This document shows positions 1-64,000 of a DNA stretch of 64,000 bases, piece by piece. The stretch is from an uncultured beta proteobacterium (GTDB taxonomy: Bacteria > Pseudomonadota > Gammaproteobacteria > Burkholderiales > Casimicrobiaceae), in assembly GCA_963829415.1 (NCBI GenBank), contig CAWHII010000004.1, positions 238,783 through 302,782 on the forward strand, in the 5' to 3' direction. Numbering within the stretch: the first letter of the stretch is position 1; each line of letters opens with the position of its first letter. The notes under the pieces were generated by a model. The model was not told where the DNA came from. It did no database searches and saw only the letters and a program-made list of their open reading frames with translations. Position numbers and translations under genes: made by a program.

Positions 1-38
1 CGCCTTTCTGATGCCGGAAGACCGGAGGTAACCAGGGT

Positions 39-1049
39 ATGAACGACTCGCCAACCGGCCGCAGCGACGTGGCGCCGCTGATGGAGCGGATACTCTACGA
101 AGTGAAACGGGTTGTGGTCGGCCAGGACCATTTTCTCGAGCGCGTCATGGTGGCGATACTGGCACAAGGCCACCTGCTCGTCGAAGGAGTGCCGGGTCTG
201 GCCAAGACGCTGACGGTCAAGACGCTCGCGCGCACCATCCACGGCACATTCAAACGCATCCAGTTCACGCCGGATCTCGTGCCGGCAGACCTGGTCGGAA
301 CCCGCATCTACAACCAGAAGACCGGCGAATTCAACACGTCGCTCGGCCCGGTGTTCACCAACCTGCTCCTTGCCGATGAAATCAACCGCGCACCCGCCAA
401 GGTGCAAAGCGCGTTGCTCGAAGTCATGCAGGAATGCCAGGTCACGATCGCCGGGCAAACGCATCGCGTTCCCGAGCCCTTCCTGGTCATGGCGACGCAG
501 AATCCGATCGAGACCGAGGGCACGTATCCGCTGCCGGAGGCACAGGTGGACCGGTTCATGATGAAGGTACTGGTGGGCTACCCCAGCGAGGACGAGGAGT
601 TCGTGATCGTCGAGCGTGTGACCGGCGCGGCGCAGGAAGTAGCCGCCGTCGCCACCACCGACGAACTCGCCGCGTTGCAGCGCGAATGCCGTACGGGCTA
701 CGTGGATCCGTCATTGATGCGCTATGCGGTGCGCCTTGCCAATGCCACACGCAATCCCGAGCGCTTCGGCCTCCCCGACATCGCGCGCTACGTGACCTAC
801 GGTGCAAGTCCGCGCGCTTCCATCCATCTCATCGAGGCCGCGCGCGCACTCGCATTCCTGCGTGGACGCGCGTTTGCATTGCCCGAGGACGTATCGGACC
901 TGGCACCCGACGTTCTGCGCCACCGGCTGTCGCTATCGTACGAAGCGCTGGCCGATTCGATTTCCGCCGACGCATTGATCCTGCGCATTCTGCAACACGT
1001 CCCGCGCCCCGAAAAACCACTCGAAAGCCATGTCCGGATCGACGCCTGA
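39..1049 (+). CDS. moxR: MoxR-family AAA+ ATPase
   Basis: Walker A GVPGLAKT, RIQFTPDLVPADL, Walker B LLADEINRAPAKVQSALLEVMQE, ATQNPIETEGTYPLPEAQVDRF; followed by DUF58 and vWA genes. Confidence 0.93.
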   Translation: MNDSPTGRSDVAPLMERILYEVKRVVVGQDHFLERVMVAILAQGHLLVEGVPGLAKTLTVKTLARTIHGTFKRIQFTPDLVPADLVGTRIYNQKTGEFNTSLGPVFTNLLLADEINRAPAKVQSALLEVMQECQVTIAGQTHRVPEPFLVMATQNPIETEGTYPLPEAQVDRFMMKVLVGYPSEDEEFVIVERVTGAAQEVAAVATTDELAALQRECRTGYVDPSLMRYAVRLANATRNPERFGLPDIARYVTYGASPRASIHLIEAARALAFLRGRAFALPEDVSDLAPDVLRHRLSLSYEALADSISADALILRILQHVPRPEKPLESHVRIDA

Positions 1050-1959
1050 GGCCGTCCTGCGGCGGCTGGAATGGACTGTGATGCGCCGGCTGGACGGCGT
1101 GTTGCACGGCGACTACCGCACGCTGTTTCGCGGACAGGGGCTCGACCTCGCGGATTTGCGCGAATATGTCTACCACGACGACGTGAGGCACATCGACTGG
1201 AACGTCACCGCGCGTCTGCAGACACCCTATGTCCGCGAGTTCAACGAGGAACGCGAAGTTGCCGCATGGTTCCTGCTGGATCTGAGCGCCTCCGTGGACT
1301 TCGGCTCAAGGCAGTTGCGAAAACTGGCGGTCGCAACCGAGTTCGTCGCCGTGCTCGCCCGGATTCTCACGCGGCACGGCAACCGGGTCGGCGCACTTTT
1401 CTATGGCAGCCGCGTGGACGCCGTGATCCCGGCGCGCAGCGGTCGTCGTCAGGTCCTGCACATCCTGCACCGCATGCAGACGCGCACCGCGCCCATGGAC
1501 AACAACGTGACGAATCTGCGCGATCTCCTCGAATTCGCGGGTCGAATGGCGCCGCGGCGCTCGCTCCTGTTCGTGGTCTCCGATTTCATCAGTCTGCCTG
1601 GATGGCCGGAGGCGCTCGCCCGCCTGGCGGAGCGCCATGACGTGGTCGCCGTTCGCCTGTACGACCCGATGGAGATGGACCTGCCCGACCTCGGATTGCT
1701 GGTCATCCAGGATGCCGAATCGGGTGAGCAGCTTTTCGTAGACACGCATGACGTCGGTTTCCGGAAGCGTTTTGCCGCGGCAGCGCACAGACGCGAGGCG
1801 GAGTTGCGCGCGGCCTTTCGCTCGGCGAACGTGGATGCGCTCGAGCTTGCCACCGACGACGATCTGGTCGATGCGATCCTGCGCTTTTCCGACCTGCGCA
1901 AGCGGCGCAGTCGAATGGCGGCGGGTGGCAGCCTGCCCGGTCACCTCGGCGCAGCCTGA
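1030..1959 (+). CDS. DUF58 domain protein (MoxR-associated)
   Basis: G.DLADLREYVYHDDVRHIDWNVTAR motif; overlaps moxR end. Confidence 0.9.
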   Translation: MSGSTPEAVLRRLEWTVMRRLDGVLHGDYRTLFRGQGLDLADLREYVYHDDVRHIDWNVTARLQTPYVREFNEEREVAAWFLLDLSASVDFGSRQLRKLAVATEFVAVLARILTRHGNRVGALFYGSRVDAVIPARSGRRQVLHILHRMQTRTAPMDNNVTNLRDLLEFAGRMAPRRSLLFVVSDFISLPGWPEALARLAERHDVVAVRLYDPMEMDLPDLGLLVIQDAESGEQLFVDTHDVGFRKRFAAAAHRREAELRAAFRSANVDALELATDDDLVDAILRFSDLRKRRSRMAAGGSLPGHLGAA

Positions 1960-3002
1960 TGTCGTTCGCCTGGCCCGAAATGCTCTGGTTGCTGGTGCTC
2001 GTGCCGGTGCTGGCCGGCGCCTACGTCCTGTTGCTGCGACGGAAGAAAAAGACCGCCTTGCGCTTTGCGAGCCTGAGCCTCATCCGTGAATCCCTTGGCG
2101 CCGGCCAGCGCTTCAGACGGCACGTGCCGCCGATGCTGTTCCTGTTGGCACTCACGCTGATGCTCATGGCGATTGCACGACCGACGGCGGTCGTCACCCT
2201 GCCGTCGCAGCACGAAACAGTGATCCTCGCGATGGATGTCTCAGGCAGCATGCGGGCCACGGATGTCAAGCCCAGCCGCATCGCCGCGGCGCAGGAGGCG
2301 GCGCGCGCCTTTGTCGCCGAACAGCCGAAGACCACCCGGATCGGCGTCGTGTCGTTCGCCGCAACCGCTTCGGTGGTGCAATCGCCGACGCACAGCCGCG
2401 AAGACATCCTGGCTGCAATCGAGCGCTTCAACCTGCAGCGCGGAACGGCCGTGGGCAGCGGCATCCTCGTCTCGCTAAAGATGATTTTTCCGGACGTAGA
2501 ATTCGATCTGCGCGCATCCAATCCGCGGGGAAGCACCCAGCGCAGTGCGGCGCTCGACACGTCAAAGGTGCCGGACAAGCCCGCGCCAAAACCGGTTCCA
2601 CCCGGCTCCTATACCGGCGCAGCGATCATCCTGCTCACCGACGGACAGACCACCACCGGGCCTGATCCGATAGAGTCCGCTCGCATGGCCGCCGACCGCG
2701 GTGTACGTGTCTATACGGTCGGCATTGGTACGTCCGGAGGCGAAATCATCGGCGCGGAAGGCTGGTCGATGCGCGTGCGGCTCGACGAGGAATCGCTCAA
2801 GACCATCGCCAACCTGACTCGCGCGGAATATTTTTACGCGGGCACGGCTGCCGACCTGCAGAAGATCTACCAGAACCTCAACACGCGGATCTTCTTCGAG
2901 CAGAAGGAGACCGAAATCACGGCGCTGTTCGCCGCAGCAGCGGCGGTGCTGGCGTTGCTTTCGGCGTTGCTTTCCATGCTGTGGTTCAACCGGATCATGT
3001 AG
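1959..3002 (+). CDS. vWA domain membrane protein (BatA-like N-terminus)
   Basis: N-terminal WPEMLWLL TM segment, MIDAS DVSGS, ILLTDG, C-terminal TM helix. Confidence 0.9.
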   Translation: MSFAWPEMLWLLVLVPVLAGAYVLLLRRKKKTALRFASLSLIRESLGAGQRFRRHVPPMLFLLALTLMLMAIARPTAVVTLPSQHETVILAMDVSGSMRATDVKPSRIAAAQEAARAFVAEQPKTTRIGVVSFAATASVVQSPTHSREDILAAIERFNLQRGTAVGSGILVSLKMIFPDVEFDLRASNPRGSTQRSAALDTSKVPDKPAPKPVPPGSYTGAAIILLTDGQTTTGPDPIESARMAADRGVRVYTVGIGTSGGEIIGAEGWSMRVRLDEESLKTIANLTRAEYFYAGTAADLQKIYQNLNTRIFFEQKETEITALFAAAAAVLALLSALLSMLWFNRIM

Positions 3003-3022
3003 CGATCCGGGCGAGACTCCCG

Positions 3023-3448
3023 CTATTCCAGCATGTCTTCACGCTGCGAGAGATTGGTGCGCAGTTCGTACAAGTCGTCGTCGAGGGCGTCTCTTGCTGA
3101 GACCATGCCAAGCGGCCGGCCGTCTTCGACGACGGGCAGATGCCGGAATCGCCCGACATGCATGATGCGCAGCGCATGCAGGAACGGCTTGTCGGGGTGA
3201 ATGGTCTGCGGCTGCGGCGTCATGACCTGGGACAACCGCGTTGCACCGGGATCGCGGCCTTCCGCGAGCACGCGAAAGAGCGCATCGCGCTCCGTGAAGA
3301 TTCCGCACAGCTGCGGCCCGTCCATGACCAGTAGCGCCCCGACGTTGTGCTCTTTCATCGTGCGCGCCGCTTCGATGACGGTGACCGTTTTCGCCACGGT
3401 AACCGGAGCCCGCCCCTCGACCACCGAGCGCAGGGAACGAATGGACAT
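3023..3448 (-). CDS. CBS-pair protein
   Basis: Two CBS repeats (GALLVMDG..GIFTERD; FRHLPVVEDGRPLGMVSARD); start reassigned to ATG 3448 (MSIRSLR). Confidence 0.88.
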   Translation of the reverse strand: MSIRSLRSVVEGRAPVTVAKTVTVIEAARTMKEHNVGALLVMDGPQLCGIFTERDALFRVLAEGRDPGATRLSQVMTPQPQTIHPDKPFLHALRIMHVGRFRHLPVVEDGRPLGMVSARDALDDDLYELRTNLSQREDMLE

Positions 3449-3662
3449 GATGACCTCTGGGTGACGACCGCAATACGGGTATTGGGCACCCTTGCCGGAA
3501 CGAAAGTCAAGAGCCCGACGCCGGCTGCGCAGCGCCCGATTGACGTCCCGCGCATGACTCGCGTACCGTTGGCGACCGATTGCAACGGACTCTACGGCAA
3601 TCCCGGCGCCGCTGGCGTCGCGCAGCGTGCATTCCAACCCATGCCACAAGGGGCGTTACACC

Positions 3663-4478
3663 ATGCCGATCAGCGGTCATTCTTTTGCCATGGCGGCGGC
3701 CTTCGCGCTCGTCGCTGCAGCCACCGCGTGGCATGACCCCGCGCATGCTGCAAAGATCACGGAGTGCACGAAGGTTGGAATCTGCTATTGCGTGAACGAG
3801 GATCTCAAGCCGACGATTGAGGCCAAGGTCGATCGCTTCCGGCAGATGCTCGCGGAACAGCGCAAGTCCGGGAAGGCCGTCGGATATCTGAGCGTGCCAC
3901 TCACTTCGGCCGGCGGCGGCAACTTCAACGTCAACATGGACGTGGCGGAAGCCACCAAGGCAGCGGTCGAGAAGCGCCTTGGGGCCGAGTTCGTGTTTGT
4001 GCTGAATCCAACCACGCTGGAAGCCGACCTGCCCAAGGGTGCCGGTGCCGACTACATGCTGATGTGGGCGAGCCTGCTCGAAGGCCCGGACGGGCTGGGC
4101 GATTTCGATTTCGCGTATTTCGCGGGGCCGCAGGAATTCGCCCGCTATTTCGGGTTCGACGGCAACAACGACATGGCGAAGCTCGATGCGTACTTCGACA
4201 AGCGCGTCAAATCCGATCCGGACTTCGACAAGGCCGTACAGAATGGGTTGACCAAGGCCGCGTTTCGCAAGTATTACGGATTGCGGGCATCGGCAACGGT
4301 GAGTCGCGGCGCGCACGACGAGTGGAACATCATCCGCGCCGTCAACGAAAGGCGCCGCGCGGACAGCAAGCTGGGCACCGGCAACCAGATCACGATCTTC
4401 TTCGACGGGCTGGGAGTCGCGCCACCCCAGGGAGAATCCGGCGTGTCGGAAGGTTACGTCGGAAAATGTGCGCTCTAA
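3663..4478 (+). CDS. Secreted protein with nucleoside 2-deoxyribosyltransferase/DUF4406-like motifs (putative N-glycosidase)
   Basis: Signal peptide ending PAHA-AK; ordered motifs YLSVPLT, N, VLNP, DYM, DFAYF, SRGAHDE parallel the DUF4406/NDT pattern YIsGPMT..N..VLNP..DYM..D.IY..S.GA..E; start ATG 3663 (or 3690). Confidence 0.55.
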   Translation: MPISGHSFAMAAAFALVAAATAWHDPAHAAKITECTKVGICYCVNEDLKPTIEAKVDRFRQMLAEQRKSGKAVGYLSVPLTSAGGGNFNVNMDVAEATKAAVEKRLGAEFVFVLNPTTLEADLPKGAGADYMLMWASLLEGPDGLGDFDFAYFAGPQEFARYFGFDGNNDMAKLDAYFDKRVKSDPDFDKAVQNGLTKAAFRKYYGLRASATVSRGAHDEWNIIRAVNERRRADSKLGTGNQITIFFDGLGVAPPQGESGVSEGYVGKCAL

Positions 4479-4500
4479 AAGAACACTTCAGGGAGAGACA

Positions 4501-5541
4501 ATGACCATCACCCCACATTGGCTGCGGCGCGGGTCGCGTGTACTTGCAGTCCTGACGTTTGCAGCCGCGTCCTTCGTCGGCGCAATCCCGGCCAGGGCTG
4601 CGGAAACGGTGAACGTCTATTCGATCTGGCCCGAGAACTGGGCGCGTCCGATGTTCGAGGAGTTCGAGAAGGCCACCGGCGTCAAGGTCAACTTCGTGCG
4701 CTTCTCCTCTGGCGAGGCGCTCGCCCGCGTCATCGCGGAGAAGAACAACCCCCGTGTGGACGTGCTGTTCGGCGGTCCCGTCGAGACGTTTGCCGCCGGC
4801 ATCAACGAAGGCCTTTTCGAGTCATACAAGCCACCATCCTTTGCCGTGCTGCCCGCGCGCTTCAAGCAGGCGGATGGGCAATGGGTCGCCATCGCCGACG
4901 ATCCGCTCGTGTTCATGACCAACGAAAAATTCCTCAAGGAGAACGGCCTCAAGGCGCCGGCTTCCTGGAACGACCTGCTGGCGCCGCCCTACAGGAACAT
5001 GCTGCAGATGGCCGACGCGCGCACTTCAGGAACTGCGGTAACGCGCATTTTTTCCATCCTCGAGGTCAACGGCCGTGACGAGACCAAAGCCTTCGACTAC
5101 ATGAAGAAATTGCGGCCGAACGTGCAGCTGTACACGAAGAGCGGTGGCGGAGGCACGCTGCCGGTCGGCCTTGGCCAGGCGGGTGGCGGCATCTTCTTCA
5201 TCGTCGACGCGCTGGACACCAAGGCCAAGGGCTACGACGTTTCGCTCAGTTTCCCCAAGGAAGGCATCGGCACTGCCGCCGAGGGCATAGCCCTCATCAA
5301 GGGCGCGAAGAATCCGGAACTCGGAAAGAAATTGATCGACTGGGCGAGTTCGCCGGCAATGCAGAATCAGTTCGCCAAGTACAAGGTCAACTTCGTCCCG
5401 GCACACCCCGACGTGAAGATCGAACCGAGCCTGGCCGAAGTATTGAAGGGCGCGAAGATCTTTCCCATCGATGCGGAATACGCAGGCGCCAACCGCAAGC
5501 GCATCGTCGACCGGTGGGTCGCGGAAGTGCTGAATCCCTAG
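4501..5541 (+). CDS. ABC transporter substrate-binding protein, Fe3+/sugar-phosphate (AfuA-like) family
   Basis: Signal peptide, RFSSGEALARVIAEKNNPRVDVLFGG, DARTSGTA, YTKSG, FPKEG motifs; RBS GGGAGA before ATG 4501. Confidence 0.85.
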   Translation: MTITPHWLRRGSRVLAVLTFAAASFVGAIPARAAETVNVYSIWPENWARPMFEEFEKATGVKVNFVRFSSGEALARVIAEKNNPRVDVLFGGPVETFAAGINEGLFESYKPPSFAVLPARFKQADGQWVAIADDPLVFMTNEKFLKENGLKAPASWNDLLAPPYRNMLQMADARTSGTAVTRIFSILEVNGRDETKAFDYMKKLRPNVQLYTKSGGGGTLPVGLGQAGGGIFFIVDALDTKAKGYDVSLSFPKEGIGTAAEGIALIKGAKNPELGKKLIDWASSPAMQNQFAKYKVNFVPAHPDVKIEPSLAEVLKGAKIFPIDAEYAGANRKRIVDRWVAEVLNP

Positions 5542-5544
5542 GCA

Positions 5545-7257
5545 TTGCGGGTGGCCAACGTGTCCGGCCGCGCCATGTCGGCCGCATTGCCCGGCGTCAG
5601 GGATCCGGCCCTGCTGATCGCGGTGTTGGCGTTGTGGGCGCTGCTGGCCCTGTTCGTCGTCTATCCATTGACGATGCTGTTCGCGCGGATCCTCACCGAC
5701 CACGGCGCGTTCACGACCACCGGCATCGTGGCGGTATTGACGGACAAGCACCAGATCCGCGCATTCTGGAACAGCCTGCTGCTGGCCCTTCTGGTCGGCA
5801 GCTGGGGTACTGCGCTGGGTTTCCTGTTCGCGTTCACCGCCACGAGAGCCCGCCTGCCGCGCACGCTGCTCTGGGCCATCGACGCCGCAGTGCTGCTGCC
5901 GCTGGTCTCGCCACCGTTCACGACCGCGATCGCGATGATCTTTTCCTTCGGTCCGCGCGGCCTCGTCACCTATCACGTGCTCGGACTCAAGGGCGTCACT
6001 GTCTATGGACTGGCCAGCACCCTGGCCTCCGAGGTCCTGACGTACTTTCCCATCGCATACCTGACGCTGCGGCCACTCCTCACGGCCATTGATTCCAACA
6101 TCGAGGGCATGGCATCGAGCCTGGGCGCATCGCGCTGGCGCGTCTTCCGCACCGTGACGCTGCCGCTGTGCATTCCCGGGCTCGCCAACGCGTTCCTGCT
6201 GCTGTTCGCCGCATCGCTTGCCGATTTCGCCACGCCGCTGATCCTGGCCGGCAACCAGTTCCCGGTCCTGCCGACGCAGGCCTACCTGCAGATCACCGGC
6301 CTGTTCGACCTGCGCGGTGGTGCCGCGCTGTCCTTCGTGCTGCTCGTTCCGGCATTGGCCGTATTTCTGCTGCAGAGGTATTGGGTAAGCCGGCGCTTCT
6401 ATGTCACGATCACCGGAAAGGGCGCCGGACAGGCGCCGTTCGACAGCATGGCGCCGGCCATTCGCACTGCCTTGCTCGCCGCCTGCGCCTGCGTCGCACT
6501 GGTCATCGTGTATTTCTACGCGCTGCTTCTCTACGCGTCCATGGTCGTCGCCCTGGGCGCCAATCACGCATTCACGCTGCAGCACTACCGCGTGATTTTC
6601 ACCGACGGGCTGAAGGCGATTCTCGACACGCTGATCATCGCCGCCTTCGCAATGCCGCTGGGCGGCTTCTACGGCGTGCTGTTGGGTTACCTCGTCACCA
6701 AGAAAGCGTTCATCGGTCGCCGCACGATGGAACTGGTCTCGATGATCAACTATGCATTACCGGGGACGATCGTCGGCATCGCCTACCTGATTGCGTTCAA
6801 CGATCCGCCCATCGAGCTGAGCGGCACGGCGCTGATCATCATCGCCTGCTACGTTTTCCGCTACGGCCCCACGGGCATCCGAGCGACCGTGGCTCAGCTG
6901 CAACAGATCGACAAGAGTCTGGAAGAGGCTTCGCAGGGGCTGGGCGCGGGCAGCAGCACGACATTTCGCCGCATCACGCTGCCGCTCATCCTGCCCGCCT
7001 TCTTTGCCGGACTGGGCGTCGTGTTCATCCGCTCGATGACGGCAATCAGCGCGACGATCTTTCTCGTGTCGATCAGCTGGTCGCTCATCACGGTGAAGAT
7101 CCTCGAAAACATCACCGAGCTATCGCTGGGTCCCGCCGCGGCCTTTTCGGTCCTGGTGGTCGTGATCGTCTTTGTCGTCATCGCCCTAGTCGGCCGCGTG
7201 CTGCGCCTGTTCCACGCGCCCGGCGCGGTGCCGGTGACGAGTCTGCTCGGTGGCTGA
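5545..7257 (+). CDS. ABC transporter permease (FbpB/AfuB type, two TM modules)
   Basis: Multiple TM helices, two EAA-like loops (EGMASSLGAS, EEASQGLGAG). Confidence 0.9.
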   Translation: MRVANVSGRAMSAALPGVRDPALLIAVLALWALLALFVVYPLTMLFARILTDHGAFTTTGIVAVLTDKHQIRAFWNSLLLALLVGSWGTALGFLFAFTATRARLPRTLLWAIDAAVLLPLVSPPFTTAIAMIFSFGPRGLVTYHVLGLKGVTVYGLASTLASEVLTYFPIAYLTLRPLLTAIDSNIEGMASSLGASRWRVFRTVTLPLCIPGLANAFLLLFAASLADFATPLILAGNQFPVLPTQAYLQITGLFDLRGGAALSFVLLVPALAVFLLQRYWVSRRFYVTITGKGAGQAPFDSMAPAIRTALLAACACVALVIVYFYALLLYASMVVALGANHAFTLQHYRVIFTDGLKAILDTLIIAAFAMPLGGFYGVLLGYLVTKKAFIGRRTMELVSMINYALPGTIVGIAYLIAFNDPPIELSGTALIIIACYVFRYGPTGIRATVAQLQQIDKSLEEASQGLGAGSSTTFRRITLPLILPAFFAGLGVVFIRSMTAISATIFLVSISWSLITVKILENITELSLGPAAAFSVLVVVIVFVVIALVGRVLRLFHAPGAVPVTSLLGG

Positions 7258-8359
7258 AGCGATGGCCGCGGAGACCATCGGCGTCCGCATCGACGGCGTA
7301 TCGAAGCGCTTTTCGCATCGCGTGAAGGGGGAGATCTACGCGGCGCGGGACGTGCACCTCGACGTGCACGCTGGCGAATTCCTGACGCTGCTGGGACCTT
7401 CCGGCTGCGGCAAGACAACCACGCTGCGCATGGTCGCCGGCTTCGAGACGCCGGATGCCGGTCGCATTCGCTTCGGCGCGCAGGACGTCACCGAGTTGCC
7501 GGCGAACCAGCGCAACATCGGTTTCGTGTTCCAGAATTATGCGCTGTTCCCGCACTTGTCCGTGTTCGAGAACGTCGCCTACGGACTGCGCGTGCGCGGG
7601 GAGACGGACGACATCGTTCGCAGGAACGTGGGCGATGTCCTCGCACTGGTGGGTCTGGCGGGTTACGAGCATCAGTTTTCGGGTCAGCTCTCGGGCGGCG
7701 AGCAGCAGCGTGTGGCACTCGCCCGCGCGATCGTAATCCGTCCCCGGGTTCTGCTTTTCGACGAACCGCTGTCGAATCTGGATGCCAAGCTGCGGGTCCA
7801 GATGCGCCAGGAGATCCGGGACCTGCAGCGCCGGCTCGCCATCACAACAATCTATGTCACGCACGACCAGGAAGAGGCGATGGCTGTCTCCGACCGGATC
7901 GCCGTGATGAACCTGGGCACCATCGTCCAGGAGGGTACCGCGGAGGACCTGTATCACCGGCCCGCATCCGAGTTCGTGGCCCGGTTCGTCGGCCGCGTCA
8001 ATCTCGTGGCCGGGCGGGTTGAATCTGTCGCAGCGGACCGCCTGCAGATCGCCGCACTCGGAACAGTGATCGACGTGTATTGGCCAGCAAGGGGTTTTGC
8101 CGTGGGCAACGCAGTGCAACTGGTCGTGCGTCCCGAAGCCATCGAATTGTCCGGCGTGATGAGCGGACGACCCGTGGCGACGATCGAGGCGCGAATGTTT
8201 CTCGGGGAAAAGGTCGAGTATTTGCTACGCTGCGGCAGTGAGCAACTGCAGACCGTCCGCTACAATGCCGGTCCCGGCGAGATCCTCGGCGATGGCGCGA
8301 CGGTTTCGTTGCGCTTTGCGGAGGACGCGTTGACCGTACTTCCGCCGGGTAAAGCATGA
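7250..8359 (+). CDS. ABC transporter ATP-binding subunit (FbpC/AfuC/PotA type, TOBE domain)
   Basis: [37 protein letters not shown]. Confidence 0.92.
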
Positions 8360-8865
8360 ACATCCGCGCGCGCCGTGTGATCGTCATCGGCGTGTTCGTG
8401 GCGACGTTGCTGCCGTCCGCGCTCGCCGCGGAGGCGACGCGCGAACTGCACGGCAGCGCCGATGCGTTTGCCGTGCCGGGCGTGGCGCTCGCATGGGGCG
8501 TGCAACGCGGTGCGACGGAGGAGGCGACGCTGGTCGTGGTCCGCGTGGTCACCGATCCTGACGTATACGCCGATATTGCCGTCACCGGCATCGATCCATT
8601 TACCCAGCGCCGGCAGCAGAGGCTCGCAACAACGCCTTCCGCCGGTGGCGTGGAGCTGCGGACGCCGCGCGCGCATTTTGCCGAGTTTCCTCGCACCGAA
8701 TTCTTGTTCTACGCGCCCGGGCCAATGCCGAAATCCCGAACCGCATCGCTGCTCGTCTTCTACGTCGGCGTGCCGGATAGCACGCCCGAATTCGTCGACG
8801 CAGCAAAGCTCGACGCCTATCTCAGCGCGCGCATTGCGCAATTGCGCGGGGGCAAGCTACCGTGA
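8356..8865 (+). CDS. Exported hypothetical protein in the ABC-deoC operon
   Basis: Hydrophobic N-terminus with AxA site; 4-bp overlaps with both neighbours. Confidence 0.65.
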   Translation: MNIRARRVIVIGVFVATLLPSALAAEATRELHGSADAFAVPGVALAWGVQRGATEEATLVVVRVVTDPDVYADIAVTGIDPFTQRRQQRLATTPSAGGVELRTPRAHFAEFPRTEFLFYAPGPMPKSRTASLLVFYVGVPDSTPEFVDAAKLDAYLSARIAQLRGGKLP

Positions 8866-9578
8866 CACGCACTGAATTCGCCCGACTGCTCGACCACTCG
8901 GTGCTCAAACCCGAGGCGACCGAGGCCGACCTCCTTGCGGGCGCGGAGGTCGTCGCTGCCTGGAACATCGGCTTCTACTGCGTGCAGCCGAGCTGGATCA
9001 AGCTCGCCTGCGCTGCCCTTGCGGACACTGATGCCACAGTGGTAACGGTCATCGGCTTCCCACATGGCTGCGACGCAATGGAAGTGAAGGTGCGGGCTGC
9101 GGCCATCGCGGTCGCCGAAGGCGCCGGGGAAGTCGACATGGTGCAGAACTTCGGTCTGCTCAGGAGCGGCCGCGCGAACCTCGTTGCAGCGGAGATCGAA
9201 GCGGTGGTCCGCGCAATCCCGGGAATCCCGGTCAAGGTCATCCTGGAAACAGCGACGCTTACGTTCAGCGAGAAGAAGCTTGCATCGCGAATCGCCTGCG
9301 ATGCCGGCGCTGCATTCCTCAAGACGTCCACGGGATTCCACCCCGGCGGCGGTGCAACGATTGCCGATGTTGCCCTGCTGCGCGAAGTCGCCGGGCAGCG
9401 CGTCGGCGTCAAAGCGTCGGGCGGGATTCGAACGCTTGCCGACGCGCAGGCAATGCTCGATGCCGGCGCCAATCGCGTCGGAACGTCGGCCAGTGCGTCG
9501 ATCCTCGCGGCAATCGACCCCACCGACCAAGGTCGCGCCAGCGCCACCCCCCGGGAACGAAAATCGAAGCCTGGTTGA
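8862..9578 (+). CDS. deoC: Deoxyribose-phosphate aldolase
   Basis: LDHSVLKPEAT, TVIGFPHG, EVDMV, VKVILET, FLKTSTGF, GVKASGGIRT, RVGTS. Confidence 0.93.
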   Translation: MTRTEFARLLDHSVLKPEATEADLLAGAEVVAAWNIGFYCVQPSWIKLACAALADTDATVVTVIGFPHGCDAMEVKVRAAAIAVAEGAGEVDMVQNFGLLRSGRANLVAAEIEAVVRAIPGIPVKVILETATLTFSEKKLASRIACDAGAAFLKTSTGFHPGGGATIADVALLREVAGQRVGVKASGGIRTLADAQAMLDAGANRVGTSASASILAAIDPTDQGRASATPRERKSKPG

Positions 9579-9628
9579 ATTTGCGCCGCGGCGAGCCTAG
9601 GATAGGCGGCATCCATCAGGAGGCAATC

Positions 9629-10006
9629 ATGAGAGCAGGACTGTTTGGTCTGATTTTCGTCGGTGCGTCGTGCATTGCCGCTGCGGGCCCCGCGCATGCG
9701 ATCATCTGCTATGTCATCTACGATCGCAGCGACAACATCATCTACCAGAGCACCTACCCGCCGCTGGACATGAGCAACGCGGGCTACCCCCAGCGCGAGG
9801 CGTTGCGCGCACGGGGACAGCACCTGACGTTTGGCGACGTCCCGAAATGCCCCACGGTCGTGTTCCTGACCGGGACGGGCGGCAGCAGCGATCTCCGCGT
9901 GGATGAGGTCGTGGCAGGGATGTCGGCGCGCAACATTGCCGGAACTACGCCCAACGCAACAATGGTTGAAACCCCGGCCGGAGCGCAAGTGGGCCCCGCC
10001 AGGTAG
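9629..10006 (+). CDS. Secreted hypothetical protein
   Basis: Signal peptide (PAHA-IIC), two Cys in mature region, RBS AGGAGG upstream. Confidence 0.7.
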   Translation: MRAGLFGLIFVGASCIAAAGPAHAIICYVIYDRSDNIIYQSTYPPLDMSNAGYPQREALRARGQHLTFGDVPKCPTVVFLTGTGGSSDLRVDEVVAGMSARNIAGTTPNATMVETPAGAQVGPAR

Positions 10007-10057
10007 AATTAGGTCTCGATGTGATTCCGCACGTCGGACTCCGCCTGGCGCACCCGC

Positions 10058-10372
10058 CTAGCCCAGACGAGCGCGCAATGCCCGCAGTTCCGCTTCCAGT
10101 GCCTCGACGCGTTGCGCGTAGCGCAGCACGACGGACAGACTGTGCGCATCGAGTTCGAAATCCCTGCGCAGGCGCCCGGCGGTTCGCGCGACGACGACAT
10201 AGGACGCAGTGAAGGTCCATGCCGCCGCCGCCGGATCGACCGGCGCCAGCGCGCCATAGTCCACGAGGGCGCGCAATTCCTCCGCCGGAAGGTCGGAAAG
10301 CTCGACCAGCTGGTCCAGCGTCAGCACGCCGCGCTCGTCCAGCGACACCGCTTCCGCGATTTCAAGGTTCAT
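10058..10372 (-). CDS. cbpM: Chaperone modulator CbpM
   Basis: [18 protein letters not shown], coiled-coil C-terminus; directly downstream of cbpA; start ATG 10372. Confidence 0.82.
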
Positions 10373-11315
10373 GAGTGGCCTCCCGCTCGAAATGAGCCCG
10401 GGGATTGAACGTCGACGATTCGGCAAGTTGACGGAACAGCGCTCGCTGCGGATCGTCCAGCACGGTGGGCACGGCAATCTGCACGATGGCAAACAGGTTC
10501 CCCGCGACTCCGTCGGGACGGGCGAGTCCGCGTCCGCTCAGGCGCAACTGTTGTCCTGCCCGCGTCCCCGCCGGCACCTTCAGTTTCACGGGTCCGGCGG
10601 GCGTCGGCAGCTCGATGCTGGCACCGAGCACTGCTTCCCAGGGCGCCAGCGGAAGATCCACGAACAGATCGCGGCCGTCCGCCCGAAACAGCTTGTGGGG
10701 TGTCACCGCAATGTCGAGATAGAGGTCGCCCGTGCGGCCGCCGCGCAGACCATGACCCCCCTTGCCCGGCACGCGGAGCTTCTGGCCGTCCGTTACGCCG
10801 CGCGGAATACGCACGGTCACGAGACGCGGCACGCGATGCGCGACACCGTTCTCATCGAATTCCGGAACGCTCAAGTCCAACTGGACCTCGGTGCCATGGA
10901 ACGCCTGTTCGAGGGTCAGGCGTACCGCCGCCTCATAGTCACGGCCGGCGACGGGCTTGTTCGGATCGGCGCGACGGCGGAATCCTTCGCCGCGGCCGAA
11001 CCCGGCAAAGAGGTCGGCGAGATCGACATCGTCGAAGGATGACTGTCCACGTGCAAAGTGCTGTTCCCAGTCCGGCGGCGGGCGGAATTCCTGTCCCGGC
11101 GCATGGCTTCCCAGCTGGTCGTACGCCGCGCGCTTCTCGGGGTCCTTCAGCGTTTCGTAGGCTTCGGCCATCGCCTTGAATTTTTCCTCCGCGTTCGGCT
11201 CCTTGGAGACATCGGGATGAAACTTGCGGGCAAGCTTGCGATAGGCCTTCTTGATGCCGTCCGGACTGGCACTCTTGTCGACGCCGAGTATTGCGTAGTA
11301 GTCCTTGTATTTCAT
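10362..11315 (-). CDS. cbpA: DnaJ-class protein CbpA (J domain plus C-terminal domain, no Zn finger)
   Basis: [15 protein letters not shown] motif, [14 protein letters not shown]. Confidence 0.92.
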
Positions 11316-11419
11316 CGCGAGCGCCTGCTGGAGTATGTGCCGGGTACGGTCGACAAATCATACCGCAGCCAATGCGGCGAAATAGCCGGCACCGGCGACC
11401 CGCCCGCCACCCGACCGGA

Positions 11420-11722
11420 TCAATAGATCACGACCGACCGGATGGATTCACCCGCCAGCATGAGGTCGAAGCCGTCGTTGATGCGCTCGAGCGGCATCCG
11501 GTGGGTGATGAGGTCGTCGATGTTGATCTTGCCGTCCATGTACCAGTCGACGATTCGTGGAACTTCGGTGCGCCCGCGCGCGCCGCCGAACGTGGTGCCC
11601 TTCCACACTCGCCCGGAGACGAGCTGGAACGGCCGTGTCCGTATCTGTTGTCCCGCGCCGGCGACGCCGATGATCACCGACACGCCCAAGCCGCTGTGGC
11701 AGCATTCGGGCGCCTGGCGCAT
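11420..11722 (-). pseudogene. frmA: 3' remnant of S-(hydroxymethyl)glutathione dehydrogenase (class III ADH)
   Basis: MRQAPECCHSGLGVSVIIGVAGAGQQIRTRPFQLVSGRVWKGTTFGGARGRTEVPRIVDWYMDGKINIDDLITH matches only the last ~100 aa; no similarity upstream. Confidence 0.85.
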
Positions 11723-11924
11723 GCGCCACCGCTGCGCTAGCGTCCATGCGATCGTTCCTCTTCGGGAAGGTGCAAAAACGTTTTGCCGTTCCATACCCGG
11801 CCGACGCCGGCCACACAAACCAGGGCTGCGGGTACCAACCCCGATTGCATCCGGAATGACGGCCGCGCATGCAATCGGCGATAATACGCGTCGCGGGTTC
11901 CTGCAAATCCTTCCGGAGTACCTC

Positions 11925-12491
11925 GTGTCGCTGTTGGCCGCCGGTCTCGTCGTTTTTCTCGGCATGCATTGCGTGCCCGCGTTCCCGAATCTGCGCCGCG
12001 GGCTGGTCGCCCGTTTGGGCGACGGCCGCTACAAGGCATTGTTTTCGATGGCCTCGGCGGCCGGGTTGGCGCTGATCGTCGCAGGCTATGCGCAGGCGCC
12101 GGCAACGGAGCGCATGTTTGCGCCCAATGCCACGGCCATCGCCATGGCTCCCATGGCAGTCACGCTGGCGTTCATCCTTTTCGCAGCGGCCAACATGCGC
12201 GGCTACCTTCGCCACGCGCTCGGGCACCCCATGCTCGTCGGCTTGGCTGTCTGGGCGACAGTGCATCTGCTGGCCAACGGCGACCTGCGAGGGACTCTGC
12301 TGTTCGGGGCATTCCTGGCCTATGCCGTACTCGACCTCGCATCGGCAATCAGCCGGCATGCGGTGAAGCCCTTCGTTCCCTCGTTGAAGTTCGACATCAT
12401 GGCCATCGTCGGAGGCGTGTTGGTCGCCCTGGCGGTCATGACAGTTCACCGGGTATTGTTCGGCATCCGGGTAGTCGCCTTCGGTGTATAG
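11925..12491 (+). CDS. NnrU family membrane protein
   Basis: GLVVFLGMH, RLGDGRYKALFS, GHPMLVG..WATVHLLANGDL; GTG 11925 after GGAG. Confidence 0.85.
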   Translation: MSLLAAGLVVFLGMHCVPAFPNLRRGLVARLGDGRYKALFSMASAAGLALIVAGYAQAPATERMFAPNATAIAMAPMAVTLAFILFAAANMRGYLRHALGHPMLVGLAVWATVHLLANGDLRGTLLFGAFLAYAVLDLASAISRHAVKPFVPSLKFDIMAIVGGVLVALAVMTVHRVLFGIRVVAFGV

Positions 12492-12852
12492 GAGCGCGTC
12501 ATCGCGGGTAAGGTGGCTCCCTGCCTTCGCTGCCGCGTTCGCGCTGCACGGTTGCGTGGCCGTGCAGCCACAGGTGACGGTACTGCCGGCGGAAATCGCC
12601 TACGTTTGTCGGAATGACTTGCCGCTTAAGGTTTCGCGCGCACCTGACGGACGATCTGCGTCGGTCTGGTTCGATGGCAAGACCACAGTTCTTGCGCGCG
12701 TGGACACTGCGGCGCAGGAAAAATACAGCAATGGGCAAACCACGCTCTACCTCGACGGCGAAAAAGCGCTGATGTCGTCGGACAGCTTTGTGGTCGCCGG
12801 TCCGTGCCTGTCGGCGCAGCCGCTGCCGGTCGCGCCGATGACGCGCTATTGA
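12484..12852 (+). CDS. MliC-family lipoprotein (lysozyme inhibitor-like)
   Basis: Lipobox-like LHGC; YVC..., DTAAQEKYSNGQTTLYLDGEKA resembling the SASG.KY motif. Confidence 0.7.
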   Translation: MYRSASSRVRWLPAFAAAFALHGCVAVQPQVTVLPAEIAYVCRNDLPLKVSRAPDGRSASVWFDGKTTVLARVDTAAQEKYSNGQTTLYLDGEKALMSSDSFVVAGPCLSAQPLPVAPMTRY

Positions 12853-12902
12853 GCGAACGGCAGACCGGCCGAGGCGCAGCGCCGCCGGCCAATTCGCGCA
12901 GA

Positions 12903-13151
12903 TCAATGCTCGCTGGCAGGCTGAGCATCAAGCCACGAGCACAGTGCTTCCTTGAGCGCCACGCCTGCGCTCGCGAATCCCGCATCCGAGGGGTCGAGCG
13001 TCGCGGCATGTTCGACGATGAGTTCCAACGCGCGTCTTTTTTCAGCGAGCGTCCGCGAGGAATCGCCGACAGTTGTGCGAAATTCCTGCACTTCGGACAC
13101 AAAGCCGGCCGAGGTAAGGCCGGACACGTCGTCACTGTTATGCATTCTCAT
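12903..13151 (-). CDS. Small hypothetical protein
   Basis: GGAG RBS before ATG 13151; helical-looking 82 aa. Confidence 0.55.
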   Translation of the reverse strand: MRMHNSDDVSGLTSAGFVSEVQEFRTTVGDSSRTLAEKRRALELIVEHAATLDPSDAGFASAGVALKEALCSWLDAQPASEH

Positions 13152-13354
13152 GGGCACTCCTTCGGCTGCCGGACCGCTTTGGCGCTGCTGGCCCAGCTGC
13201 TACCGATTACGCATACACTGTGCCAACGCGACAGGCGGCATTGCGGTGACGACGGACGGGCGTTCCGGATCATCTTCATTGCAACCCGAAGCCCGGGCTT
13301 CCTATAATCGCTACATCAAGGGCGCGCACGATCGCGCGAGACACGGGGAGATCT

Positions 13355-14218
13355 ATGCAGCACCGGTTTGCAGTCGCAATCATCCTGGCATCGATCCTGG
13401 CAACGGGAACTGCTGCACAAGATCGGGAACTTGTCTTTGGCGTGACCGAAGGCGTCACCTATCAGGCCACACCAAAGGAAATCCGCGACAAGTTCACGCA
13501 GATCGCGGATTACGTCGGCAAAGCCACGGGGCGGCGGGTGAGGATCGCCATCGTCCCGGCCTACAACGACGTGCGCGCGGGGTTGGCCAAGCAGGAATAC
13601 GATCTGGTATTCATCCATCCGGCGCACGTAGCGATGGCGGAAATCAAGGCTGGGCGCTACAAGTCAGTCGCGTGGACGTCGGGTTTCACCGATTACACGG
13701 TCTCGCTGCTGACCAACGCCAACGGACCCCTGAAGACGCTGGATGACCTCAAGGGCCATACGCTGGTGACGCCCGACCCGGACTCGATCACCGCCATGAT
13801 GGTGCGCGCGATGCTGCGCACCAGTAAATTGCCGATCATCACCGCCAAACCGGATGGGCAGAATGCGCAGGACATCGCGGCCGGCATTCGTGTCATTTCG
13901 ACCCGCTATCAGGATGCCGTACCGTTTTACATCGAAAACGGCTTCGCGCAGGCGGGCGCGACGGCTGCCAAATCCGTCGTCAAGTCGTGGACAGACAAAG
14001 GGGGCAAGGTCCTGGCGCAATCGCGCGCGGTCCCGATCAAGCAATGGCTGGTTGCGAATACGATGCCGGCGGACGAACAGGATCGAATTCGCACGGCGTT
14101 GCTGGGCGCCGGACAAAGCAAGCCTGGCCGCGATGCCCTGGACGCCATCGGTTACAAGGGATTCGTCGCGACGAATCCGGAGCTTGAAGCGTCGACCATC
14201 GCGTGGCTCGGCTTGTAG
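13355..14218 (+). CDS. PhnD/SsuA-family periplasmic substrate-binding protein (no adjacent permease)
   Basis: Signal peptide, YDLVFIHPAH, LDDLKGHTLVTPDPDSIT. Confidence 0.8.
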   Translation: MQHRFAVAIILASILATGTAAQDRELVFGVTEGVTYQATPKEIRDKFTQIADYVGKATGRRVRIAIVPAYNDVRAGLAKQEYDLVFIHPAHVAMAEIKAGRYKSVAWTSGFTDYTVSLLTNANGPLKTLDDLKGHTLVTPDPDSITAMMVRAMLRTSKLPIITAKPDGQNAQDIAAGIRVISTRYQDAVPFYIENGFAQAGATAAKSVVKSWTDKGGKVLAQSRAVPIKQWLVANTMPADEQDRIRTALLGAGQSKPGRDALDAIGYKGFVATNPELEASTIAWLGL

Positions 14219-14238
14219 CGTTGACAATCCGCGGAGAC

Positions 14239-14589
14239 TTGCCTTCAATACGATTGCTGCTGGTCGTTTGCGCACTGGCCCTGGCAGCGGATGGTGCCTC
14301 GGGAAAGAGTGGCGGCAAGCGCAGCGAGGGCGGGCACCAGGCCCACAACCGCTCGAATTACGCCGCCGGTGTGCCACGTAACGCGCACGGGCGAATCGCG
14401 CGCGACCCGCGCGCACGGAACGAGTTCAAGCGATCGCATCCGTGTCCGGCGACGGGCAAGTCGAGAGGCTCATGCCCGGGCTACGTGATCGATCATGTCC
14501 GGCCGCTGAAGCGCGGCGGCGCCGACACGCCGGCGAACATGCAGTGGCAAACCGAAGGCGCGGCGAAGATCAAGGACCGAACCGAATGA
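14239..14589 (+). CDS. Small exported HNH-motif protein
   Basis: Hydrophobic N-terminus; HPCPATG..CPGYVIDHVRPLKRGGADTPANMQWQT; start uncertain (14203-14239). Confidence 0.72.
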   Translation: MPSIRLLLVVCALALAADGASGKSGGKRSEGGHQAHNRSNYAAGVPRNAHGRIARDPRARNEFKRSHPCPATGKSRGSCPGYVIDHVRPLKRGGADTPANMQWQTEGAAKIKDRTE

Positions 14590-14607
14590 CATCGGAATGA
14601 CATTGTT

Positions 14608-15051
14608 ATGCTGCGGACCTGCGCGCTATTGATCGTGGCCGGCCTGCTGGCGGCGTGTTCTCCGGCGCCGGTCGAGACTCGTCCCGTTCCCTTGACGCCA
14701 AGGGCCGAGACCACGGGCGCCGCGGTGGTGCGCAAGGCGATTCCGGAGCCGGCCATGGCACCCGTCCCGGCACCGGAAGCGGCCGCATCCGCAATCGTCG
14801 TTTCGCCCGGCGCACTCTACGTCTGCGTCTCGGAAACCGGCGGCGTGCGCCAGACGACGGCAATCGAATTCTCGCCCAAGGTCGGCGCGCTGTGCGCGAA
14901 GGATCCGGAGATGAGTCCCTGCCAGTACGAGCGCAATGTCTGCCGGAAAAGCGGCGGCCGCGTCTATGCCGCCAACGGCGCGGAGATCACGACGGCGACG
15001 GAGGCCGAGTACGACAGGAAAGTGATGCGCATCATTTTGAAGTCGAATTGA
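14608..15051 (+). CDS. Hypothetical lipoprotein
   Basis: Lipobox LAAC, Pro/Ala linker, four-Cys C-terminal domain. Confidence 0.75.
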   Translation: MLRTCALLIVAGLLAACSPAPVETRPVPLTPRAETTGAAVVRKAIPEPAMAPVPAPEAAASAIVVSPGALYVCVSETGGVRQTTAIEFSPKVGALCAKDPEMSPCQYERNVCRKSGGRVYAANGAEITTATEAEYDRKVMRIILKSN

Positions 15052-16242
15052 CTATTTCCCGTCCTCTACCGGAATCGCGCGCACCGACAACACCCCCTCG
15101 ATGGACGAGATCGCCTTAATCGCGGCCGGCTGGATCGGGCTGTCGACATCGACCAGCGTGTACGCCATCTCGCCGCGGGATTTATTCACCATGTTGTGGA
15201 TATTGAGGCCGGAATGCGCCATGGCGGTCGAGATCTGTCCGAGCATGTTCGGGACATTGGCGTTGGCAATGGCCAGGCGATGCGGCGATTCGCGGGGCAT
15301 TTCCACATTGGGGAAATTGACGGCATTGACGATTCCGCCATGCTCCAGGTATTCGCGCACCTGATCAACGACCATCACCGCGCAGTTCTCCTCGGCCTCC
15401 TCTGTCGACGCGCCCAGGTGCGGCAGCGCAACGACGCCTGGTACATGCAGCAGTGTGGCGCCGGGAAAATCGCACATGTAGTATTTGAGTCGGCGCGCCT
15501 TCAACGCGGCGACGACCGCGACATCGTCCACCAGCGCGTCACGCGCGAAGTTCAGAAGCACGGCCCCCTGCTTCATGATCGCTAGCCGTTTCTCATCGAT
15601 CAGGTTCCGCGTCATCGCCAGCAGCGGCACGTGCAGCGTGACAAAGTCCGCCTGCTTAAGCAATTCGTCGATGCTGTTGGCGCGGCGCACGCTTGAGGGC
15701 AGGCGCCAGGCGGCATCCACGGTGATCTCCGGATCGAATCCCGTCACCTTCATACCCAGCTTGATCGCAGTATCGGCAACCAGACTGCCGATCGCGCCCA
15801 GGCCGATGATCCCGAGCGTGCGGTGCGGAAGCTCAACCCCGGCAAACTGCTTCTTGCCCTCCTCCACCTGCTTTTCCAGGTCCGGGGCCGCTGCGTCGAG
15901 GCGTCCGACATAGCTCAACGCAGGAATCACGTTGCGCGCCGCCAGCAGCAGCGCAGCGAGCACCAGTTCCCTGACCGCATTCGCATTGGCACCCGGAGCG
16001 TTGAACACCGGCACACCGCGCCGGGACAACTCCGGCACCGGAATGTTATTGGTCCCGGCGCCTGCCCGGCCGATCGCGCGCACGCTCGCGGGAATGGTCA
16101 TCGCGTGCATGTCGTGCGAGCGCACCAGAATTGCATCCGGATTGTCGACCGCCTTGCCCACCGTATAGCGTGCGGCAGGAAAGCGGTGCAGGCCGTGGCT
16201 TGAAATCTGGTTGAGCGTGAGGATGCGATAGGGGTCAGCCAT
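15052..16242 (-). CDS. serA: D-3-phosphoglycerate dehydrogenase with ACT domain
   Basis: [32 protein letters not shown]-terminal [13 protein letters not shown] domain; downstream of serC. Confidence 0.9.
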
Positions 16243-17314
16243 TGTGCTGCTCAAATTCGCGCATGTACGCGACCAGTGCCACTACACCAGCCAGCGGCAT
16301 CGCGTTATAGATGGACGCGCGAATGCCGCCAACGGCGCGGTGGCCCTTCAACTGCACCATGCCGCGCTGCCCGGCACCCTTGAGGAACGCGTCGTCCTGC
16401 GCCTCGTCCGCCAGGCGGAAGGTGACATTCATGCGCGACCGGTCCTCACGGCGCACTGCGCTGCGATAAAAGGAGGTCTGGTCAAGGTAATCGTAGAGCA
16501 GCGCGGACTTGGCAATGTTCTTCTGTTCGATTGCCACGAGCCCTCCCTGCGCCAGCAACCATTCGAACACCAACCCGGCGATGTAGATGGCGTACGTCGG
16601 CGGCGTATTGAACATCGAGTCCGCCGCGGCCTGCTCTTTCCAGTTGAACGCCGACGGCGTAATCGGCAATGCGCGGTCGAGCAGGTCTGTGCGGACGATC
16701 ACCAGCGTAAGCCCAGCCGGACCCATGTTCTTCTGGGCACCGCCGTAGATGACACCGTACTTCGCAATGTCGATGGGCCGCGACAGGATGTGCGAGGACA
16801 TGTCCGCCACCAGAGGAACATTTCCTGTATCCGGCGTCCATTGGTATTCGACGCCGGCGATGGTCTCGTTGGTGCAGATATGCACGTAGGCCGGGTCCGG
16901 GCTCAGTTTCCAGGCGCTCTGGGCCGGAACATAGGTGAAATCCTTGTCCTCGGCGGATGCCGCGATGTGCACCGTGCAGTACTTCTTCGCCTCCTTGATC
17001 GATTTCTTCGACCACTCGCCGGTGTTGACGTAGTCGGCGGTCGTGCGCCCTTGCAGCAAATTCATCGGGACGATGGCGTTTTCTCCGATTGCACCGCCCT
17101 GAAGGAACAGGACTTTGTAATCAGGAGGAATGGCGAGCAGCGTGCGCAGGTCAGCCTCGGCCTTGTCGGCGATGCTTATGAACTCCTTGCCGCGATGGCT
17201 CATTTCCATCACCGACATGCCGCTGCCGCGCCAGTCGAGCATTTCCGCCGCCGCTTGGCTCAGCACCGGTTCGGGCAGCACCGCGGGGCCGGCGCTGAAG
17301 TTGAAGACTCGCAT
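16235..17314 (-). CDS. serC: Phosphoserine aminotransferase
   Basis: [53 protein letters not shown]. Confidence 0.96.
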
Positions 17315-17456
17315 CAGATCCTTTCGTTGTCGGGGGCAAAGGTTCGATTTTAGCGGATTTGACGCAGGCACCCACCTGAACGCGCACGGACGCGCCGCGC
17401 ACGTCACGTTGGCGGATAATCATCGCGGACCCGAAATTCCCGTACAACTCCACCGC

Positions 17457-17852
17457 ATGATCGTCATAAATCCCGCAGAGATCGAGTGGACTGCCATCCG
17501 CGCGCAAGGCGCCGGCGGGCAGAACGTCAACAAGGTTGCGACGGCCGTGCATCTGCGCTTCGATATTCATGCTTCGTCGCTGCCGGAAACAGTCAAGGCG
17601 CGGCTGGTTGCGCGCCGGGACTGGCGCATAACCACCGACGGTGTGGTCATCGTCAAGGCGCAGAGGTATCGCAGCCAGGACAAGAATCGCGAAGACGCGT
17701 TAGCGCGATTGCAGGAATTGGTCAATGCCGCAGCCACGGTGCAGCCGTCACGCAAGGCGACCAAACCTACGCGCGGCTCGCAGCGCCGGCGCGTCGACAC
17801 CAAGGTCAAGCGCGGCCAAGTGAAGGCGACGCGGGGCCGGGTGGTCGAGTGA
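17457..17852 (+). CDS. arfB: Alternative ribosome rescue peptidyl-tRNA hydrolase ArfB
   Basis: GAGGQNVNKVATAV, RSQDKNR, basic tail RKATKPTRGSQRRR. Confidence 0.93.
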   Translation: MIVINPAEIEWTAIRAQGAGGQNVNKVATAVHLRFDIHASSLPETVKARLVARRDWRITTDGVVIVKAQRYRSQDKNREDALARLQELVNAAATVQPSRKATKPTRGSQRRRVDTKVKRGQVKATRGRVVE

Positions 17853-17862
17853 CCGTCACGCC

Positions 17863-18483
17863 ATGACGTCTGTCCCGCAGGATCCCGGCGAGTTCTCGCG
17901 CGGCACGCTGGAATACTACAGCCAGCGCGCTGCGGCGTTCCGGGAAGGCACTTGCGGTCACGACGTGAGCCAGAACGTCGCGGCGCTGCTGCACGCCATC
18001 GAAGGCAGGCCACCGTTCGCGATCCTGGACTTTGGTTGCGGGCCGGGCCGCGATCTGAAGACCTTTGCAGACCTGGGCCACTTGCCGGTCGGACTGGATG
18101 GCGCCGAACCGTTTGTCTCCATGGCGCGCGCTCAAGGCAGCGAAGTCTGGCACCAGGATTTCCTGCAGCTGGACCTCCCTGCGGAACGTTTCGACGGCAT
18201 TTTCGCCAACGCGGCACTGTTCCATGTACCAGCGAGTGTGCTGCCGCGCGTACTGCTGGAGCTGCGGGCGACACTCAAACCGCGAGGCGTGTTGTTCAGC
18301 TCGAATCCGCGGGGCAACGACGACGAAGGCTGGCATCAGGGTCGGTACGGGACCTATCACAGCCTCGAGACCTGGCGCCGCTACCTGGTCACGGCGGGAT
18401 TCTCGGAACTTGCGCACTACTATCGGCCCGCTGGCCTTCCCCGCGACCAGCAGCCTTGGCTTGCCAGCGTCTGGCGCAGGTGA
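17863..18483 (+). CDS. Class I SAM-dependent methyltransferase
   Basis: ILDFGCGPGRD motif I, FDGIFANAALFHV. Confidence 0.9.
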   Translation: MTSVPQDPGEFSRGTLEYYSQRAAAFREGTCGHDVSQNVAALLHAIEGRPPFAILDFGCGPGRDLKTFADLGHLPVGLDGAEPFVSMARAQGSEVWHQDFLQLDLPAERFDGIFANAALFHVPASVLPRVLLELRATLKPRGVLFSSNPRGNDDEGWHQGRYGTYHSLETWRRYLVTAGFSELAHYYRPAGLPRDQQPWLASVWRR

Positions 18484-18502
18484 ACGATCAGCCCGAGCGC
18501 GG

Positions 18503-19543
18503 CTAATCGTTGGTGCATTCCTTCGGCAGGTATTTGGCGGGAATGTCGACCGGAATGCACGTCCAGTGAATGCGCTGCGACGGATCGACCGCCGGCGCGA
18601 GCAGAATGGACCGCCCGAACAACTCGGGAATTGATGAACCTAGTCCCAGGCGCAGACGACCGTTGGCGGGACGAAAGCTCACTTCGTCGAAGAAGACGGT
18701 CGCGGCCTTGACGCGCAGCGTATCCACGTCGAGCTTCAGCGGGATGGCGCGCACCCGATTCCAGCTATCCTCGATCTGCTGCTGCAGTGGTTGGACGCTT
18801 GCCAGCGCTGCGGTGATTTTCGAGCGCACTTCGTGTTCCAGCCACGCCCCCCGCACGCTGGGGGCAACGACATTTGCCGCCAGCACGAGAGCACCGCCGC
18901 CCAACAGCAGGCCCGCCGCGAGCGAGGTGGGACTGCGCCGCGCAATGAGGGTCACCACCTGGGCCGCGCTGCTTGTGCTGGCCTCGGCGCGCGCCACCAT
19001 TCGCCGGACGCGACGATAGAGCAGGGAATTGGCAACGAGTGCCGGAATGATTCCGGGCAACAACCAGATGGCGACCACGGCGCCCAACAACCAGGGTACC
19101 GACGCGTTGTCGATGTACGTGGCAAGCGCGCCAAACGCGAACGCGCCGACCACGGGCAGTAGCGCAAACGCGAGCCCGGCGACCCACAGCTTGCGGTAGA
19201 ACGCCCACACGCTGGGCATCCAGAACGACGGCCAGTTCCAGCCAGGGGCAGCGTGCCCCGCCTTCTCGTAACTCAGAAATCGCGGCGCGTAATAATCCGC
19301 CGAAGGACCTACCGCCACGCGAAACAGCACGGCAAGCGCCGGCCGGATGCAAGTCTGCCGCGCATCGGCGGCTGATTCGCCGGGAAGATAGATGGTGTCG
19401 AGGAAGATCGACGCGGGCCCCTCGTCGGGAGACGGTGCGCCAGCCGAGGCGCGTGCACCGCACCGGGCACAATGGGTCGCGCCGATGCGTGCGATGTCAC
19501 CACAACGTCTGCAGGCTCGCCTTGTTTCGCTCAATATGTACAC
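18503..19543 (-). CDS. Zinc-ribbon / DUF2628 / pilin-like fusion membrane protein
   Basis: N-terminal CRRC..HCARC; YYAPRF..GWNWPSF..WAFYRKLW; C-terminal SKITAAL..LQQQIEDSW..ILLAP..IHWTC..IPAKYLPKEC pilin-like region. Confidence 0.72.
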   Translation of the reverse strand: MYILSETRRACRRCGDIARIGATHCARCGARASAGAPSPDEGPASIFLDTIYLPGESAADARQTCIRPALAVLFRVAVGPSADYYAPRFLSYEKAGHAAPGWNWPSFWMPSVWAFYRKLWVAGLAFALLPVVGAFAFGALATYIDNASVPWLLGAVVAIWLLPGIIPALVANSLLYRRVRRMVARAEASTSSAAQVVTLIARRSPTSLAAGLLLGGGALVLAANVVAPSVRGAWLEHEVRSKITAALASVQPLQQQIEDSWNRVRAIPLKLDVDTLRVKAATVFFDEVSFRPANGRLRLGLGSSIPELFGRSILLAPAVDPSQRIHWTCIPVDIPAKYLPKECTND

Positions 19544-19622
19544 CCCAAAGAGCGCATTCTATCAACTGGAGGCCGATCGCGCCGAAAGTCTTCGTCGCAG
19601 ACTCCGGGGTCGCGTCCGCCAG

Positions 19623-20300
19623 CTACTTGCCGGAATACAGGTCCGGAAACTGTGTCTTGAGGTTGGCCAACTTGGGCAGGTCGTTGAACACGATATAGGG
19701 CTGCGTCGGATTCAGCGCCAGATAATTCTGGTGATAGGCCTCCGCCGGATAGAACGCCGGTAACACAACGACTTCGGTCACGATTGCGCGTCCGAAGATT
19801 TTCGCCTTGTCGAGCTGCGCGACATAGGCCTGCGCGATGCGCTTCTGCGCATCACTGGTCGTGAAGATGGCCGAGCGATATTGCGTGCCAGTGTCGGGGC
19901 CCTGTCGGTTCAGTTGCGTCGGATCGTGCGCGACGGAAAAGAAGACCTTCAGCAATTGACCGTACGAGACCTGGGCCGGGTCGTAGGTGACCTTGACGGA
20001 TTCCGCGTGGCCCGTGGTGCCGCTGCTGACCATCTGGTAGTTGGCAGAATTGGCCGCGCCGCCGGCGTAGCCGGAGACGGCGCTGGATACGCCCTTCACA
20101 TGCCGGAACACGGCTTCGACGCCCCAGAAACAGCCGCCGGCAAAAACGGCCGTCTGCGGGCCCTTGGCATCCGCGGCCGGAATATCCAACGCGGGCGCAG
20201 GAAGCGTCACTGCGCTTTCGGCGGCACCGCAGGCCTGAACCAAAGCCAGAAGGCTGATGCCTAGAAGTCTGCGGGCCCTGGGCGGGACGGCGTGGAACAT
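19623..20300 (-). CDS. msrA: Peptide methionine sulfoxide reductase A (exported, signal peptide)
   Basis: GGCFWGVE, VSGYAGG, TGHAESV, HDPTQLNRQGPDTGTQYRS, FYPAEAYHQNY. Confidence 0.95.
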   Translation of the reverse strand: MFHAVPPRARRLLGISLLALVQACGAAESAVTLPAPALDIPAADAKGPQTAVFAGGCFWGVEAVFRHVKGVSSAVSGYAGGAANSANYQMVSSGTTGHAESVKVTYDPAQVSYGQLLKVFFSVAHDPTQLNRQGPDTGTQYRSAIFTTSDAQKRIAQAYVAQLDKAKIFGRAIVTEVVVLPAFYPAEAYHQNYLALNPTQPYIVFNDLPKLANLKTQFPDLYSGK

Positions 20301-20348
20301 GGGACTACTCCTTCTTGGGAAAGGTCGTTGCGACACGGTCTCGAGAGG

Positions 20349-20377
20349 TTAGTCGGGAAAACGCACAAAAGATTTCA
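20349..20377 (-). promoter_or_regulatory. Possible ECF-sigma promoter upstream of msrA
   Basis: Minus strand reads TGAAATC-N16-GACTAA, similar to ECF -35/-10 elements; pattern match only. Confidence 0.25.
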
Positions 20378-20452
20378 TTGCGTTTCGGATTCCTCGCGTG
20401 GCCGCCCGCCGTAAACGGAATGGATCGTTCGACCGGACGAACGAAGGCCTGA

Positions 20453-21010
20453 TCACGGACCCTTCCCGGCCGGCCCGGCGCGCGCCGCCGCCGAATTGGG
20501 CTCGACGCCGGCAAGCGCCATGACAGGCACGGCCAAGCGACGATCCGCGACAGTTTGCTGTCCCGGCGTCAGCGTCGCGTACAGCTGCTTTCCGGCATCC
20601 ACTATATCCTCGATCGCGGTGAGGCGATCGCGCGCGATATCGGAAAGGCGGTCCAGGCGCTGCGGGGCAGGCAGGTCGCCCCCCAAGGCAGAGCGCGCCG
20701 TGCGCTGAGCGTCTTCCGCCAGCTTCAGCACGCGGTCGCGATAATTGAGCCACGCTTTCTGCTGCTCCGGCCGAATCCGCAAGTCCTCCTCGAGGAGTTC
20801 GAGCCGGTATTGGACGGCAGATTGGAGCGTCGATTGCAGGTTGGCGTCAGGAGCTGCCGGTGTCTTTGGAGGAGGAACATGCGAGGTGTCGGCGCCGCGG
20901 GACGATCCGCGGGCCCCACCGCCGCCGGGCGTCTGGCCAAATGCGAGGCCCGCCGCCATCAATGCGGCGACGACAAATGGAATTGCTCTGTACAACGAAA
21001 GTCCTGTCAC
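20453..21010 (-). CDS. Spy/CpxP family periplasmic protein
   Basis: Signal peptide, LRIRPEQQKAW and LYATLTPGQQ (LTXXQ-like); AGGAG before GTG 21010. Confidence 0.78.
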   Translation of the reverse strand: MTGLSLYRAIPFVVAALMAAGLAFGQTPGGGGARGSSRGADTSHVPPPKTPAAPDANLQSTLQSAVQYRLELLEEDLRIRPEQQKAWLNYRDRVLKLAEDAQRTARSALGGDLPAPQRLDRLSDIARDRLTAIEDIVDAGKQLYATLTPGQQTVADRRLAVPVMALAGVEPNSAAARAGPAGKGP

Positions 21011-21091
21011 TTTGGCTCCTGTGGTCTGCTCGAGGTTGTATCGCAGTCGGTGAATGTTGCACATTCGGCACGTCGCGCAACGCGGCCCTAC

Positions 21092-22057
21092 TTAGGGGCG
21101 CGACGGCACCATCACCAGCCGGTCGGTGCCGGATTCCGCTCCCCACGCTTCACCGGGCCGTCCCAGCATCTGCCGCACGGCGGCATTGCCACGATTGGAT
21201 TCGAAACGTTCGAATTTCTCGGTCGCCGGATCGAACCTGACAATCGCGTTGACGTTCCAGTCGGTCAGCCAGACGCGGTCGCGCTCGTCGACCCAGACAG
21301 AATACGCGCGCGCGTCGCCCGGCAGCTTCCATTCGCGCCACGTGCGCGCCGCGGGATCATACAGGCCGACCTGCCCCGTGTTCCAATAACTCACCCAAAT
21401 GCGGCCGCGCGAATCGGACCACACGCGGCGCGCGCCCTGTTTCGGCGTCGGCGGTTCAATCACGGTCGCCTCGCCGGATTCCGTGTCTATGCGCGCAATG
21501 TGATTTCCGGCCAGCGACGCGTAGTAGACGTCGCCGGACGGCGTGGTCGCGATGCCGTACGGCCCGCTGCCGCGCGGCGCCCGCCAGACTTTCACCTCGC
21601 CGGTGGCGGGATCAAGCTTGCCGTAGATCCCGCTCTGGCCGGTAAACCACACGCGGCCGCGAGCGTCGAAGGTCAGCGTGTTGAGATTGCTGTTACCGGC
21701 GTCTGCGGGTAGCGGAAACTTCCGCACCTGCCTGGTAACTGGATCGACCCGAACTATCGCATTCTGGCCGCCATCGGTGATCCAGGGTGCGCCGTCGGGT
21801 CCGACAATCACCCCATGCGGCGCCGAGCGCGGCCCAAGCGCGACTTCTTCGTGCTTGCCGGTCTTGGGGTCCAGGATGCCGAGCTTTCCCGTTGCCTGCG
21901 CCGTGTAATAGACGGCCCCGCCGGGCGATGGTGCCGCCGCGACGTCGTGCGGGTGCGATCCTCGCGCAACGTCGAAATAGACGGGCTCCGCCGCGAGCGC
22001 ATTCGTTGCCATCGCGAAGACGCAGAGGGTCATGGACAGCTTTCGAAGAATCGACAT
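21092..22057 (-). CDS. Secreted Vgb-like (virginiamycin B lyase family) beta-propeller protein
   Basis: Signal peptide; repeated PHDV/PHGV/PYGI..PDG..W blades. Confidence 0.82.
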   Translation of the reverse strand: MSILRKLSMTLCVFAMATNALAAEPVYFDVARGSHPHDVAAAPSPGGAVYYTAQATGKLGILDPKTGKHEEVALGPRSAPHGVIVGPDGAPWITDGGQNAIVRVDPVTRQVRKFPLPADAGNSNLNTLTFDARGRVWFTGQSGIYGKLDPATGEVKVWRAPRGSGPYGIATTPSGDVYYASLAGNHIARIDTESGEATVIEPPTPKQGARRVWSDSRGRIWVSYWNTGQVGLYDPAARTWREWKLPGDARAYSVWVDERDRVWLTDWNVNAIVRFDPATEKFERFESNRGNAAVRQMLGRPGEAWGAESGTDRLVMVPSRP

Positions 22058-22320
22058 GATCAACTCCATCCGAAGGAGACCGATGCGCCGGCAGCACCAT
22101 CCGGCGAAATTCTCGGGCCCGAGGGGTCCCGTACGTCAAGTGTAATGCTGTGGTACCAGTTCCGGGGAACCCCGCGCGGCCATTGGGGCACGCGCCCTGC
22201 GCGGGATACGCCGCCCGGCGCGATCGGAAGTGTTGCAGAATCTGCATCCAGGCATGCGGCAGTTGCCGTATCCGAACAGACTTCCCGTCAACGCACTTTC
22301 CGCCCGGCGTCTAGGTTCCC

Positions 22321-23154
22321 ATGGCATCGAAACTACTACGCAAGGGATTTGTAGCCATCGGGATCGTGTCCACGCTGGCATCGCTTGCCTACGCCGGTCT
22401 GCTGGCCACGCTGTATTCGAACCAGGAGCAGCTGATCTTTCCCGCGACGAAACTACCTGCGGATTATCAGTTCCGGTTCAACCAGCGTTTCGAGGAAATC
22501 CATGTGGAGGTGCCCGGAAGCTCACTTTCCGCGCTGCTGTTTCGTCAACCGGATCCGCGCGGACTGATCTTCTACCTGCATGGAAACGGCGGCGACCTGT
22601 CCAGCTGGACCACGGGCCTCGAGTTCTACCGGCAAATCAACTACGACCTCTTCATCTTCGATTATCGCGGCTACGGCAAGAGCACCGGCCGCATCGAAAG
22701 CGAGGCGCAGCTTCACTCGGATGTGCGCGCCGCGTGGGAGGCAATCGCGCCGCGATATCGCAACATGCCAGTCGTTTTCTTCGGCCGTTCGCTGGGCACT
22801 GCCCTCGCGACCAGGCTGGCCGCCGACGTCGACCCGGCGATGCTGGTCCTGGTGACGCCATTCACCAGCCTCGTCGCGGTCGGGAAGCGCAGTTACCCGT
22901 TTGCGCCCGAATTCCTGATGAAATATCCGCTACACACCGACACGATCATCGGCGCGGTCAAGAGTCCGGTGCTGCTGGTAGCCGGCACGGAGGACGAACT
23001 GACGCCGCTTGCCGACAGCGAACAACTGACGGCGCTCGTGCGCTCGCGGGCCGAATTACTCGTCGTGCAGGGCGCCGGTCACAACGACATTCACCGGTTT
23101 CCTGCCTATATCGACGGGCTGGCCTCTCGCTTGGTTAAGGTGGGCGGTGGATGA
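22321..23154 (+). CDS. Alpha/beta hydrolase (ABHD13/BEM46-like)
   Basis: YLHGNGG, DYRGYGKS, GRSLG nucleophile, GTEDE, GHND. Confidence 0.9.
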   Translation: MASKLLRKGFVAIGIVSTLASLAYAGLLATLYSNQEQLIFPATKLPADYQFRFNQRFEEIHVEVPGSSLSALLFRQPDPRGLIFYLHGNGGDLSSWTTGLEFYRQINYDLFIFDYRGYGKSTGRIESEAQLHSDVRAAWEAIAPRYRNMPVVFFGRSLGTALATRLAADVDPAMLVLVTPFTSLVAVGKRSYPFAPEFLMKYPLHTDTIIGAVKSPVLLVAGTEDELTPLADSEQLTALVRSRAELLVVQGAGHNDIHRFPAYIDGLASRLVKVGGG

Positions 23155-23273
23155 CATGTACAAACGCACATTGGCGATCGATCATTTGCGGGCTACGACA
23201 TGTGGATCGCCATGGCATTCCGGCCAACGCCGAACATGGTCGACGGTTCGCTGAACCAATACGGAGATTCGCG

Positions 23274-23675
23274 ATGCCCCGCTTTGCCGTAGCCTATGCA
23301 GCCACGTTGGTCGTGTTCTGCGGACTGGATTTCCTCTGGCTGGGATTCGTCGCCAAGGGCTACTACCAGTCCCAGGTCGGCACCCTGCTGCTCGAAAAGC
23401 CGAACCTGCCCGTCGCCGCTTTGTTCTATGGTCTGTATATCGTCGGGATTCTGACCTTCGCGGTGTTGCCGGCGCTGGATGCCGGGCAGTGGGGGAAGGC
23501 GCTGTTATACGGCGCGCTGTTCGGATTCTTCGCGTACGCCACCTACGATCTCACCAACCTCGCGACATTGAAGGGCTGGTCGATGGGAGTCGCGGTGCTC
23601 GACCTGGCATGGGGCGTCACGGTGACGGCCATTTCGGCGACCGCTGGGTATCTGGTCACGCGAACAGTGCTATAG
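23274..23675 (+). CDS. DUF2177 family membrane protein
   Basis: LDFLWLG, YATYDLTNLATLKGW..DLAWG. Confidence 0.88.
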   Translation: MPRFAVAYAATLVVFCGLDFLWLGFVAKGYYQSQVGTLLLEKPNLPVAALFYGLYIVGILTFAVLPALDAGQWGKALLYGALFGFFAYATYDLTNLATLKGWSMGVAVLDLAWGVTVTAISATAGYLVTRTVL

Positions 23676-23738
23676 CCGCGCGCATTGTCCTGGATTCACG
23701 AACGGCGAGTTGCGCGGAAGCGCTTCCAGCATGTTCGT

Positions 23739-24545
23739 TTAGCGTTCGTAGGTTGCGGCCGCACCCTGGCACTGCGCTACCTTCCCCCAATAGCCGTCGC
23801 AATACTGGATCCGGACGCGTTGACCACAGATGAGGCCACCGACAACCCCCTCGCGATCGCATTGCGCCATTGCATCGTGCATGTTCTGCCAGCGGTCCGG
23901 AATCGGGCGTGGTGGCGGCGGCGCGGGGGTTGCCGCAATTATTTCGGGCTCGGGCGGCGGGGCAACGGCATCGGGAGGATCCCCGTTGGCCGTCGCAAAC
24001 GTCGCGCGGTTCGTCGGCGCAGTGCGCTTCGCGGCAGCGGTCCCGGCCAACTTGGCCACTGGTGACGTTTGGGAAACAACGGTGGCGCCGATCGGTACAG
24101 ACTTACCCGCCTCCACCGCGGACGAGACAATATTGGCTTCGACGTTCCCCGACGCTGCCGCGCTCGCGGCCACTTCCTGGCGAACTCCCGGAGTGACTGC
24201 CGGCGCCTCCGCCGACGATCCGTCGTGGGAACGGGCGCCAAGTCCGCGCTGCGTGAAATAACCGGCTCCGCCCAATGCAGCGGCAACGACAAGAATTCCG
24301 ATGAATATGCGACGCCCCGGTTTGAGCAGCATTGCCCGAGCGGGAGGAGTTTGCGCTGGACGTGCCGCCTCCGCGAGCGCGACTGGCGCACGCGCGCGTC
24401 GCCGCTGGCGCCTCACGTCGATGACGGACGGCGGCCGCAGGTCTTCCTGCACCGTCATATAACGGGCACGCTTGAGTGCGGCTTTGCATGGAGCGCATAA
24501 CATCGCTCCCGGCAAAGACGGCTTGCCGCAAATCGTGCAGTCCAT
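23739..24545 (-). CDS. Hypothetical membrane protein: N-terminal CxxC-CxxC, TM helix, Ala/Pro linker, four-Cys C-terminal domain
   Basis: MDCTICGK..LCAPC; IFIGILVVAAALGG; CDRE..ICGQ..YCDGYWGKVAQC. Confidence 0.7.
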   Translation of the reverse strand: MDCTICGKPSLPGAMLCAPCKAALKRARYMTVQEDLRPPSVIDVRRQRRRARAPVALAEAARPAQTPPARAMLLKPGRRIFIGILVVAAALGGAGYFTQRGLGARSHDGSSAEAPAVTPGVRQEVAASAAASGNVEANIVSSAVEAGKSVPIGATVVSQTSPVAKLAGTAAAKRTAPTNRATFATANGDPPDAVAPPPEPEIIAATPAPPPPRPIPDRWQNMHDAMAQCDREGVVGGLICGQRVRIQYCDGYWGKVAQCQGAAATYER

Positions 24546-24770
24546 TGGCCCTTTCAGCGATTGCCGGTCGCGTCGGCGCTGTGCCGCGCCCTCCGGTCGA
24601 CACCGCATTTATCATGCCAGTGTCATAGTAACATCCGGCCTCGCAACGCCGCAACGACGTCCGACCAGCGGCCCGGATGGTTGACTACAGCGTGGCGCGG
24701 TCGAATGGGAGCGAGTTGCCCTTCAACGCTCGTCGCCGCTGCCGGGCACGCGCCATGCCCGTCGGGCTCG

Positions 24771-25841
24771 TCAGCCGTAATGCTGTCCGAACCGATTGGC
24801 CAGGAAGCGCTCGAGATCGGCGTCTTCCTGCCGCACGAACCCCCTGGTCGGCAGCGCCCCGTCGCGCATCATGTCCACCATGGCGCAGATGCCCGCCGCC
24901 GTGGTCACCTGAATCGCCGAGTACAACTTGCCACCGACGGTCTTGCTGTAGATTTTCTTGGCAAACGATTCCTGGGTCAGGCGGCCTTCGCGCATGCCGC
25001 TGACCGTGACGAACACCAGGACGACGTCCTGATGCGTCATCGGGACCGACTCCTCGAGGACGTCCTTCAGGATTTCGCGCCGCTGACCGAGCCGGAGATC
25101 GCGGATCAGCATTTTCACGATGTCGCGGTGGCCGGGATAGCGGACCGTCTTGTAGTTCAGGTTCTCCACCTTTCCGTCCAGCGTCTCGCACAGCGTGCCC
25201 AGGCCGCCGGACGTGTTGAACGCCTCGTACGCCACGCCATCGAGCGAGAATGCCTCCACCTCTTCCAGCGCCAGCGTTTCGTGCACGCGGCTGTCGATGA
25301 TCGCCTCGCAGGGATTGCAGTACTCGTTGATCAGTCCGTCGGTGCTCCAGGTCAGGTTGTACTTGAGCGCATTGGTCGGGTAGACCGGCAGCGCACCGAC
25401 GCGCATCTGCACGTCGCGCAGCGAATCGAATTTGCGCGTCATGGCATAGGCGAGGATGGATATGAAGCCCGGAGCCAGGCCGCACTGGGGAACGAGCGCA
25501 GTCCTGGCCGTCGTCGCCAGCGCCTTGACGCGCCGTGTGCTTGCGACATCCTCGGTGAGATCGAAGTAATGCGCGCCGACATCGACGGCCGCGGCGGCAA
25601 TCGCCGGGGTCAGATGGAACGGACAGGCGCTGATGACGAATTCATGGCCGCGGATCAGTTCGCACAACGCTGCCGGGTCACCGAATTCACAGCGCACTGT
25701 GGCCGCCCCGAGCGCGGCCATGGGCACCAGACGCGCCGGGTCCTGATCCGCAACGGTGAGCGTGTAGTCGCCGGACGCTTGCAGGATGTGCGTGATCGTC
25801 TCGCCGATCTTGCCGGCGCCCATGAGGATAAGTCGCGTCAT
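24771..25841 (-). CDS. Saccharopine dehydrogenase family / L-lysine 6-dehydrogenase
   Basis: MGAGKIG, YFDLTEDV, PQCGLAPG, YNLTWSTDGLINEY, YEAFNTSGG, YKTVRYPGH. Confidence 0.87.
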   Translation of the reverse strand: MTRLILMGAGKIGETITHILQASGDYTLTVADQDPARLVPMAALGAATVRCEFGDPAALCELIRGHEFVISACPFHLTPAIAAAAVDVGAHYFDLTEDVASTRRVKALATTARTALVPQCGLAPGFISILAYAMTRKFDSLRDVQMRVGALPVYPTNALKYNLTWSTDGLINEYCNPCEAIIDSRVHETLALEEVEAFSLDGVAYEAFNTSGGLGTLCETLDGKVENLNYKTVRYPGHRDIVKMLIRDLRLGQRREILKDVLEESVPMTHQDVVLVFVTVSGMREGRLTQESFAKKIYSKTVGGKLYSAIQVTTAAGICAMVDMMRDGALPTRGFVRQEDADLERFLANRFGQHYG

Positions 25842-25947
25842 GTGCTGATTCCCGGGGATAGTCATTATCGATGGCGGGAATTCTAGGCCAGGAGTCCGCC
25901 AGATCACAGGCTGTGAACTGGCGGAATGACGGTATAATTCCGACGAT

Positions 25948-26400
25948 ATGGCAACCATTTCGGCAAAACGACGGATCTCAGCGGAGCAGCAGCGTTTGCT
26001 GGCGCTGCTCCGGCGCAATGCCCGGGAGTCGACCGCGTCGCTGGCCCGCAAGCTCGGCGTCGCGCGCACCACGGTCCAGGAGCGCATTCATCGTCTGGAG
26101 CGCGACGGTGTCATCAACGGCTACACGGTGCGCGTCACCGACGCGTTCGCCCGCCACCGAATCACTGCGCATGTGCTGATCAACGTCAACGCCAAGCTGG
26201 CCGAACGCGTCGTGCGGGAGCTCGAAGCTTCACCTTATGTCCGCGCCATGTACGCGCTGTCCGGGGTCTTCGACTACGAGGTTACCGTCGACGCCGGCAG
26301 CACGGAGGAAATCGACGGCATCCTCGACGCGATCGGGCGTATCGAGGGGATCGAACGGACCCAGACGTCGATCGTGCTCTCGGTCAAGTTCGAGCGCTGA
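25948..26400 (+). CDS. Lrp/AsnC family transcriptional regulator (divergent from the dehydrogenase)
   Basis: NARESTASLARKLGVARTTVQERIHRLE HTH; SGVFDY. Confidence 0.92.
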   Translation: MATISAKRRISAEQQRLLALLRRNARESTASLARKLGVARTTVQERIHRLERDGVINGYTVRVTDAFARHRITAHVLINVNAKLAERVVRELEASPYVRAMYALSGVFDYEVTVDAGSTEEIDGILDAIGRIEGIERTQTSIVLSVKFER

Positions 26401-26492
26401 CCCGAACGGAAACTGACGAATATTCGCGTGCGGAGGGCGAAGCGCGCGCGTATGCTCGACAGCTGTCGTCCACAACTTGTAACGGAGGCCCC

Positions 26493-27959
26493 ATGCGCGC
26501 GCGCATCTGGCTCACCCTTTCCGTGCTGGTCGCAGCGACGCTTACCGCCTGCACGCCGAACGAAGCCTTCCGGAAAAGCGCCGCCGTGCCAGCACGGCCC
26601 TGCACGTCCGACCGCATGTCGGGCCTGCCGTTGGACTGCCGCCAGGCGATTACGGAAACCACGGCCGCCTATGACCTGCATTTCGTCGAATTCGACGATC
26701 AGGGCTGGACCTATCCGGTAGCGGCCAATGCCGGCGGCGATTCGCCGAAAGACGAGTCCTCGCAGCAGTTGCGCCTGGTCATGGAGCGGTTGAACGCGGC
26801 CCTGCAGGAACATCCGGTCCGGATCTTCGTCTATGTCCACGGATGGAAACACAATGCGGCGTTCGACGACGACAATGTCGTCAATTTCAGGGACTTCCTC
26901 AACGAGGCCGCGCAATACGAGGACGTCGCGCAGTCCGGTAATCGTGTCGTCGGGATCTACGTCGGCTGGCGCGGCAAGTCGCTGGACATCGGCGAACCTT
27001 GGATCTCGGCGACGTTCTGGGACCGGAAAACGGTCGCGCAGCACGTTGCCGTCGGGTCGGTACGCGAACTCTCGGCGCAGCTGCGAGCGTTCCAGCGCCG
27101 CGCAAACGGAACCCAGGTTGGCGCGGTCAAGAAACGCGCGTTACCCAACGATCAGCCGGTTCGCATCTACATGATCGGGCACAGCTTCGGCGGTCTGGCG
27201 CTCTATGCCGCCGTCTCGCAGTCGCTTGTCTATGGCTTCATTTCAGGCGAGGACATCGACGGCAAGAACGCGCCGGTTGAGCGCCTGGGTGACATGGTCG
27301 TATTGATCAATCCTGCGTTCGAGGCCACTCGCTTCCAGCCGCTCGACCGGGCAGCGCGGAACCGCAACTACGACGTCTACCAGGCGCCCGTCTTCGTTGC
27401 CATCACCTCCGACGCGGATGCGGCAACGGGCAAGCTCTTCCCGCTGGGGCGCACGCTCAATACGATCTTCGAATCTGAACTCACCAAGGAAGAGCGCAAC
27501 GCGAACCGCAATACGCCGGGACACATCGATGCTTACCTCACCCATCGTCTGGCCCTGACGTCAACCGGCACACCCGAGTGCATCGGCTGGAATCCCGATC
27601 CTGCGACCCCTGCGGAAATGGCCGCGAACATACAGCTGGAATTCAACAGTTCGCAGGCGTTCAAAACCCGCCTGGTGAACGAGCGGTGGCCGCGCGATGC
27701 GGACGGCAAGCCGGAGCCGCGCGTCTTTTGTGGCGGGCTGGTGCTGACCCCGTTGGGCGGGGAGCCCGAACGCTACCGCAATTCGGACCCCAACATGCCG
27801 CTATGGAACCTGACGGTGAGCGGAGAGATAATCCCCGGCCATAACGACATCAACAAGCCGATTTTCCGGGCGTTCCTGCGCCAGCTGTTTCTCGACGAAT
27901 ATTTCAATTCGCGCATACGCACGGCGGCGCCGCTGCCTGAACCGCAACTGCCACGATAG
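26493..27959 (+). CDS. Lipoprotein alpha/beta hydrolase (esterase-like)
   Basis: Lipobox LTAC, FVEFDDQG, YVHGWKHNA, GHSFG nucleophile. Confidence 0.8.
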   Translation: MRARIWLTLSVLVAATLTACTPNEAFRKSAAVPARPCTSDRMSGLPLDCRQAITETTAAYDLHFVEFDDQGWTYPVAANAGGDSPKDESSQQLRLVMERLNAALQEHPVRIFVYVHGWKHNAAFDDDNVVNFRDFLNEAAQYEDVAQSGNRVVGIYVGWRGKSLDIGEPWISATFWDRKTVAQHVAVGSVRELSAQLRAFQRRANGTQVGAVKKRALPNDQPVRIYMIGHSFGGLALYAAVSQSLVYGFISGEDIDGKNAPVERLGDMVVLINPAFEATRFQPLDRAARNRNYDVYQAPVFVAITSDADAATGKLFPLGRTLNTIFESELTKEERNANRNTPGHIDAYLTHRLALTSTGTPECIGWNPDPATPAEMAANIQLEFNSSQAFKTRLVNERWPRDADGKPEPRVFCGGLVLTPLGGEPERYRNSDPNMPLWNLTVSGEIIPGHNDINKPIFRAFLRQLFLDEYFNSRIRTAAPLPEPQLPR

Positions 27960-28004
27960 ACTGTGCAGTCCCCGCAAACGCCGGGCGAACATGAAGGGAG
28001 CGCA

Positions 28005-28763
28005 ATGACTCAATCCACCAAGGTTGCCATCGTCACGGGCGCCGGCAGCGGCATCGGCAAGGCGGTCGCCATGGCCTTCCTCAGGACCGGATACCGCGTC
28101 GCCCTCGCGGGCCGGCGGCAGGAGCTGCTCGAACAGGCGGTCAAGGATGCCGGCGCCACGGCGACCAATGCGCTCGTCGTCGCGACCGACGTCGCCAATC
28201 CGGTATCGGTGCGTGCGCTGTTCGCACGGACCAAGGCGGCGTTTGGCCGGCTGGATGTCCTGTTCAACAATGCAGGCGTAGGCGCGCCGGCAATCAACCT
28301 GGAAGACCTGACGTTCGAGCAATGGAAGAATGTGGTCGACATCAACCTGACCGGTGTATTTCTCTGCACGCAGGAAGCCATCAAGCTGATGAAGGATCAA
28401 GCGCCGCGCGGCGGGCGGATCATCAACAATGGCTCGATTTCCGCCCATGCGCCCCGACCCAATTCCGCCCCCTACACGGCGACCAAGCACGCGATCACCG
28501 GGCTCACCAAGTCGACGTCGCTCGACGGACGCAAATACGACATCGCGTGCGGGCAGATCGACATCGGCAATGCCGGAACCGAGATGGCGGCCAGGATGGC
28601 GACCGGTGTCCCACAGGCCAATGGGCAGATTGCAATCGAGCCGCTGATGGATGTTGCGCACGTCGCGAATTCGGTCGTCTACATGGCCAGCCTGCCGCTG
28701 GATGCCAATGTGCAGTTCATGACGGTGATGGCGACCAAGATGCCGTTCGTGGGCCGCGGGTAA
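28005..28763 (+). CDS. SDR family oxidoreductase
   Basis: [17 protein letters not shown]. Confidence 0.92.
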
Positions 28764-28812
28764 CGCCGGGAATTCCGCCATGCGTCGCGTCCCGCGGAGC
28801 CGCAAGATCGTC

Positions 28813-29502
28813 ATGGCCGCATTCGACCGCGGCCAGGTGCCCAAGGTAGCCTGCATCAACAAGGCGACCGTAGGTCTTGGCGTGGATTTCGACCGGCTGG
28901 TCCCCGCGCTGCAGAAATTTCTCGACGAACACTTCGTACCCGTCTGGGGAACGCCGGCCACGCTGGTCAAGGCAACCCGGCCGCTCGCGGGCGCATGGTG
29001 CCTCATCTTTCTGGACAACGCGGACGCGGCCAACGCGCTCGGTTATCACGACCTCACGAACAACGACCTTCCGCTCGCAAAAATATTCGTCAAGACCACG
29101 CTGGCCAGCGGCCAGAAGGTGAGCGTGACGGCGTGCCACGAACTCGCGGAAATGATGGTCGATCCGGCGATCAATCTCTGGGCCGACGGACCGGATGCAT
29201 CGCTGTACGCCTATGAAATGTGCGACGCGGTGGAAGAGGAAGAATTCGCGATCGACGGCATCGCGATGAGCGACTTTGTCTACCCGTCGTACTTCGAACC
29301 GTTCCGCAAGGCGAAATCCACGCGGTTCGACCATCTCGACCTGCTCACACGCCCGTTTGAGCTGCGCAAGGGCGGCTACTCGCTGGTGCGCAATGGCGCC
29401 AAGGTCACACAGATTTTTGGTTCTCCGGCCAAGGCGCGGCGCTTCGAGCGCGAGGACCGGCGTCTGCACCGCAGCGAATACCGGAAGGCGCGGCTGCGCT
29501 AG
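28813..29502 (+). CDS. Hypothetical protein with HExxE motif (zincin-like?)
   Basis: ALGYHD, CHELAEMMVDP, YEMCDAVE; start 28780 or 28813. Confidence 0.65.
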   Translation: MAAFDRGQVPKVACINKATVGLGVDFDRLVPALQKFLDEHFVPVWGTPATLVKATRPLAGAWCLIFLDNADAANALGYHDLTNNDLPLAKIFVKTTLASGQKVSVTACHELAEMMVDPAINLWADGPDASLYAYEMCDAVEEEEFAIDGIAMSDFVYPSYFEPFRKAKSTRFDHLDLLTRPFELRKGGYSLVRNGAKVTQIFGSPAKARRFEREDRRLHRSEYRKARLR

Positions 29503-29580
29503 AGAGAAGCCCGTCGCGCGCCGCCCGGTGATTGCAAATGCGGCAATGCAAGCGTGCTTGGACCGGCAAGCGCTGAAATT

Positions 29581-30198
29581 CTAGTGGCGGAAGCAGAACC
29601 GGGACGTCCTGCGCCGCTGCATCCGGTAGGCCGCGCTGAAGCGCCGGCGCAGCCAATGGGGACGGCGAATCCGCCGCAACCACGCCCGCGCCTGGCGATA
29701 GGCGGCTTGATGCTCGAGCCACGCATGCAGCGTGCGCCGGATGCGCAGGAATGCGTGCTGCACGCGCAATACCCAGCCGATTTGCGTGATCGCCGGCGCG
29801 GTCAGTTGATACAACACGGCAAATACCGCGGAGAAGATCAGTTTCTCCAGGACGAGCACGGTGATGCCCAACAGGGCACGGCCATGCATGAAGGCCAGAA
29901 CGATCGCGCCCTTGAGCGGCAGCAAAGACAGTACTGGCAGCACGAACAGCGCCAGCGCCTGATAGGGCGTCCTGCGACGAATCCAGTCAGCGCATCTTGC
30001 GACGGGGGGCAGGCGCAAAAGCTCGCGCAGGAACTCGGCGGCGCCGCGCCACAACCATTCCTCGATCAACAGCAGCACGGCCGCGCAGAACAGCAGCGGC
30101 CTCGTAAGCCAGCGCCGGATCAGAGGTCGGTTCTTGCGCACAGGATAGGTCGAGCTGAGCCAGGAATTACTGCCAACCGGGGCCCCATTACGCCGCAA
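29581..30198 (-). CDS. Hypothetical membrane protein
   Basis: LLIEEWLW, three hydrophobic segments, basic C-terminus; start uncertain. Confidence 0.65.
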   Translation of the reverse strand: MRRNGAPVGSNSWLSSTYPVRKNRPLIRRWLTRPLLFCAAVLLLIEEWLWRGAAEFLRELLRLPPVARCADWIRRRTPYQALALFVLPVLSLLPLKGAIVLAFMHGRALLGITVLVLEKLIFSAVFAVLYQLTAPAITQIGWVLRVQHAFLRIRRTLHAWLEHQAAYRQARAWLRRIRRPHWLRRRFSAAYRMQRRRTSRFCFRH

Positions 30199-30271
30199 GC
30201 CTGCGCGCTGCGCCAGTGATTTGCGACGAACGGCAGCAGGGGGAGCGTCACTCGCGGCGGGGGAGCGCCGG

Positions 30272-31049
30272 CTATCTCAGCCAGACGGCGACGGTGCGGT
30301 CATAGTCGCCCGTCGCCTTGGCCAGGTGGAACCACTGGTCCACCCACGCCTTGAATACCGGGTCGCCACGCGGAATGAGATACGCCATTTCGCCGTACTG
30401 CAGCGGTTTGTCGGGATTGACCGCACAAAGTCCGGGTCGCAACTTTGCCTGGACAATGGTTTCAACCGATTCCGAGATCATCACGTCCGCGTTGCCCTTG
30501 AGGATCTCGTCGAAGATCGTCGTGTTGTCGTTGAAGATCACGATCTTCGCCTGCTTGAAATTCGCGCGCGCGAAGCGCTCGTTGCTGCCGCCCGGGTTCT
30601 CGATCACGGTCACGCCGGGCTTGTCGATGTCGGCCACCGTCTGGAACTTCGCCACATTTTCGCATTTGGTGATCGGCGCCTTGCCGTTCACCATGTACGC
30701 CGTGGTGAAGAACGCGCGCTTCTGGCGATCGAGCGTTACGGAAATGCCGCCGACACCCACGTCGCATTTCTCGACGAAGTCGTCCATCAGCTTGGGCCAG
30801 CTGGTCTTGACGAATCGGGCTTCAACGCCCAGCGACTTGGCCATCGCCTGCACCAGGTCCACGTCGATGCCCTCGAACGTCCCATCGCGCTTTCGCCAGG
30901 CTGAACGGCTTGTAGTCGCCCGGCGTGCAAACCCGCAGCGCTCCGCGCTTGATGACCTCGTCGAGACGCGAGTCCTCGGCGTGAACACCCGCGGTGGAAA
31001 GGGCGAACAGGAAAACGGCGGCAACGCGACACATGGCTACTGCTGACAT
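30272..31049 (-). CDS. Periplasmic family-3 solute-binding / cyclohexadienyl dehydratase (PheC)-like protein, with one apparent frameshift near 30887
   Basis: Signal peptide plus LRVCTPGDYKPFS in one frame; GTFEGIDVD..KTSWP..GGISVTLDRQ..NPGGSNE in the next; removing one base joins them as AKA-DGT. Confidence 0.8.
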
Positions 31050-31091
31050 GGCAACTCCCGGCGTAAGCACGGCGAAGGCTTGAACTCTACC

Positions 31092-32573
31092 TCATTCCTT
31101 GCCGTCCTTGCCGGACTCCTCGACCGGAATCGGCAAGAGCTGGCGCTCGATCATCGGCGGCGCTTCGTCATCGGATGGCCCGCCCGCTGGATTGTCCGCC
31201 GTACCGTAACTCGTGATCGCGGTGGGATTGCGCTTCCAGATCAGCGAGGGCCACGCCACCACGAGCACCAGGACCATGACCTGCGCCGCAAGGTACGGGA
31301 ACAGTGCGCGCGCGAGGCCCGACAGTGACAGACCGCGGCGCACGCTGGCGCGAACCATCAACACCGCATAGCCGAATGGCGGCGTCATGAAACTCGCCTG
31401 CAGGATGAGCAACGTGAGCACTGCGACCCACGTCGCGTCGTGAACCAGCGTCAGCAGCGGCGGGATGGCCAGTGGAATCACCACGAATATCATTTCGAAG
31501 GCGTCCAGGACCAGCGCGCAGGCAGCCACGATCGCCATGACGACCAGCAGCGATCCGCCTTCCCCCATTCCAAGCCGAACCAGTGCCGCGGCTACCCAGC
31601 GGTCGGTGCCGAATGCGCGCACGACGAGCGTGAACATGGTGGCGGCCACCAATAGCGCGAATAGCGCGCCGGTGACCGCCATGGTGTCGCGCAACACGTC
31701 GGACAAGCCCGTCAGCGTCAGCGTGCGCGTTGCAACGCCGAAGCCGAACAGCGCGACCGCCCCGAACGCCGCAGCCTCCACGGCGTACAGGTACCCCAGC
31801 GTCACGCCCGCGAGCAGGCACCCGATGAAGAGCACGGTCACGCCCGCCGTGAGCCAGTCGCGGATCGCAGGTGGCGACGCAGCGGGCGTGGCGAAGTGCG
31901 CAGCCGTACGCCGGCGGTTTGTCCCCCAGGCGATCAGCGCGCACAACGCGAGCAGGATTGCCGCAGGCACCAGCGCGCCGAGGAACACGTCCTGGGTGTT
32001 GATGACGCGCACGGATTCGTGGGTCAGGTTGGTCGCTTCCGTGTGCGCGCGCATCATGGCATCGCCCAGCAGGATGAGCACCAGCGATGGCGGGATCACG
32101 ACGCCCATCGTGCTGGCGACGCACACGATCGCCGCGCTGCGCTCCGCTGGCATGCCGTGCGCGTCGAGCCGGGGCTGCACGGTGCGGGAGAGCATCGCCA
32201 CGCTGGCGCCGACGGCCCCGTTCATCGGCGCCAGCAGCACGCCCAGCCCCAGCCCCGCAAGCGCCGGGCCTGCGCCCGTCCTCGCCAATGCGCGGTTTCC
32301 CGCGCGAAAGAGGGTCTCGGCAAGCGGCAGGTGGTTGAGCAGCGCGCCCATCAGCACATAGAGCGGCAGTGCCTGCAGGATGTCCTGCTCGAGCAAGCCC
32401 AGAAGGCGCGCGGGCATGGCGGTGAGCAACGGCAGCGCGAACACGCCGGTAACCATGCCGCCCGCCGCGAACAGCAGTGCCACACCGATCAGGATCAGCC
32501 ATGCCGGCAGTCCCGTGACGATGAGCAGCAGCGCCACCGTGACCAGCATGCCGATGCCCGCGGTCTCGCTCAT
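31092..32573 (-). CDS. TRAP transporter large permease (DctM-type)
   Basis: ALPLYVLMG, MGVVIPPSLVLILLG, VLDAFE, SFMTPPFGY; start ATG 32573. Confidence 0.88.
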   Translation of the reverse strand: MSETAGIGMLVTVALLLIVTGLPAWLILIGVALLFAAGGMVTGVFALPLLTAMPARLLGLLEQDILQALPLYVLMGALLNHLPLAETLFRAGNRALARTGAGPALAGLGLGVLLAPMNGAVGASVAMLSRTVQPRLDAHGMPAERSAAIVCVASTMGVVIPPSLVLILLGDAMMRAHTEATNLTHESVRVINTQDVFLGALVPAAILLALCALIAWGTNRRRTAAHFATPAASPPAIRDWLTAGVTVLFIGCLLAGVTLGYLYAVEAAAFGAVALFGFGVATRTLTLTGLSDVLRDTMAVTGALFALLVAATMFTLVVRAFGTDRWVAAALVRLGMGEGGSLLVVMAIVAACALVLDAFEMIFVVIPLAIPPLLTLVHDATWVAVLTLLILQASFMTPPFGYAVLMVRASVRRGLSLSGLARALFPYLAAQVMVLVLVVAWPSLIWKRNPTAITSYGTADNPAGGPSDDEAPPMIERQLLPIPVEESGKDGKE

Positions 32574-33061
32574 GTCCCGGGTGGGCTGCGGTCCCGGAAC
32601 GCATCCAGCAACGCCTGGATCAGGACCAGCAGGGCCGCCAGCAGCAATGCGATCTTGAGCACGAAGTAGCCGGGATTGAAGGTCTCCGGAAACGCTTCGA
32701 GCTGCCGGACCGACTGCACCGTCATCGGCCACGCTGAGTACAGGATGAACAGCGACCACGGCACGAGAACGAACAATGCGCCCACGCGGGCCAGCACCCG
32801 ACGGGTACGTTCCGAATAACGCTGCGCCACGAGATCGGTGGCCAGGTGCGCGTTCCGGCGAGAGGTACTGGTGATGGCAACGCTCACGTACAGCGCAAAC
32901 AGGCACTGCGCGAGATCGTTGGCCTCGCGCGAGTACGACTGGACGACGTCGCGCAGCGGCCACTGCAGGAACAGGAGCAGGCAGACTGGGAGGACCAGAA
33001 TGCTACCGGCGCGGACGACGCCTCCCACGATCCGGTCCAGCGCGCGCCCGAATCCGGTCAT
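32570..33061 (-). CDS. TRAP transporter small permease (DctQ-type)
   Basis: Four TM helices, HLATD, ETFNPGY; 4-bp overlap with dctM. Confidence 0.85.
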   Translation of the reverse strand: MTGFGRALDRIVGGVVRAGSILVLPVCLLLFLQWPLRDVVQSYSREANDLAQCLFALYVSVAITSTSRRNAHLATDLVAQRYSERTRRVLARVGALFVLVPWSLFILYSAWPMTVQSVRQLEAFPETFNPGYFVLKIALLLAALLVLIQALLDAFRDRSPPGT

Positions 33062-33071
33062 TGCGGGTCGA

Positions 33072-33740
33072 TCAGCCGATGTTCTGGCGCAGAAATGCAA
33101 GCGTGCGCTCGCGCGCCAGCCTGGCCGCCGGGGCGTCGAATGCGCCACGCTGGTCGCAATTGAAGCCGTGATCGGCCGGATAGAGGAACACCCGCGCGGA
33201 CGGATGTGCGGCAGCCAGCGCCTTCACGCCGGCCGCGGGGATATTCGCGTCGCGCTCGCCGAAGTGCGCCATGACCGGGCAGGTCGGCTGTTCCGCAATG
33301 GCATCGGTCATGCCGCCACCATAATACGGTACGGCACACGCAAAGCCCGGGAGGCGCGCAGCGGCGAGCCAGGCCAGGTATCCACCCCAGCAATAGCCGA
33401 TGACGCCGACCTTGCCAGTGCTCGCCACGCAGTCACGGGCAGCCGCCAGGTCGAGCAGCGCCGCGTCCGTCTTCGCGAGCCCCTTCAATTCCCGGCCGCG
33501 GGCAACGTCCGCTGGCGTATAGCCCAAGTCCACGTCGCGTTCATAGCGGTCGAAGAGCGCCGGTGCGACAGCTTCATATCCGTCGGCGGCAAAGCCGTCG
33601 CAGACGCTGCGGATATGGCTGTTGACGCCGAATATTTCCTGCGCGACGACGAGCGCGCCGCGCGGTGAACCCGCGGGCTTCGCACGATACGCCGAGAACC
33701 GGAAGCCGTCGGCTGCCGTCAGTTCAATCCACTCGCCCAT
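33072..33740 (-). CDS. Dienelactone hydrolase family protein
   Basis: QEIFGVN, GYCWGG nucleophile, HFGERD, HGFNCD. Confidence 0.93.
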   Translation of the reverse strand: MGEWIELTAADGFRFSAYRAKPAGSPRGALVVAQEIFGVNSHIRSVCDGFAADGYEAVAPALFDRYERDVDLGYTPADVARGRELKGLAKTDAALLDLAAARDCVASTGKVGVIGYCWGGYLAWLAAARLPGFACAVPYYGGGMTDAIAEQPTCPVMAHFGERDANIPAAGVKALAAAHPSARVFLYPADHGFNCDQRGAFDAPAARLARERTLAFLRQNIG

Positions 33741-33755
33741 GCCCGTACGGTCTTT

Positions 33756-34685
33756 TCAGGTGAAGAATATCCAGTAGAACAATCCGATCACAATGAGCCA
33801 CTTCAGCGCGTAATACAGCCCCCGGAAGCGGTGCTTGAGCGCCTTGCCGGGAACGCGCAGGTAATAGACCAGGCTGAAGAGGCGGTTGAGCCAGCCGACG
33901 TGGTCGCCGGCGATGTTCTCCGTCTGGCTCGCGCTGATGAACGTGTTCTTGTACCACTTGTTGATGCGGGTCATCACCCGGTTGGTCAGCGGCCTTTCGA
34001 CGTCGCAGAAGAAGATGACGCGCATCTGGTCGGTCTTGTTCTCGGCCCAGTGGAGGAACGTTTCGTCGAACATCACGGCCTCGCCGTCGCGCCAGTGGTA
34101 GGGGTGCCCATCGACGAAGATGTGGCAATCCTCCGAGTTCGGCGTCGAAAGGCCCAGGTGGTAGCGCAGCGAACCTGCAAAGGGATCGCGATGCTTGCCC
34201 AGCTTGCCGCCTGGCGGCAGCAACGCGAACATCGCGCCGTTGATCGCCGGGATGGACTGGACCAGTGCCACGGTCCTGGGACACAACGCCTGCGCCGAAG
34301 GCAACGGCTGGTCGTACCACTTGACGTAGAAGCGCTTCCAGCCGCGCCGGAAGAACGAGTTGAATCCGAGATCGTTGAACTTCGCCGTCCCCCGGATGTA
34401 CCCCTCGTCGAACAGCTGCAACGCTTCGTCGCGGAGCATCTGCCAGTTGTCGGTCACCGGTTTGAGATCGGGAAAGCGGTCGACGTCGATGAAAGGCCGG
34501 TTGGGCACTGCGGAGAAGAAATACATGAGCGCGTTGTACGGCGCCATGAACGTCGAATGGTCGGTGATCTGACGGTAGAACCGGATCCGGACGCTACCGC
34601 GGAAATGCACGAACAGGGCCGAGGCGAGGAACGCGTAGAGGATCGCCGCCTTCCAGTTGAGTAACATGTCGAGCATGGTCGCCAT
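33756..34685 (-). CDS. lpxO: LpxO-type lipid A 2-hydroxylase (Asp/Asn beta-hydroxylase family)
   Basis: HFRGSVR..RQITDHSTFMAPYN, FNSFF..GWKRFYVKWY, HRDPFAGSLRYHLGL, FDETFLH; terminal TM helices; start 34667-34685. Confidence 0.9.
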   Translation of the reverse strand: MATMLDMLLNWKAAILYAFLASALFVHFRGSVRIRFYRQITDHSTFMAPYNALMYFFSAVPNRPFIDVDRFPDLKPVTDNWQMLRDEALQLFDEGYIRGTAKFNDLGFNSFFRRGWKRFYVKWYDQPLPSAQALCPRTVALVQSIPAINGAMFALLPPGGKLGKHRDPFAGSLRYHLGLSTPNSEDCHIFVDGHPYHWRDGEAVMFDETFLHWAENKTDQMRVIFFCDVERPLTNRVMTRINKWYKNTFISASQTENIAGDHVGWLNRLFSLVYYLRVPGKALKHRFRGLYYALKWLIVIGLFYWIFFT

Positions 34686-34686
34686 G

Positions 34687-35928
34687 TTACGGCATCGCGG
34701 ACTTGCGCGGCTTGCGGGCCACGGATTTCCAGCGCCGATGCACCCAGTACCACTGCTCGGGACGCCGCAGGATGGCCCTTTCCAGAACGGCGTTGTATGC
34801 ACGCGTATTGAGGCGGATGGCCTCGCCCGTCTTTTCGCATTCGATGGGCGACATGGGCTCCTCGAAGCGCAGCACATGGTGTCCGTCGGGTTCGCGCCAA
34901 CTGGTCGCCGGCAGCACCGGCGCGCCGGTGGCAAGCGCGATGATCGCGAGGCTCTTGAACGTCCACGCGGGGTGGCCGAAAAAGTCGACCTCAATGCCAT
35001 CCGGCGGGCGCGCATGCTGATCGAAGGGGAACACGATCGCGTCCCCGGCACCCAGTCTATCAAGCATCGCATCGAGCGAGCCGCGCTTGGGGAAGACACC
35101 AAATCCGGCTTCGTTGAACCGCCGTGTGACGAGCGCATCGAGCCACTTGGGCTTGATCGCGCGCCGCACGAAATGGAACCTGCCGCGCATCTGCGGATAG
35201 TGGTTGAGGCCCGCGATGGTCGACACTTCCCAGTTGCCGAAGTGGCCGGTGAGAATGAGAACGCCCTTGTTCTGGCCCAGCGCGCTGGCAAAGGCGTCGA
35301 CATTCTCGATGCGCACCATGGCCATCTTCCGTTCGTGCGACAGCCAGCGGAACTTCAGGAACTCCACGAACAGCCGCCACAGATGCCCGTAATGCGCCTG
35401 TGCCAGCTGCACGATCTCGTCTTCGCCGATCCGTTCGCCGTAGACGAGGCGAAGGTTGTCGAGCATCACCTGTCGCCTTATCGGCAGGAACCGGAACAGG
35501 AATTTGCCGGCCCACGGCACCGCGATTGCGTCGTGTTCGGCCACCGCTACAGCCGACGCGCTCCCGCGATCATGCGAAAGCGAAATACCGATAGCCTTGA
35601 TGCGATAGCGCGCGAGCAGCGCCGCGGCGGCCGACCCGCACACCAGATTCGGCGCTCCATAGTCGTCGCGCGCCACCGAGAATTCGGCGGCCTCGATCTG
35701 ACCTAGCGCCGTTTCGCGCGGGAAGAGCTTCAGGCAGGCTTCCTTGGCCGCAAAACGAGCCGCGAGACTGGCCGAGCGGCCGGGACCGTCTCCGCTGTCC
35801 ATCAGCTCCTGCGGCGAAAAAAGTCTGGCGAGATCGGCCGCCGGCGTTTCCCGCAGCAGGCGCTCGATGCGCGAAATTTCCACGGTATCAATGCCGCAGC
35901 GACGGCTGGCGCCTGCAGGAACCGTCAT
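34687..35928 (-). CDS. Fusion of AcpS-type phosphopantetheinyl transferase and LpxL/HtrB-family acyltransferase
   Basis: N-terminal GIDTVEISRI..AARFAAKEACLK..ISLSHD; C-terminal NLRLVYG..LILTGHFGNWE..FPFDQH..RRPEQWYWVHRRWK; single open frame. Confidence 0.88.
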   Translation of the reverse strand: MTVPAGASRRCGIDTVEISRIERLLRETPAADLARLFSPQELMDSGDGPGRSASLAARFAAKEACLKLFPRETALGQIEAAEFSVARDDYGAPNLVCGSAAAALLARYRIKAIGISLSHDRGSASAVAVAEHDAIAVPWAGKFLFRFLPIRRQVMLDNLRLVYGERIGEDEIVQLAQAHYGHLWRLFVEFLKFRWLSHERKMAMVRIENVDAFASALGQNKGVLILTGHFGNWEVSTIAGLNHYPQMRGRFHFVRRAIKPKWLDALVTRRFNEAGFGVFPKRGSLDAMLDRLGAGDAIVFPFDQHARPPDGIEVDFFGHPAWTFKSLAIIALATGAPVLPATSWREPDGHHVLRFEEPMSPIECEKTGEAIRLNTRAYNAVLERAILRRPEQWYWVHRRWKSVARKPRKSAMP

Positions 35929-35940
35929 GGCCCCGCCGGC

Positions 35941-35976
35941 CTCCGTTGGCACCCCAGTTGGCACCTCAGTTGGCAC
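35941..35976. repeat. Three tandem 12-bp imperfect repeats
   Basis: CTCCGTTGGCAC / CCCAGTTGGCAC / CTCAGTTGGCAC. Confidence 0.8.
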
Positions 35977-35979
35977 ATC

Positions 35980-37254
35980 TCACGCGGCACGCACAAGCAG
36001 CGCCGCGTCGGTGCCGCCGAATCCCCGGCACAGGACCAATGCGATCTTGCTGCGCGGTGCCTGCGGCGATGTGGATACCGAAACGCCGGCACAGTCCGGA
36101 TCGAGTTCCCGGAGCGTTGCCACGCCAGGCACGACGCCCTCGGCCAGCGCCACGAGCGCCAGTGTCGCCTCGAGAATTCCGGCTGCGGCGATCAGGTGCC
36201 CGAACGACCACTTGAACGCGGTCACGGGCGGCACGTCTGCCCCGAACACGGTCCGGATCGCAGCGGCTTCGGACGCGTCCGACGGCCTCGTGCCGTTGCC
36301 ATGCGCGACGATCATCCCGACATCGGCTGCATGGATCTTCGCATCGTCCAGCGCGGCCGCGATGGCCCGCGCAAGCCCGTCGCCGTCGTCGCGGATTGCG
36401 AGCAGGCCGGTCGCCTCCGAGACCTGGCCGCCACCCAGCACTTCACCCAGCACTTTCGCATTGCGCGCTGCGGCGGACGCCTCCAGCTCCATCACCAGCG
36501 CGCCCGCGCCTTCGCCGAAGACGCTGCCGTCACGCGTGACGTCGAAGGGGCGCAACGTCTGCGACGCAATCAATCCGAGGCGATAGTAGTACAGCACCAT
36601 CTGCGGCTCGATCGGCGCATCGTGACCCACGGCAACGACGCGGTCCGCTTCGCCATTGCGCAGTGCCTCCATGCCCTCGATCACCGCCAGCGAGCCGCTG
36701 CAGCTGTGACTGGTAATGCACGCGTTGCTGCCTTTCAGTCCGTATTTGATGCCGATGTGCCCGAGCACGTTGTTGGGCAGCGAGCGCAGCAGCCACATCG
36801 GATTCACGGTGTTGGCCAGCTCCCGCCCGAATTCCGGCATGCTGCCGTTGGCCGTGGCCAGCAGCGGGAAATAATCGTACTGATTCTCGAAATTGCCGCT
36901 GCCCGAGCCGACGTAGACGCCCGTGCGGTCGCTGAATGTCGCGGCGGCATCGGCCGCCAGCGATTCGCGATGTGAGACCAGGCCTGCGGCTTCGATCGCG
37001 CGGCCGGCAGCATAAAGCCCGAAGAGGTCCGTGCGCCGGATCAGCTTGTGCAGCTTGCGATCGTCGACCATTTCGCGTGCGTTGAAATTGGCGACCTCGC
37101 CGGCCATCCGCGTCGGCCACAGCGCCGCGTCCCATTGCTGAATCGGTGCGATCGACGACGTGCCGGCCCGCGCCGCGGCGAAGATGTCGCCCGGGCTCTT
37201 GCCGCCCGAACACACGGCACCGGTGGCCGTGATCACGATGCGCGGCGCGCTCAA
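35980..37254 (-). CDS. Beta-ketoacyl synthase-like protein with Ser at the catalytic Cys position
   Basis: RIVITATGAV, GSNACITSHSCSG in place of G.....TACxSG, AHGNGT and GHLIAAAG retained; TTG start at 37254 inferred. Confidence 0.85.
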   Translation of the reverse strand: MSAPRIVITATGAVCSGGKSPGDIFAAARAGTSSIAPIQQWDAALWPTRMAGEVANFNAREMVDDRKLHKLIRRTDLFGLYAAGRAIEAAGLVSHRESLAADAAATFSDRTGVYVGSGSGNFENQYDYFPLLATANGSMPEFGRELANTVNPMWLLRSLPNNVLGHIGIKYGLKGSNACITSHSCSGSLAVIEGMEALRNGEADRVVAVGHDAPIEPQMVLYYYRLGLIASQTLRPFDVTRDGSVFGEGAGALVMELEASAAARNAKVLGEVLGGGQVSEATGLLAIRDDGDGLARAIAAALDDAKIHAADVGMIVAHGNGTRPSDASEAAAIRTVFGADVPPVTAFKWSFGHLIAAAGILEATLALVALAEGVVPGVATLRELDPDCAGVSVSTSPQAPRSKIALVLCRGFGGTDAALLVRAA

Positions 37255-37258
37255 CGGA

Positions 37259-37445
37259 CCCCCACGCTTGCGGCCACCGAAAATGAGGCCGCCGCGCTGC
37301 CCCCGGCGGGGGAGTAATTCCGTGCGGCCTCCTTTGGGTCGCGGGAACTCCGAAGCGATCCCGTTTCGGCCACCGCCCGCACTCGCGGCCGCGCGCTGCG
37401 CGCCTGGGCTTCGCCCCGCTCGTGCAGGTGTCCTCGGGACGGCCC
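37259..37445 (-). repeat. REP-like GC-rich palindromic intergenic element
   Basis: Minus strand begins GGGCCGTCCC, contains hairpin CCCCCGCCGGGGG-CAGCG (37300-37312), ends GCGTGGGGG just before the TTG start. Confidence 0.45.
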
Positions 37446-37453
37446 TGCCGCGC

Positions 37454-38770
37454 TCACGTCGACTCGCTTTCCACGGCGGCGTCCGTTTCTTCCGGATTGC
37501 GCAGCACAATGCAGCTGTTGGAACCGCCGAAACCGAACGAATTGGACATGGTCATGCGCACGCGCTGGCGTCGCGGCGTGTCGCGCACGAAATTGAGATC
37601 GCAGTCGGGATCGACTTCGCGCAGGTTCGCGTTGATCGGCATCATGCCGTCGCGAATCGCCAGCGCGCAGATCGCGACCTCGACCGCACCTGCCGCCGCG
37701 ATCAGGTGTCCCATCGTGCTCTTGGTCGAGCTGACCGAGAGTGCCGCGACGCGCGGGCCGAAGACCGCTTTCACCGCGGCGCTCTCGCTGCGATCGTTCA
37801 TGCCGGTGGACGTGCCGTGCGCGTTCAGGTAATCGATATCGGCAGGTGTTGCGCCCGCGCTCCACAAGGCCTGCCGCATCGCCTGGATCGGACCGTCGCC
37901 GTCCGGCGGCGAATCGGTGATGCGATAACTGGACAGCGAATTGCCGTCGCCCGCCAGCTCGGCGTAGATGCGTGCGCCGCGCTTGCGCGCCGCATGCCAT
38001 TCCTCGAGCACCAGGAATCCCGCGCCTTCCCCCAGCAGGAAGCCGTTGCGCGTCACGTCGAACGGGCGGCTCGCGCGCTGCGGCGCGGCGTTGTCCGGCG
38101 ACAACGCCGACAGCAGGCAAAAGCCGCTGATGCCGACAGGACTGATCATCGAATCGAACCCGCCGGCGAGAACATGGTCGACTGCGCCGCGACGGATCAA
38201 TTTCATCGCGGTGCCCAGCGCCTGGCCACCGGATGCACAGGCGGTGTGCACCGCGGACGCATAACCACGTATGCCGTGACGGCGCGTGATGAGCGACAAA
38301 CCCGCTGCGCAGTTGCTGCGGCAAAATGCCACAGGGTCGTTGGCCGGACCGTCTGTCAGCAGCAGGTCCGAATGGAGGACGCCGTCCGCGGCCGAATGCG
38401 TTTGCGTCCCGGCGAGGTCCGCGAAGTCCACGCCCATCATGCCTGCACCAAGAGTGCATCCCCAGCGCGTCGCATCGGCTTCCGTCGGGCGAATGCCGGC
38501 ATCGCGCAGCGCCTGTTCCGCGGCAGCGAGCGCAAAGCGATGGGAACGATTGGTGAGCTTGAGCAGCTTTCGGTCTCCGATCTGCGCGACTTCGTCGAAA
38601 CCCTTCACCTCCGCCGCGATGTGCACCGGAAAGCCGCTGGCGTCGAACACGGTGATCTGTGCCCCGCCACTTCTGCCATGGAGGACCGCATCCCACGTCG
38701 TGGCGACGTCGTTGCCGACGGGTGTCACCAGCCCCAACCCCGTTATCGCAACTCGTTTGCGCGCGGTCAT
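37454..38770 (-). CDS. fabF: Beta-ketoacyl-ACP synthase II (FabF-like), intact Cys-His-His triad
   Basis: RVAITGLGLVTPVGN, HTACASG, NAHGTST, STKSTMGHLIAAAG, SNSFGFGG. Confidence 0.92.
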   Translation of the reverse strand: MTARKRVAITGLGLVTPVGNDVATTWDAVLHGRSGGAQITVFDASGFPVHIAAEVKGFDEVAQIGDRKLLKLTNRSHRFALAAAEQALRDAGIRPTEADATRWGCTLGAGMMGVDFADLAGTQTHSAADGVLHSDLLLTDGPANDPVAFCRSNCAAGLSLITRRHGIRGYASAVHTACASGGQALGTAMKLIRRGAVDHVLAGGFDSMISPVGISGFCLLSALSPDNAAPQRASRPFDVTRNGFLLGEGAGFLVLEEWHAARKRGARIYAELAGDGNSLSSYRITDSPPDGDGPIQAMRQALWSAGATPADIDYLNAHGTSTGMNDRSESAAVKAVFGPRVAALSVSSTKSTMGHLIAAAGAVEVAICALAIRDGMMPINANLREVDPDCDLNFVRDTPRRQRVRMTMSNSFGFGGSNSCIVLRNPEETDAAVESEST

Positions 38771-38774
38771 GGCA

Positions 38775-39626
38775 TCAGGGAGCTGGCTTGAGAAACTCGA
38801 CCCGCGCCGTGGCAATGGTCTTGCCGTTGCGGTCGCGCGCGCTCAGGGAAATCCGCGTCGTGCCATCCTGCGTGCCCGCGAATTCCGCACGGCTATCGAC
38901 CTCCTGGCCCGGCAGGATGAATGCGCGCATCTTCACGTGGGTCATGCGCACCGGCACAGGATCCGGCCCTTCCTGCCCGGCGTTTGCCTCGCGCGCAAGT
39001 TGCGTGGCCAATGCGATCTGCGCATTGAGCAGGAGCGTAGCCGGAAACACCGGGCGGCGCGGGAAATGGTCGGCAAAGAATGGGGTTGATGCGGGAACGT
39101 GCAGCGTTGACCGCACCAATTTTCCCGGAATGTGCTCGACAGTTTCGACGGCAGGTTCGGCAACGCCATGGAAACGATCGACTGGCGCGCCTGCTCCCCG
39201 CAACAACGCAAAGCGCTGCTGCAAGAGTTCAGGCGCGTCGAAATCGGCCACGGGCAGCATGGGGCCCAGGCAGTCGTTCAATTCGATCACCGCCCTCCCG
39301 TTCACCGAGGCTTCGCCGCGATAGGACACGGCGTCATCGTCGACTTCGTCAATGACAACCGAAAGGTGAATGTCGTCGCCCGGCGCCACGTCGCCCAGGA
39401 AGCGTGTCTCGCCGGCGAGTGCGGCGACCGGCCGTCCACGGTAACCGATATATTCCATCGAGACCCAGGCTGCAAGCTGGCCGACCGCTTCCGCGACGAG
39501 GCACGCCGGAAACACGCGAATCGCGGCTGGCACGTGAAAAATGCCGCGCGCGCTCGTTCCTGGCGTGAATTCCGTGATGCGGTCGACAAAGGAAAACGCG
39601 GCGAAATGGTCGATTGGGTCAGCCAT
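38775..39626 (-). CDS. Tandem (double hot-dog) FabZ-like dehydratase
   Basis: Domain 1 FSFVDRI..FPACLVAEAVGQ; domain 2 FFADHFPRRPVFPATLLLNAQ. Confidence 0.82.
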   Translation of the reverse strand: MADPIDHFAAFSFVDRITEFTPGTSARGIFHVPAAIRVFPACLVAEAVGQLAAWVSMEYIGYRGRPVAALAGETRFLGDVAPGDDIHLSVVIDEVDDDAVSYRGEASVNGRAVIELNDCLGPMLPVADFDAPELLQQRFALLRGAGAPVDRFHGVAEPAVETVEHIPGKLVRSTLHVPASTPFFADHFPRRPVFPATLLLNAQIALATQLAREANAGQEGPDPVPVRMTHVKMRAFILPGQEVDSRAEFAGTQDGTTRISLSARDRNGKTIATARVEFLKPAP

Positions 39627-39641
39627 GGGCTCCGCGCGCCT

Positions 39642-40067
39642 TCAGCCCGCCGCGCGGGCTTCGTGCTGCGCCTGGACTACAAGCTTGCAAAAGGTTTCCG
39701 GCGTGAACAGGCGCGGAATGTCCTTGACCTTCATCGGATCGGCGAAGCGTTCGGCGGGGATTTCCGACAGGTACGAGCGCAGTTGCGAAAGTCCGGTCGC
39801 GGACAGTACGCCCTTCTGCTCGAACTCGGCTTCGGTCAGGCTGCCGCGCGCGTTGTCGATGATCTTGCCGCGCGGAATCTTGATCTTGAACGCACGCTCC
39901 AGGCGGAACACCATGTCGAGGAAGTCGATCGACTCGGCGTCCAGCCCTTCGATCAGCGACACGTCGAGCTTGATGTCGGCGACATCGCAACCCAGCGCAT
40001 CGGCCATCGTTTCCGCCACGGTCGGGAACACCGCGTTGATCTCGTCCTTGGTGATTTCTTTTGCCAT
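39642..40067 (-). CDS. Elongated acyl carrier protein (141 aa)
   Basis: LDAESIDFLDMVFRLERAFKIKI with phosphopantetheine Ser, then a ~55 aa insertion before the terminal TPETFCKLV helix. Confidence 0.88.
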   Translation of the reverse strand: MAKEITKDEINAVFPTVAETMADALGCDVADIKLDVSLIEGLDAESIDFLDMVFRLERAFKIKIPRGKIIDNARGSLTEAEFEQKGVLSATGLSQLRSYLSEIPAERFADPMKVKDIPRLFTPETFCKLVVQAQHEARAAG

Positions 40068-40074
40068 CGTTGCC

Positions 40075-40833
40075 TCACTCCATTTTGAAGCCGCCATCGA
40101 TATTGATGATCTGGCCGGTGACATAATCGGCAAAGCGCGAGGCCAGGAACCATACCGCGTAGGCCACTTCCTCGGGCTTGCCATACCGCTTGAGCAGGAT
40201 GCGCGCCTTGACGGCATCGCCCGCCAGCTCGCGCACTTCCTGCGACATTTCCGTTTCGATCACGCCAGGCGCGACCGCGTTGACCGTGATCTTCCGCGGC
40301 GCGAGTTCGACGGCCAGCGAGCGGGTGAAGGCGTTGATCGCGCCTTTGCTTGCCGCGTAGTTGGTCTGGCCGCGACCGCCCTTCTCACCTGCCACCGAGC
40401 TCAGGTTGATGATCTTGCCGCCGCGCTGCACGATCATGTGCGGCGCCACCGCGCGCACGACGTTGAACACCCCGCCGACGTTCGTGTCCAGCACGACTTG
40501 CACGTCGTCGTCGTCCATCGCCGCCAGTTGGTTGTCGCGAATCATCCCGGCGTTGTTGACGAGTATGTCGATCCGGCCGCAGCGCTCGGCGACGCGATCC
40601 ACCGCCGCTGCGCACGCGCGGGAGTCGCGGATGTCCACCTGTTCCATGGCGACCTTCCCCCCGCTCGCCGTGCCCGCGGCAGCGACCTCTGCCGCCGCCG
40701 CCGCGTTGTCGCGATAGAAAAACGTCACGTCGACGCCTTCCCCGGCCAGCAACAGGACAATGGCACGGCCGATGCCGCGGCTGCCGCCGGTCACGATCGC
40801 CACTTTGCCCGAGAGACCTGGGTCCATCGTCAT
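40075..40833 (-). CDS. fabG: 3-oxoacyl-ACP reductase (FabG-like)
   Basis: TGGSRGIG, NNAG, GQTNYAASKGA, VNAVAPGVIETEM. Confidence 0.9.
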   Translation of the reverse strand: MTMDPGLSGKVAIVTGGSRGIGRAIVLLLAGEGVDVTFFYRDNAAAAAEVAAAGTASGGKVAMEQVDIRDSRACAAAVDRVAERCGRIDILVNNAGMIRDNQLAAMDDDDVQVVLDTNVGGVFNVVRAVAPHMIVQRGGKIINLSSVAGEKGGRGQTNYAASKGAINAFTRSLAVELAPRKITVNAVAPGVIETEMSQEVRELAGDAVKARILLKRYGKPEEVAYAVWFLASRFADYVTGQIINIDGGFKME

Positions 40834-40840
40834 CCCGGCA

Positions 40841-41596
40841 TCAGCCCGAAATCGCGAAACCGCCATCGACGACCAGCGTGTGGCCGTTGATCATGCCGGC
40901 TTCGGGCAGGCACAGGAGGAATACGGCGCCCGCGACATCCTGCGGGGTCAGCACCGGACCCGCGGGCGTGCGCTGCGAAAAATTGGCAAGCAATTCCTCG
41001 CGGTTGGGAAAGTACTGCAGCGCGTCGGTGTCGACCACGCCCGCGCTCACTGTATTCACGCGGATGCCGCGAGGCCCCAACTCCTGCGCCAGCGCGCGCA
41101 CCAGCGCCTCGAGCGCGGCCTTGGACGCGCCGATGAAGCCGTAGCCGGGCATCGCGCGCTGCGCACCCAGGCTCGACAACGCAATGATGCGCGCGCCGGG
41201 AGGCATGAGCGGCAAGCCCCGTTGCGTAAGGAGATTCAGGGCCAGCGCGTTGGTCTCCATGCACCAGCGCCAGTGCTTCAGTGTCATGTCGACCGTGGGT
41301 TTGAGCACACCACTGGCTGCATTGCTGACCAGAATGTCGAGCCGATCGAAATGCTTGCCGAATTCGGTGAAGATCTCATCGACGCTGTCCGGAATGCCGA
41401 CGCTCCCGGCGATGGCGCAGGCACGCCGGCCCAGCGCGCGCATCTCCTTGCACAACGCTTCCGCTTCGTCGGCGCTGTTGTAATAGTTGACGGCAACGTC
41501 GCAACCTTCGCGGGCGAGCTTCAACGCAATTGCGCGCCCGATACCGCGGGCCGCGCCGCTGACGAGCGCCACTTTGCCGGTCAATGCGCCTGCCAT
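40841..41596 (-). CDS. fabL: Enoyl-ACP reductase, FabL type
   Basis: NAASGVLKP, SSLGAQR, YGFIGASKAALE, GVVDTDALQYFPNREELL, closely matching Bacillus FabL motifs as recalled. Confidence 0.8.
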   Translation of the reverse strand: MAGALTGKVALVSGAARGIGRAIALKLAREGCDVAVNYYNSADEAEALCKEMRALGRRACAIAGSVGIPDSVDEIFTEFGKHFDRLDILVSNAASGVLKPTVDMTLKHWRWCMETNALALNLLTQRGLPLMPPGARIIALSSLGAQRAMPGYGFIGASKAALEALVRALAQELGPRGIRVNTVSAGVVDTDALQYFPNREELLANFSQRTPAGPVLTPQDVAGAVFLLCLPEAGMINGHTLVVDGGFAISG

Positions 41597-41664
41597 GATG
41601 GAGGTCTCGAAAGTCCGGCCCGTTCCTGTATCCGGCAACAGGCCGGTCGGGACAGGCAAAACCG

Positions 41665-42990
41665 CTATTCTACCGTGCCCACCCCTGCCGACTGGCCCAA
41701 GGTCGTCAGGCATTGTCGAAGGTCGGCCGCTATCTTATCAACCGTCCCATCCTCGAACGCCCCGGTACGGTAGGAGATGCCGGCTTCCAGCGCGCCCCCG
41801 GCCGTGGTCACGGCAACCACCATGGGCGCCAGGGGCCCGGTCGACACGCCGCGCACATACGCGGGCGCTGGGCCGTACGCGCCGCCCTCCTGCCAAAGCG
41901 CATCGACGTTGAGCATGGTGACGCCGACCCAGACCGGCCAGTTCTTGACGTGAAAGCGCTGTCTTTGTTCCAGACCCAGGAAGCGCCACACGATGCCGCT
42001 GTAGAACATCACGACCAGCGTCTGGAGGTATAGCCGACGTCTTTTCCATTCCGCGGACTGCACATGGATGTCCTGCGCCAGCTCACGCAACCCCACTCCT
42101 TCAGGAACCCGGTGCGCGACCCGGAAGGAACTCAGGAACTGTCCAAACCACGCGCGCGCATCGGCCCCGACGTCGTTGCGGATGTTGATGATCGACGCTG
42201 CGGCCAGGTAGACGCGTCGCCGCGCCGTCAGCCTCTTTTCGGCCAGCGGAGAGAGTGTCTGGAGCATGACCGCGATGATCAGGTCGTTGAGCGTCACATT
42301 CCACGCCTTCGCCGTACGCAGTACCGCGGCGAATTCGGATGGGCCAAGCCGCACGGACGTGAAGCCGTTGGTCGGGTCGGGCCAGCGCAGGTATCGCGGG
42401 CGATGCGAGTGCCGGCAATTCAATGCCAGACGGGGCAGGCTCGGCAAACCGCGCAGCACCGCGCCCGCGTGGCGCCACAGCAGGCGCCGGAACGTGTCCG
42501 GGTATAGACCGGGCACAGCCTGCGGCGGCGGCGCGCTCCCATTGGCCGCATATCGGGCGACGATCGCCTGGAGCAGCAGCGCGATCGAGTCGCCGCCCGC
42601 GACGAAATGATCGTAAGCGAGGGCAAACTCGAACGTCGCTCCCGCGTCGACCGCGAAAAATCGGAAGGGATCGATGGCCCCGTCGGCGGGAAACGGGTTG
42701 TTCAGCTGGCGTTCGATTTCCGCGCGCAGGACACCCCGCGGATCCGCACCGCCGGGCAGGACCGGCAGCGCAAAGCGTGCCTCGCCTCCGGCATATTCGT
42801 AGCGGCCGCGCACAGCGTCCAGCGTGAGGTGGGTGAGGCCGCGTGCCTCGAGCTCGCCCCTGATCGCGGCGCCGAGACGCACGGCATCGAGGGGCGCGGC
42901 GACATGGACCGCATGCACCGCGCTGTACGGATGCAACTCGCGCCAGCGCAGCATGGTCACCTGGAACAGGTTCAGCGTGCCCCGCATCAT
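41665..42990 (-). CDS. Condensation-domain/PapA5-like CoA-dependent acyltransferase-fold protein with altered motif
   Basis: YDHFVAGGDS at the HHxxxDG position, WNVTLNDLIIA, INIRN, GQFLSSF; ATGA overlap with upstream gene. Confidence 0.68.
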   Translation of the reverse strand: MMRGTLNLFQVTMLRWRELHPYSAVHAVHVAAPLDAVRLGAAIRGELEARGLTHLTLDAVRGRYEYAGGEARFALPVLPGGADPRGVLRAEIERQLNNPFPADGAIDPFRFFAVDAGATFEFALAYDHFVAGGDSIALLLQAIVARYAANGSAPPPQAVPGLYPDTFRRLLWRHAGAVLRGLPSLPRLALNCRHSHRPRYLRWPDPTNGFTSVRLGPSEFAAVLRTAKAWNVTLNDLIIAVMLQTLSPLAEKRLTARRRVYLAAASIINIRNDVGADARAWFGQFLSSFRVAHRVPEGVGLRELAQDIHVQSAEWKRRRLYLQTLVVMFYSGIVWRFLGLEQRQRFHVKNWPVWVGVTMLNVDALWQEGGAYGPAPAYVRGVSTGPLAPMVVAVTTAGGALEAGISYRTGAFEDGTVDKIAADLRQCLTTLGQSAGVGTVE

Positions 42991-43999
42991 TGACTTTCCG
43001 GAGTCCGCAGCACTTGCTGCGCCGATTGGCACCAATGCTGTTTCACGCTGTACCAGATGTCGGCAGCGTGCAACAGGTTGGTGGTGTCGACCCCGGCCGC
43101 GTCAGGCAGCGCCACGGCGGCGTCCGGCGACCAGGAGTCGATCCACTTGCGCGTGACTTCGTTGGTCGCGAGGTTCAGGGTGTCCGGGATGCGGATGTGG
43201 CCGGTGACGGCAGGCAAGGTGACATTGCGCACGCGTGCCGTACCGATGGCCACGTACGGCTCGGGGTCGCCGAACGTTCCCGCAATGGGGTCCCAGGGTA
43301 TCGAAAATCCGGTGAAGTCTTCGGCAGTATCCGGAATCCTGCGCAACTTCGCGATCATGTCCCATTGACCCAGAAATATTCGCGGCAGCTTGCCTGTCGC
43401 CATGGCTGTTGCATAGCCGACGGTGAGACCCTTGACCGGGCGCGTGGCGCCGGTGCGCGGATCGCGAATCGTCGTGCGCGCCAGGGCGTCGCCCGCGAGC
43501 GGATTCCAGACCGGAATGGTCTCGTGGAAAGCCCCGTTCAACTCGTACAGGATACGGATCGCCATCATTCCGCCCTGGCTATGGCCGATCAGCATCGGCA
43601 TCATGCCTTCGGATTCGTAATACCACGCCAGCATTCCCGCCCACTTGAGGCTGTCGCCGAAACTTCCCTGCGACAAACTGCCGTCGCGGGGATCGCGGAT
43701 CTGCTGCTCCGGATAACCCATGGCGATCAGGAAGTGGGCGAACGGCTCCATGGTCACCACGGCGAGGCTGCCCTGGAACAGGATGATCCGCGGTGCCGGA
43801 CCCGGCGCCAGCAGCCGGGCCACGTCGGCGGAACCGACGTGCCGGCAATCGAGCGCGAGAAGGCTGCGGATGCCTGCAGCGTCCAGCTCGTGTGCAGGTT
43901 GCAATGGCGGATCGTCCGCAGCCGACGCACCGCCGGCGACAGGCAAGTCAACAGCGCGCAGAGTAGCGAACCGAGCAGCGCACGGCGCGGGAGTGACAT
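42987..43999 (-). CDS. Secreted alpha/beta hydrolase; signal peptide separated by an apparent 1-nt deletion near 43930
   Basis: ATG 43999 gives MSLPRRALLGSLLCALLTCLSPA, which joins GASA-ADDPP in the main frame; GHSQGG nucleophile. Confidence 0.72.
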
Positions 44000-44079
44000 C
44001 GAAGGGCGTTGCCGGAATCGGATCGGGATCCTCCTTCGTGCATTGTCGCAACGGGTAGAAGGGCTCCTACTGACTACCG

Positions 44080-44694
44080 TCAAGATATGCGGGGAAAGAA
44101 CCTTCCGGTCCGTTGCACGTAGCGGGAATAGTCGTCGGGTTGCGTTTGCAGCAGATGTCGCTCCTCGTTGCGCGCTTTCACGTTCATCAACGCGATGTGC
44201 GCCAATGCAACCGTTACCATCGGCAGCGTCGGCACCACGACCACGGTACAGATCATGAGCAGTATCTGAAAGGCGTAGATCGGGTGGCGGATGCGGCGGA
44301 ACGGCCCGTCGGTGATGAGATTGGTCTTCTCGTCGACGGCCACCGCCATCCGCCAATCCTTGCCCATGCGCGCCCAGCATCGCGCCGTAGCGATCAGGCA
44401 GAGCACCGCGACGATCGCGGCCAGCCAGCGGCATGCGCCGTAGACGGGCATCTGAGACGCAAATGCCGGTATCGCCAGCGGTAGGCGGGTTCCCGTTTGG
44501 GCGAGCCATGGCAGGATGATCCAGAGAGCGACCACCGGGACGAAGATCGCCCCCATGAAGCGTTCCAACGGCTGCTTCGGCGACAGAATGGGTATGTCGC
44601 GGGAATGCCGTTTCACCCGGACGATCATCATTCCGACTCCGAACCAATAGGCACAGATCGTTGCGGTAATGATGGCGGCAGGCAGATCGTTCAT
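44080..44694 (-). CDS. Isoprenylcysteine carboxyl methyltransferase / PEMT-family membrane methyltransferase
   Basis: TM helices, LITDGPFRRIRHPIY, EERHL, RFFP. Confidence 0.88.
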   Translation of the reverse strand: MNDLPAAIITATICAYWFGVGMMIVRVKRHSRDIPILSPKQPLERFMGAIFVPVVALWIILPWLAQTGTRLPLAIPAFASQMPVYGACRWLAAIVAVLCLIATARCWARMGKDWRMAVAVDEKTNLITDGPFRRIRHPIYAFQILLMICTVVVVPTLPMVTVALAHIALMNVKARNEERHLLQTQPDDYSRYVQRTGRFFPRIS

Positions 44695-44982
44695 GGCTTG
44701 GTCGCAACTGGTTTGGCGGCAATGTCGCGGGTGCGGTTCCTTGAAGGGTACGACAGGGTGCGGCCGAAGGGCAATGTTGCGCCGCCAGCGCAACTGTGTC
44801 ATGCGCCGGTCCCTTGCCGCCCTCTCGCACCGAGGTTCGCCGGGAGGGCATTGGGCCTGCCGCCAACGCCCAATTTTCCGGGATCCCAAGCGCAAGGCGC
44901 AGGCAGTAGAATTGTCGCGCCATGTCCTCGCCCGTCCTCTCCGACGTCGCGCAATCAGCCAACGAATCCGGCGGCGCCCGCG

Positions 44983-47341
44983 ATGCTGCGGCCAGGCGAG
45001 GCGCATGCGCTGCTGCGGGTCGGCTTCGATCGCTTCCTTACGAAACTCCAGGAATTGACGGCGGCGGCAATCGACGCCACGGACGACCTGTTCGAGGCGA
45101 CCAGTCACGTACCGGACGGAGAAATAGAGGCATTCCGGCAAAAACGGGCGGAATGGCTCACCCGATTCGCGACGACGCAGCGGGACCTGTTCCTGCGTCG
45201 GCTGGCCGGCCAACGCCGGAAAGGATTGCGCCCGGACGCCGATGCCTCCGTCGGCGCGCTCCGGGTTCTCACGCCTTTCGACCAGGAAAAGCAGGCCGCG
45301 CTGACTCACGCGGCGCGTCTACTTGCCAACTTCACGCAAAGGGAACTGGCGGCGCTGGACCTGCGCGTGGGCGTGCTGCTTGCGGAAGGCAAGGCGCACG
45401 AACTCGATAATCCATTCGCGACTCCTTACATACTCGATGCCCTGGGTTCCACCTCGCGCGCCGTGTATCCCGCTCCGCGCGTGTGGCGGCCGTTGATGGA
45501 ACGCCTGTTGATCGACCTCACGCCCAACTTCAACGGTCTCTACATCGCGCTCAACCGGTTGCTGGCAGACCACGGTGTCCTTCCGGAAATCAAGGCCACG
45601 TTAAGGGCACGCAGCGAACATCGCCCCAGCGACGACCGCGACCTGCTGGCGACGTTCACGCAAATGCTGCACGCCGCAGAGCAGCCGATTCCCGGTGACA
45701 TCGTCGTGCCGGAATTCGCGGTAGTACCTGGCGCGCCTCCGGCATTGACTTTCGACCGCAGCCCCGCCCCGGGGACGATCGCGCAGGCTGCAGTGGACCT
45801 GCGCGTGCCGCCGCAAATGGTTTCTGCCGACATTCTCGCCGGCCTCACGGCCCTCGCCGCGCTTGGCGCAAAGAGTGTTTCGGGCGCCTCCGCGACGTCC
45901 TTCGCCGAAAATTCCAGCGCCATTGCGGCGGCGGCCGACCCGGCAAATTCCGCAAACGAATTTCCGAGCCTCGATCCGCTGATGGCGCTCGGCACGTCCA
46001 CGTCGCTGTTCGCCACGCTGGCGCAATGGCAGAAGGTCGATCTTCGCACCGCGATCGCGCGCCTGGCGCCGCCGCCGGCCGAAGGCGACGCGGCAGCCGG
46101 CGCCATCGTTCCGCTCAATCTGATTCCGCACATCCGCGCGGCAGTCGCCGCCCAGATCTCGAATCCGGCCGATGCCATCTCGGTGGATGTCATCGGGCTC
46201 CTGTTCGATTACATTTTTCGCGACCCGACCATTCCCGAGTCCACGCGCGCGCTCTTCGGCCGTCTGCAGGTGCCGATCGTCAAGGCCGCGCTGCTCGATC
46301 GAGCATTCTTCGCCGACAAGAAACACCCGGCGCGGCAGCTGCTCGATCATCTGGCCGACGCCGCCGTCGGCGCAGCGAACGACGAAGCGTATCGCGTCTC
46401 ATTCGAAGCCGCGGCGCAGAAGGCCATCGACCGGATCTGCGCGAATTTCGAAATCGACGTTGCCGTCTTCCGCGATGCCGACCGGGAACTGGTGGCGTTT
46501 GCCGAGCAGGAGCGTCAGAGGTCGGCGGCGGCGCTGGCAACCGAAGTGGCCGATGCGTTGCATGCGGAGGAGGACGAAGCCGATCGCGCCGTTGTGCGCG
46601 AGCTCCTGCGCGACAGGCTCGCCGGACTCGACGTCCCCTTCGAGGTGCGGTCGTTCATCGAGACCATCTGGGCCGACTACCTGGCCACGCTGCGCCGCGA
46701 ACACGGCGTCGACAGTCCGCAGTGGAATGCCGCGCTCGTCACGCTCGACGAAACGTTGTGGAGCATCGTCGCCAAGGAGCGCACCGCGCAAAAGGCGCGT
46801 CTTTCGAAAATGATCCCTTCGCTGATCGGCGCTTTGCGTGCCGGCTGCAAGTCGCTGCAAGCGCCGGCCGAGCGCTCGAAGGCTTTTTTCGATGCGCTCT
46901 ACCAACTGCATATGTCCGCGATCAGGCCGGCGGCAACCGCTCAGGTTGCGGTTGCGAGCGCCCCCGAGGCGAATGCCGCCGAGGCGACCGCCGAGGCCCC
47001 CATGCCGTCGCCACCACCGGTCAACGTGCACGACTACGTGGGCGAAATGGTCGTCGGCACGTGGCTCCGCTTCGACCTCGACGAGGGGGCGATCGACGCC
47101 CGCTTGAACTGGGTCAGCCCGTTGCGCGCGAAATACATCTTCACCAGCCGGTCGCGCTCGCACGCCTTGATGCTTTCGCCGGAGGAGCTGGCCTATCGAT
47201 TGGGCAGCGGCACGGCGAGGCTGGTGGTCGAACCCGTGCCGTTGTGGGACCGCGCGGTCAGCTCGGCGCTCGACACGCTCGCCGCACGCAGGCCGCCCTG
47301 CGCCCGCCGGCACCGGGATACCGGCACATGCCCCAGCGTGA
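44983..47341 (+). CDS. DUF1631 family protein (3' end probably frameshifted near 47299)
   Basis: LFDYIFRD..LFGRLQVPIVKAALLD..FF..HPARQLLD; C-terminal GTWLRF..LNWVSP..LWDRAVSSALD; one-base correction ends it at TGA 47339-47341; start uncertain (44922/44983). Confidence 0.75.
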
Positions 47342-47391
47342 GGCTGTCGCCGCGCGGATGCCGACAACGACGCACAATCCACGAACCCACG

Positions 47392-49325
47392 ATGCCCCTG
47401 ATCACGCTTTCGCGCGCCCGCCTTGCGTTTGGGCACCATCCTCTGCTCGACGGCGCCGATTTTCAGCTCGACGCACGCGAACGCGTCGGACTCATCGGCC
47501 GCAATGGCACCGGCAAGTCGTCGCTGCTCCGCGTTCTGGCCGGACTCGCGGAGCTGGATGGCGGCGAATCCTGGACGGCGCCCGGCACGCGCATCGCTTG
47601 CGTCGTGCAGGAACCGGAATTCAACGCAGACCATTCGGTTTTCGACACCGTGGCGCTGGGTTTGGGAGCCGAAGGCCGGCTGTTGACGGACTATCATCAC
47701 GCGATAGCCGTCCTGGCGGACGACAGCGGCAATGCCGACCGACTTGCTCGTCGTGGCCTCGCTGCAAAGCCGGCTCGACGACAGCGGCGGCTGGGCGTTG
47801 TCGCATCGCGTCGACACCGTGCTGTCAAGGCTCGAACTGCCGCCCGACCGGCGGGTGGGCGACCTCTCGGGAGGCTGGCAAAAGCGGGTGGCGCTGGCGC
47901 AGGCGCTGGTTGGCGTGCCCGACGTGCTGTTGCTGGACGAGCCGACCAATCACCTCGACTTCACGGCGATCGCATGGCTCGAGCAACTGCTGCAGAATTT
48001 CGACGGCGCGGTCGTGTGCGTCACCCACGACCGCCGCTTCCTCGACACGGTGGCCACTCGAATCGTCGAACTCGACCGCGGGCGCCTCTCGTCCTATCCG
48101 GGCAACTTCGCCGCCTATCAGGAACGCAAGGCAGCGCCAGCAGGACGATGAAGCCGTGGTCAACGCCAAGGCCGACAAGTTCCTGGCGCAGGAGGAGGCC
48201 TGGATCCGCCAAGGCGTCGAAGCGCGCCGCACGCGCAACGAAGGCCGCGTGCTGCGACTCGAAGCGCTGCGGCGCGAACGCGCCGCCCGGCGCGAGCGAC
48301 TGGGTCGCGTCAACCTGCAACTGGCCGCGGGCGAACGTTCGGGCCAATTGGTGGCCGAACTCGTGGACGTCAGCAAGGACTATGGCGACGGCGCGCTGAT
48401 TCGCGATTTTTCCACGCGCGTGATCCGCGGCGACCGCATCGGTCTCATCGGTCCCAACGGCGCGGGCAAGAGCACGCTTCTCAAGCTGATCCTCGGGGAA
48501 GTCGAGCCCGACCGGGGCACCGTGCGCCGCGGCACGAATTTGAGCGTCGCATATTTCGACCAGTTGCGCGAACAGCTCGACCCGTTGGCGACGCTGATCG
48601 ACACCATCAACCCCGGCGCCGAATTCGTGGAGATCGGCGGCAAGCGCATGCACGTGATCACCTATCTGGGCGATTTCCTGTTCCCGCCGGAACGCGCGCG
48701 CTCGCCGGTCTCGTCGCTGTCGGGCGGGGAGCGCAATCGCCTGCTGCTGGCGCGGCTGTTCGCGCAGCCGGCCAACGTGCTGGTGCTGGATGAACCGACC
48801 AACGACCTCGACATCGACACGCTCGAACTGCTCGAGGCCCTGCTGCAGGACTATCGCGGCACGCTGTTCCTGGTCAGCCACGACCGCGCCTTTCTGGACA
48901 ACGTCGTCACCCAGACGATCGCGTTCGAGGGCGACGGTCTACTGCGCGAATATCGCCGGCGGCTTCAGCGACTGGGCGGAGTATCACGCGCGCCGGAACG
49001 CGCAGATCGAGGAGGCGCGCACGATTGGCGTCCGCGGCCGTGCGGCCCGCGCCTGCCCGGCCAACCCGGACCGCACGCACGCCTCAACTTCAACGAGCAA
49101 CGCGAATTGGCCGCCCTTCCCGGACAAATCGAGGCGCTGGAGAAGGCGGCCAACGACCTGCGCGACCGCTTCGCGAACTCCGCCCTCTATCGCGAAGGCG
49201 CGGCCGCGGTCAAGGCGCTGCAGGAGCAGCTCGGTTTGCGCGAAAGCGAACTCGCCGCCGCCTACGCCCGGTGGGAAGCGCTCGAAACACGCAACAGCGC
49301 ACTTGCCGCAACGAGTGGAGTCTAG
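47392..49325 (+). CDS. uup: ABC-F protein Uup, with about four apparent indels
   Basis: GRNGTGKS, LSGGWQKRVALA, LLLDEPTNHLD, WIRQGVEARRTRNEGRV, GPNGAGKS, LSGGERNR, terminal YARWEALE; frame changes near 47745, 48135, 48955 and 49070. Confidence 0.85.
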
Positions 49326-49334
49326 ATCATCGCC

Positions 49335-49550
49335 ATGCAGGAACTCGAATTCACGCCTACCGGCGATTTCATCGAATTGCACCAGCTGCTCAAGCTGTCG
49401 GGTCTCGCCGACAGCGGCGGCGCGGGAAAGGCGCTGGTCGCATCCGGCGCGGTGAGCGTCGATGGCCGGCAGGAGTTGCGCAAGACCGCCAAGATCCGCG
49501 CAGGGCAATGCGTGACCGTCGGGCAAGTGCGCATTCGCGTGGTACGCTGA
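49335..49550 (+). CDS. S4-domain RNA-binding protein (YbcJ/YaaA-like)
   Basis: FIELHQLLKLSGLADSGGAGK..VDG..ELRKTAKIRAG. Confidence 0.9.
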   Translation: MQELEFTPTGDFIELHQLLKLSGLADSGGAGKALVASGAVSVDGRQELRKTAKIRAGQCVTVGQVRIRVVR

Positions 49551-49577
49551 AGTCTCGCCTCCCCCGCCATTTCCTGA

Positions 49578-50817
49578 TTGAATCCGTTCGCTGCACCGGC
49601 CCCCGAAAAACTGTCGGGACACCGTCCCTTCGTCCATTTCTGGTTCACCCGTGTCGCCACGATCATCGGGTACCAGATGCTGACCGTCGCGGTCGGCTGG
49701 CAGGTCTATGCGCTGACCGGTAGCGCGTTCGACCTGGGTCTCATCGGACTGGTCCAGTTCCTGCCGGCTGTCCTGTTGCTGCTGCTCGCCGGGCATGTCG
49801 CGGACCGCTACGACCGGCGGCGCATCGCGCGCATCTGCCAGGCGGTCGAGGCGCTGGTGGCAGTGCTGCTGGCCGCGGGCAGCACGATGGGTTGGATCAC
49901 GGAGTACGCAATCTTTGTGCTCGTGTTCGTGATCGGCGGCGCGCGCGCCTTCGAGACACCGTCGCTGCAGGCCATGCTGCCTGCTGCTGATACCCACGCG
50001 CCTCCTGCCACGCGCGGTGGCATCGAGCGCCACGGCCACGCAGACGGCAATCGTCATCGGTCCGGCCATCGGGGGCCTGTTGTACGTCGCAGGGCCGGCG
50101 TGGACCTATGGCGCCTGCGCGGCGATGTTCGTCGCGGCCAACATCCTGACGAGCCGTATCCGCTACGAGCAAGTCGTGCGTCCACGTGAACCCGCCACGC
50201 TCAAGTCGGTGTTCGCGGGGCTGGCGTTCATTCGCAGCCGCGAAGCCATGCTGGGCGCGATCACGCTGGACATGGTCGCGGTCCTGCTGGGAGGCGTGAC
50301 GGCGTTGCTCCCGATCTATGCCAGCGACATCCTGCATACCGGTCCGTGGGGACTGGGGTTTCTGCGTTCCGCACCCGCGCTCGGGGCGCTGGCGGTGGCG
50401 CTCTACCTGGCGCGCAATCCGCTGCAGCGGCACGCAGGTCGCACGATGTTTGCTGCCGTGGCGGTCTTCGGCGCGGTGACCATCGTGTTCGGTGTTTCGC
50501 GCTGGTTTCCGCTGTCGTTCGCTGCGCTGGTCCTGCTGGGCGCCTCCGACATGATCAGCGTCGTCGTTCGCGCGTCGTTGATCCAGCTTGGCACGCCGGA
50601 TGCAATGCGCGGGCGGGTGTCGGCAGTGAACGCCATGTTCATCGGGACTTCCAATCAATTGGGCGAATTCGAGTCCGGCGTCACTGCCGCATGGCTGGGC
50701 ACGGTGGCCTCGGTCGTGATCGGCGGCATCGGCACGATACTGGCCGTGATGCTTGGGCTTCGCCTTTTCCCGCAACTCGCCCGAATCGACCGTTTGGAGT
50801 CCGTGCGCCACGTGTAG
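49578..50817 (+). CDS. MFS transporter (EntS/MefA-like), apparent +1 indel near 49986
   Basis: AGHVADRYDRRRI in the first frame; AIVIGPAIGG..RGRVSAVN..GEFESG in the second; correction gives MLPALIPTRLLPRAVAS. Confidence 0.85.
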
Positions 50818-50879
50818 GACAATGGCGCCTCTGGCGTCGTCCCGGGGCCCGTCGCGGCTCGCTCATCAACGAAAGTCCC

Positions 50880-52754
50880 ATGATCCTTGTCCTCGCCCGC
50901 AGTCCTGCCCTTTACTGGTTCGCCATTGCACTCGCGCTTGGCGCAAGCCCGGCCACAGCGCAAAATGTGGCCACACCCCGCCCCGATCCCGTCGCCATCC
51001 TCGCCGCGGCGAAGGCCGCGAGCGGCGGCTCGTCGTGGGACGCGTTGCGCACGCAGCACAGCAAGGTCAGCATCAGCACGGCCGGCGTAAACGGCGCGGC
51101 TGAACGCTGGGCCGACATCGGCACGGGTCGCTCTCTGATCAAGTACAACATCGGCCCCGTGTCCGGCGCCGCCGGATACGACGGCAAAATCGCCTGGTCG
51201 CAGGATGGCGCCGGTCAGTCGCGGATCGAAACCACCGATGCCGCACGGGAACTGGCCGTCAACGCGGCCTATCGCGACAAGCTCGCCTTCTGGTACCCGG
51301 ACCGCGCGGCGGCCCAGATCTCCTTTCTCGACCGCGTCATCGACGAAGGTGCGCAGTTCGACGTCATCCGCATCGTCCCCGAGGGCGGCCGGGCGTTCCA
51401 GTTCTGGATCAACAGCGACACCCACCTGATCGAGCGACTGGTCGAGCGCGAGGCGCAGGAGACTAGGACGGAGTATCTGATGGACCTGCGCGACGTGGAA
51501 GGCGTCAAGGTCCCCTATCGCGTGCGCGCGACGCGCGGCGACCCGCGCGAGGATGAAGTCGTCACGGTCGACAAGCTCGACTACAACTGGCCTCTGACCG
51601 GGATCGGGTTCGCGCAACCGGCCGCCGCGAGACCGGACTTCTCGCTTGCCAATGGTAGCGCCGCCGTCGAGGTGCCATTCGAAGTCCGCGACGGGCGCCT
51701 GTTCGTCACCGTCATGCTGAACGGCAAGGGCCCGATCCGGATGCTGCTGGATTCGGACCGCGGCAATATTCTCTCGCCACAGGCCATGGCGGCACTTGGC
51801 GTCAAGCCACAGGGGAACTTCGGCGTTGCCGGCGCCGGTGAAAACCAGCAGGAAGTCGGCATCGCGCGAATCGACCGCCTTGACCTTGGCGGAGTGGGCA
51901 TCGACGGCATGCTGTTCGCCGCAATCGACGTCTCCGAATACATGGCAAGGGTCGAGGGTGTCGATGGCGTTGGCGGTGTCATCGGATACGAGCTGTTCAA
52001 GCGCTTTCCCGTCAAGCTCGACTTCCAGCGCTCGCGCGCCACGTTCTACGATCCCTCGAGGTTTTCCTATTCCGGCGGCGGCGTCGGTGTTCCGGTCAAG
52101 CTCCGCGAACATGTCGCCCACGTCGAAGGCAGCGTGGATGGCTTCAAGGGTGCGTTCGCCATCGACACCAGCAGCCGCGGTGCACTGGCGCTGACCGCGC
52201 CTTTCGTGGAAAGGAATGGCCTAGTCAAACGCTACGGCGCCACGCAGTCGTTCGTGTCCGCTGCCGGTACTGACGGTTACATGCATTCGTTGCTGGCCCG
52301 CGCCAGCGCCCTCAAGCTGGGCTCCGTCGCGGTGGACAGGCCCGTCGTGGCATTGTCGACGCAGTCAGTGGCGGACACCGCCAACGCCGAAGTCGCCGGT
52401 AGCGTGGGATACGGCATTCTGCGGCAGTTCAACGTCACCTTCGACTACGCGAACGGGATGCTGTATTTTGAACGGAACGCGAACTACGGCCAGCCGGATG
52501 TTTTCGATCGTTCCGGCATGTGGATCGAACGCCGCGCGAACGGTTACGAGATCATCGAAACGATCAAGGACGGACCGGCGGCCAAGGCAGGCCTGGCCCC
52601 GGGGAACGTCATCGTCGCGATCGACGGCAAGCCGTGGAACTCGCTGCCGCTGGCGACCTTGCGGCAGGACCTGAAGGCCGCGTCAGGCACCAAGGTGAAA
52701 TTGAAGCTCGCCAGCGGACAGGAGCGCGTCATCACGCTGCGCGAACTGATTTGA
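50880..52754 (+). CDS. Secreted protein with tandem retropepsin-like domains and C-terminal PDZ
   Basis: Signal peptide; VTVMLNGKGPIRMLLDSD; IDTSSRG; GVIGYELFKRF..LDF; GPAAKAGLAPGNVIVAIDG. Confidence 0.8.
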   Translation: MILVLARSPALYWFAIALALGASPATAQNVATPRPDPVAILAAAKAASGGSSWDALRTQHSKVSISTAGVNGAAERWADIGTGRSLIKYNIGPVSGAAGYDGKIAWSQDGAGQSRIETTDAARELAVNAAYRDKLAFWYPDRAAAQISFLDRVIDEGAQFDVIRIVPEGGRAFQFWINSDTHLIERLVEREAQETRTEYLMDLRDVEGVKVPYRVRATRGDPREDEVVTVDKLDYNWPLTGIGFAQPAAARPDFSLANGSAAVEVPFEVRDGRLFVTVMLNGKGPIRMLLDSDRGNILSPQAMAALGVKPQGNFGVAGAGENQQEVGIARIDRLDLGGVGIDGMLFAAIDVSEYMARVEGVDGVGGVIGYELFKRFPVKLDFQRSRATFYDPSRFSYSGGGVGVPVKLREHVAHVEGSVDGFKGAFAIDTSSRGALALTAPFVERNGLVKRYGATQSFVSAAGTDGYMHSLLARASALKLGSVAVDRPVVALSTQSVADTANAEVAGSVGYGILRQFNVTFDYANGMLYFERNANYGQPDVFDRSGMWIERRANGYEIIETIKDGPAAKAGLAPGNVIVAIDGKPWNSLPLATLRQDLKAASGTKVKLKLASGQERVITLRELI

Positions 52755-52803
52755 AGCAATCGACAGCTGCGCAATCGAAACGACTCGACAGGAGCTACGC
52801 ATC

Positions 52804-52953
52804 ATGACCAAAACCAAGGGCGGCATTCACTTTCCGACTCCCAAAGGCAAGCATGGCGCGCCACTGGTGCCGGGACAGGACGCGAAGAAACGCCAAGCCA
52901 TGCCTGTGCCACACGTAGCACCGCGGACCAAGGCCAGCACCAAGGGTCGCTAG
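52804..52953 (+). CDS. Small basic hypothetical protein (49 aa, absent from the ORF track)
   Basis: AGGAG RBS, ATG 52804 to TAG 52953: MTKTKGGIHFPTPKGKHGAPLVPGQDAKKRQAMPVPHVAPRTKASTKGR. Confidence 0.55.
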   Translation: MTKTKGGIHFPTPKGKHGAPLVPGQDAKKRQAMPVPHVAPRTKASTKGR

Positions 52954-53229
52954 GGAGCCTCTGCATAAGTATTCACGATTGCGCTGCTTGGGCCCGATGC
53001 GGATGGATGCGAGACAGGCGACGCAGGTCGTAGTTGATCCTACGATGCCAAGGAGCACGGCGAAGCAGACGCCGCATTGGGCAGCAGCCCGGAGGGACGG
53101 TGCCTTTCGGGCGGTCTGCTTTGTCGCGAGCCTCGCGAAGGGGGCCCACCATTCGCTTCGGCCCGCTTCGCGCAACCCATCCCGAAAGTCTCCCGTCGCA
53201 ACCGCGAATACTTATGCAGAGGCTCCCTA
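52951..53229. mobile_element. MITE-like element with 33-bp terminal inverted repeats (31/33 match) and TA ends
   Basis: Left TAGGGAGCCTCTGCATAAGTATTCACGATTGCG; right CGCAACCGCGAATACTTATGCAGAGGCTCCCTA; no transposase. Confidence 0.8.
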
Positions 53230-53880
53230 ATGTCCCGCAGCGCCTTCGTGGTCGGCGCGACCGGGCTGGTCGGATCGAAACTGGTGGACGTGTTGCTGGC
53301 GGATCCGGAAAACGGCGTCGTTCACGTGCTCGTCAGGCGCCCGCTTGCGCGGACCGACCCGAGGCTGCGCCCCCATCTCATCGATTTCGCACAGCTTGCC
53401 GCAGTCGACTGGCCCGCGGCGGACGACGTCTATTGCTGCCTGGGCACGACCATCGGTGTCGCGGGTTCGCGCGAGGCGTTTCGCAAGGTCGATTACGACT
53501 ATCCGCTGGCCGTCGCGCGCGGAACGCTGGAGCGCGGCGCGCAGCAGTTCCTCTTTGTTTCGGCCATGGGCGCGGATGCGCATTCGTCGGTGTTCTACAG
53601 TCAGGTGAAAGGCGAGCTCGAGGCCGCCGCAGCAGCGCTCGGGTTTCATGCGACCATCGCGTTCCGGCCTTCGCTGCTGGCGGGCGATCGCGCCGAATTC
53701 CGCTTTGGCGAGCGTGTCGCGCTGATGCTGCTGCAACCTGCGCGATGGCTCGTGCCGCGCAAGTACCGGCCCGTCGCGGCCCTTGCGGTCGCGCGCGCCA
53801 TGGCGGACTTTGCCAAGCGCAGCCTGACGGGATTCCACGTCGTAGCGTCCGATGCGATCCAGGCGTTCGCGCCGGGATGA
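53230..53880 (+). CDS. NAD(P)-binding oxidoreductase (HTATIP2/YraR-like atypical SDR)
   Basis: VVGATGLVG, CCLGTTI, FRKVDYDYP, VSAMGAD, RPSLLAG. Confidence 0.88.
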   Translation: MSRSAFVVGATGLVGSKLVDVLLADPENGVVHVLVRRPLARTDPRLRPHLIDFAQLAAVDWPAADDVYCCLGTTIGVAGSREAFRKVDYDYPLAVARGTLERGAQQFLFVSAMGADAHSSVFYSQVKGELEAAAAALGFHATIAFRPSLLAGDRAEFRFGERVALMLLQPARWLVPRKYRPVAALAVARAMADFAKRSLTGFHVVASDAIQAFAPG

Positions 53881-53892
53881 GCTGACCACGCT

Positions 53893-54840
53893 TTGCACGC
53901 CTTCTGGCATCTGCTGGCGCTGACCGCGCCGCTCTTCCTGCTGGTCCTGCTGGGTTACGTGCTCTCGCACTGGGGCCGCTGGCCGCAGGAGGCTTCGGAC
54001 GCACTGACACGCTTCGTCTTTTCGGTCGCCATTCCCGCCTTCCTGTTCCGCCTGATGAGCGATTTCTCGCGGCTGCCGGCCGTCGACGCACGGTTGCTGA
54101 TCGCGTATTTCGGCGGATGCCTCGTCGTTTTCGTGTTGGGACGGGTGATCGCGGCGACGCTGTTCCGGTTGGACGGCGCGTCGCAATCGGTCTTCGCGGT
54201 CGGCGGCATCTTCGCCAATCTCGTGTTGCTCGGGGTTCCGCTGACCAAGGTCACGCTCGGAGACGCAGCGATGCCCTCGGCGTCGCTGGTGATCGTATTC
54301 AATTCGCTGCTGCTGTGGACGCTGGTGACGGTCTCCGTCGAATGGGCGCGCCATCGTGAACTGTCCGTGCGTGGCATTGCCAGGACTGCTCTCGCGGTCG
54401 TCACCAATCCGGTGGTCGCCGGCATTCTGGCAGGTACCGCATTCGGCTTCACCGGCCTGACCCTGCCGGGCATGATCGCCGAAACGGTGCAGCTCATAAG
54501 CCAGGCCGCAATACCGATGTCGCTGGTAGCGCTCGGCATGGGGCTGTCCGAGTACGGTATCCGCGCCGGCTGGCGACAAAGCGTGGCGATTGCCGTTCTG
54601 AAGCTCGCGGTCGCGCCGATCGCCGTGTATGCCATCGCGCGCGCGCTGGCGTTGCCGGCGCTCGAGACGGTGACCGTCGTGGTCATGGCGTCGCTCCCCG
54701 TCGGCGCCAACGTGTACCTGATGGCGCGGGAGTTCGAGACCATGGAAGGCCCGGTCGCCTCCAGTCTCGTGCTCACCACGACGCTGGCGGCGGTGACCAC
54801 GCCGCTGCTGCTTGCACTGCTGGGCGTTGCAGGGACGTAG
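53893..54840 (+). CDS. AEC (auxin efflux carrier) family transporter
   Basis: About ten TM helices, FANLVLLGVP, NPVVAGILAG, LKLAVAP, PVGANVYLMA; TTG start. Confidence 0.88.
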   Translation: MHAFWHLLALTAPLFLLVLLGYVLSHWGRWPQEASDALTRFVFSVAIPAFLFRLMSDFSRLPAVDARLLIAYFGGCLVVFVLGRVIAATLFRLDGASQSVFAVGGIFANLVLLGVPLTKVTLGDAAMPSASLVIVFNSLLLWTLVTVSVEWARHRELSVRGIARTALAVVTNPVVAGILAGTAFGFTGLTLPGMIAETVQLISQAAIPMSLVALGMGLSEYGIRAGWRQSVAIAVLKLAVAPIAVYAIARALALPALETVTVVVMASLPVGANVYLMAREFETMEGPVASSLVLTTTLAAVTTPLLLALLGVAGT

Positions 54841-54842
54841 CG

Positions 54843-55391
54843 ATGGCGCAGAAGGCAACGATCTTCAAGGCGGACCTGGGCGTCGCCGACATGGACCGTG
54901 GCCATTTTGGTACGCACGCACTGACGCTGGCGCGGCACCCCTCCGAGACCGACGAGCGCATGATGGTGCGACTGCTCGCCTTTGCACTCAATGCCGACGA
55001 CGCGCTGTCGTTCGGTCGAGGACTGTCCAGCGAAGACGAGGCCGACCTGGCGCTGCGGGACCTGACCGGCGCCATGCGGCTCTGGATCGACGTCGGCCTG
55101 CCCGATGAAAAGTCGCTGCGCAAGGCTTCCGGGCGCGCCGGGCGCGTCATCGTGTATGCCTATGGCGGTCGCGCGGTCGACCTGTGGTGGGCCAAGAACC
55201 GCGATGCGCTCGAACGGCTGACCAATTTTTCGGCGTTCGCCGTTCCGCTTGAAGCGAGCCAGGCGCTCGCAGGACTCGCCGAAAGAACCATGCAACTCCA
55301 CTGCACGGTGCAGGATGGCCACCTGTGGTTTTCCAACGCCACCGAGACCGTCGCCGTCACGCTGACGGTCCTCGCGCAAGAACGGGTATAA
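54843..55391 (+). CDS. yaeQ: YaeQ family protein
   Basis: [39 protein letters not shown]. Confidence 0.92.
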
Positions 55392-55515
55392 TCGACGCAC
55401 GCGGCAACTGGCCAGTCCCACTTCCGCTGTCGGTCCCGACTTGTCCGTTCCCTCATTTGCCTGCGACTGGTGTCCAATTCCCGGGCAGCAGGCCGATTCA
55501 TTCCCGAAAGCTGTC

Positions 55516-56960
<1,445 letters not shown>

Positions 56961-56964
<4 letters not shown>

Positions 56965-57893
56965 ACCTCGAGGTGCGCGTAGAGGACCGTCGACAGATAG
57001 CGCTCGCCAAACGACGGGATGATCACGACGATCAGCTTGCCGGCATTTTCCGGACGCTTCCCCACTTCCAGCGCAGCCCAGGTCGCCGCACCTGAAGAAA
57101 TGCCGACCAGCAGTCCTTCCTCCGTCGCCATGCGACGCGCAATGGCCAGGGCATCGTCGTTCTTGACGCGAATGACCTCGTCGTAGATTCTGGTGTTCAG
57201 GATGGCAGGCACGAAGCCCGCGCCGATGCCCTGGATGGGATGCGGCCCCTTGACGCCGCCCGACAGGACCGGCGACGCGTCCGGCTCGACCGCCACGACC
57301 TGCACGCCCGGCTTGCGCGCCTTCAGCACTTCGCCCACACCGGTGATCGTGCCTCCGGTGCCAATGCCTGACACGAAGATGTCGATCTTTCCGTCCGTGT
57401 CACGCCAGATCTCCTCCGCCGTGGACTTGCGGTGTATCTCCGGATTGGCGGGATTCTCGAATTGCTGCGGAATGAAATAGCGGGCATCTGCCGCGGCAAG
57501 TTCCTGTGCCTTCTTGATGGCGCCGGTCATGCCCTCCGGGCCAGGCGTCAGGATCAGTTCCGCCCCGTACGCCTTCAGCAGCAGGCGGCGTTCGCGGCTC
57601 ATCGTTTCCGGCATGACGAATGCACAACGGATGCCGCGGGCCGCGCACACCATTGCCAGGCCAATTCCCGTATTGCCGGACGTCGGCTCGAGGACGATCG
57701 TATCCGCCTTGATCTTCCCTGCCTTCTGCGCCGCGTCGATCATCGCGAGGCCGATGCGGTCCTTGACGCTGTGTGCCGGATTCTGGAATTCGAGCTTGCC
57801 CACCACCTGTGCGGTCATGCCATTGGTGAGGCGGTTGATGCGGACGAGAGGAGTGTTGCCGATGAGTTCGGTGACATCCTGGGCGATGCGCAT
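56961..57893 (-). CDS. cysK: Cysteine synthase A
   Basis: [48 protein letters not shown]. Confidence 0.96.
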
Positions 57894-58080
57894 GATGGCG
57901 GCTCCCGTGTTCGAAGGTGGTTGAATGACAAGTATAGCGGCCCTGCAGTCACGAAATGGTCATCGTGGCTATCCAACCTGATCGGGGCTGTTGGTCCGCT
58001 GCGCATATCGCATTGGGCCCGTGGCATGCGAAAATCCGCCTGTCCCATCACCAGCAGACATCATGGCCGCAAGCACAAGA

Positions 58081-58527
58081 ATGAAACCCTACTCGGTCCG
58101 CAATTCGGGCATCCACGGCCGCGGCGTCTTCGCCACGAAGAAAATCAGCAAGGGCACGGTCATCATCGAATACAAGGGACTGCGGACGTCGTGGGACGAC
58201 GCGATGGAACGGCCCGACAGCGATCCGGACGACTCGGCGCACACGTTTCTGTTCCAGCTCGACGACGGCAGGGTCATCGATGCGCGCGTCCGCGGCAATG
58301 CGGCGCGCTGGATCAATCATTCCTGCGATCCGAATTGCGCTGCGTTCGAGGACGACGACGGCCGTGTCTTCATCGAAGCCAGGCGCAAGATCCGTCCTGG
58401 CGAAGAACTTTCGTATGACTACCGGCTGCAGATCGAGGGGCGGTTGAGCAAGCGCGAGCGGGCGCAGTACACGTGTCGATGCGGCGCCGGCAAATGCCAT
58501 GGTTCGCTGCTTGACGACCGCGGCTGA
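58081..58527 (+). CDS. SET domain protein with post-SET Cys cluster
   Basis: SGIHGRGVFA, RWINHSCDPN, ELSYDY, CRCGAGKC. Confidence 0.92.
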   Translation: MKPYSVRNSGIHGRGVFATKKISKGTVIIEYKGLRTSWDDAMERPDSDPDDSAHTFLFQLDDGRVIDARVRGNAARWINHSCDPNCAAFEDDDGRVFIEARRKIRPGEELSYDYRLQIEGRLSKRERAQYTCRCGAGKCHGSLLDDRG

Positions 58528-58595
58528 CGGCGGAGGAATCCCCACCGGGCGATAATGGCGCCCTCGCCCCAAGGGAACCTCTGAGGCCCAAGGCA

Positions 58596-60326
58596 ATGTC
58601 GCGTTCCAGCCCTGCCGTCGTTAGCGACCCGAAAACCCAGCCGCTTGGGGACGTGGTCGCAGCGCTTCGCGCATGGGCAAATCGGTATGGACGCGAGACT
58701 GCCGCGCGCAAGGCCGCGCTGCTTCGCGAATGTGCTGCCTGTGCGGTGATCGATCCGCAGGAGCTGCTCGCCTATCACGATTGCCTGTTGTTCCTCGTCG
58801 CCTACCCCGAGTCGGCCCCACTTCATGCCGCTGCGCGGCGCGAACTGGTGCGGGTCGCGGCCGCCGCGCGGGTCATGGTCGAATCGGGACCCGCCCACGC
58901 GCGCGCGCGACTGGCCAACAGCGGCGTTGCCTGGGCGCCGATGACCATCGCCTTCGGCTACGACATCGCGCGTTGGCTGGTGGACAGTCATCCGCGGAAC
59001 GGCGACATCGATTCTTTCGACGAGGCGGGCGCGTCATTACCGGCGCTGCTGCGACATGCGCTGCCCGCAATGGAATTCGAACTTCTGGCCGACGACGACG
59101 CTTCATCGGACGACTTCCTCGCCCAGGCCAGCGCCGGGTGTCGCGGCACCGGTCTTGGCTGGCTCGTCGCGCAATTCGCAGGTCTTCCCTGTGCGGAGGG
59201 ACTTCGCGAGCAGCTGTTCGACTCTCTCAAGGCGTACATCACGATCAATCCGGGCGCCTCCGCGTTGTCGAGGACGTTTGTGCGCGGCCTCCCGGTAAAG
59301 ACTTTCTTTCATCGCGGAAACCTGCAGCGCACCGTGGACGCACCGGCGCTGATCGCCCTGCCACTCGCGCCGCCGACGTCCCTCAGCCTTGCGCAACGCT
59401 CGCACCTGCTCGATGCGGGCCGCGCCATGCTGGCGAGCCTGGGCCGCGAAACCGACGCGATTGCGGCGGCGGAAACGGAAGGCATCGAGTACCACGCGCT
59501 GGGACGCGGCATCGCAATCGCGTTGTACACGATGGCTCCTGGCCGCCGACTACCGCTCGATTCACATGTGGGCTTCATGCTGTTCAAGAATGCGATTCCA
59601 GTCGGCTACGGCGGTGGCTGGCCGTTCCTGGGCACAACGAAGATCGGCGTCAACATCTTTGCACCGTTTCGCGGCGGCGAATCGGCGCACCTGTTCTGCC
59701 AGGTGCTGCGCGTCTATAGCCAGCGCTTCGGCGTCGACCACTTCATCGCCGAACCATCGCAGTTCGGCGGCGGCAACCGCGAAGGACTCGAATCCGGCGC
59801 ATTCTGGTTCTATTACCGGCTCGGATTCCGACCGGTGACCTCTGCGCTCGCCGCTCTCGCCGCCGCCGAGTTCGACAGGATGCGCCGCGAGCCCGGATAT
59901 CGTCCGCCCATCGCGGTGCTGCGGCGATTCACGAGGTCGGATATCGAGCTGCGCTTGCACACCGGCGCCGCGGTGCGGCCTGTGTGCGATCCGGCGGATC
60001 TTTCGCTTGCGGTCTCGGCATGGATTGCCTCGCGCTTTCGCGGCGATCGCGCGCACGCCGTGGCATTCGCCGTGCGAACCGTTACGCGCGCGCTGTCTGC
60101 ACGGGGAGTCGCGCGCTGGCCCGAGGCCGAACGAACGGCATTCCGGTCGTTTTGCCTGCTGCTGGCCCAGATACCTGACCTTGCCCGCTGGCCCGCCCGC
60201 GACAAGGCCCGCGCAATCGCGCTTGCACGCGCCAAAGGCGGGGACGAATTCCGGTACTTCGACCTCTTGCGCGGCCATGCGCGCCTGCAAGCGGCACTTT
60301 GCGCGATCTCCGGGCGGCGCGACTGA
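58596..60326 (+). CDS. Large hypothetical protein with a possible C-terminal GNAT-like region
   Basis: 576-aa clean frame; KNAIPVGYG..VNIFAPFRGGES..SGAFWFYYRLGFRP. Confidence 0.7.
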   Translation: MSRSSPAVVSDPKTQPLGDVVAALRAWANRYGRETAARKAALLRECAACAVIDPQELLAYHDCLLFLVAYPESAPLHAAARRELVRVAAAARVMVESGPAHARARLANSGVAWAPMTIAFGYDIARWLVDSHPRNGDIDSFDEAGASLPALLRHALPAMEFELLADDDASSDDFLAQASAGCRGTGLGWLVAQFAGLPCAEGLREQLFDSLKAYITINPGASALSRTFVRGLPVKTFFHRGNLQRTVDAPALIALPLAPPTSLSLAQRSHLLDAGRAMLASLGRETDAIAAAETEGIEYHALGRGIAIALYTMAPGRRLPLDSHVGFMLFKNAIPVGYGGGWPFLGTTKIGVNIFAPFRGGESAHLFCQVLRVYSQRFGVDHFIAEPSQFGGGNREGLESGAFWFYYRLGFRPVTSALAALAAAEFDRMRREPGYRPPIAVLRRFTRSDIELRLHTGAAVRPVCDPADLSLAVSAWIASRFRGDRAHAVAFAVRTVTRALSARGVARWPEAERTAFRSFCLLLAQIPDLARWPARDKARAIALARAKGGDEFRYFDLLRGHARLQAALCAISGRRD

Positions 60327-60431
60327 TATCGCCGGCGGCCATCCTCGGCAATGCGCGATTTCCGGTCCGCCGGGTACAATCCGCGCGTCGTCGCGGTTGC
60401 GCGACTCGCTGCCTTCTTCTTGGATGGAACA

Positions 60432-61553
60432 ATGGCCCGCAAGAGAGCGTTGAAGAGCACCGGCAAGCTCGTCGTACTCGACCATGAATCAAGGATTCTG
60501 GCGGGGAATCCACTGGGTGATCCTGCGCGGAGGAAGCTGGCGGTCTGGCTTCCGCCCGGGTACGACGAAGGGACCGCGCGCGGCCGCAGCGCCGGGCGCG
60601 GCAGGCGATACCCGGTGCTGTGGGACCTGGTAGGGTTCACGGGATCGGGCATGGCGCACGTCGGCTGGCGACCATTCGATGAAAACGTGCCCGAACGCGC
60701 CGCGCGACTCATCCACGACCGCCGGATGGGTCCCTGCATCATCGTGTTTCCGGATTGCTTCAGTTGTCTGGGCGGCAATCAGTACATCAATTCATCGGCG
60801 ATGGGCGCCTACGCGGATTACCTCACGCGGGAACTCATTCCGTTCGTCGACCGCGAATTCCGCACGCTTGCCTCACGCGACCACCGCGGCTGCTTCGGCA
60901 AGTCCTCTGGCGGCTACGGCGCGATCATTCACGGCATGAAGTATGCGAAATACTGGGGGGCGATCGCCGATCATTCGGGCGATGCCTACTTCGACTTCTG
61001 CTATCTCACCGACTGGCCGCGCACGCTGAACGAACTCGACGGCTACCGCCGTCCCCGTCGGCACCCCGGCCGAATCGACGTCACGAAGGATGCCGCCGGC
61101 AGCGGCGCCGGCTATGACGACGGCCGCGTCAAGCGCTTCCTCGACGCCGTGTGGAGCAAGGACAAGCTGAACGAAGCGGAAGGGCATGCGCTGATGGAAA
61201 TCGCGATGGCCGCGTCGTACGATCCGGATCCCGATGCGCCTCTGGGTTTCCGCCTGCCCATCGATCTCGAAACGGGGCGACTCCTTCCGGCGCGCTGGAA
61301 GCAATGGCTCAAACATGATCCGATTCATCTCGTCGGCAAGTACAAGGCCAACTTGAAGTCCCTCCACGGCGTATATCTCGACTGCGGCTGGCGCGATCAG
61401 TACCACCTGCATTTCGGAGCACGCATACTTTCCCGCGAATTGGCCCTGCATGGAATCAAGCATACGTACGAGGAGTTCGACGACACGCACTCGTCGATCG
61501 ATTACCGCATGGACGTGAGCCTGCCGTTTCTCTACCGGGCGCTGAAACCCTAA
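60432..61553 (+). CDS. Putative esterase (Fes/enterochelin-esterase-like alpha/beta hydrolase)
   Basis: VWLPPGY, YPVLW, GGNQYINS, GKSSGG nucleophile, YLDCG..D, EEFDDTH. Confidence 0.85.
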   Translation: MARKRALKSTGKLVVLDHESRILAGNPLGDPARRKLAVWLPPGYDEGTARGRSAGRGRRYPVLWDLVGFTGSGMAHVGWRPFDENVPERAARLIHDRRMGPCIIVFPDCFSCLGGNQYINSSAMGAYADYLTRELIPFVDREFRTLASRDHRGCFGKSSGGYGAIIHGMKYAKYWGAIADHSGDAYFDFCYLTDWPRTLNELDGYRRPRRHPGRIDVTKDAAGSGAGYDDGRVKRFLDAVWSKDKLNEAEGHALMEIAMAASYDPDPDAPLGFRLPIDLETGRLLPARWKQWLKHDPIHLVGKYKANLKSLHGVYLDCGWRDQYHLHFGARILSRELALHGIKHTYEEFDDTHSSIDYRMDVSLPFLYRALKP

Positions 61554-61562
61554 TACCCCTTC

Positions 61563-62039
61563 ATGGCTTTGTCACGTGCTTCGCAAGCCTGTGGGTACCG
61601 GTCCGTCCGGAGGCTGGTTCTGTCGGTGCTCCTGCTGATTGCGGCGTCGGCAGGTGGCATCGGCACCGGGGAATCCAACCCTTCGCAGAACCTCGATTAC
61701 CAGGCGGGCCTGGAAGCGATCCAGTCCAGCGACTGGAAGCGTGCGATCAGCAATCTCAGTGTCGCGCTGGTCGCCGAACCTACGAATGCGGACCTGCAGA
61801 ACTGGCTGGGCTACGCATACCGGCACGCGGGCAAATACGACGAAGCCTTCGACCACTGCCGGGCTGCGCTGCATCTCGATCCTGAACACCGCGGCGCGCA
61901 CGAATACATCGGCGAGACGTACCTGCTCACGGGCAACAAGGCCAAGGCGCGCGAACACCTGGCCGCCCTCGAGCACATCTGCGGCGCCCAATGCGATCAA
62001 TATCTGGATCTGCAAAGGGCGATCGCGGCCGCGAAGTGA
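61563..62039 (+). CDS. TPR-repeat exported protein
   Basis: Hydrophobic N-terminus; NADLQNWLGYAYR, HRGAHEYIGETYL. Confidence 0.85.
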   Translation: MALSRASQACGYRSVRRLVLSVLLLIAASAGGIGTGESNPSQNLDYQAGLEAIQSSDWKRAISNLSVALVAEPTNADLQNWLGYAYRHAGKYDEAFDHCRAALHLDPEHRGAHEYIGETYLLTGNKAKAREHLAALEHICGAQCDQYLDLQRAIAAAK

Positions 62040-62074
62040 CGCGACAATGGGCGAATACGAGAATCTCCGAACCC

Positions 62075-62545
62075 GTGAAAAACACTGAACCATTTACGCG
62101 ACCGGTCAGCCGTTGGGCCGGCGACCAGGCCCGCGAGGCGTCTGCCTGCCTCGCCGTACTCGTCGTGCTGTGCCTGTGCAGCTGCGGCGTTCCCCCGGAC
62201 CCGACACGCGAACAGCCACGCCTCTCCGCGTACGCACAGCGTTTCGCGCCGGAATTGCGCGGGACCGGCATCTCCAAGATCGTGTCCTGGTCCGATCGCG
62301 TGGAACAACCCGTTCAGGTTCGCTCGGCCGTGGGCCCGCTATATTTCCCTTATGATGCAGGCGTATCCTTGGCTCGTTTCGCGCTCAATGTCGACGGCGG
62401 AGCGATTCAGGTGCTCGCCGACGATTAGGATGACGCCGATTTCGACCGCTACGCACAGACGATGTCCTGGGTGATCAGGAGAGCGGTCGAACTCGCCCGC
62501 AGCAACAACGCCAGGGCCGCACAACGCGAGAAGGCTTCACCGTAA
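62075..62545 (+). pseudogene. Hypothetical lipoprotein interrupted by an in-frame TAG at 62426-62428
   Basis: Lipobox-like LCSC; the frame continues 38 coding-like codons (DDADFDRYAQTMSWVIRRAVELAR...) to TAA 62543-62545. Confidence 0.5.
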
Positions 62546-62559
62546 CGAAAGGGACCGAT

Positions 62560-63480
62560 ATGCGCTGGGGAGACATGCGTCGCAGTGACAACGTCGAGGA
62601 CGTGACCGGGGGACAGCCGGCCGGCGGCGGCATGCCATTCGGCGGTGGCATGAAGCTAGGCGGCGGCGCAATGATCCTGATCGTGATCGTCAGCCTGCTG
62701 TTCGGCGTCAATCCGTTGCAGTTTCTGGGCATGATGGACTCCGGCGCGCCTCCCGCACCGGCTCCGCAGCCCTCGGCTGCGCAGCCGGGGTATGGACCCC
62801 AAGGCGCCCAAAGCGCCCCCCAAGGCGCCAAGGGTACCGAGGACCCGGACAAGGGACTCAGCGTGCGCGTGCTGGGGGACACCGAAGATGTATGGACCGC
62901 GTTGTTCCAGGCGATGGGATCGCGCTACGAGCCGCCCAAGCTCGTTCTCTTTCGCAGGTCGGCCGCATCGGCATGCGGACGGGCGAGCGCGGCCTCCGGG
63001 CCGTTCTACTGTCCGGCCGACCGCAAGCTCTACCTCGACACCGCGTTCTTCCAGGAATTGCAGAATCGCTTCGGCGCACCCGGCGATTTCGGCCAGGCCT
63101 ACGTGATCGCGCATGAGGTGGGCCACCATGTGCAGAATCTGATGGGCACGATGCGCGAATTCGATACTGCGTCGGCACGGGTCGACGAACGACAACGCAA
63201 CGCGTTGTCGGTGCGGCTGGAATTGCAGGCCGACTGTTACGCCGGCGTCTGGGGCTTCTATGCCGCCAAGCGCAATCTGCTCGAACCGGGCGACGCCGAA
63301 GAAGGCCTGCGCGCCGCGTCCGCGGTCGGTGACGACGCGATCCAGAAGCGAACCCAGGGCTATGTCGTGCCGGATGCCTTCACGCATGGCAGGGCCGACC
63401 AGCGCATGAAGTGGTTCCAGACCGGGTTGCAGTCGGGGGACCCGCGCACCTGCAATACCTTTGCCGCCAAGGTTCCCTGA
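62560..63480 (+). CDS. Neutral zinc metallopeptidase (YpfJ/KPN_02809 family)
   Basis: RRSDNVED, GPFYCPAD, AYVIAHEVGHHVQNL, ELQADCYAG, FTHG. Confidence 0.92.
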   Translation: MRWGDMRRSDNVEDVTGGQPAGGGMPFGGGMKLGGGAMILIVIVSLLFGVNPLQFLGMMDSGAPPAPAPQPSAAQPGYGPQGAQSAPQGAKGTEDPDKGLSVRVLGDTEDVWTALFQAMGSRYEPPKLVLFRRSAASACGRASAASGPFYCPADRKLYLDTAFFQELQNRFGAPGDFGQAYVIAHEVGHHVQNLMGTMREFDTASARVDERQRNALSVRLELQADCYAGVWGFYAAKRNLLEPGDAEEGLRAASAVGDDAIQKRTQGYVVPDAFTHGRADQRMKWFQTGLQSGDPRTCNTFAAKVP

Positions 63481-63490
63481 CGGGAAGTTC

Positions 63491-64000
63491 ATGCCCGGTC
63501 TGACCTGTCCCGGGTGCCGTAACCCCATGCAGGCGCTCGAGCTCGAACGGCGCCCGGCCGGCACGCTGGTCGTCGACCTCTGTGACCTCTGCCAGGCACT
63601 GTGGTTCGATCCCATGGAGAGCCCGCAGCTGTCGCCCCAGGCGACGCTAGAACTCTTTCGCGCGATCAACGACGCGCGGCCGGACGTACGCACGACGTTG
63701 CCTCAACACATGTTGTGCCCGCGCTGCGATTCGCCGCTCGCGCAGACGCAGGACCTGCAGCACACTACCCGCTTCTCCTATTATCGTTGCCTGCGCGGAC
63801 ATGGCCGCCTGACGCCATTCTTCCAGTTTCTCCGCGAGAAGAATTTCATCCGGCCCATACCCAGGGAAGAACTGGAGCGGCTGAAGTCCCTGGTCAGGAT
63901 CATCCGCTGTTCGAGCTGCGGCGCGCCGATCGATCTCGCCAAGTCCACGGCGTGCGAATTCTGCCGCGCACCCATCGCCATTCTCGACCCCGAGGCGGCC
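63491..64000 (+). CDS. Multi-zinc-ribbon protein (partial; runs off the window)
   Basis: Hand translation: MPGLTCPGC..DLCDLCQALWFD..CPRC..RC..GHG..FFQFLREK..CSSCGAP..CEFC. Confidence 0.75.
   Translation, partial: MPGLTCPGCRNPMQALELERRPAGTLVVDLCDLCQALWFDPMESPQLSPQATLELFRAINDARPDVRTTLPQHMLCPRCDSPLAQTQDLQHTTRFSYYRCLRGHGRLTPFFQFLREKNFIRPIPREELERLKSLVRIIRCSSCGAPIDLAKSTACEFCRAPIAILDPEAA

Follow-up and report, generated by a model that had tools for sequence, protein, structure and literature searches.

We propose that a seven-gene operon of a soil betaproteobacterium serves to exploit the sugar-phosphate moiety of (deoxy)nucleotides outside the cell through g1 cleavage, import in phosphorylated form and DeoC, a reading to which we give about an even chance. 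The operon lies in a window of 64,000 nucleotides (the whole stretch of DNA that was analysed, with positions counted from its first letter). In the proposed route, nucleases would yield 5′-(d)NMPs, probably those of other organisms because the genome appears to be without the usual types (no recognised secreted nuclease of these types was found in it), and the nucleotides would arrive in the periplasm. There, the secreted g1 product would cut the N-glycosidic bond with the invariant Glu of its S-x-G-x-x-x-E motif, giving free base and 2-deoxyribose-5-phosphate (dR5P), perhaps ribose-5-phosphate. A substrate-binding protein (SBP) of the AfuA clade, with its phosphate pocket conserved and its ring pocket remodelled, would capture the pentose phosphate; a fused permease and an ATPase would bring it in with the phosphate retained; and DeoC would convert dR5P to glyceraldehyde-3-phosphate and acetaldehyde. 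We found no description of this route of feeding on environmental DNA in the literature. A first-pass annotation had already sketched a pathway of dNMP cleavage, import and DeoC; its transporter and DeoC parts held up well, with weaker backing for a glycosidase fold in g1.

Six tightly packed, co-oriented genes span positions 3663–9578 on the plus strand of the ORF list. The first, g1 (3663–4478), encodes a secreted 271-aa protein, a candidate periplasmic (deoxy)nucleotide N-glycosidase that appears remotely NDT/DNPH1-like. It is followed by the gene for the periplasmic SBP (4501–5541, open from a GTG at 4468), which belongs to the AfuA/P5PA clade and is a candidate for binding (deoxy)pentose-5-phosphate; a fused two-domain ABC permease of AfuB/FbpB-type architecture (5545–7257); an ABC ATPase with a C-terminal TOBE_2 domain (7250–8359); g5 (8356–8865), encoding a secreted 169-aa beta-sandwich protein; and deoC (8862–9578), encoding a 2-deoxyribose-5-phosphate aldolase (DERA) of the short, 238-aa type. 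A seventh co-oriented plus-strand ORF, g7 (9629–10006, open from a TTG at 9575), is small and secreted and extends the array to 10006. The first-pass annotation had the six genes and their tight packing right, but the array does not end at deoC as it had stated, and both g7 and the place of g5 as a constant part of the transporter block had been overlooked. The g1 and SBP genes either overlap by 11 bp (from GTG 4468) or are 22 bp apart (from ATG 4501); a 3-bp gap separates the SBP and permease genes, the permease and ATPase genes overlap by 8 bp, and the next two junctions are overlaps of ATGA (ATPase/g5) and GTGA (g5/deoC). Read directly, AAGGGG lies 9–14 nt 5′ of the g1 ATG at 3663. The intergenic region between a divergent CBS-pair gene and g1 (3449–3662, no strand assigned) is the presumed promoter region of the operon; we infer the promoter rather than see it, because a sigma-70 consensus scan of this region gave no match. 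Terminator-like sites within the operon were no commoner than in shuffled sequence, and the genes are probably co-transcribed. Pfam and NCBIfam searches found no deoA, deoB, deoD or sugar kinase in the locus, in agreement with the earlier reading.

Judged by its sequence, the deoC product is a true DERA: it scored 221 bits against TIGR00126 (cut-off 117.3) and matched solved DERAs (E = 7e-54) with its EVDMV, VKVILE, FLKTSTGF and VKASGGIR motifs aligned. This is the sole deoC in the genome (94% complete), in which we found no deoB, pyrimidine-nucleoside phosphorylase or PF05014 NDT. The canonical deo route is missing, in support of the mutase-free setting described earlier, and the deoC assigned to the operon is genuine. 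We then surveyed a sample of 121 genomes of the host's family, using g5 as the marker of the transporter. The transporter and deoC co-occurred in 34 of the 38 genomes with g5, and deoC lay directly 3′ of g5 in 24 family genomes. In a second layout (type B; genus g203 and G316), the SBP-permease-ATPase-g5 block is divergent from genes for a DeoR regulator, an aldehyde dehydrogenase and a long DeoC that is non-orthologous to the window's and only 33% identical to it. The linkage between transporter and deoC arose twice, independently, and its conservation bears out the earlier expectation. As dR5P classically acts as inducer for DeoR in E. coli, the second layout points to deoxyribose phosphate. 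Type C loci carry no deoC within 7 kb, so deoC is not obligatory, and NUDIX or HAD/MFS genes stand in its place.

The g1 product has a signal peptide ending in AHA (followed by AK) and four Cys, and its family, which is undescribed, comprises 348 clusters at 50% identity. It had no sequence match in Pfam, NCBIfam, PHROG or the PDB, and 51 members of the family searched against Pfam and PHROG gave none save one at E = 0.036. Its invariant residues are R60, S77, P79, G85, G107, P116, Y131, D149, Y205, S214, D219, E220, W221, N222, N228 and R231. Foldseek searches of the AF2 model (pLDDT 92.8) returned nothing below E = 0.1 in the PDB; a viral fold search (BFVD) was headed by NDT-like phage proteins (E = 0.03–0.5), with NDT-annotated entries at ranks 2, 3, 9 and 48 and DUF7768 at rank 4. 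Comparison of g1 with NDT by hhalign was not significant (probability 0.9–1.3%), and a relaxed run brought five g1 and NDT-type motifs into register in the same sequence, SRGAHDEW pairing with SQGTWVEW among them. The Y/D/SxGxxxE series of g1 is colinear with the NDT/DNPH1-type series, and its S-to-E spacing of 6 equals that between S98 (phosphate) and E104 (nucleophile) of DNPH1 (PMC10603095). The viral fold matches and colinear motifs lend weak support to the NDT/Rcl-type fold that the first-pass annotation claimed for g1, a fold to which our searches gave no significant HMM or PDB match; g1 may be an N-glycosidase.

Three unrelated proteins join g1 to an S1/P1 nuclease, with either domain coming first and the nuclease taking the place of the g1 signal peptide, and in four Bradyrhizobium loci g1 adjoins S1/P1, Endonuclease_NS and PLD-type nucleases. 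These fusions and neighbourhoods put g1 after the cleavage of nucleic acids, where the model requires it. Relative to the transporter, g1 is found upstream and co-oriented, convergent after deoC, or, where deoC is missing, convergent after g5 (loci L074, L081 and L087); in locus L086, a gap of 24 bp separates a member of a 35%-identical g1 subfamily from the 84%-identical SBP gene that follows it. Across the 121 family genomes, g1 and the transporter co-occurred with an odds ratio of about 16 (29 genomes with both g1 and g5, 14 with g1 only and 9 with g5 only). However, of the 29 genomes with both, only 13 had g1 and the transporter within 12 kb of each other; the other 16 had the two on other contigs or far apart, and a distance of 216 kb separates them in type B loci. 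The recurrent linkage of g1, AfuA-like proteins and deoC that had been anticipated is therefore seen in several arrangements but is partial, some of them having no deoC nearby. The two components are separable, and much of their adjacency could be synteny inherited within one family undergoing shuffling.

This bears on the best-placed alternative, which we nonetheless consider unlikely: that the transporter feeds dR5P or another pentose phosphate from elsewhere to DeoC and g1 is no N-glycosidase but a phosphodiesterase, a nucleotidase, a base or nucleotide binder working with nucleases, or a mere syntenic neighbour. The transporter is linked more strongly to deoC than to g1, the type B distance and the non-significant NDT homology fit such a reading, and the nuclease fusions imply joint action with nucleases while leaving the reaction unspecified. 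On the other side, g1 adjoins the transporter despite several rearrangements, at 35–97% identity and even without deoC, and the motif series and NDT-like best fold matches suit a glycosidase. A phosphatase would remove the very group for which the SBP pocket is built, and free dR5P has no other abundant source that we know of.

The SBP is, on sequence grounds, a member of the AfuA/P5PA clade (AfuA 4R72, E = 2.9e-41, 36% identity; P5PA 6WCE, E = 5.6e-39). Its SSG, TSGT and KSG motifs, noted in the first pass, align exactly with Ser37-Gly38, Ser148-Gly149-Thr150 and Ser184-Gly185, the phosphate-binding residues of AfuA (PMC4546632, PMC8427247), and the earlier call of a sugar-phosphate-type SBP was sound. 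Eight of ten phosphate-pocket residues are retained (S37, G38, G59, S148, G149, T150, S184, G185), as against two of seven in the ring pocket (changes Y103A, I186G, H205V, E229A and Q269P), and the pocket positions are invariant in 28 sequences (the window's SBP and 27 orthologues). H205 and E229 are essential to G6P binding in AfuA (PMC4546632, PMC8427247). This pattern suggests that the SBP should bind an organophosphate other than hexose-6-phosphate or PLP; its ligand may be dR5P, and the transporter likely imports it. The permease has two BPD_transp_1 domains (Pfam), and the ATPase matched ABC_tran (E = 1e-34) and TOBE_2 (E = 9e-10).

Somewhat less probable again is uptake of another organophosphate (whole (d)NMPs, 2-aminoethylphosphonate (2-AEP), hexose or heptose phosphate, or PLP), with DeoC acting on a cytoplasmic product or linked for a different reason. 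Ligand specificity in this clade is not readable from sequence, AfuA and P5PA being 54% identical with different ligands (PMC8427247), and the replacement of deoC in type C loci fits such a substrate. The nearest NCBIfam models are PhnS2 for the SBP, PhnU2 for the permease and PhnT2, but all three scored far under their cut-offs (171 bits vs 392.75, 269 vs 593.25 and 363 vs 457.7), no phnW or phnX is nearby, and the solved 2-AEP binder 4R6Y matched only at E = 3e-15. Hexose phosphate and PLP are disfavoured by the replacement of AfuA H205 and E229 and of P5PA Y103 and H203, whole dNMPs could supply DeoC only by way of a cytoplasmic N-glycosidase or deoB (neither was found in the genome), and the DeoR-DeoC-aldehyde dehydrogenase layout indicates deoxyribose phosphate. 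Import of iron(III), thiamine or a polyamine, the usual annotation of this SBP class, with deoC a chance neighbour, is very improbable: the SBP does match FbpA, SfuA, PotD and thiamine binders weakly, but at least 25 orders of magnitude below AfuA and P5PA, and both the conserved organophosphate pocket and the repeated, twice-evolved deoC linkage oppose it.

Pentose-phosphate import after g1 cleavage, our preferred reading, resembles several known systems in part. AfuABC, a hexose/heptose-phosphate ABC importer of Actinobacillus pleuropneumoniae and Citrobacter rodentium (PMC4546632), shares the cluster-D SBP with the same phosphate-binding motifs, the fused two-domain permease with one ATPase and, as proposed here, a cargo already phosphorylated; it differs in the five ring-pocket residues replaced in our SBP, and the window's operon adds g5, DeoC and g1. 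AfuA did not bind ribose-5-phosphate (PMC4546632), which speaks against our preferred reading. P5PAB, a pyridoxal-5′-phosphate importer reported only in Pasteurellaceae (PMC8427247), illustrates how the cargo moiety varies in this clade while the phosphate pocket is kept, but its PLP-contacting residues are not conserved in our SBP. The NDT superfamily, which includes DNPH1/Rcl, MilB/BcmB and the nucleoside 2-deoxyribosyltransferases (PMC10603095), offers the reaction proposed for g1 (dNMP to base and dR5P via a Glu nucleophile) and, like g1, has Tyr (strand 1), Asp (strand 3) and S-x-G-x-x-x-E in that succession; g1 differs in a helical insertion of about 55 residues, an N-terminal Cys hairpin and secretion rather than a cytoplasmic location. 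The classical E. coli deo regulon (deoCABD with DeoR) likewise has DeoC as terminal enzyme, and type B relatives share its DeoR-family regulator alongside an aldehyde dehydrogenase, but the window's operon lacks a nucleoside phosphorylase, a phosphopentomutase and a nucleoside transporter, and the sugar would enter as the 5-phosphate. Shewanella and Vibrio, for example, use extracellular DNA through secreted nucleases and periplasmic nucleotidases, dephosphorylating nucleotides and importing nucleosides or phosphate; the window's route would also start from nuclease-made nucleotides outside the cytoplasm, but would strip the base and retain the phosphate. For SPU bacterial microcompartments, whose signature enzyme is DERA, use of DNA-derived dR5P has been proposed (PMC11585597); the DERA-centred use of dR5P is alike, but there are no shell proteins at our locus, and the word "transporter" is absent from the main text of that paper.

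The g5 product is modelled as an Ig-like sandwich with a C-terminal helix (AF2 pLDDT 88.2); it had no family match in Pfam or NCBIfam, and its best PDB fold match was DUF2027 (2huh, E = 6e-3). Its invariant residues are H32, G33, D36, W47, R63, T114, V134, G138, P140, D141 and R159. Present in 38 of the 121 family genomes and in 0 of about 295 genomes from the order's other families, g5 comes after the ATPase gene at all the loci read, and likewise in the family sample's adjacent genomes. The g7 product, which had no Pfam match, has a conserved core of about 75 aa, a low-complexity tail and two Cys that are invariant. Its gene is kept after deoC in loci L001 and L002 and directly follows g1 in five others (L018, L020, L025, L046 and L051).

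We found seven tightly packed ORFs on the + strand of the window, running from 3663 to 10006 in its ORF list: the secreted first gene g1 (3663-4478), the gene for the substrate-binding protein (SBP, 4468/4501-5541), a fused permease with two domains (5545-7257) and an ABC ATPase with a TOBE domain (7250-8359), both by Pfam/NCBIfam, the secreted protein g5 (8356-8865), deoC (8862-9578), and the small secreted protein g7 (9575/9629-10006). Neighbouring ORFs either overlap by 4-11 bp or are 3-50 bp apart. Within the cluster, terminator-like hairpins were no more common than in shuffled sequence, and a promoter and terminator scan of the operon was uninformative. Given the tight packing and the lack of an excess of internal hairpins, the six genes named in the first-pass annotation are real, though that annotation ended the block at deoC and missed g7. 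Sec-type signal peptides are present on g1, g5, and g7, and none of the three matched a family in Pfam or NCBIfam. The closest relatives of the locus are MAGs labelled Casimicrobiaceae or Betaproteobacteria.

Directly upstream, an operon at 39-3002 (+) encodes a MoxR AAA ATPase, a DUF58 protein, and a VWA (BatA-like) membrane protein; this trio shifts place in relatives and is found between g1-g7 and the SBP gene in four loci (L018, L025, L046, and L051). A stand-alone CBS-pair protein (141 aa, 3023-3448, - strand) is encoded divergently from g1, and its gene also lies directly upstream of g1 in the related loci L001, L002, L018, L019, L021, L025, L046, and L051; these loci span several types of arrangement, and the pairing may be a conserved divergent unit or no more than synteny. 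Downstream of the operon and convergent with it are DnaJ-like (CbpA-type) and MerR_2 (CbpM-like) genes (10058-11315, - strand), a pair also found near a distant g1 homologue in L079.

To our knowledge, every characterised member of the superfamily of nucleoside 2-deoxyribosyltransferase (NDT)-like proteins cleaves N-glycosidic bonds, and g1 had initially been assigned to its NDT/Rcl type. Sequence profiles did not support this assignment. A Pfam scan of 51 g1 members (E value up to 10) gave no match (0/51) to the NDT-superfamily models considered (PF05014, PF14359, PF24963, and PF09152) and no recurrent family; a PHROG scan at the same threshold also returned no recurrent family, with one of the 51 members hitting phrog_355 (NDT) at E = 0.036. 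Comparison with an NDT-like phage family by hhalign was not significant (probability 0.9-1.3%); overall, g1 has no significant match to an NDT, DNPH1, or DUF4406 profile. We then modelled g1 with AlphaFold2 on a 51-sequence alignment. The model was confident (pLDDT 92.8) and has an alternating beta-alpha core (strands 72-77, 111-114, 150-153, and 244-247), an N-terminal Cys hairpin, and a helical insertion at approximately 156-213. For a flavodoxin-like NDT fold, Foldseek returned nothing meaningful from the PDB (best E value 0.19, TM-score ~0.1-0.2). Used as a profile against the PDB, the g1 alignment hit only designed Kelch-like "SAKe" repeat proteins; the match runs through a repeated DEW..N.RR string of 15 residues and was rejected as spurious. 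Proteins annotated as NDT or DUF7768 dominate the top matches in the viral BFVD library, with NDT annotations at ranks 2, 3, 9, and 48 and DUF7768 at rank 4 (E values 0.03-7, TM-score at most 0.47, Foldseek probability up to 0.97); Enc34 ORF42, at rank 2, itself matches DUF7768/DUF1937/DUF4406 weakly.

As a comparison profile we used the Enc34 phage NDT-like protein with six homologues; a DUF4406 search for this purpose over 201 genomes of the class gave 1 match, and the Enc34-type profile showed no link to PDB sequences. With standard settings, hhalign paired only the first two motifs of g1 with this profile, and relaxed thresholds gave five colinear motifs with the insertion skipped: VGYLSVP with LIYIAGP, VFVLNP with FPVTPH, DFDFAYF with CDGVLLT, SRGAHDEW with SQGTWVEW, and the last strand. 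Residues S77, D149, S214, D219, E220, W221, and N222 are invariant in the g1 family and Y75 and H218 nearly so; at the motif level, Y75, D149, S214, and E220 follow the order and spacing of Y8, D87, S100, and E106 in the Enc34 protein. In human DNPH1, S98 binds phosphate, E104 is the nucleophile, and D80 is the acid (PMC10603095); the six-residue spacing from S98 to E104 equals that of the g1 Ser and Glu, and D149 is placed, again at the motif level, as D80. Based on the viral fold matches and colinear motifs, we tentatively read g1 as a probable distant member of the NDT-like superfamily.

The g1 family, for which we found no name in the sources searched, comprises 960 matches among 90%-identity clusters (348 clusters at 50% identity) and is present in Casimicrobiaceae, Bradyrhizobium, and other soil bacteria. 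Three unrelated proteins (P0125, P0174, and P0244), each a singleton cluster, fuse g1 to an S1/P1 nuclease (PF02265), with both orders represented. In P0125 and P0174, a nuclease with its own signal peptide stands in for that of g1 and the joint falls exactly at the start of mature g1, which in P0125 is the conserved Cys motif. We read the fusions as genuine and reject missed stop codons as an explanation. Other g1-domain fusions (P0192, P0198, P0252, and P0294) carry about 600 residues of HEAT repeats or long unknown or membrane regions, and among these a MOSC-domain fusion comes from precomputed Pfam. In all four Bradyrhizobium loci, g1 lies amid nuclease genes, in the order Endonuclease_NS, g1, S1-P1, DUF3616 (L052 and L053) or S1-P1, PLD-like, S1-P1, g1 (L057), or directly downstream of S1-P1 (L050). 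The compact secreted-nuclease clusters in two of these loci (L057, 4967-12541; L052, 7889-12616) hold two S1/P1, a PLD-like, and an Endonuclease_NS gene alongside g1 and some unknown genes (a 393-aa ORF and DUF3616). As the L057 cluster adjoins a phage-type integrase, we suspect a mobile island for "nucleic-acid digestion".

The transporter or deoC was within reach in 35 of 61 g1-centred loci; g1 precedes the transporter on the same strand, faces deoC from its 3' side, lies downstream, or is a few kb off. Among loci beyond these 61, in a type C arrangement (L074, L081, and L087), SBP, permease, ATPase, and g5 genes are convergent with g1 and there is no deoC within ~7 kb. In L086, also beyond the 61, a g1 just 35% identical to that of the window lies 24 bp 5' of an SBP gene whose product shares 84% identity, and its pocket, with the SBP of the window. 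Across an unbiased family sample of 121 genomes searched for g1, g5 (a specific marker of the transporter block), and deoC, 29 had both g1 and g5, 9 had g5 alone, and 14 had g1 alone (odds ratio ~16). The two genes were at most 12 kb apart in 13 of the 29 genomes with both, against a chance expectation of ~0.6% per genome. The linkage of g1 to an AfuA-like transporter put forward in the first-pass annotation is thus recurrent and frequent, in varied arrangements, but not obligatory, and part of this adjacency may be inherited synteny. Unlinked Casimicrobiaceae copies of g1 had no recurring neighbour (acyl-CoA synthetase, MBL-rhodanese, histidine kinase, and others). Together, the S1/P1 fusions, the Bradyrhizobium nuclease clusters, and the repeated transporter adjacency tie g1 to nucleic-acid breakdown. 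It may be that g1 carries out some other nucleotide-processing step, as the negative profile searches would allow, or is a mere neighbour, as the unlinked copies would allow; the DNPH1-like motifs and NDT-like viral fold matches speak for the N-glycosidase reading, and in either case the transporter would still import 2-deoxyribose-5-phosphate (dR5P).

The SBP is of the SBP_bac_1/6/8/11 type by Pfam/NCBIfam. Among solved chains, it is far closer to the hexose/heptose-phosphate binder AfuA (4R72, E value 2.9e-41, 36% identity) and the pyridoxal-5'-phosphate binder P5PA (6WCE, E value 5.6e-39) than to other cluster-D binders, with the next-best class being a 2-AEP binder (4R6Y, E value 2.9e-15) and FbpA-type binders following at 1e-12. 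We transferred published ligand contacts (PMC4546632, PMC8427247) through a HMMER alignment, with a numbering offset that reproduces all 17 AfuA residues. Eight of the ten phosphate-pocket residues of AfuA (G36, S37, G38, G59, T60, S148, G149, T150, S184, and G185) are kept, the changes being G36 to S and T60 to P; the SSG, TSGT, and KSG motifs noted earlier are therefore real (S37-G38, S148-G149-T150, S184-G185). Of the seven ring-pocket residues, F203 and D206 alone are kept, with Y103 replaced by A, I186 by G, H205 by V, E229 by A, and Q269 by P; the equivalents of P5PA Y103 and H203 are Ala and Val. These positions are invariant over 28 sequences (the window's SBP and 27 orthologues). In AfuA, H205, D206, and E229 contact the sugar ring and each is essential to bind G6P (PMC4546632), and of these three the SBP retains only D206.

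A kept phosphate pocket with a replaced ring pocket points to an organophosphate binder, and, judging by these residues, its cargo is different from that of both AfuA and P5PA. The system proposed here resembles AfuABC in importing an already phosphorylated sugar. AfuABC binds and transports G6P, F6P, and S7P; with its specificity-defining residues replaced, the window's system should not be classed among the hexose-phosphate importers. The cargo may also be another organophosphate: the nearest NCBIfam models are those of the putative 2-aminoethylphosphonate system PhnS2/PhnU2/PhnT2. The equivalog cut-offs are not reached for PhnS2, PhnT2, or PhnU2 (171.1 vs 392.75, 269.3 vs 593.25, and 363.3 vs 457.7 bits), the locus contains no phosphonate catabolic gene, phnW/phnX included, and the recurrent partner of the transporter is deoC. 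The AfuA/P5PA clade is still widely annotated as iron transporters, and FbpA-type similarity is detectable, but the much closer relationship to AfuA/P5PA and the kept phosphate pocket essentially exclude this routine annotation.

The window's DeoC is, by sequence, an ordinary DERA (EC 4.1.2.4), scoring 221.2 bits against the TIGR00126 equivalog (cut-off 117.3), matching the solved DERA 8QPS at E = 7e-54, and conserving the catalytic (Asp/Lys) motifs EVDMV, VKVILE, FLKTSTGF, and VKASGG. It is single-copy in the genome (94% complete). Pfam/NCBIfam found no deoA, deoB, or deoD in the locus, as originally noted, a difference from the classical deo operon. Within the same 94%-complete genome we found no phosphopentomutase (deoB), no pyrimidine-nucleoside phosphorylase above cut-off, and no PF05014 NDT, so the classical nucleoside route to dR5P is apparently missing; two PNP_UDP_1 genes are present elsewhere.

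In the family sample, g5 was present in 38 of 121 genomes and deoC in 37, with both in 34 (odds ratio ~227, uncorrected for phylogeny, the genomes being relatives of one another); deoC thus accompanies the transporter marker in 34 of the 38 g5 genomes, a conserved linkage. We did not find g5 in ~295 genomes of other families of the order. In a type A arrangement (24 genomes), deoC begins no more than a few tens of bases past g5, as in the window. Genus g203 and the genome G316 have a different deoC on the opposite strand, 4-6 kb away. For example, in the type B locus L082 of genome G202, one strand encodes a DeoR-family regulator, a 327-aa DeoC that shares just 33% identity with the DeoC of the window, and an aldehyde dehydrogenase, which removes acetaldehyde. 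The genes for an SBP (79% identity to that of the window), a permease, an ATPase, and a g5-like protein diverge from these. One transporter has therefore recruited two non-orthologous deoC genes, one of them accompanied by a DeoR-type sensor and an acetaldehyde-disposing enzyme, and nothing else in our data points so strongly to dR5P as the compound imported or as its direct product.

The two other secreted proteins offered fewer clues. The g5 protein is predicted to be a beta-sandwich with invariant H32, G33, D36, W47, R63, T114, V134, G138, P140, D141, and R159, and a fold search gave nothing beyond generic Ig-like sandwiches. An ATPase-g5 fusion, considered on account of long open frames around g5, was rejected, as the genes in L069 overlap by ATGA in different frames. 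The g7 protein is small and disulfide-containing and accompanies g1 where g1 is away from the transporter.

S1/P1-type nucleases produce 5'-mononucleotides, and the substrate of DeoC is dR5P. In the pathway that we propose, secreted g1 would act with such nucleases and hydrolyse dNMPs in the periplasm to base and dR5P, the SBP would take a phosphate ester whose other moiety is small and carries fewer hydroxyls, the ABC transporter would import dR5P, and DeoC would perform its aldol cleavage. This chain is the simplest fit to the nuclease products, the secretion of g1, the SBP preference, and a DeoC for whose substrate we found no cytoplasmic route. Loci without deoC might import ribose-5-phosphate (R5P), for which no dedicated enzyme would be needed, or use a deoC located at some other place in the genome. 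We found no member of the S1/P1, Endonuclease_NS, or Endonuclease_I families in this genome, which would therefore depend on nucleotides that other organisms release. We put forward tentatively, at somewhat short of an even chance, the full proposal that g1 is a new secreted NDT/DNPH1 branch in a route from nuclease to periplasmic N-glycosidase, (d)R5P import, and DeoC or the pentose-phosphate pathway, an unrecognised way for soil Proteobacteria to obtain carbon and phosphorus from environmental DNA/RNA without kinase, mutase, or phosphorylase. We found no description in the literature of a dR5P importer or a periplasmic nucleotide N-glycosidase; the parts are of known kinds, joined in a pathway logic for which we found no description.

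Extracellular DNA is a large soil pool of carbon and phosphorus. In the bacterial routes known to us, nucleotides are dephosphorylated outside the cell and nucleosides or phosphate are taken up. If the proposal is true, the base would instead be removed and the sugar imported phosphorylated, saving one ATP per sugar and capturing phosphate and carbon in a single step. It would also explain a lone deoC without deoA, deoB, and deoD in some genomes, provide a role for the secreted, so far uncharacterised g1 family with its roughly 350 clusters at 50% identity, and extend the AfuA/P5PA transporter clade to a third class of ligand.

Where no deoC adjoins the transporter block, its partners vary and include a NUDIX hydrolase, HAD-type phosphatases, an MFS transporter, and a Na/Pi cotransporter-PhoU fusion (L074, 5103-6794 and 12523-13143; L081, 7030-8910; L082, 11296-12024), all of which could plausibly belong to the metabolism of nucleotides, sugar phosphates, or phosphate. 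The deoC of G208 (L069, G208:C15, 1989-2652) is split over two frames by a frameshift or assembly error, and the g5 of G316 (G316:C20:33519-33986) has an in-frame TAG; module decay is possible in both. Finally, the most divergent g1 homologues, P0137 and P0308 (38-41% identity; L072 and L080), are found amid SIR2_2, UvrD-helicase/Peptidase_M78, and CYTH genes, and a conserved unknown gene lies upstream of each homologue. This context looks like a defence island, and some branches of the g1 family may serve phage defence rather than nutrition.

What the first reader, a model, noticed from the sequence alone, without database searches (positions are those of the whole stretch)
33756..44694. Self-contained 11-gene type II fatty-acid and lipid-tailoring cluster, probably building a special lipid A-type acyl chain
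Seen, all on the minus strand and mostly abutting: ICMT-like methyltransferase, secreted hydrolase, condensation-fold protein, FabL, FabG, elongated ACP, double hot-dog dehydratase, FabF, Cys-to-Ser KAS, AcpS-LpxL fusion, LpxO. It has a full reductive cycle and its own ACP-activating enzyme, but no FabD, FabH or acyl-CoA ligase. Established: rhizobia add a very-long-chain hydroxy fatty acid to lipid A using acpXL-fabZXL-fabF2XL-fabF1XL-adhA2XL-lpxXL, and LpxO 2-hydroxylates secondary acyl chains. Inference: an analogous but differently composed system (FabG/FabL, extra transferase, hydrolase, methylase, hydroxylase) making an unusual acylated envelope lipid. I do not recognise it as a named cluster.
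Basis: partly seen in the sequence, partly recalled or inferred. Interest (0 to 1): 0.85.

Follow-up and report, generated by a model that had tools for sequence, protein, structure and literature searches.

The report
Private fatty-acid factory for lipid A
This is a real, conserved eleven-gene operon that builds a special fatty acid on its own carrier protein and most likely attaches it to the outer-membrane lipid A; it is an untested, expanded relative of the rhizobial and Legionella very-long-chain fatty-acid gene sets, with three unstudied tailoring enzymes added.

Summary
All eleven minus-strand genes are present as described (33756-44694). One correction: the exported hydrolase has its signal peptide in another frame.

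The core is long ACP, double hot-dog dehydratase, KS, Cys-less KS and LpxL-type acyltransferase. This is the gene order of the rhizobial acpXL-fabZXL-fabF2XL-fabF1XL-lpxXL cluster. The same module, including the unusual ACP of about 140 aa, recurs in Casimicrobiaceae, Verrucomicrobiales MAGs and about eight gammaproteobacterial families. One carrier is Legionella jamestowniensis, and Legionella lipid A carries C27-C30 fatty acids.

Other pointers to lipid A: an LpxO-like gene close to the NCBIfam LpxO model, MsbA and O-antigen-ligase-like neighbours in relatives, and one genome where the condensation-like gene is coupled to that genome's only stand-alone LpxL genes.

Three parts are confined to Casimicrobiaceae: an ICMT-like methyltransferase, a free-standing condensation-fold protein, and two exported serine hydrolases of a family with no Pfam model. 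Their role is unknown.

No function has been tested anywhere, and the acceptor lipid is inferred. This scan has met the same system several times on other DNA, with concordant readings. It is a new variant of a known kind, of moderate interest.

The parts
44080..44694 (-). Gene 01: ICMT/PEMT-family integral-membrane SAM methyltransferase (204 aa)
   Evidence: PF04140 41 bits and PF04191 31 bits. NCBIfam isoprenylcysteine methyltransferase 77 bits, below the cut-off of 160. Lies directly upstream of 02-03 in 69 of 70 loci.
42987..43999 (-). Gene 02: exported serine hydrolase of a family without a Pfam model. In this window the signal peptide is frameshifted relative to the body.
   Evidence: No Pfam or NCBIfam hit. 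Invariant GHSQGG, D206, D219 and H250 across 17 sequences. Orthologues carry signal peptides and the paralogue carries a lipobox. AF2 pLDDT 89, but only weak alpha/beta-hydrolase matches (E >= 4.5e-3, TM <= 0.37). Frameshift.
41665..42990 (-). Gene 03: free-standing condensation-fold (NRPS C-domain-like) acyltransferase, motif DHFxAGGDS
   Evidence: AF2 pLDDT 84; Foldseek PDB hits to C, Cy and E domains at E about 1e-18. Catalytic His invariant. Distant family members carry xHxxxD(G/S) and hit PF00668 and PF16911.
40841..41596 (-). Gene 04: enoyl-ACP reductase FabL
   Evidence: NF005975 335 bits, above the cut-off of 328. 66% identical to the Verrucomicrobiales orthologue.
40075..40833 (-). 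Gene 05: 3-oxoacyl-ACP reductase FabG
   Evidence: NF009466 244 bits, above the cut-off of 222.
39642..40067 (-). Gene 06: dedicated ACP of 141 aa, with an insertion of about 50 aa after helix II
   Evidence: PF00550. The full-length long form is conserved: 58% identity in Verrucomicrobiales and 54% to Legionella jamestowniensis WP_058450069.1.
38775..39626 (-). Gene 07: double hot-dog 3-hydroxyacyl-ACP dehydratase with one composite active site
   Evidence: PF07977 with two stretches. The C-terminal half aligns to FabZ with His kept and Glu changed to Asn; the N-terminal half keeps LVAEAVGQ.
37454..38770 (-). Gene 08: FabF-type ketosynthase with an intact Cys-His-His triad
   Evidence: NF005589 420 bits, above the cut-off of 387. 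The HTACASGG motif is found in 61 loci.
35980..37254 (-). Gene 09: KS-like partner without the catalytic Cys (Ser here), with His, His and Lys kept
   Evidence: Alignments. Ser in all 34 Casimicrobiaceae orthologues scanned. Ala or Gly in Legionella-type and a Chromatiales-like genome, Cys in Verrucomicrobiales. 33% identical to gene 08.
34687..35928 (-). Gene 10: AcpS (holo-ACP synthase) fused to an LpxL-family acyltransferase, HX4E motif GHFGNWE
   Evidence: PF01648 plus PF03279. TIGR00556 55 bits, above the cut-off of 45. The fusion recurs in thousands of metagenomic proteins. The unfused orthologue in Legionella is 41% identical over the LpxL domain.
33756..34685 (-). Gene 11: LpxO-like Fe(II)/2-oxoglutarate acyl 2-hydroxylase (accessory)
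   Evidence: PF05118 157 bits. NF033391 LpxO 438 bits (cut-off 500) against OlsC 111 bits. Present after gene 10 in 33 of 54 loci.

Best explanation
[quoted passage not shown] All steps below are inferred except the presence of motifs and families.
1. The AcpS domain of gene 10 phosphopantetheinylates the unusual 141-aa ACP.
2. The genome's single housekeeping FabD loads malonate.
3. KS (gene 08) works with the Cys-less KS-like partner (gene 09). The partner keeps both His and the Lys, so it can act as a chain-length or initiation factor, possibly decarboxylating malonyl-ACP to prime synthesis. That would explain the lack of FabH.
4. FabG, the single-site double hot-dog dehydratase and FabL complete each cycle, giving a saturated long acyl-ACP.
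5. The LpxL domain (GHFGNWE) transfers the chain as a secondary ester-linked acyl group onto lipid A at the cytoplasmic face.
6. Where present, the LpxO-like enzyme 2-hydroxylates it.
7. The Casimicrobiaceae-specific add-ons then decorate or remodel the product. The condensation-fold enzyme makes a further ester or amide from an ACP thioester. The ICMT-like enzyme methylates a phosphate (as LmtA does) or a carboxylate. After export, the periplasmic and lipoprotein serine hydrolases deacylate, transacylate or de-esterify.
For: Families, motifs and gene order.

Conservation:
- 56 of 61 loci keep genes 04-10 in order.
- The module keeps the same order at 48-66% identity in Verrucomicrobiales MAGs.
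- It occurs in 11 of 400 gammaproteobacterial genomes.
- One carrier is Legionella jamestowniensis: its ACP is named, and its LpxL orthologue lies 3.5 kb downstream.

Literature:
- Legionella lipid A carries ester-linked 27-oxo-28:0, 27-OH-28:0 and dioic C27/C29 acids (PMC7867332).
- The five-gene set ACP, dehydratase, two KS and LpxXL is described as common to bacteria with VLCFA lipid A (PMC5613085).

LPS context:
- MsbA (TIGR02203, 711 bits) and Wzy_C/GT25 genes lie beside the cluster in L098, L026, L087 and L051.
- An O-antigen-type gene set follows the module in L110.
- In genome G803 the condensation-like gene overlaps the stop of the second of two LpxL-family genes. Those two are that genome's only stand-alone PF03279 genes.
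- Gene 11 is far closer to LpxO than to OlsC.

The genome has its own housekeeping LpxL pair, AcpS, AcpP, FabF, FabD and FabH elsewhere, so this set is an extra system.
Against: - No member of this module has been tested genetically or biochemically. Legionella papers treat lpg0361 and lpg0362 as generic FabB-like proteins.
- The LpxL domain is no closer to solved lipid A acyltransferases (LpxM, 37 bits) than to the glycolipid acyltransferase PatA (49 bits).
- The ACP is not specifically AcpXL-like (2KW2 25 bits, below generic ACPs).
- All NCBIfam LpxL and LpxO equivalog cut-offs are missed.
- Chain length cannot be read from sequence.
- The condensation-fold enzyme has no obvious job in known lipid A chemistry.
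- The MsbA/WaaL-like neighbourhood is seen in only a few loci and not in this window.
Confidence: 0.6

Rival explanations
1. The private fatty-acid synthase feeds a different envelope lipid, for example an ornithine-lipid-like acyloxyacyl aminolipid or a glycolipid. In that scheme the condensation-fold enzyme N-acylates an amino acid or amine with 3-hydroxyacyl-ACP (the OlsB role). The LpxL domain adds the piggy-back acyl chain (the OlsA role). The LpxO-like enzyme 2-hydroxylates it (the OlsC role). The ICMT-like enzyme methyl-esterifies the free carboxylate.
For: - Every tailoring enzyme gets a chemically natural role. ICMT substrates are lipidated amino acids with a free carboxylate (established knowledge).
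- The 01-02-03 unit behaves as a separable module.
- The LpxL domain's best solved relative is PatA, a glycolipid acyltransferase.
- PF05118 also contains OlsC.
Against: - Gene 11 scores 438 bits on LpxO and only 111 on OlsC.
- The core module exists without genes 01-03 in Legionella-type and Verrucomicrobiales genomes.
- The LPS-related neighbours and the coupling to LpxL genes in G803 point to lipid A.
Confidence: 0.25
2. The cluster makes a released or signalling lipid, such as a fatty-acid methyl ester or an N-acyl amino-acid methyl ester. The exported hydrolases would turn it over.
For: - A carboxyl-methyltransferase family, a condensation-type enzyme and exported esterase-like proteins are adjacent.
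- Methyl-ester lipid signals are known in Burkholderiales (own knowledge: Ralstonia 3-OH-PAME).
Against: - There is no thioesterase or exporter in the cluster.
- The off-loading enzyme of the conserved core is a membrane-lipid acyltransferase family.
- In Verrucomicrobiales the module sits in a stable housekeeping neighbourhood.
Confidence: 0.08
3. It is an aryl-polyene or other type II PKS pigment cluster.
For: Weak hits of the dehydratase to ApeI-like, of FabG to the flexirubin SDR, and of the KS pair to cispentacin AmcF. The KS plus Cys-less KS pair resembles KS-CLF.
Against: - A bona fide FabL enoyl reductase is present.
- There is no adenylating enzyme, ammonia lyase, glycosyltransferase, LolA-like or MMPL gene.
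- The genome and relative L098 carry a separate APE-type set: a PRK08905 acyltransferase, an ACP and a KS.
Confidence: 0.03

Closest known systems
Rhizobial acpXL-fabZXL-fabF2XL-fabF1XL-(adhA2XL)-lpxXL cluster (27-OH-C28:0 on lipid A; PMC11901934, PMC5613085, PMC4402001)
   Same: Same order of a dedicated ACP, a hot-dog dehydratase, two FabF-like KS genes and an LpxL-family acyltransferase. Same logic of a private ACP feeding a late lipid A acyltransferase.
   Different: - ACP of 141 aa with a large insertion, against about 92 aa in rhizobia.
- Fused double hot-dog dehydratase.
- Own FabG and FabL.
- AcpS fused to the acyltransferase.
- No Zn-dependent alcohol dehydrogenase.
- NCBIfam cut-offs of the candidate alphaproteobacterial models are not reached.
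- Extra methyltransferase, condensation-fold enzyme, exported hydrolases and LpxO.
Legionella-type module: L. jamestowniensis locus found here, equated with L. pneumophila lpg0358-lpg0363. The locus tags come from earlier scan notes and from annotations in PMC9112007 and PMC13200437.
   Same: - Orthologous long ACP (54% identity).
- Double hot-dog dehydratase, KS and Cys-less KS (Ala in Legionella).
- LpxL orthologue (41% identity, GHFGNWE) in the same order.
- The host genus has C27-C30 fatty acids on lipid A.
   Different: - In Legionella the acyltransferase is not fused to AcpS.
- The SDR genes are variable.
- Genes 01-03 and 11 were not seen in the short stretches of the Legionella-type loci retrieved here.
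- The function is untested there too.
Type II PKS / aryl-polyene KS-CLF pairs
   Same: A catalytic KS is paired with a paralogue lacking the nucleophilic Cys but keeping the His-His decarboxylation residues.
   Different: The partner carries Ser, Ala or Gly rather than Gln, and Cys in Verrucomicrobiales. A full reductive cycle is present, so the product is saturated.
Lipid A tailoring enzymes LpxO, LmtA and AlmG (PMC4402001)
   Same: - Gene 11 is close to LpxO.
- LmtA is a membrane SAM-dependent enzyme that methylates the lipid A 1-phosphate (PMC4402001). Its kinship to the ICMT/Ste14p family is my own knowledge.
- AlmG adds glycine to a lipid A acyl chain (PMC4402001). That it is an LpxL-family enzyme fed by a dedicated carrier protein is my own knowledge.
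   Different: Orthology of gene 01 to LmtA was not tested because no sequence was available. Gene 11 is just below the LpxO equivalog cut-off.
Free-standing condensation-type acyltransferases (VibH, PapA5) and the mycobacterial PapA/Chp logic
   Same: Full C-domain fold with the catalytic His. Distant family members hit PapA_C. A cytoplasmic C-type acyltransferase is combined with exported alpha/beta-hydrolase-type enzymes.
   Different: Sequence identity is only 12-18% to solved C domains. The motif is DHxxxGGD instead of HHxxxDG. The substrates are unknown.

Membership tests
acpXL-lpxXL very-long-chain fatty acid/lipid A cluster (Rhizobiales) | Co-directional dedicated ACP, hot-dog dehydratase, two FabF-like KS genes and an LpxL-family acyltransferase, in that order | tested here: met
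   Genes 06-10. The order is kept in 56 of 61 loci. The five-gene definition comes from PMC5613085.
acpXL-lpxXL very-long-chain fatty acid/lipid A cluster (Rhizobiales) | Orthology to AcpXL (about 92 aa, one extra helix), single hot-dog FabZXL and LpxXL | tested here: not met
   The ACP is 141 aa. The AcpXL-type structure 2KW2 scores 25 bits, below generic ACPs. The dehydratase is a fused double hot-dog. No NCBIfam ACP, KS or LpxL equivalog cut-off typical of alphaproteobacteria is reached. Rhizobial sequences themselves were not available for direct comparison.
acpXL-lpxXL very-long-chain fatty acid/lipid A cluster (Rhizobiales) | The product is a C26-C34 (omega-1)-functionalised acyl chain ester-linked to lipid A | not testable with these tools
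   Needs lipid A mass spectrometry. No cultured carrier of the eleven-gene form was identified.
Legionella-type long-ACP module (lpg0359-lpg0363-like) | ACP of about 135-145 aa with the conserved insertion after helix II | tested here: met
   54% identity over residues 7-139 to WP_058450069.1 of Legionella jamestowniensis.
Legionella-type long-ACP module (lpg0359-lpg0363-like) | Double hot-dog dehydratase, KS, Cys-less KS and an orthologous LpxL with GHFGNWE, downstream in the same order | tested here: met
   LpxL domain identity is 40-42%, against 22-27% to other LpxL paralogues.
Aryl-polyene cluster | No enoyl reductase; presence of an adenylating enzyme, a glycosyl- or acyltransferase pair, and LolA-like/MMPL export genes | tested here: not met
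   FabL is above its equivalog cut-off. None of those families occurs in the eleven genes. A separate APE-like set exists in the genome.
LpxO (lipid A 2-hydroxylase) | NCBIfam NF033391 equivalog score of at least 500 bits | tested here: not met
   438 bits over the full length; OlsC model 111 bits; PF05118 157 bits. It is close to the family but below the curated cut-off.
NRPS condensation-domain superfamily | Two-lobe CAT-like fold with a catalytic His in an HHxxxDG-type motif | tested here: met
   The fold is met and the His is invariant. The Asp position is Gly in this subfamily and Asp in distant members. Pfam PF00668 scores only 17 bits, below its cut-off.
ICMT family / LmtA-type lipid A methyltransferase | PF04140 domain; orthology to Leptospira LmtA | tested here: inconclusive
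   PF04140 41 bits, above the cut-off of 24. The isoprenylcysteine methyltransferase equivalog scores 77, below 160.

The most novel reading that the evidence does not exclude
The Casimicrobiaceae-specific trio forms a previously unknown decoration and remodelling pathway for an outer-membrane lipid. The trio is the ICMT-like methyltransferase, the free-standing condensation-fold acyltransferase, and the two exported serine hydrolases of a family with no Pfam model and no close solved structure.

Two versions are possible. One is a tertiary ester or amide substituent on the special acyl chain combined with a 'methylate, export, de-esterify' step. The other is that the whole operon makes a new acyloxyacyl aminolipid rather than modified lipid A.
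Probability: 0.3. Interest if true: 0.75.

Novelty: new variant of a known kind. Interest (0 to 1): 0.55.

Why it matters
Very-long-chain fatty acids on lipid A stiffen the outer membrane and matter for intracellular life in rhizobia, Brucella and Legionella. Yet only the rhizobial genes have been studied. In the papers I could read, the Legionella genes have never been linked to its hallmark C27-C30 acids.

This module offers a concrete candidate. It is self-sufficient: it has its own ACP, its own ACP activator, a reductive cycle and a transferase. It should therefore be portable into E. coli K-12, which makes the question directly testable.

The added enzymes in this window could reveal how tertiary substituents on lipid A acyl chains are made. 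These are a stand-alone condensation enzyme, a membrane methyltransferase and a new exported hydrolase family. For Bradyrhizobium lipid A the enzymes for further acylation steps are explicitly unknown (PMC5613085).

Tried and rejected
- A Caballeronia megaplasmid hit covered 85% of the fusion. It proved to be a lone LpxL-like gene with no cluster.
- Distant homologues of the condensation-like protein lie in unrelated, orphan contexts and gave no functional hint.
- Exact-sequence look-ups of the L051 and L079 genes failed because my gene boundaries did not match the called genes.
- Foldseek gave no convincing structural relative for the hydrolase.
- A draw of 300 genomes from the phylum of G803 found no further fusion carriers.
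- Draws of 400 Pseudomonadota genomes found neither the fusion nor the hydrolase family.
- Promoter and terminator scans were at chance level. The repeat scan showed only the KS/KS-like paralogy.
- The genes that replace LpxO downstream of gene 10 (amidohydrolase, MaoC and others) are not conserved and I judged them not to be part of the system.
- The original LmtA paper is not held.
I could therefore not lay out the whole genome, fetch long regions of relatives, or check the gene 02 frameshift or expression against reads.

Full report
OBSERVATION

The window has about 64% G+C, so I chose open reading frames by codon-position G+C and by start context. Eleven minus-strand genes fill 33756-44694. 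Pfam and NCBIfam scans give, in transcription order:
- 01, an ICMT/PEMT-family membrane methyltransferase.
- 02, a protein with a GHSQGG nucleophile elbow and no family hit.
- 03, a protein with only a faint Condensation hit.
- 04, FabL (above its equivalog cut-off).
- 05, FabG.
- 06, a 141-aa ACP.
- 07, a two-domain FabA/FabZ-type dehydratase.
- 08, a FabF-type KS.
- 09, a second KS-like protein.
- 10, an AcpS-LpxL fusion.
- 11, an LpxO-like dioxygenase.

Intergenic gaps are 80 (28 from the in-frame TTG at 44051), -4, 68, 7, 7, 15, 4, 199, 51 and 1 nt. The next gene, a dienelactone hydrolase at 33072-33740, accompanies the cluster only in the closest relatives, so I do not count it. Upstream, a DUF1631 gene runs divergently.

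One correction concerns gene 02. Its signal peptide begins at the ATG at 43999 but lies in another frame than the body. All orthologues have an in-frame signal peptide. I therefore infer a 1-nt indel, either real or an assembly error.

IS IT MORE THAN CHANCE?

The condensation-like protein is found in 24 of 24 sampled genomes of the same genus, and in none of 16 other families of the order. A pattern scan of species genomes returned 172 relatives. Nearly all of the best 80 are MAGs labelled Casimicrobiaceae, Burkholderiales or Betaproteobacteria. Mapping the window's proteins onto those loci gave these counts:
- 56 of 61 loci with enough sequence keep genes 04-10 in order.
- 69 of 70 have 01-02 directly upstream of 03.
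- 61 carry a second hydrolase paralogue right after 03.
- LpxO follows gene 10 in 33 of 54.

Protein identities fall to 45-60% and the flanks differ, so the linkage is selected. In the window's own subclade the second hydrolase (a lipoprotein with the lipobox IGAGC) has moved to another contig rather than been lost. In two genomes the 01-02-03 unit and the synthase unit lie apart but both are present. The operon is therefore built of two modules.

THE PARTS

KS pair. Gene 08 has the HTACASGG site. Gene 09 aligns Ser to the catalytic Cys and keeps both His and the Lys. Ser is found in all 34 Casimicrobiaceae orthologues scanned. The same position is Ala or Gly in Legionella-type and a Chromatiales-like genome, and Cys in Verrucomicrobiales. 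Loss of the nucleophile is thus common but not universal. By analogy with chain-length factors and KS-Q domains (established knowledge), such a partner can decarboxylate malonyl-ACP and shape chain length. That would explain the missing FabH.

Dehydratase. The C-terminal hot-dog aligns to FabZ with His kept and the catalytic Glu replaced by Asn. The N-terminal hot-dog keeps the Glu helix. This leaves one composite active site.

ACP. It carries an insertion of about 50 residues after helix II. Solved ACPs align only to residues 13-84.

Fusion. An AcpS domain (above the TIGR00556 cut-off) is joined to an LpxL-family domain with GHFGNWE. Its best solved relatives are PatA (49 bits) and LpxM (37 bits).

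Gene 03. The AlphaFold model (pLDDT 84) is a complete NRPS condensation fold. Foldseek E-values are about 1e-18 to C, Cy and E domains, and the best TM-score is 0.74 to AzeD. The family is small: 1289 representatives at E <= 0.001 among 1.84 billion. Distant members carry the canonical xHxxxD(G/S) motif and hit PF00668 and PapA_C. This subfamily reads DHFxAGGDS, with the His invariant.

Genes 02 and 02'. Both are exported. They have invariant GHSQGG, two Asp and one His. The model is confident (pLDDT 89) but has only weak alpha/beta-hydrolase matches, so this is a new family.

Gene 11. It scores 438 bits on the NCBIfam LpxO equivalog (cut-off 500) and 111 on OlsC.

THE REST OF THE GENOME

The genome has a housekeeping fabH-fabD-acpP-fabF cluster with a single FabD. 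It also has a canonical AcpS, two tandem stand-alone LpxL genes, three further LpxO-like genes, and a separate APE-like set of ACP, acyltransferase and KS. The cluster is therefore an extra, orthogonal system. It must borrow FabD.

WIDER DISTRIBUTION

In samples of 400 genomes each, the condensation-like protein, the hydrolase family and close relatives of the fusion were found only in Casimicrobiaceae within Burkholderiales and Pseudomonadota.

The synthase module is much wider. A MAG labelled Verrucomicrobiales (G803) has the KS-like gene and the fusion (51-54% identity). A protein search from its fusion returned about 2500 fusion proteins, many named Verrucomicrobiales or Verrucomicrobiota. 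Four such loci show SDR(s), an ACP of 136-144 aa, a double hot-dog, KS, KS and the fusion in the same order. Identities to the window are 48-66%. Three of them lie just downstream of pheT, a housekeeping neighbourhood, and one of those is followed by an O-antigen-type gene set.

Prompted by it, I searched 400 genomes of the class with the long ACP. Eleven genomes in about eight families have it, followed by the double hot-dog and KS and often preceded by FabL and FabG. One of these ACPs is WP_058450069.1 of Legionella jamestowniensis, named AcpXL in UniRef. In that genome an unfused LpxL orthologue (41% identity over the LpxL domain, GHFGNWE) lies exactly one dehydratase and two KS genes downstream.

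The literature agrees with this. It lists lpg0359 as a putative ACP, lpg0361 and lpg0362 as FabB-like, and lpg0363 as WaaM, a lipid A acyltransferase, in L. pneumophila. No specific function is assigned to them (PMC13200437, PMC9112007). Legionella lipid A carries ester-linked 27-oxo-28:0, 27-OH-28:0, 29-oxo-30:0 and C27/C29 dioic acids (PMC7867332).

WHAT IT MOST LIKELY DOES

The five-gene core (ACP, dehydratase, KS, KS, LpxL-type transferase) has the order of the rhizobial acpXL-fabZXL-fabF2XL-fabF1XL-lpxXL cluster, which makes and transfers 27-OH-C28:0 to lipid A (PMC11901934, PMC5613085, PMC4402001). I add four further observations:
- the Legionella orthologues;
- the LpxO-like gene;
- MsbA (711 bits on TIGR02203) and Wzy_C/GT25 neighbours in four Casimicrobiaceae loci;
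- genome G803, where the condensation-like gene overlaps the stop of the second of two LpxL genes, which are that genome's only stand-alone ones.

The best reading is therefore a private synthase for a special, probably long, saturated acyl chain. The LpxL domain transfers this chain to lipid A, and the chain is 2-hydroxylated where LpxO is present. I put this at 0.6. Shown here: gene families, motifs, order, conservation, orthology to the Legionella locus and genomic context. Inferred: every enzymatic step, the chain length and the acceptor.

The main rival (0.25) is another envelope lipid, for instance an acyloxyacyl aminolipid. In that scheme the condensation enzyme, the LpxL domain, the LpxO-like enzyme and the ICMT-like enzyme would play the roles of OlsB, OlsA, OlsC and a carboxyl methylase. 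It fits the tailoring genes neatly. It fits less well with the LpxO score, the LPS neighbours, and the existence of the core without genes 01-03. A released methyl-ester lipid (0.08) and an aryl-polyene or PKS product (0.03) are less likely.

COMPARISON AND NOVELTY

The system works like acpXL-lpxXL but fails tests of strict membership. The ACP is long, the dehydratase is a double hot-dog, there is no Zn-dependent alcohol dehydrogenase, and no equivalog cut-off is met. It is a member of the wider Legionella-type long-ACP module.

This scan has met the module several times on other DNA, with concordant conclusions, and I found no paper describing it. The parts particular to this lineage are the AcpS fusion (shared with Verrucomicrobiales and a Chromatiales-like genome), the Ser variant of the KS partner, and the tailoring trio with its new hydrolase family. 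I class it as a new variant of a known kind, with interest 0.55.

LIMITS

Whole-genome layout, long regions of relatives, read support for the frameshift and expression data could therefore not be obtained.

Noticed in passing
window 43900-44000 (gene 02): The signal peptide of the exported hydrolase (ATG at 43999) is in a different frame from the mature part. A 1-nt indel is implied in a G+C-rich stretch (gccggcgg). It may be a long-read assembly error or a real inactivation.
   Followed up: partly
window 37255-37453: A 199-nt spacer lies between the KS and the KS-like gene. Most relatives have 5-100 nt there, and the KS-like frame stays open through it. No repeat or structure was identified.
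   Followed up: partly
G000:C5:36.3-37.6 kb (locus L102 1129-2415): The lipoprotein paralogue of the exported hydrolase sits inside the operon in most relatives. In this genome it lies alone between a PLP-dependent Cys/Met enzyme and a BON-LysM protein.
   Followed up: yes
G000:C2:1286103-1299739: Three further LpxO-like (PF05118) genes lie within 14 kb on another contig. This suggests a second lipid-hydroxylation locus.
   Followed up: no
G000:C2:942167-944880: The two tandem stand-alone LpxL genes lie next to a PP-binding (ACP-like) match and the canonical AcpS.
   Followed up: no
G000:C1:1392222-1399277; L098 19368-21293: A separate aryl-polyene-type set (PRK08905 acyltransferase, short ACP, KS) is present. 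In relative L098 it lies only about 7 kb downstream of the cluster.
   Followed up: partly
L079 947-4144 (genome G803, MAG labelled Verrucomicrobiales): The condensation-like gene overlaps the stop of the second of two LpxL-family genes, and RecG follows. No hydrolase-family gene was found in that genome.
   Followed up: yes
L040, L069, L072, L084 downstream of gene 10: In one subclade an amidohydrolase (PF01979) takes the place of LpxO after the fusion gene.
   Followed up: partly
window 33072-33740: A dienelactone-hydrolase gene lies 15 nt after the LpxO-like gene on the same strand. It is conserved there only in the closest relatives, and TRAP transporter genes follow.
   Followed up: partly

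What the first reader, a model, noticed from the sequence alone, without database searches (positions are those of the whole stretch)
34687..35928. AcpS-LpxL fusion: ACP activation and acyl off-loading in one polypeptide
Seen: a ~130-aa AcpS domain (GID, FAAKEA, SLSH) runs in frame through HDAIAVPW into a complete LpxL/HtrB domain (GHFGNWE). There is no stop, no obvious internal start, and both domains have full-length boundaries. Established: AcpS is normally a soluble trimer and LpxL a monotopic membrane enzyme. Inference: the fusion membrane-tethers the PPTase and dedicates both steps to the cluster's unusual ACP.
Basis: partly seen in the sequence, partly recalled or inferred. Interest (0 to 1): 0.7.

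Follow-up and report, generated by a model that had tools for sequence, protein, structure and literature searches.

The report
AcpS–LpxL-type acyltransferase fusion enzyme
One real, widely conserved gene joins the enzyme that switches on a private acyl carrier protein to the enzyme that probably unloads that carrier's fatty acid onto an outer-membrane lipid. It closes a portable seven-gene fatty-acid cassette whose product nobody has identified.

Summary
ORF 34687-35928 (minus strand, 413 aa) carries an AcpS-type phosphopantetheinyl transferase domain (residues 11-131) and an LpxL/PatA-fold acyltransferase domain (residues 141-401). It is not an assembly artefact. The same architecture occurs in at least 560 species-level genomes of Betaproteobacteria, Verrucomicrobiota, NC10, Binatia and others. 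It always ends the cassette FabL-FabG-ACP-double-hotdog DH-KS-KS(Cys>Ser). The junction has no indel in 38 sequences, and the catalytic residues of both domains are invariant.

- The acyltransferase half lacks the canonical N-terminal membrane anchor and no transmembrane helix is present, so any membrane tethering is peripheral.
- The LpxO neighbour is lineage-specific.

The "dedicated PPTase" idea is supported. Five of five carriers from other phyla also keep a normal AcpS, and a same-genus genome lacks both the fusion and AcpS.

The nearest unfused relatives are Legionella LPLATs, sitting in an operon that appears to match L. pneumophila lpg0358-0363/WaaM. The acceptor is untested; lipid A is the best guess. 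No paper describes the fusion. This scan has flagged and followed it up several times before on other DNA. It is a new variant of known kinds, of moderate interest.

The parts
34687..35928 (-). AcpS-LPLAT fusion ORF (413 aa from ATG 35928; stop 34687-34689)
   Evidence: AF2 pLDDT 89.7, pTM 0.85
35536..35898 (-). AcpS-type (group I) phosphopantetheinyl transferase domain, residues 11-131; D14, K62, E63, K67, H119 invariant
   Evidence: PF01648 38.1 bits, TIGR00556 55.3 bits; Foldseek AcpS 3qmn/5vcb TMt about 0.8; invariants
35509..35535 (-). Fixed-length junction, residues 132-140 (HDAIAVPWA); no indel in 38 sequences; P138 nearly invariant
34726..35508 (-). LpxL/PatA-fold lysophospholipid-acyltransferase (LPLAT) domain, residues 141-401; lacks the canonical N-terminal TM anchor
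   Evidence: PF03279 135.7 bits, profile 42-294; PatA TMt 0.83, LpxM TMt 0.67; hydropathy
35227..35244 (-). HX4E catalytic motif H229-F-G-N-W-E234 (TGHFGNxE, invariant apart from the x position)
33756..34685 (-). LpxO-like Fe/2-oxoglutarate acyl 2-hydroxylase; ATG lies 1 nt after the fusion's TAA
   Evidence: PF05118; NF033391 LpxO 438 bits (cut-off 500); present only in some betaproteobacterial loci
35980..37260 (-).
37454..38770 (-). KS1, FabF-type ketosynthase
38775..39626 (-). Double-hotdog dehydratase (FabA/FabZ-like; the Legionella counterpart also hits the ApeI-like family)
39642..40067 (-). Cassette ACP, about 140 aa, with DAESID serine motif and a conserved basic C-terminal extension
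   Evidence: PF00550; sub-threshold on all ACP equivalogs; tail shared with the Legionella ACP
40075..40866 (-). FabG-type ketoreductase
40841..41596 (-). FabL-type enoyl-ACP reductase (over equivalog cut-off)
   Evidence: NF005975 334.8 bits, cut-off 328
41665..42987 (-). Stand-alone condensation-fold protein (HxxxGG); its start overlaps the upstream stop
   Evidence: AF2 pLDDT 92, pTM 0.92; Foldseek NRPS C/Cy domains TM about 0.7
42987..44051 (-). Conserved protein with no Pfam, NCBIfam or PDB sequence match; often duplicated in relatives
44080..44900 (-). ICMT/PEMT-like membrane methyltransferase (start uncertain)

Best explanation
The gene encodes a bifunctional, 'self-priming' terminal enzyme of an accessory, horizontally mobile type II fatty-acid-synthase cassette.

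Shown:
- It is a genuine single polypeptide, conserved across phyla.
- It has an intact AcpS fold with the Mg-binding Asp/Glu and Lys, and an intact LpxL/PatA-fold acyltransferase with the HX4E dyad.
- The two halves are joined by a fixed nine-residue junction.
- It always sits at the 3' end of FabL-FabG-ACP(~140 aa)-DH-KS-KS.

Inferred:
- The N-terminal domain, as a trimer like all AcpS enzymes, transfers 4'-phosphopantetheine from CoA to the cassette's divergent ACP.
- The cassette then builds a saturated, probably long, acyl chain on that ACP.
- The C-terminal domain has no transmembrane anchor and would sit peripherally on the inner membrane through the aromatic/basic helix right after the junction (WAGKFLFRFLPIRR). 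It would move the finished chain from the ACP to a hydroxyl of a membrane glycolipid.
- The best guess for the acceptor is lipid A, as a secondary acyl chain. This rests on analogy with rhizobial AcpXL/LpxXL and the Legionella WaaM operon.
- In this window the translationally coupled LpxO-like enzyme would then 2-hydroxylate the chain.

Sub-claim odds:
- fusion real, with both sites intact by sequence: about 0.9-0.95
- PPTase dedicated to the cassette ACP: about 0.7
- acceptor is lipid A: about 0.5
For: - Two domains over the Pfam cut-offs.
- All 120 best clusters are two-domain.
- At least 560 species genomes encode a relative.
- Synteny is invariant in about 70 loci.
- Catalytic residues are invariant and the junction is gap-free.
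- The AF2 model is confident, with pTM 0.85. It matches PatA, LpxM and AcpS structures.
- The genome has a canonical AcpP and a HetI/Sfp-type PPTase elsewhere.
- Five of five carriers from other phyla also have a canonical AcpS.
- Same-genus genome G056 lacks the fusion and AcpS and has only the Sfp type.
- The unfused sister clade contains the Legionella LPLATs, in the operon SDR-137-aa ACP-DH-KS-KS-LPLAT. In L. pneumophila the apparently matching genes, lpg0359 and lpg0361-0363, are annotated as an ACP, two KS and WaaM, a lipid A acyltransferase (PMC9112007, PMC13200437).
- The gene order ACP-DH-KS-KS-LPLAT equals the rhizobial VLCFA cluster (PMC5613085).
- An LpxO-like gene starts 1 nt after the stop.
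Against: - No biochemical data exist for any member.
- The LPLAT half fails every LpxL/LpxM/LpxP/PatA equivalog cut-off. Its closest solved fold is PatA, which acylates a phosphatidylinositol mannoside from acyl-CoA.
- The LpxO neighbour is absent from most loci.
- The operon also carries a second candidate off-loading enzyme, the condensation-fold protein, so the product may be more complex than acylated lipid A.
- In the window's own family no genome combines a canonical AcpS with the fusion. A housekeeping role there is therefore not excluded.
- Two divergent fused members have degenerate AcpS motifs.
Confidence: 0.6

Rival explanations
1. The same fused enzyme, but the acceptor is not lipid A. 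The LPLAT domain would acylate another membrane glycolipid or lipid (PatA-like or ApeD-like chemistry). It would work together with the condensation-fold protein, the exported unknown proteins and the ICMT-like methyltransferase to build an undescribed envelope lipid.
For: - PatA is the best sequence and fold match.
- There is no TM anchor.
- All LpxL-family equivalog cut-offs are missed.
- A conserved second module, hyp354 plus the C-fold protein, is present in Betaproteobacteria and several Verrucomicrobiota.
- Two other LPLATs next to the Sfp-type PPTase are kept in the family relatives checked, including one ~2-Mb genome. They look like the core late acyltransferases.
Against: - The LpxO-like gene is translationally coupled here.
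- The apparent Legionella counterpart is annotated WaaM (PMC9112007).
- The gene order parallels acpXL/lpxXL (PMC5613085).
- All carriers seen are from lineages generally regarded as diderm (own knowledge; LPS genes were not checked).
Confidence: 0.3
2. In the window's lineage the fused AcpS domain is the cell's housekeeping holo-ACP synthase. It would have replaced a lost stand-alone acpS rather than being a dedicated enzyme.
For: Among 61 genomes of the family, 16 have a canonical AcpS and none of these has the fusion. Thirty-four have a hit of the fusion's score class and none of these has a canonical AcpS. G058 shows the fusion as its only PF01648 match.
Against: - Five of five carriers in other phyla keep a canonical AcpS as well.
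- G056 (same genus, 98% complete) and G054 have neither the fusion nor AcpS, only an Sfp-type PPTase.
- The eight ~2-Mb genomes of genus g8 show only weak sub-threshold AcpS-model hits with Sfp-type coverage.
- The pattern follows genera, so it may reflect one or two events.
- From own knowledge, Sfp-type enzymes can serve AcpP, as PcpS does in Pseudomonas aeruginosa.
Confidence: 0.1
3. The AcpS-like half no longer acts mainly as a PPTase. It would serve as a trimerisation or ACP-docking module that presents acyl-ACP to the acyltransferase.
For: - Fused members P0127 and P0129 have lost the GxD N-terminus or changed KEA to KRA.
- Legionella orthologues work without the domain.
- The rigid, indel-free junction suggests a fixed inter-domain geometry.
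Against: D14, K62, E63, K67 and H119 are invariant in 38 sequences down to 44% identity. A pure docking role would not require this.
Confidence: 0.1
4. Artefact: two separate genes joined by a sequencing or assembly indel.
For: None was found.
Against: The same in-frame architecture with a gap-free junction occurs in hundreds of independent assemblies from several phyla.
Confidence: 0.01

Closest known systems
Legionella operon, apparently lpg0358-lpg0363 of L. pneumophila (SDR, ACP lpg0359, dehydratase, KS lpg0361, KS lpg0362, WaaM lpg0363), seen here in L. israelensis (L087)
   Same: The order is the same: SDR, 137-aa ACP with the same conserved C-terminal extension, double-hotdog DH, KS, KS, LPLAT. 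The LPLAT clade is sister to the fused clade at 41-45% identity and also lacks the N-terminal anchor region.
   Different: The Legionella LPLAT is unfused (284 aa, no AcpS domain). The operon has no FabL and has a PAP2 gene upstream. Its lipid product is also not established. Orthology of L087 to the lpg numbers is inferred from gene order only (PMC9112007, PMC13200437).
Rhizobial VLCFA-lipid A cluster acpXL-fabZXL-fabF1XL/fabF2XL-(adhA2XL)-lpxXL
   Same: A private ACP, DH, two KS and an LpxL-family transferase sit in the same order. The logic of a special acyl chain built on a dedicated ACP and handed to a dedicated transferase is the same (PMC5613085).
   Different: The ACP is about 140 aa, not about 92 aa, and is below the NF005079 cut-off. 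The cassette brings its own FabG, FabL and PPTase. The LPLAT is below the NF005120 cut-off and has no TM anchor. It works like this cluster, but membership is not shown.
PatA, phosphatidylinositol-mannoside acyltransferase of Mycobacterium (PDB 5f2t, 5oce)
   Same: It is the best sequence and fold match of the C-terminal half (E 2.5e-12; TMt 0.83). It has the same HxGNW(D/E) motif. From own knowledge, it is a peripheral enzyme without a TM helix.
   Different: PatA uses acyl-CoA and a PIM acceptor. NF005919 scores 76 bits against a cut-off of 209. PatA has no PPTase domain.
AcpS (group I PPTase) and the integrated PPT domain of fungal type I FAS alpha subunit (PDB 3qmn, 5vcb, 2wat)
   Same: The N-terminal half has the AcpS fold and catalytic residues. 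Fungal FAS sets a precedent for an AcpS-type PPTase fused to the synthase whose ACP it primes.
   Different: Here the partner is a stand-alone acyltransferase, not a megasynthase. The domain scores below the acpS equivalog cut-off (TIGR00516 46-49 bits against 59.8).

Membership tests
AcpS / group I 4'-phosphopantetheinyl transferase | Domain of about 120-130 aa matching PF01648/TIGR00556 over the cut-off | tested here: met
   PF01648 38.1 bits (cut-off 25); TIGR00556 55.3 bits (cut-off 45.35)
AcpS / group I 4'-phosphopantetheinyl transferase | Mg-binding Asp (GxD) and Glu plus Lys in the (F/W)xxKEAxxK motif | tested here: met
   D14, K62, E63 and K67 are invariant in 38 sequences
AcpS / group I 4'-phosphopantetheinyl transferase | AcpS alpha/beta fold | tested here: met
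   Foldseek 3qmn, 5vcb and 2jbz, TMt 0.78-0.85
AcpS / group I 4'-phosphopantetheinyl transferase | Equivalog-level score as housekeeping acpS (TIGR00516) | tested here: not met
   46-49 bits against a cut-off of 59.8
AcpS / group I 4'-phosphopantetheinyl transferase | Homotrimer with inter-subunit active sites; CoA-dependent modification of apo-ACP | not testable with these tools
   Only a monomer model was possible; no assay is available
LpxL/LpxM/LpxP late lipid A acyltransferases | PF03279 domain with the HX4(D/E) dyad | tested here: met
   135.7 bits; H229/E234 invariant
LpxL/LpxM/LpxP late lipid A acyltransferases | N-terminal transmembrane anchor (profile positions about 1-40) | tested here: not met
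   The match starts at profile position 42. The maximum Kyte-Doolittle 19-mer score is 1.44, inside the fold core.
LpxL/LpxM/LpxP late lipid A acyltransferases | Score over a curated subfamily or equivalog cut-off | tested here: not met
   TIGR02207 77.7 against 297.8; NF006270 133.5 against 248; all others lower
LpxL/LpxM/LpxP late lipid A acyltransferases | Acyl-ACP donor and Kdo2-lipid IVA-type acceptor | not testable with these tools
   Only context is available: a private ACP in the operon and an LpxO-like gene downstream
Rhizobial AcpXL/LpxXL VLCFA system | Clustered ACP-DH-KS-KS-LpxL-family transferase | tested here: met
   compared with PMC5613085
Rhizobial AcpXL/LpxXL VLCFA system | AcpXL-type ACP (about 92 aa). 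NF005079 was taken as its model from memory. | tested here: not met
   36.6 bits against a cut-off of 83; the ACP is about 140 aa with a C-terminal extension
Rhizobial AcpXL/LpxXL VLCFA system | LpxXL orthology | tested here: inconclusive
   NF005120 scores 96 bits against 273. I could not verify that this model represents LpxXL, and no reference LpxXL sequence could be fetched.
Legionella lpg0358-0363-type cassette | SDR, ~137-aa extended ACP, double-hotdog DH, KS, KS and an anchor-less LPLAT in this order | tested here: met
   L087 context; ACP tail conserved; LPLAT sister clade with 94/95 support
PatA (PIM acyltransferase) | Equivalog score NF005919 | tested here: not met
   76 bits against a cut-off of 209; the resemblance is in fold only

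The most novel reading that the evidence does not exclude
The fusion builds a trimeric, membrane-peripheral 'prime-and-unload' hub. The AcpS trimer would both activate the cassette's extended ACP and serve as its docking platform, channelling the finished acyl chain straight into three attached LPLAT active sites. The product would be a so-far undescribed special (for example very-long-chain, 2-hydroxylated) acyl substituent of the outer-membrane lipid. It would be shared by uncultured Burkholderiales, Verrucomicrobiota, NC10 and Binatia, and would be evolutionarily linked to the long-chain lipid A of Legionella.
Probability: 0.2. Interest if true: 0.7.

Novelty: new variant of a known kind. 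Interest (0 to 1): 0.5.

Why it matters
A PPTase fused to the acyltransferase that consumes its carrier's product has not been described in the papers I could search. The gene is nevertheless common: at least 560 species-level genomes across several phyla.

It marks a portable, self-sufficient fatty-acid cassette that probably remodels the outer membrane of abundant uncultured soil and freshwater bacteria. It also gives a handle on the unstudied Legionella operon that appears to be lpg0358-0363.

The protein is a compact test case for two questions. How do private ACPs stay insulated from housekeeping lipid synthesis? Are trimeric AcpS scaffolds used for substrate channelling? The work is feasible with simple in vitro assays.

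Tried and rejected
- Literature searches for the fusion found nothing relevant.
- A Caballeronia megaplasmid hit covering 85% of the query looked like a distant fusion. It is an ordinary LpxL behind a long open frame without AcpS motifs.
- An Agrobacterium plasmid LpxL-like gene is an isolated gene and gave no acpXL context.
- Sequence searches of the two upstream unknown proteins against PDB, Pfam and NCBIfam gave nothing significant. Only the fold prediction resolved hyp456.
- Flanks of the cassette in NC10 and Verrucomicrobiota loci hold unrelated genes, so they give no acceptor clue.
- I considered an aryl-polyene cluster and rejected it. The cassette has an enoyl reductase and none of the ligase, LolA-like or MMPL genes. 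A separate APE-like locus lies on contig C1.
- A single origin of the fusion cannot be asserted. The tree needs at least 3 state changes: fused P0128 sits at the base of the Legionella-type clade and apparently unfused P0126 sits inside the fused clade.

Full report
**Observation**

The minus strand carries one open frame with its stop at 34687-34689. From the ATG at 35928 it encodes 413 aa. GGAGG lies 11 nt upstream of that ATG. A GTG at 35976 would add 16 residues made of a 12-nt tandem repeat.

Pfam finds PF01648 (ACPS) at residues 11-100 and PF03279 (Lip_A_acyltrans) at residues 141-401, both over their cut-offs. NCBIfam AcpS models extend the first domain to residue 131.

One detail is wrong. 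The acyltransferase match starts at profile position 42 of 295. The N-terminal stretch that forms the membrane anchor of canonical LpxL is therefore absent and is replaced by the AcpS domain. A Kyte-Doolittle scan finds no 19-mer above 1.44 in the fusion, and that maximum lies inside the fold core. The neighbouring LpxO-like protein reaches 1.74.

**Is it real?**

- The 120 best 90%-identity clusters in the protein collection all carry both domains.
They are labelled Casimicrobiaceae and other Burkholderiales, Verrucomicrobiota, NC10, Binatia and Margulisiibacteriota, and nearly all are MAGs.
- In 38 sequences down to 44% identity there is no indel between residues about 128 and 150. The invariant residues are D14, K62, E63, K67 and H119 (AcpS half) and T227-G-H-F-G-N-x-E234, D303 and Q304 (LPLAT half) (74-sequence version).

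An indel artefact is excluded by these comparisons.

**Structure**

AlphaFold2 on this alignment gives mean pLDDT 89.7 and pTM 0.85. Foldseek against the PDB matches:
- the C-terminal half to PatA (TMt 0.83) and LpxM (TMt 0.65-0.67);
- the N-terminal half to AcpS structures (TMt about 0.8) and to the PPT domain of fungal type I FAS.

No solved entry covers both halves. Sequence search agrees: PatA 2.5e-12, AcpS 9e-12, LpxM 1.3e-8.

**Context**

The gene closes a minus-strand operon. In order of transcription:
- ICMT-like methyltransferase
- an unknown protein (hyp354)
- an unknown protein (hyp456)
- FabL, over its equivalog cut-off
- FabG
- an ACP of about 140 aa
- a double-hotdog dehydratase
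- a FabF-type KS
- a second KS-like protein
- the fusion
- an LpxO-like hydroxylase, whose ATG is 1 nt after the fusion's TAA
- a dienelactone hydrolase

Across about 70 fetched loci, the block FabL-FabG-ACP-DH-KS-KS-fusion is invariant in every locus that reaches that far. The hyp354/hyp456 pair recurs in Betaproteobacteria and several Verrucomicrobiota. LpxO occurs only in part of the betaproteobacterial loci. In NC10 and Verrucomicrobiota the seven genes are flanked by unrelated or opposite-strand genes, so the block behaves as a self-contained cassette.

hyp456 folds confidently (pLDDT 92, pTM 0.92) as a stand-alone NRPS condensation-type protein. This means a second carrier-dependent transfer enzyme is present in the operon.

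**Dedicated or housekeeping PPTase?**

The window's genome (94% complete) has a canonical AcpP (118.8 bits) besides the divergent cassette ACP (31.7 bits, sub-threshold). It has only two PF01648 matches: the fusion and a HetI/Sfp-type PPTase on contig C2, next to two LPLAT genes and a FAAL-carrier gene.

In 61 genomes of the family the acpS model gives this split:

| Result | Genomes |
|---|---|
| Canonical stand-alone AcpS (86-121 bits); none has the fusion | 16 |
| Only a hit of the fusion's score class (38-58 bits) | 34 |
| Only weak Sfp-type hits (the ~2-Mb genomes of genus g8) | 8 |
| No hit | 3 |

This complementary pattern could suggest that the fusion replaced acpS. The following argues against that:
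- Five of five carriers from other phyla have both a canonical AcpS (71-106 bits) and the fusion.
- G056 (same genus, 98% complete) and G054 lack both the fusion and AcpS, keeping only the Sfp type.
- The split follows genera, so it may reflect very few events.

I therefore read the fused PPTase as an extra enzyme, most simply dedicated to the cassette ACP. A housekeeping role within Casimicrobiaceae keeps about 10%.

**Relatives without the fusion**

An exhaustive HMMER search found full-length unfused LPLATs of about 290 aa at 41-45% identity. These also start at profile position about 41, so they are anchor-less too. They are Legionella/Tatlockia 'lysophospholipid acyltransferase family' proteins.

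In L. israelensis the gene ends the operon PAP2-SDR-137-aa ACP-double-hotdog DH (FabA plus ApeI-like)-KS-KS-LPLAT. Its ACP shares the conserved C-terminal extension with the window's ACP.

Papers confirm that lpg0359 is listed as an ACP, lpg0361 and lpg0362 as KS-like proteins, and lpg0363 as WaaM, 'lipid A biosynthesis acyltransferase' (PMC13200437, PMC9112007). No product is established, and orthology to L087 rests on gene order alone.

A maximum-likelihood tree of 88 LPLAT domains puts 41 fused sequences, plus one apparently unfused fragment-like protein, in one clade. This clade is sister (94/95 support) to the Legionella-type unfused clade, which has one fused member at its base. The tree needs at least three state changes, so I cannot say whether one ancient fusion was followed by loss or whether the fusion arose twice. 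Two divergent fused members have degenerate AcpS motifs.

**Mechanism**

*Shown:* the architecture, the intact catalytic motifs, the conserved geometry and the conserved cassette.

*Inferred:*
- The AcpS half, a trimer like other AcpS enzymes (established knowledge of the family), primes the private ACP.
- KS/KS, FabG, DH and FabL build a saturated chain on that ACP.
- The LPLAT half attaches peripherally through the aromatic/basic helix just after the junction and transfers the chain to a membrane glycolipid.

Lipid A is the best guess for the acceptor, for three reasons:
- the ACP-DH-KS-KS-LPLAT order matches the rhizobial acpXL/lpxXL cluster (PMC5613085);
- the apparent Legionella counterpart is annotated WaaM;
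- an LpxO-like gene is translationally coupled to the fusion here.

This is not a membership claim. Every LpxL/LpxM/LpxP/PatA equivalog cut-off is missed, and the ACP is not AcpXL-like. The closest fold is PatA, and a condensation-fold enzyme is co-encoded. Another acceptor therefore keeps about 30%.

**Novelty**

The architecture is already in public databases under automatic names ('4'-phosphopantetheinyl transferase superfamily protein', 'KDO2-lipid IV(A) lauroyltransferase'). I found no paper on it. This scan has flagged it repeatedly on other DNA, with follow-ups reaching the same reading.

- the anchor-less nature of the LPLAT half;
- the gap-free junction;
- the AcpS-versus-fusion distribution inside and outside the family;
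- the fold of hyp456.

My verdict is a new variant of known kinds, of moderate interest.

Noticed in passing
window 35941-35976 (minus strand): Three tandem 12-nt repeats (GTGCCAACTGAG / GTGCCAACTGGG / GTGCCAACGGAG) fill the KS2-fusion intergenic space. The last one supplies the GGAGG before the ATG. If read from the GTG at 35976 they would encode VPTx repeats.
   Followed up: no
window 41665-42987 (minus strand): hyp456 is a stand-alone NRPS condensation-fold protein (AF2 pLDDT 92; Foldseek TM about 0.7 to Cy/C domains). Its motif is DHFxAGGDS, with the His invariant and the usual Asp replaced by Gly. Its start overlaps the upstream stop.
   Followed up: partly
genome contig C2:942445-945300 (L084): A FAAL-carrier protein end and two tandem LPLAT genes lie next to a divergently oriented HetI/Sfp-type PPTase. 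The PPTase-LPLAT adjacency recurs in family relatives, including one ~2-Mb genome (G008).
   Followed up: partly
genome contig C1:1393523-1397104 (L086): A separate aryl-polyene/xanthomonadin-like locus: an AMP-ligase fused to a hotdog domain, an LPLAT, a possible LolA-like protein and an MMPL-type exporter.
   Followed up: no
family survey: Within the window's bacterial family, canonical AcpS (16 genomes) and the fusion-type AcpS (34 genomes) never co-occur. Eight ~2-Mb genomes show only an Sfp-type PPTase.
   Followed up: partly
window 33072-33740 (minus strand): A dienelactone-hydrolase family gene follows LpxO by 15 nt. Among the fetched loci it is found only in the four closest relatives (L001, L002, L063, L080).
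   Followed up: no
L037:11291-12370 (NC10 locus): A Zn-type alcohol dehydrogenase (ADH_N) lies immediately downstream of the fusion on the opposite strand. It recalls adhA2XL of the rhizobial VLCFA cluster but may be coincidence.
   Followed up: no
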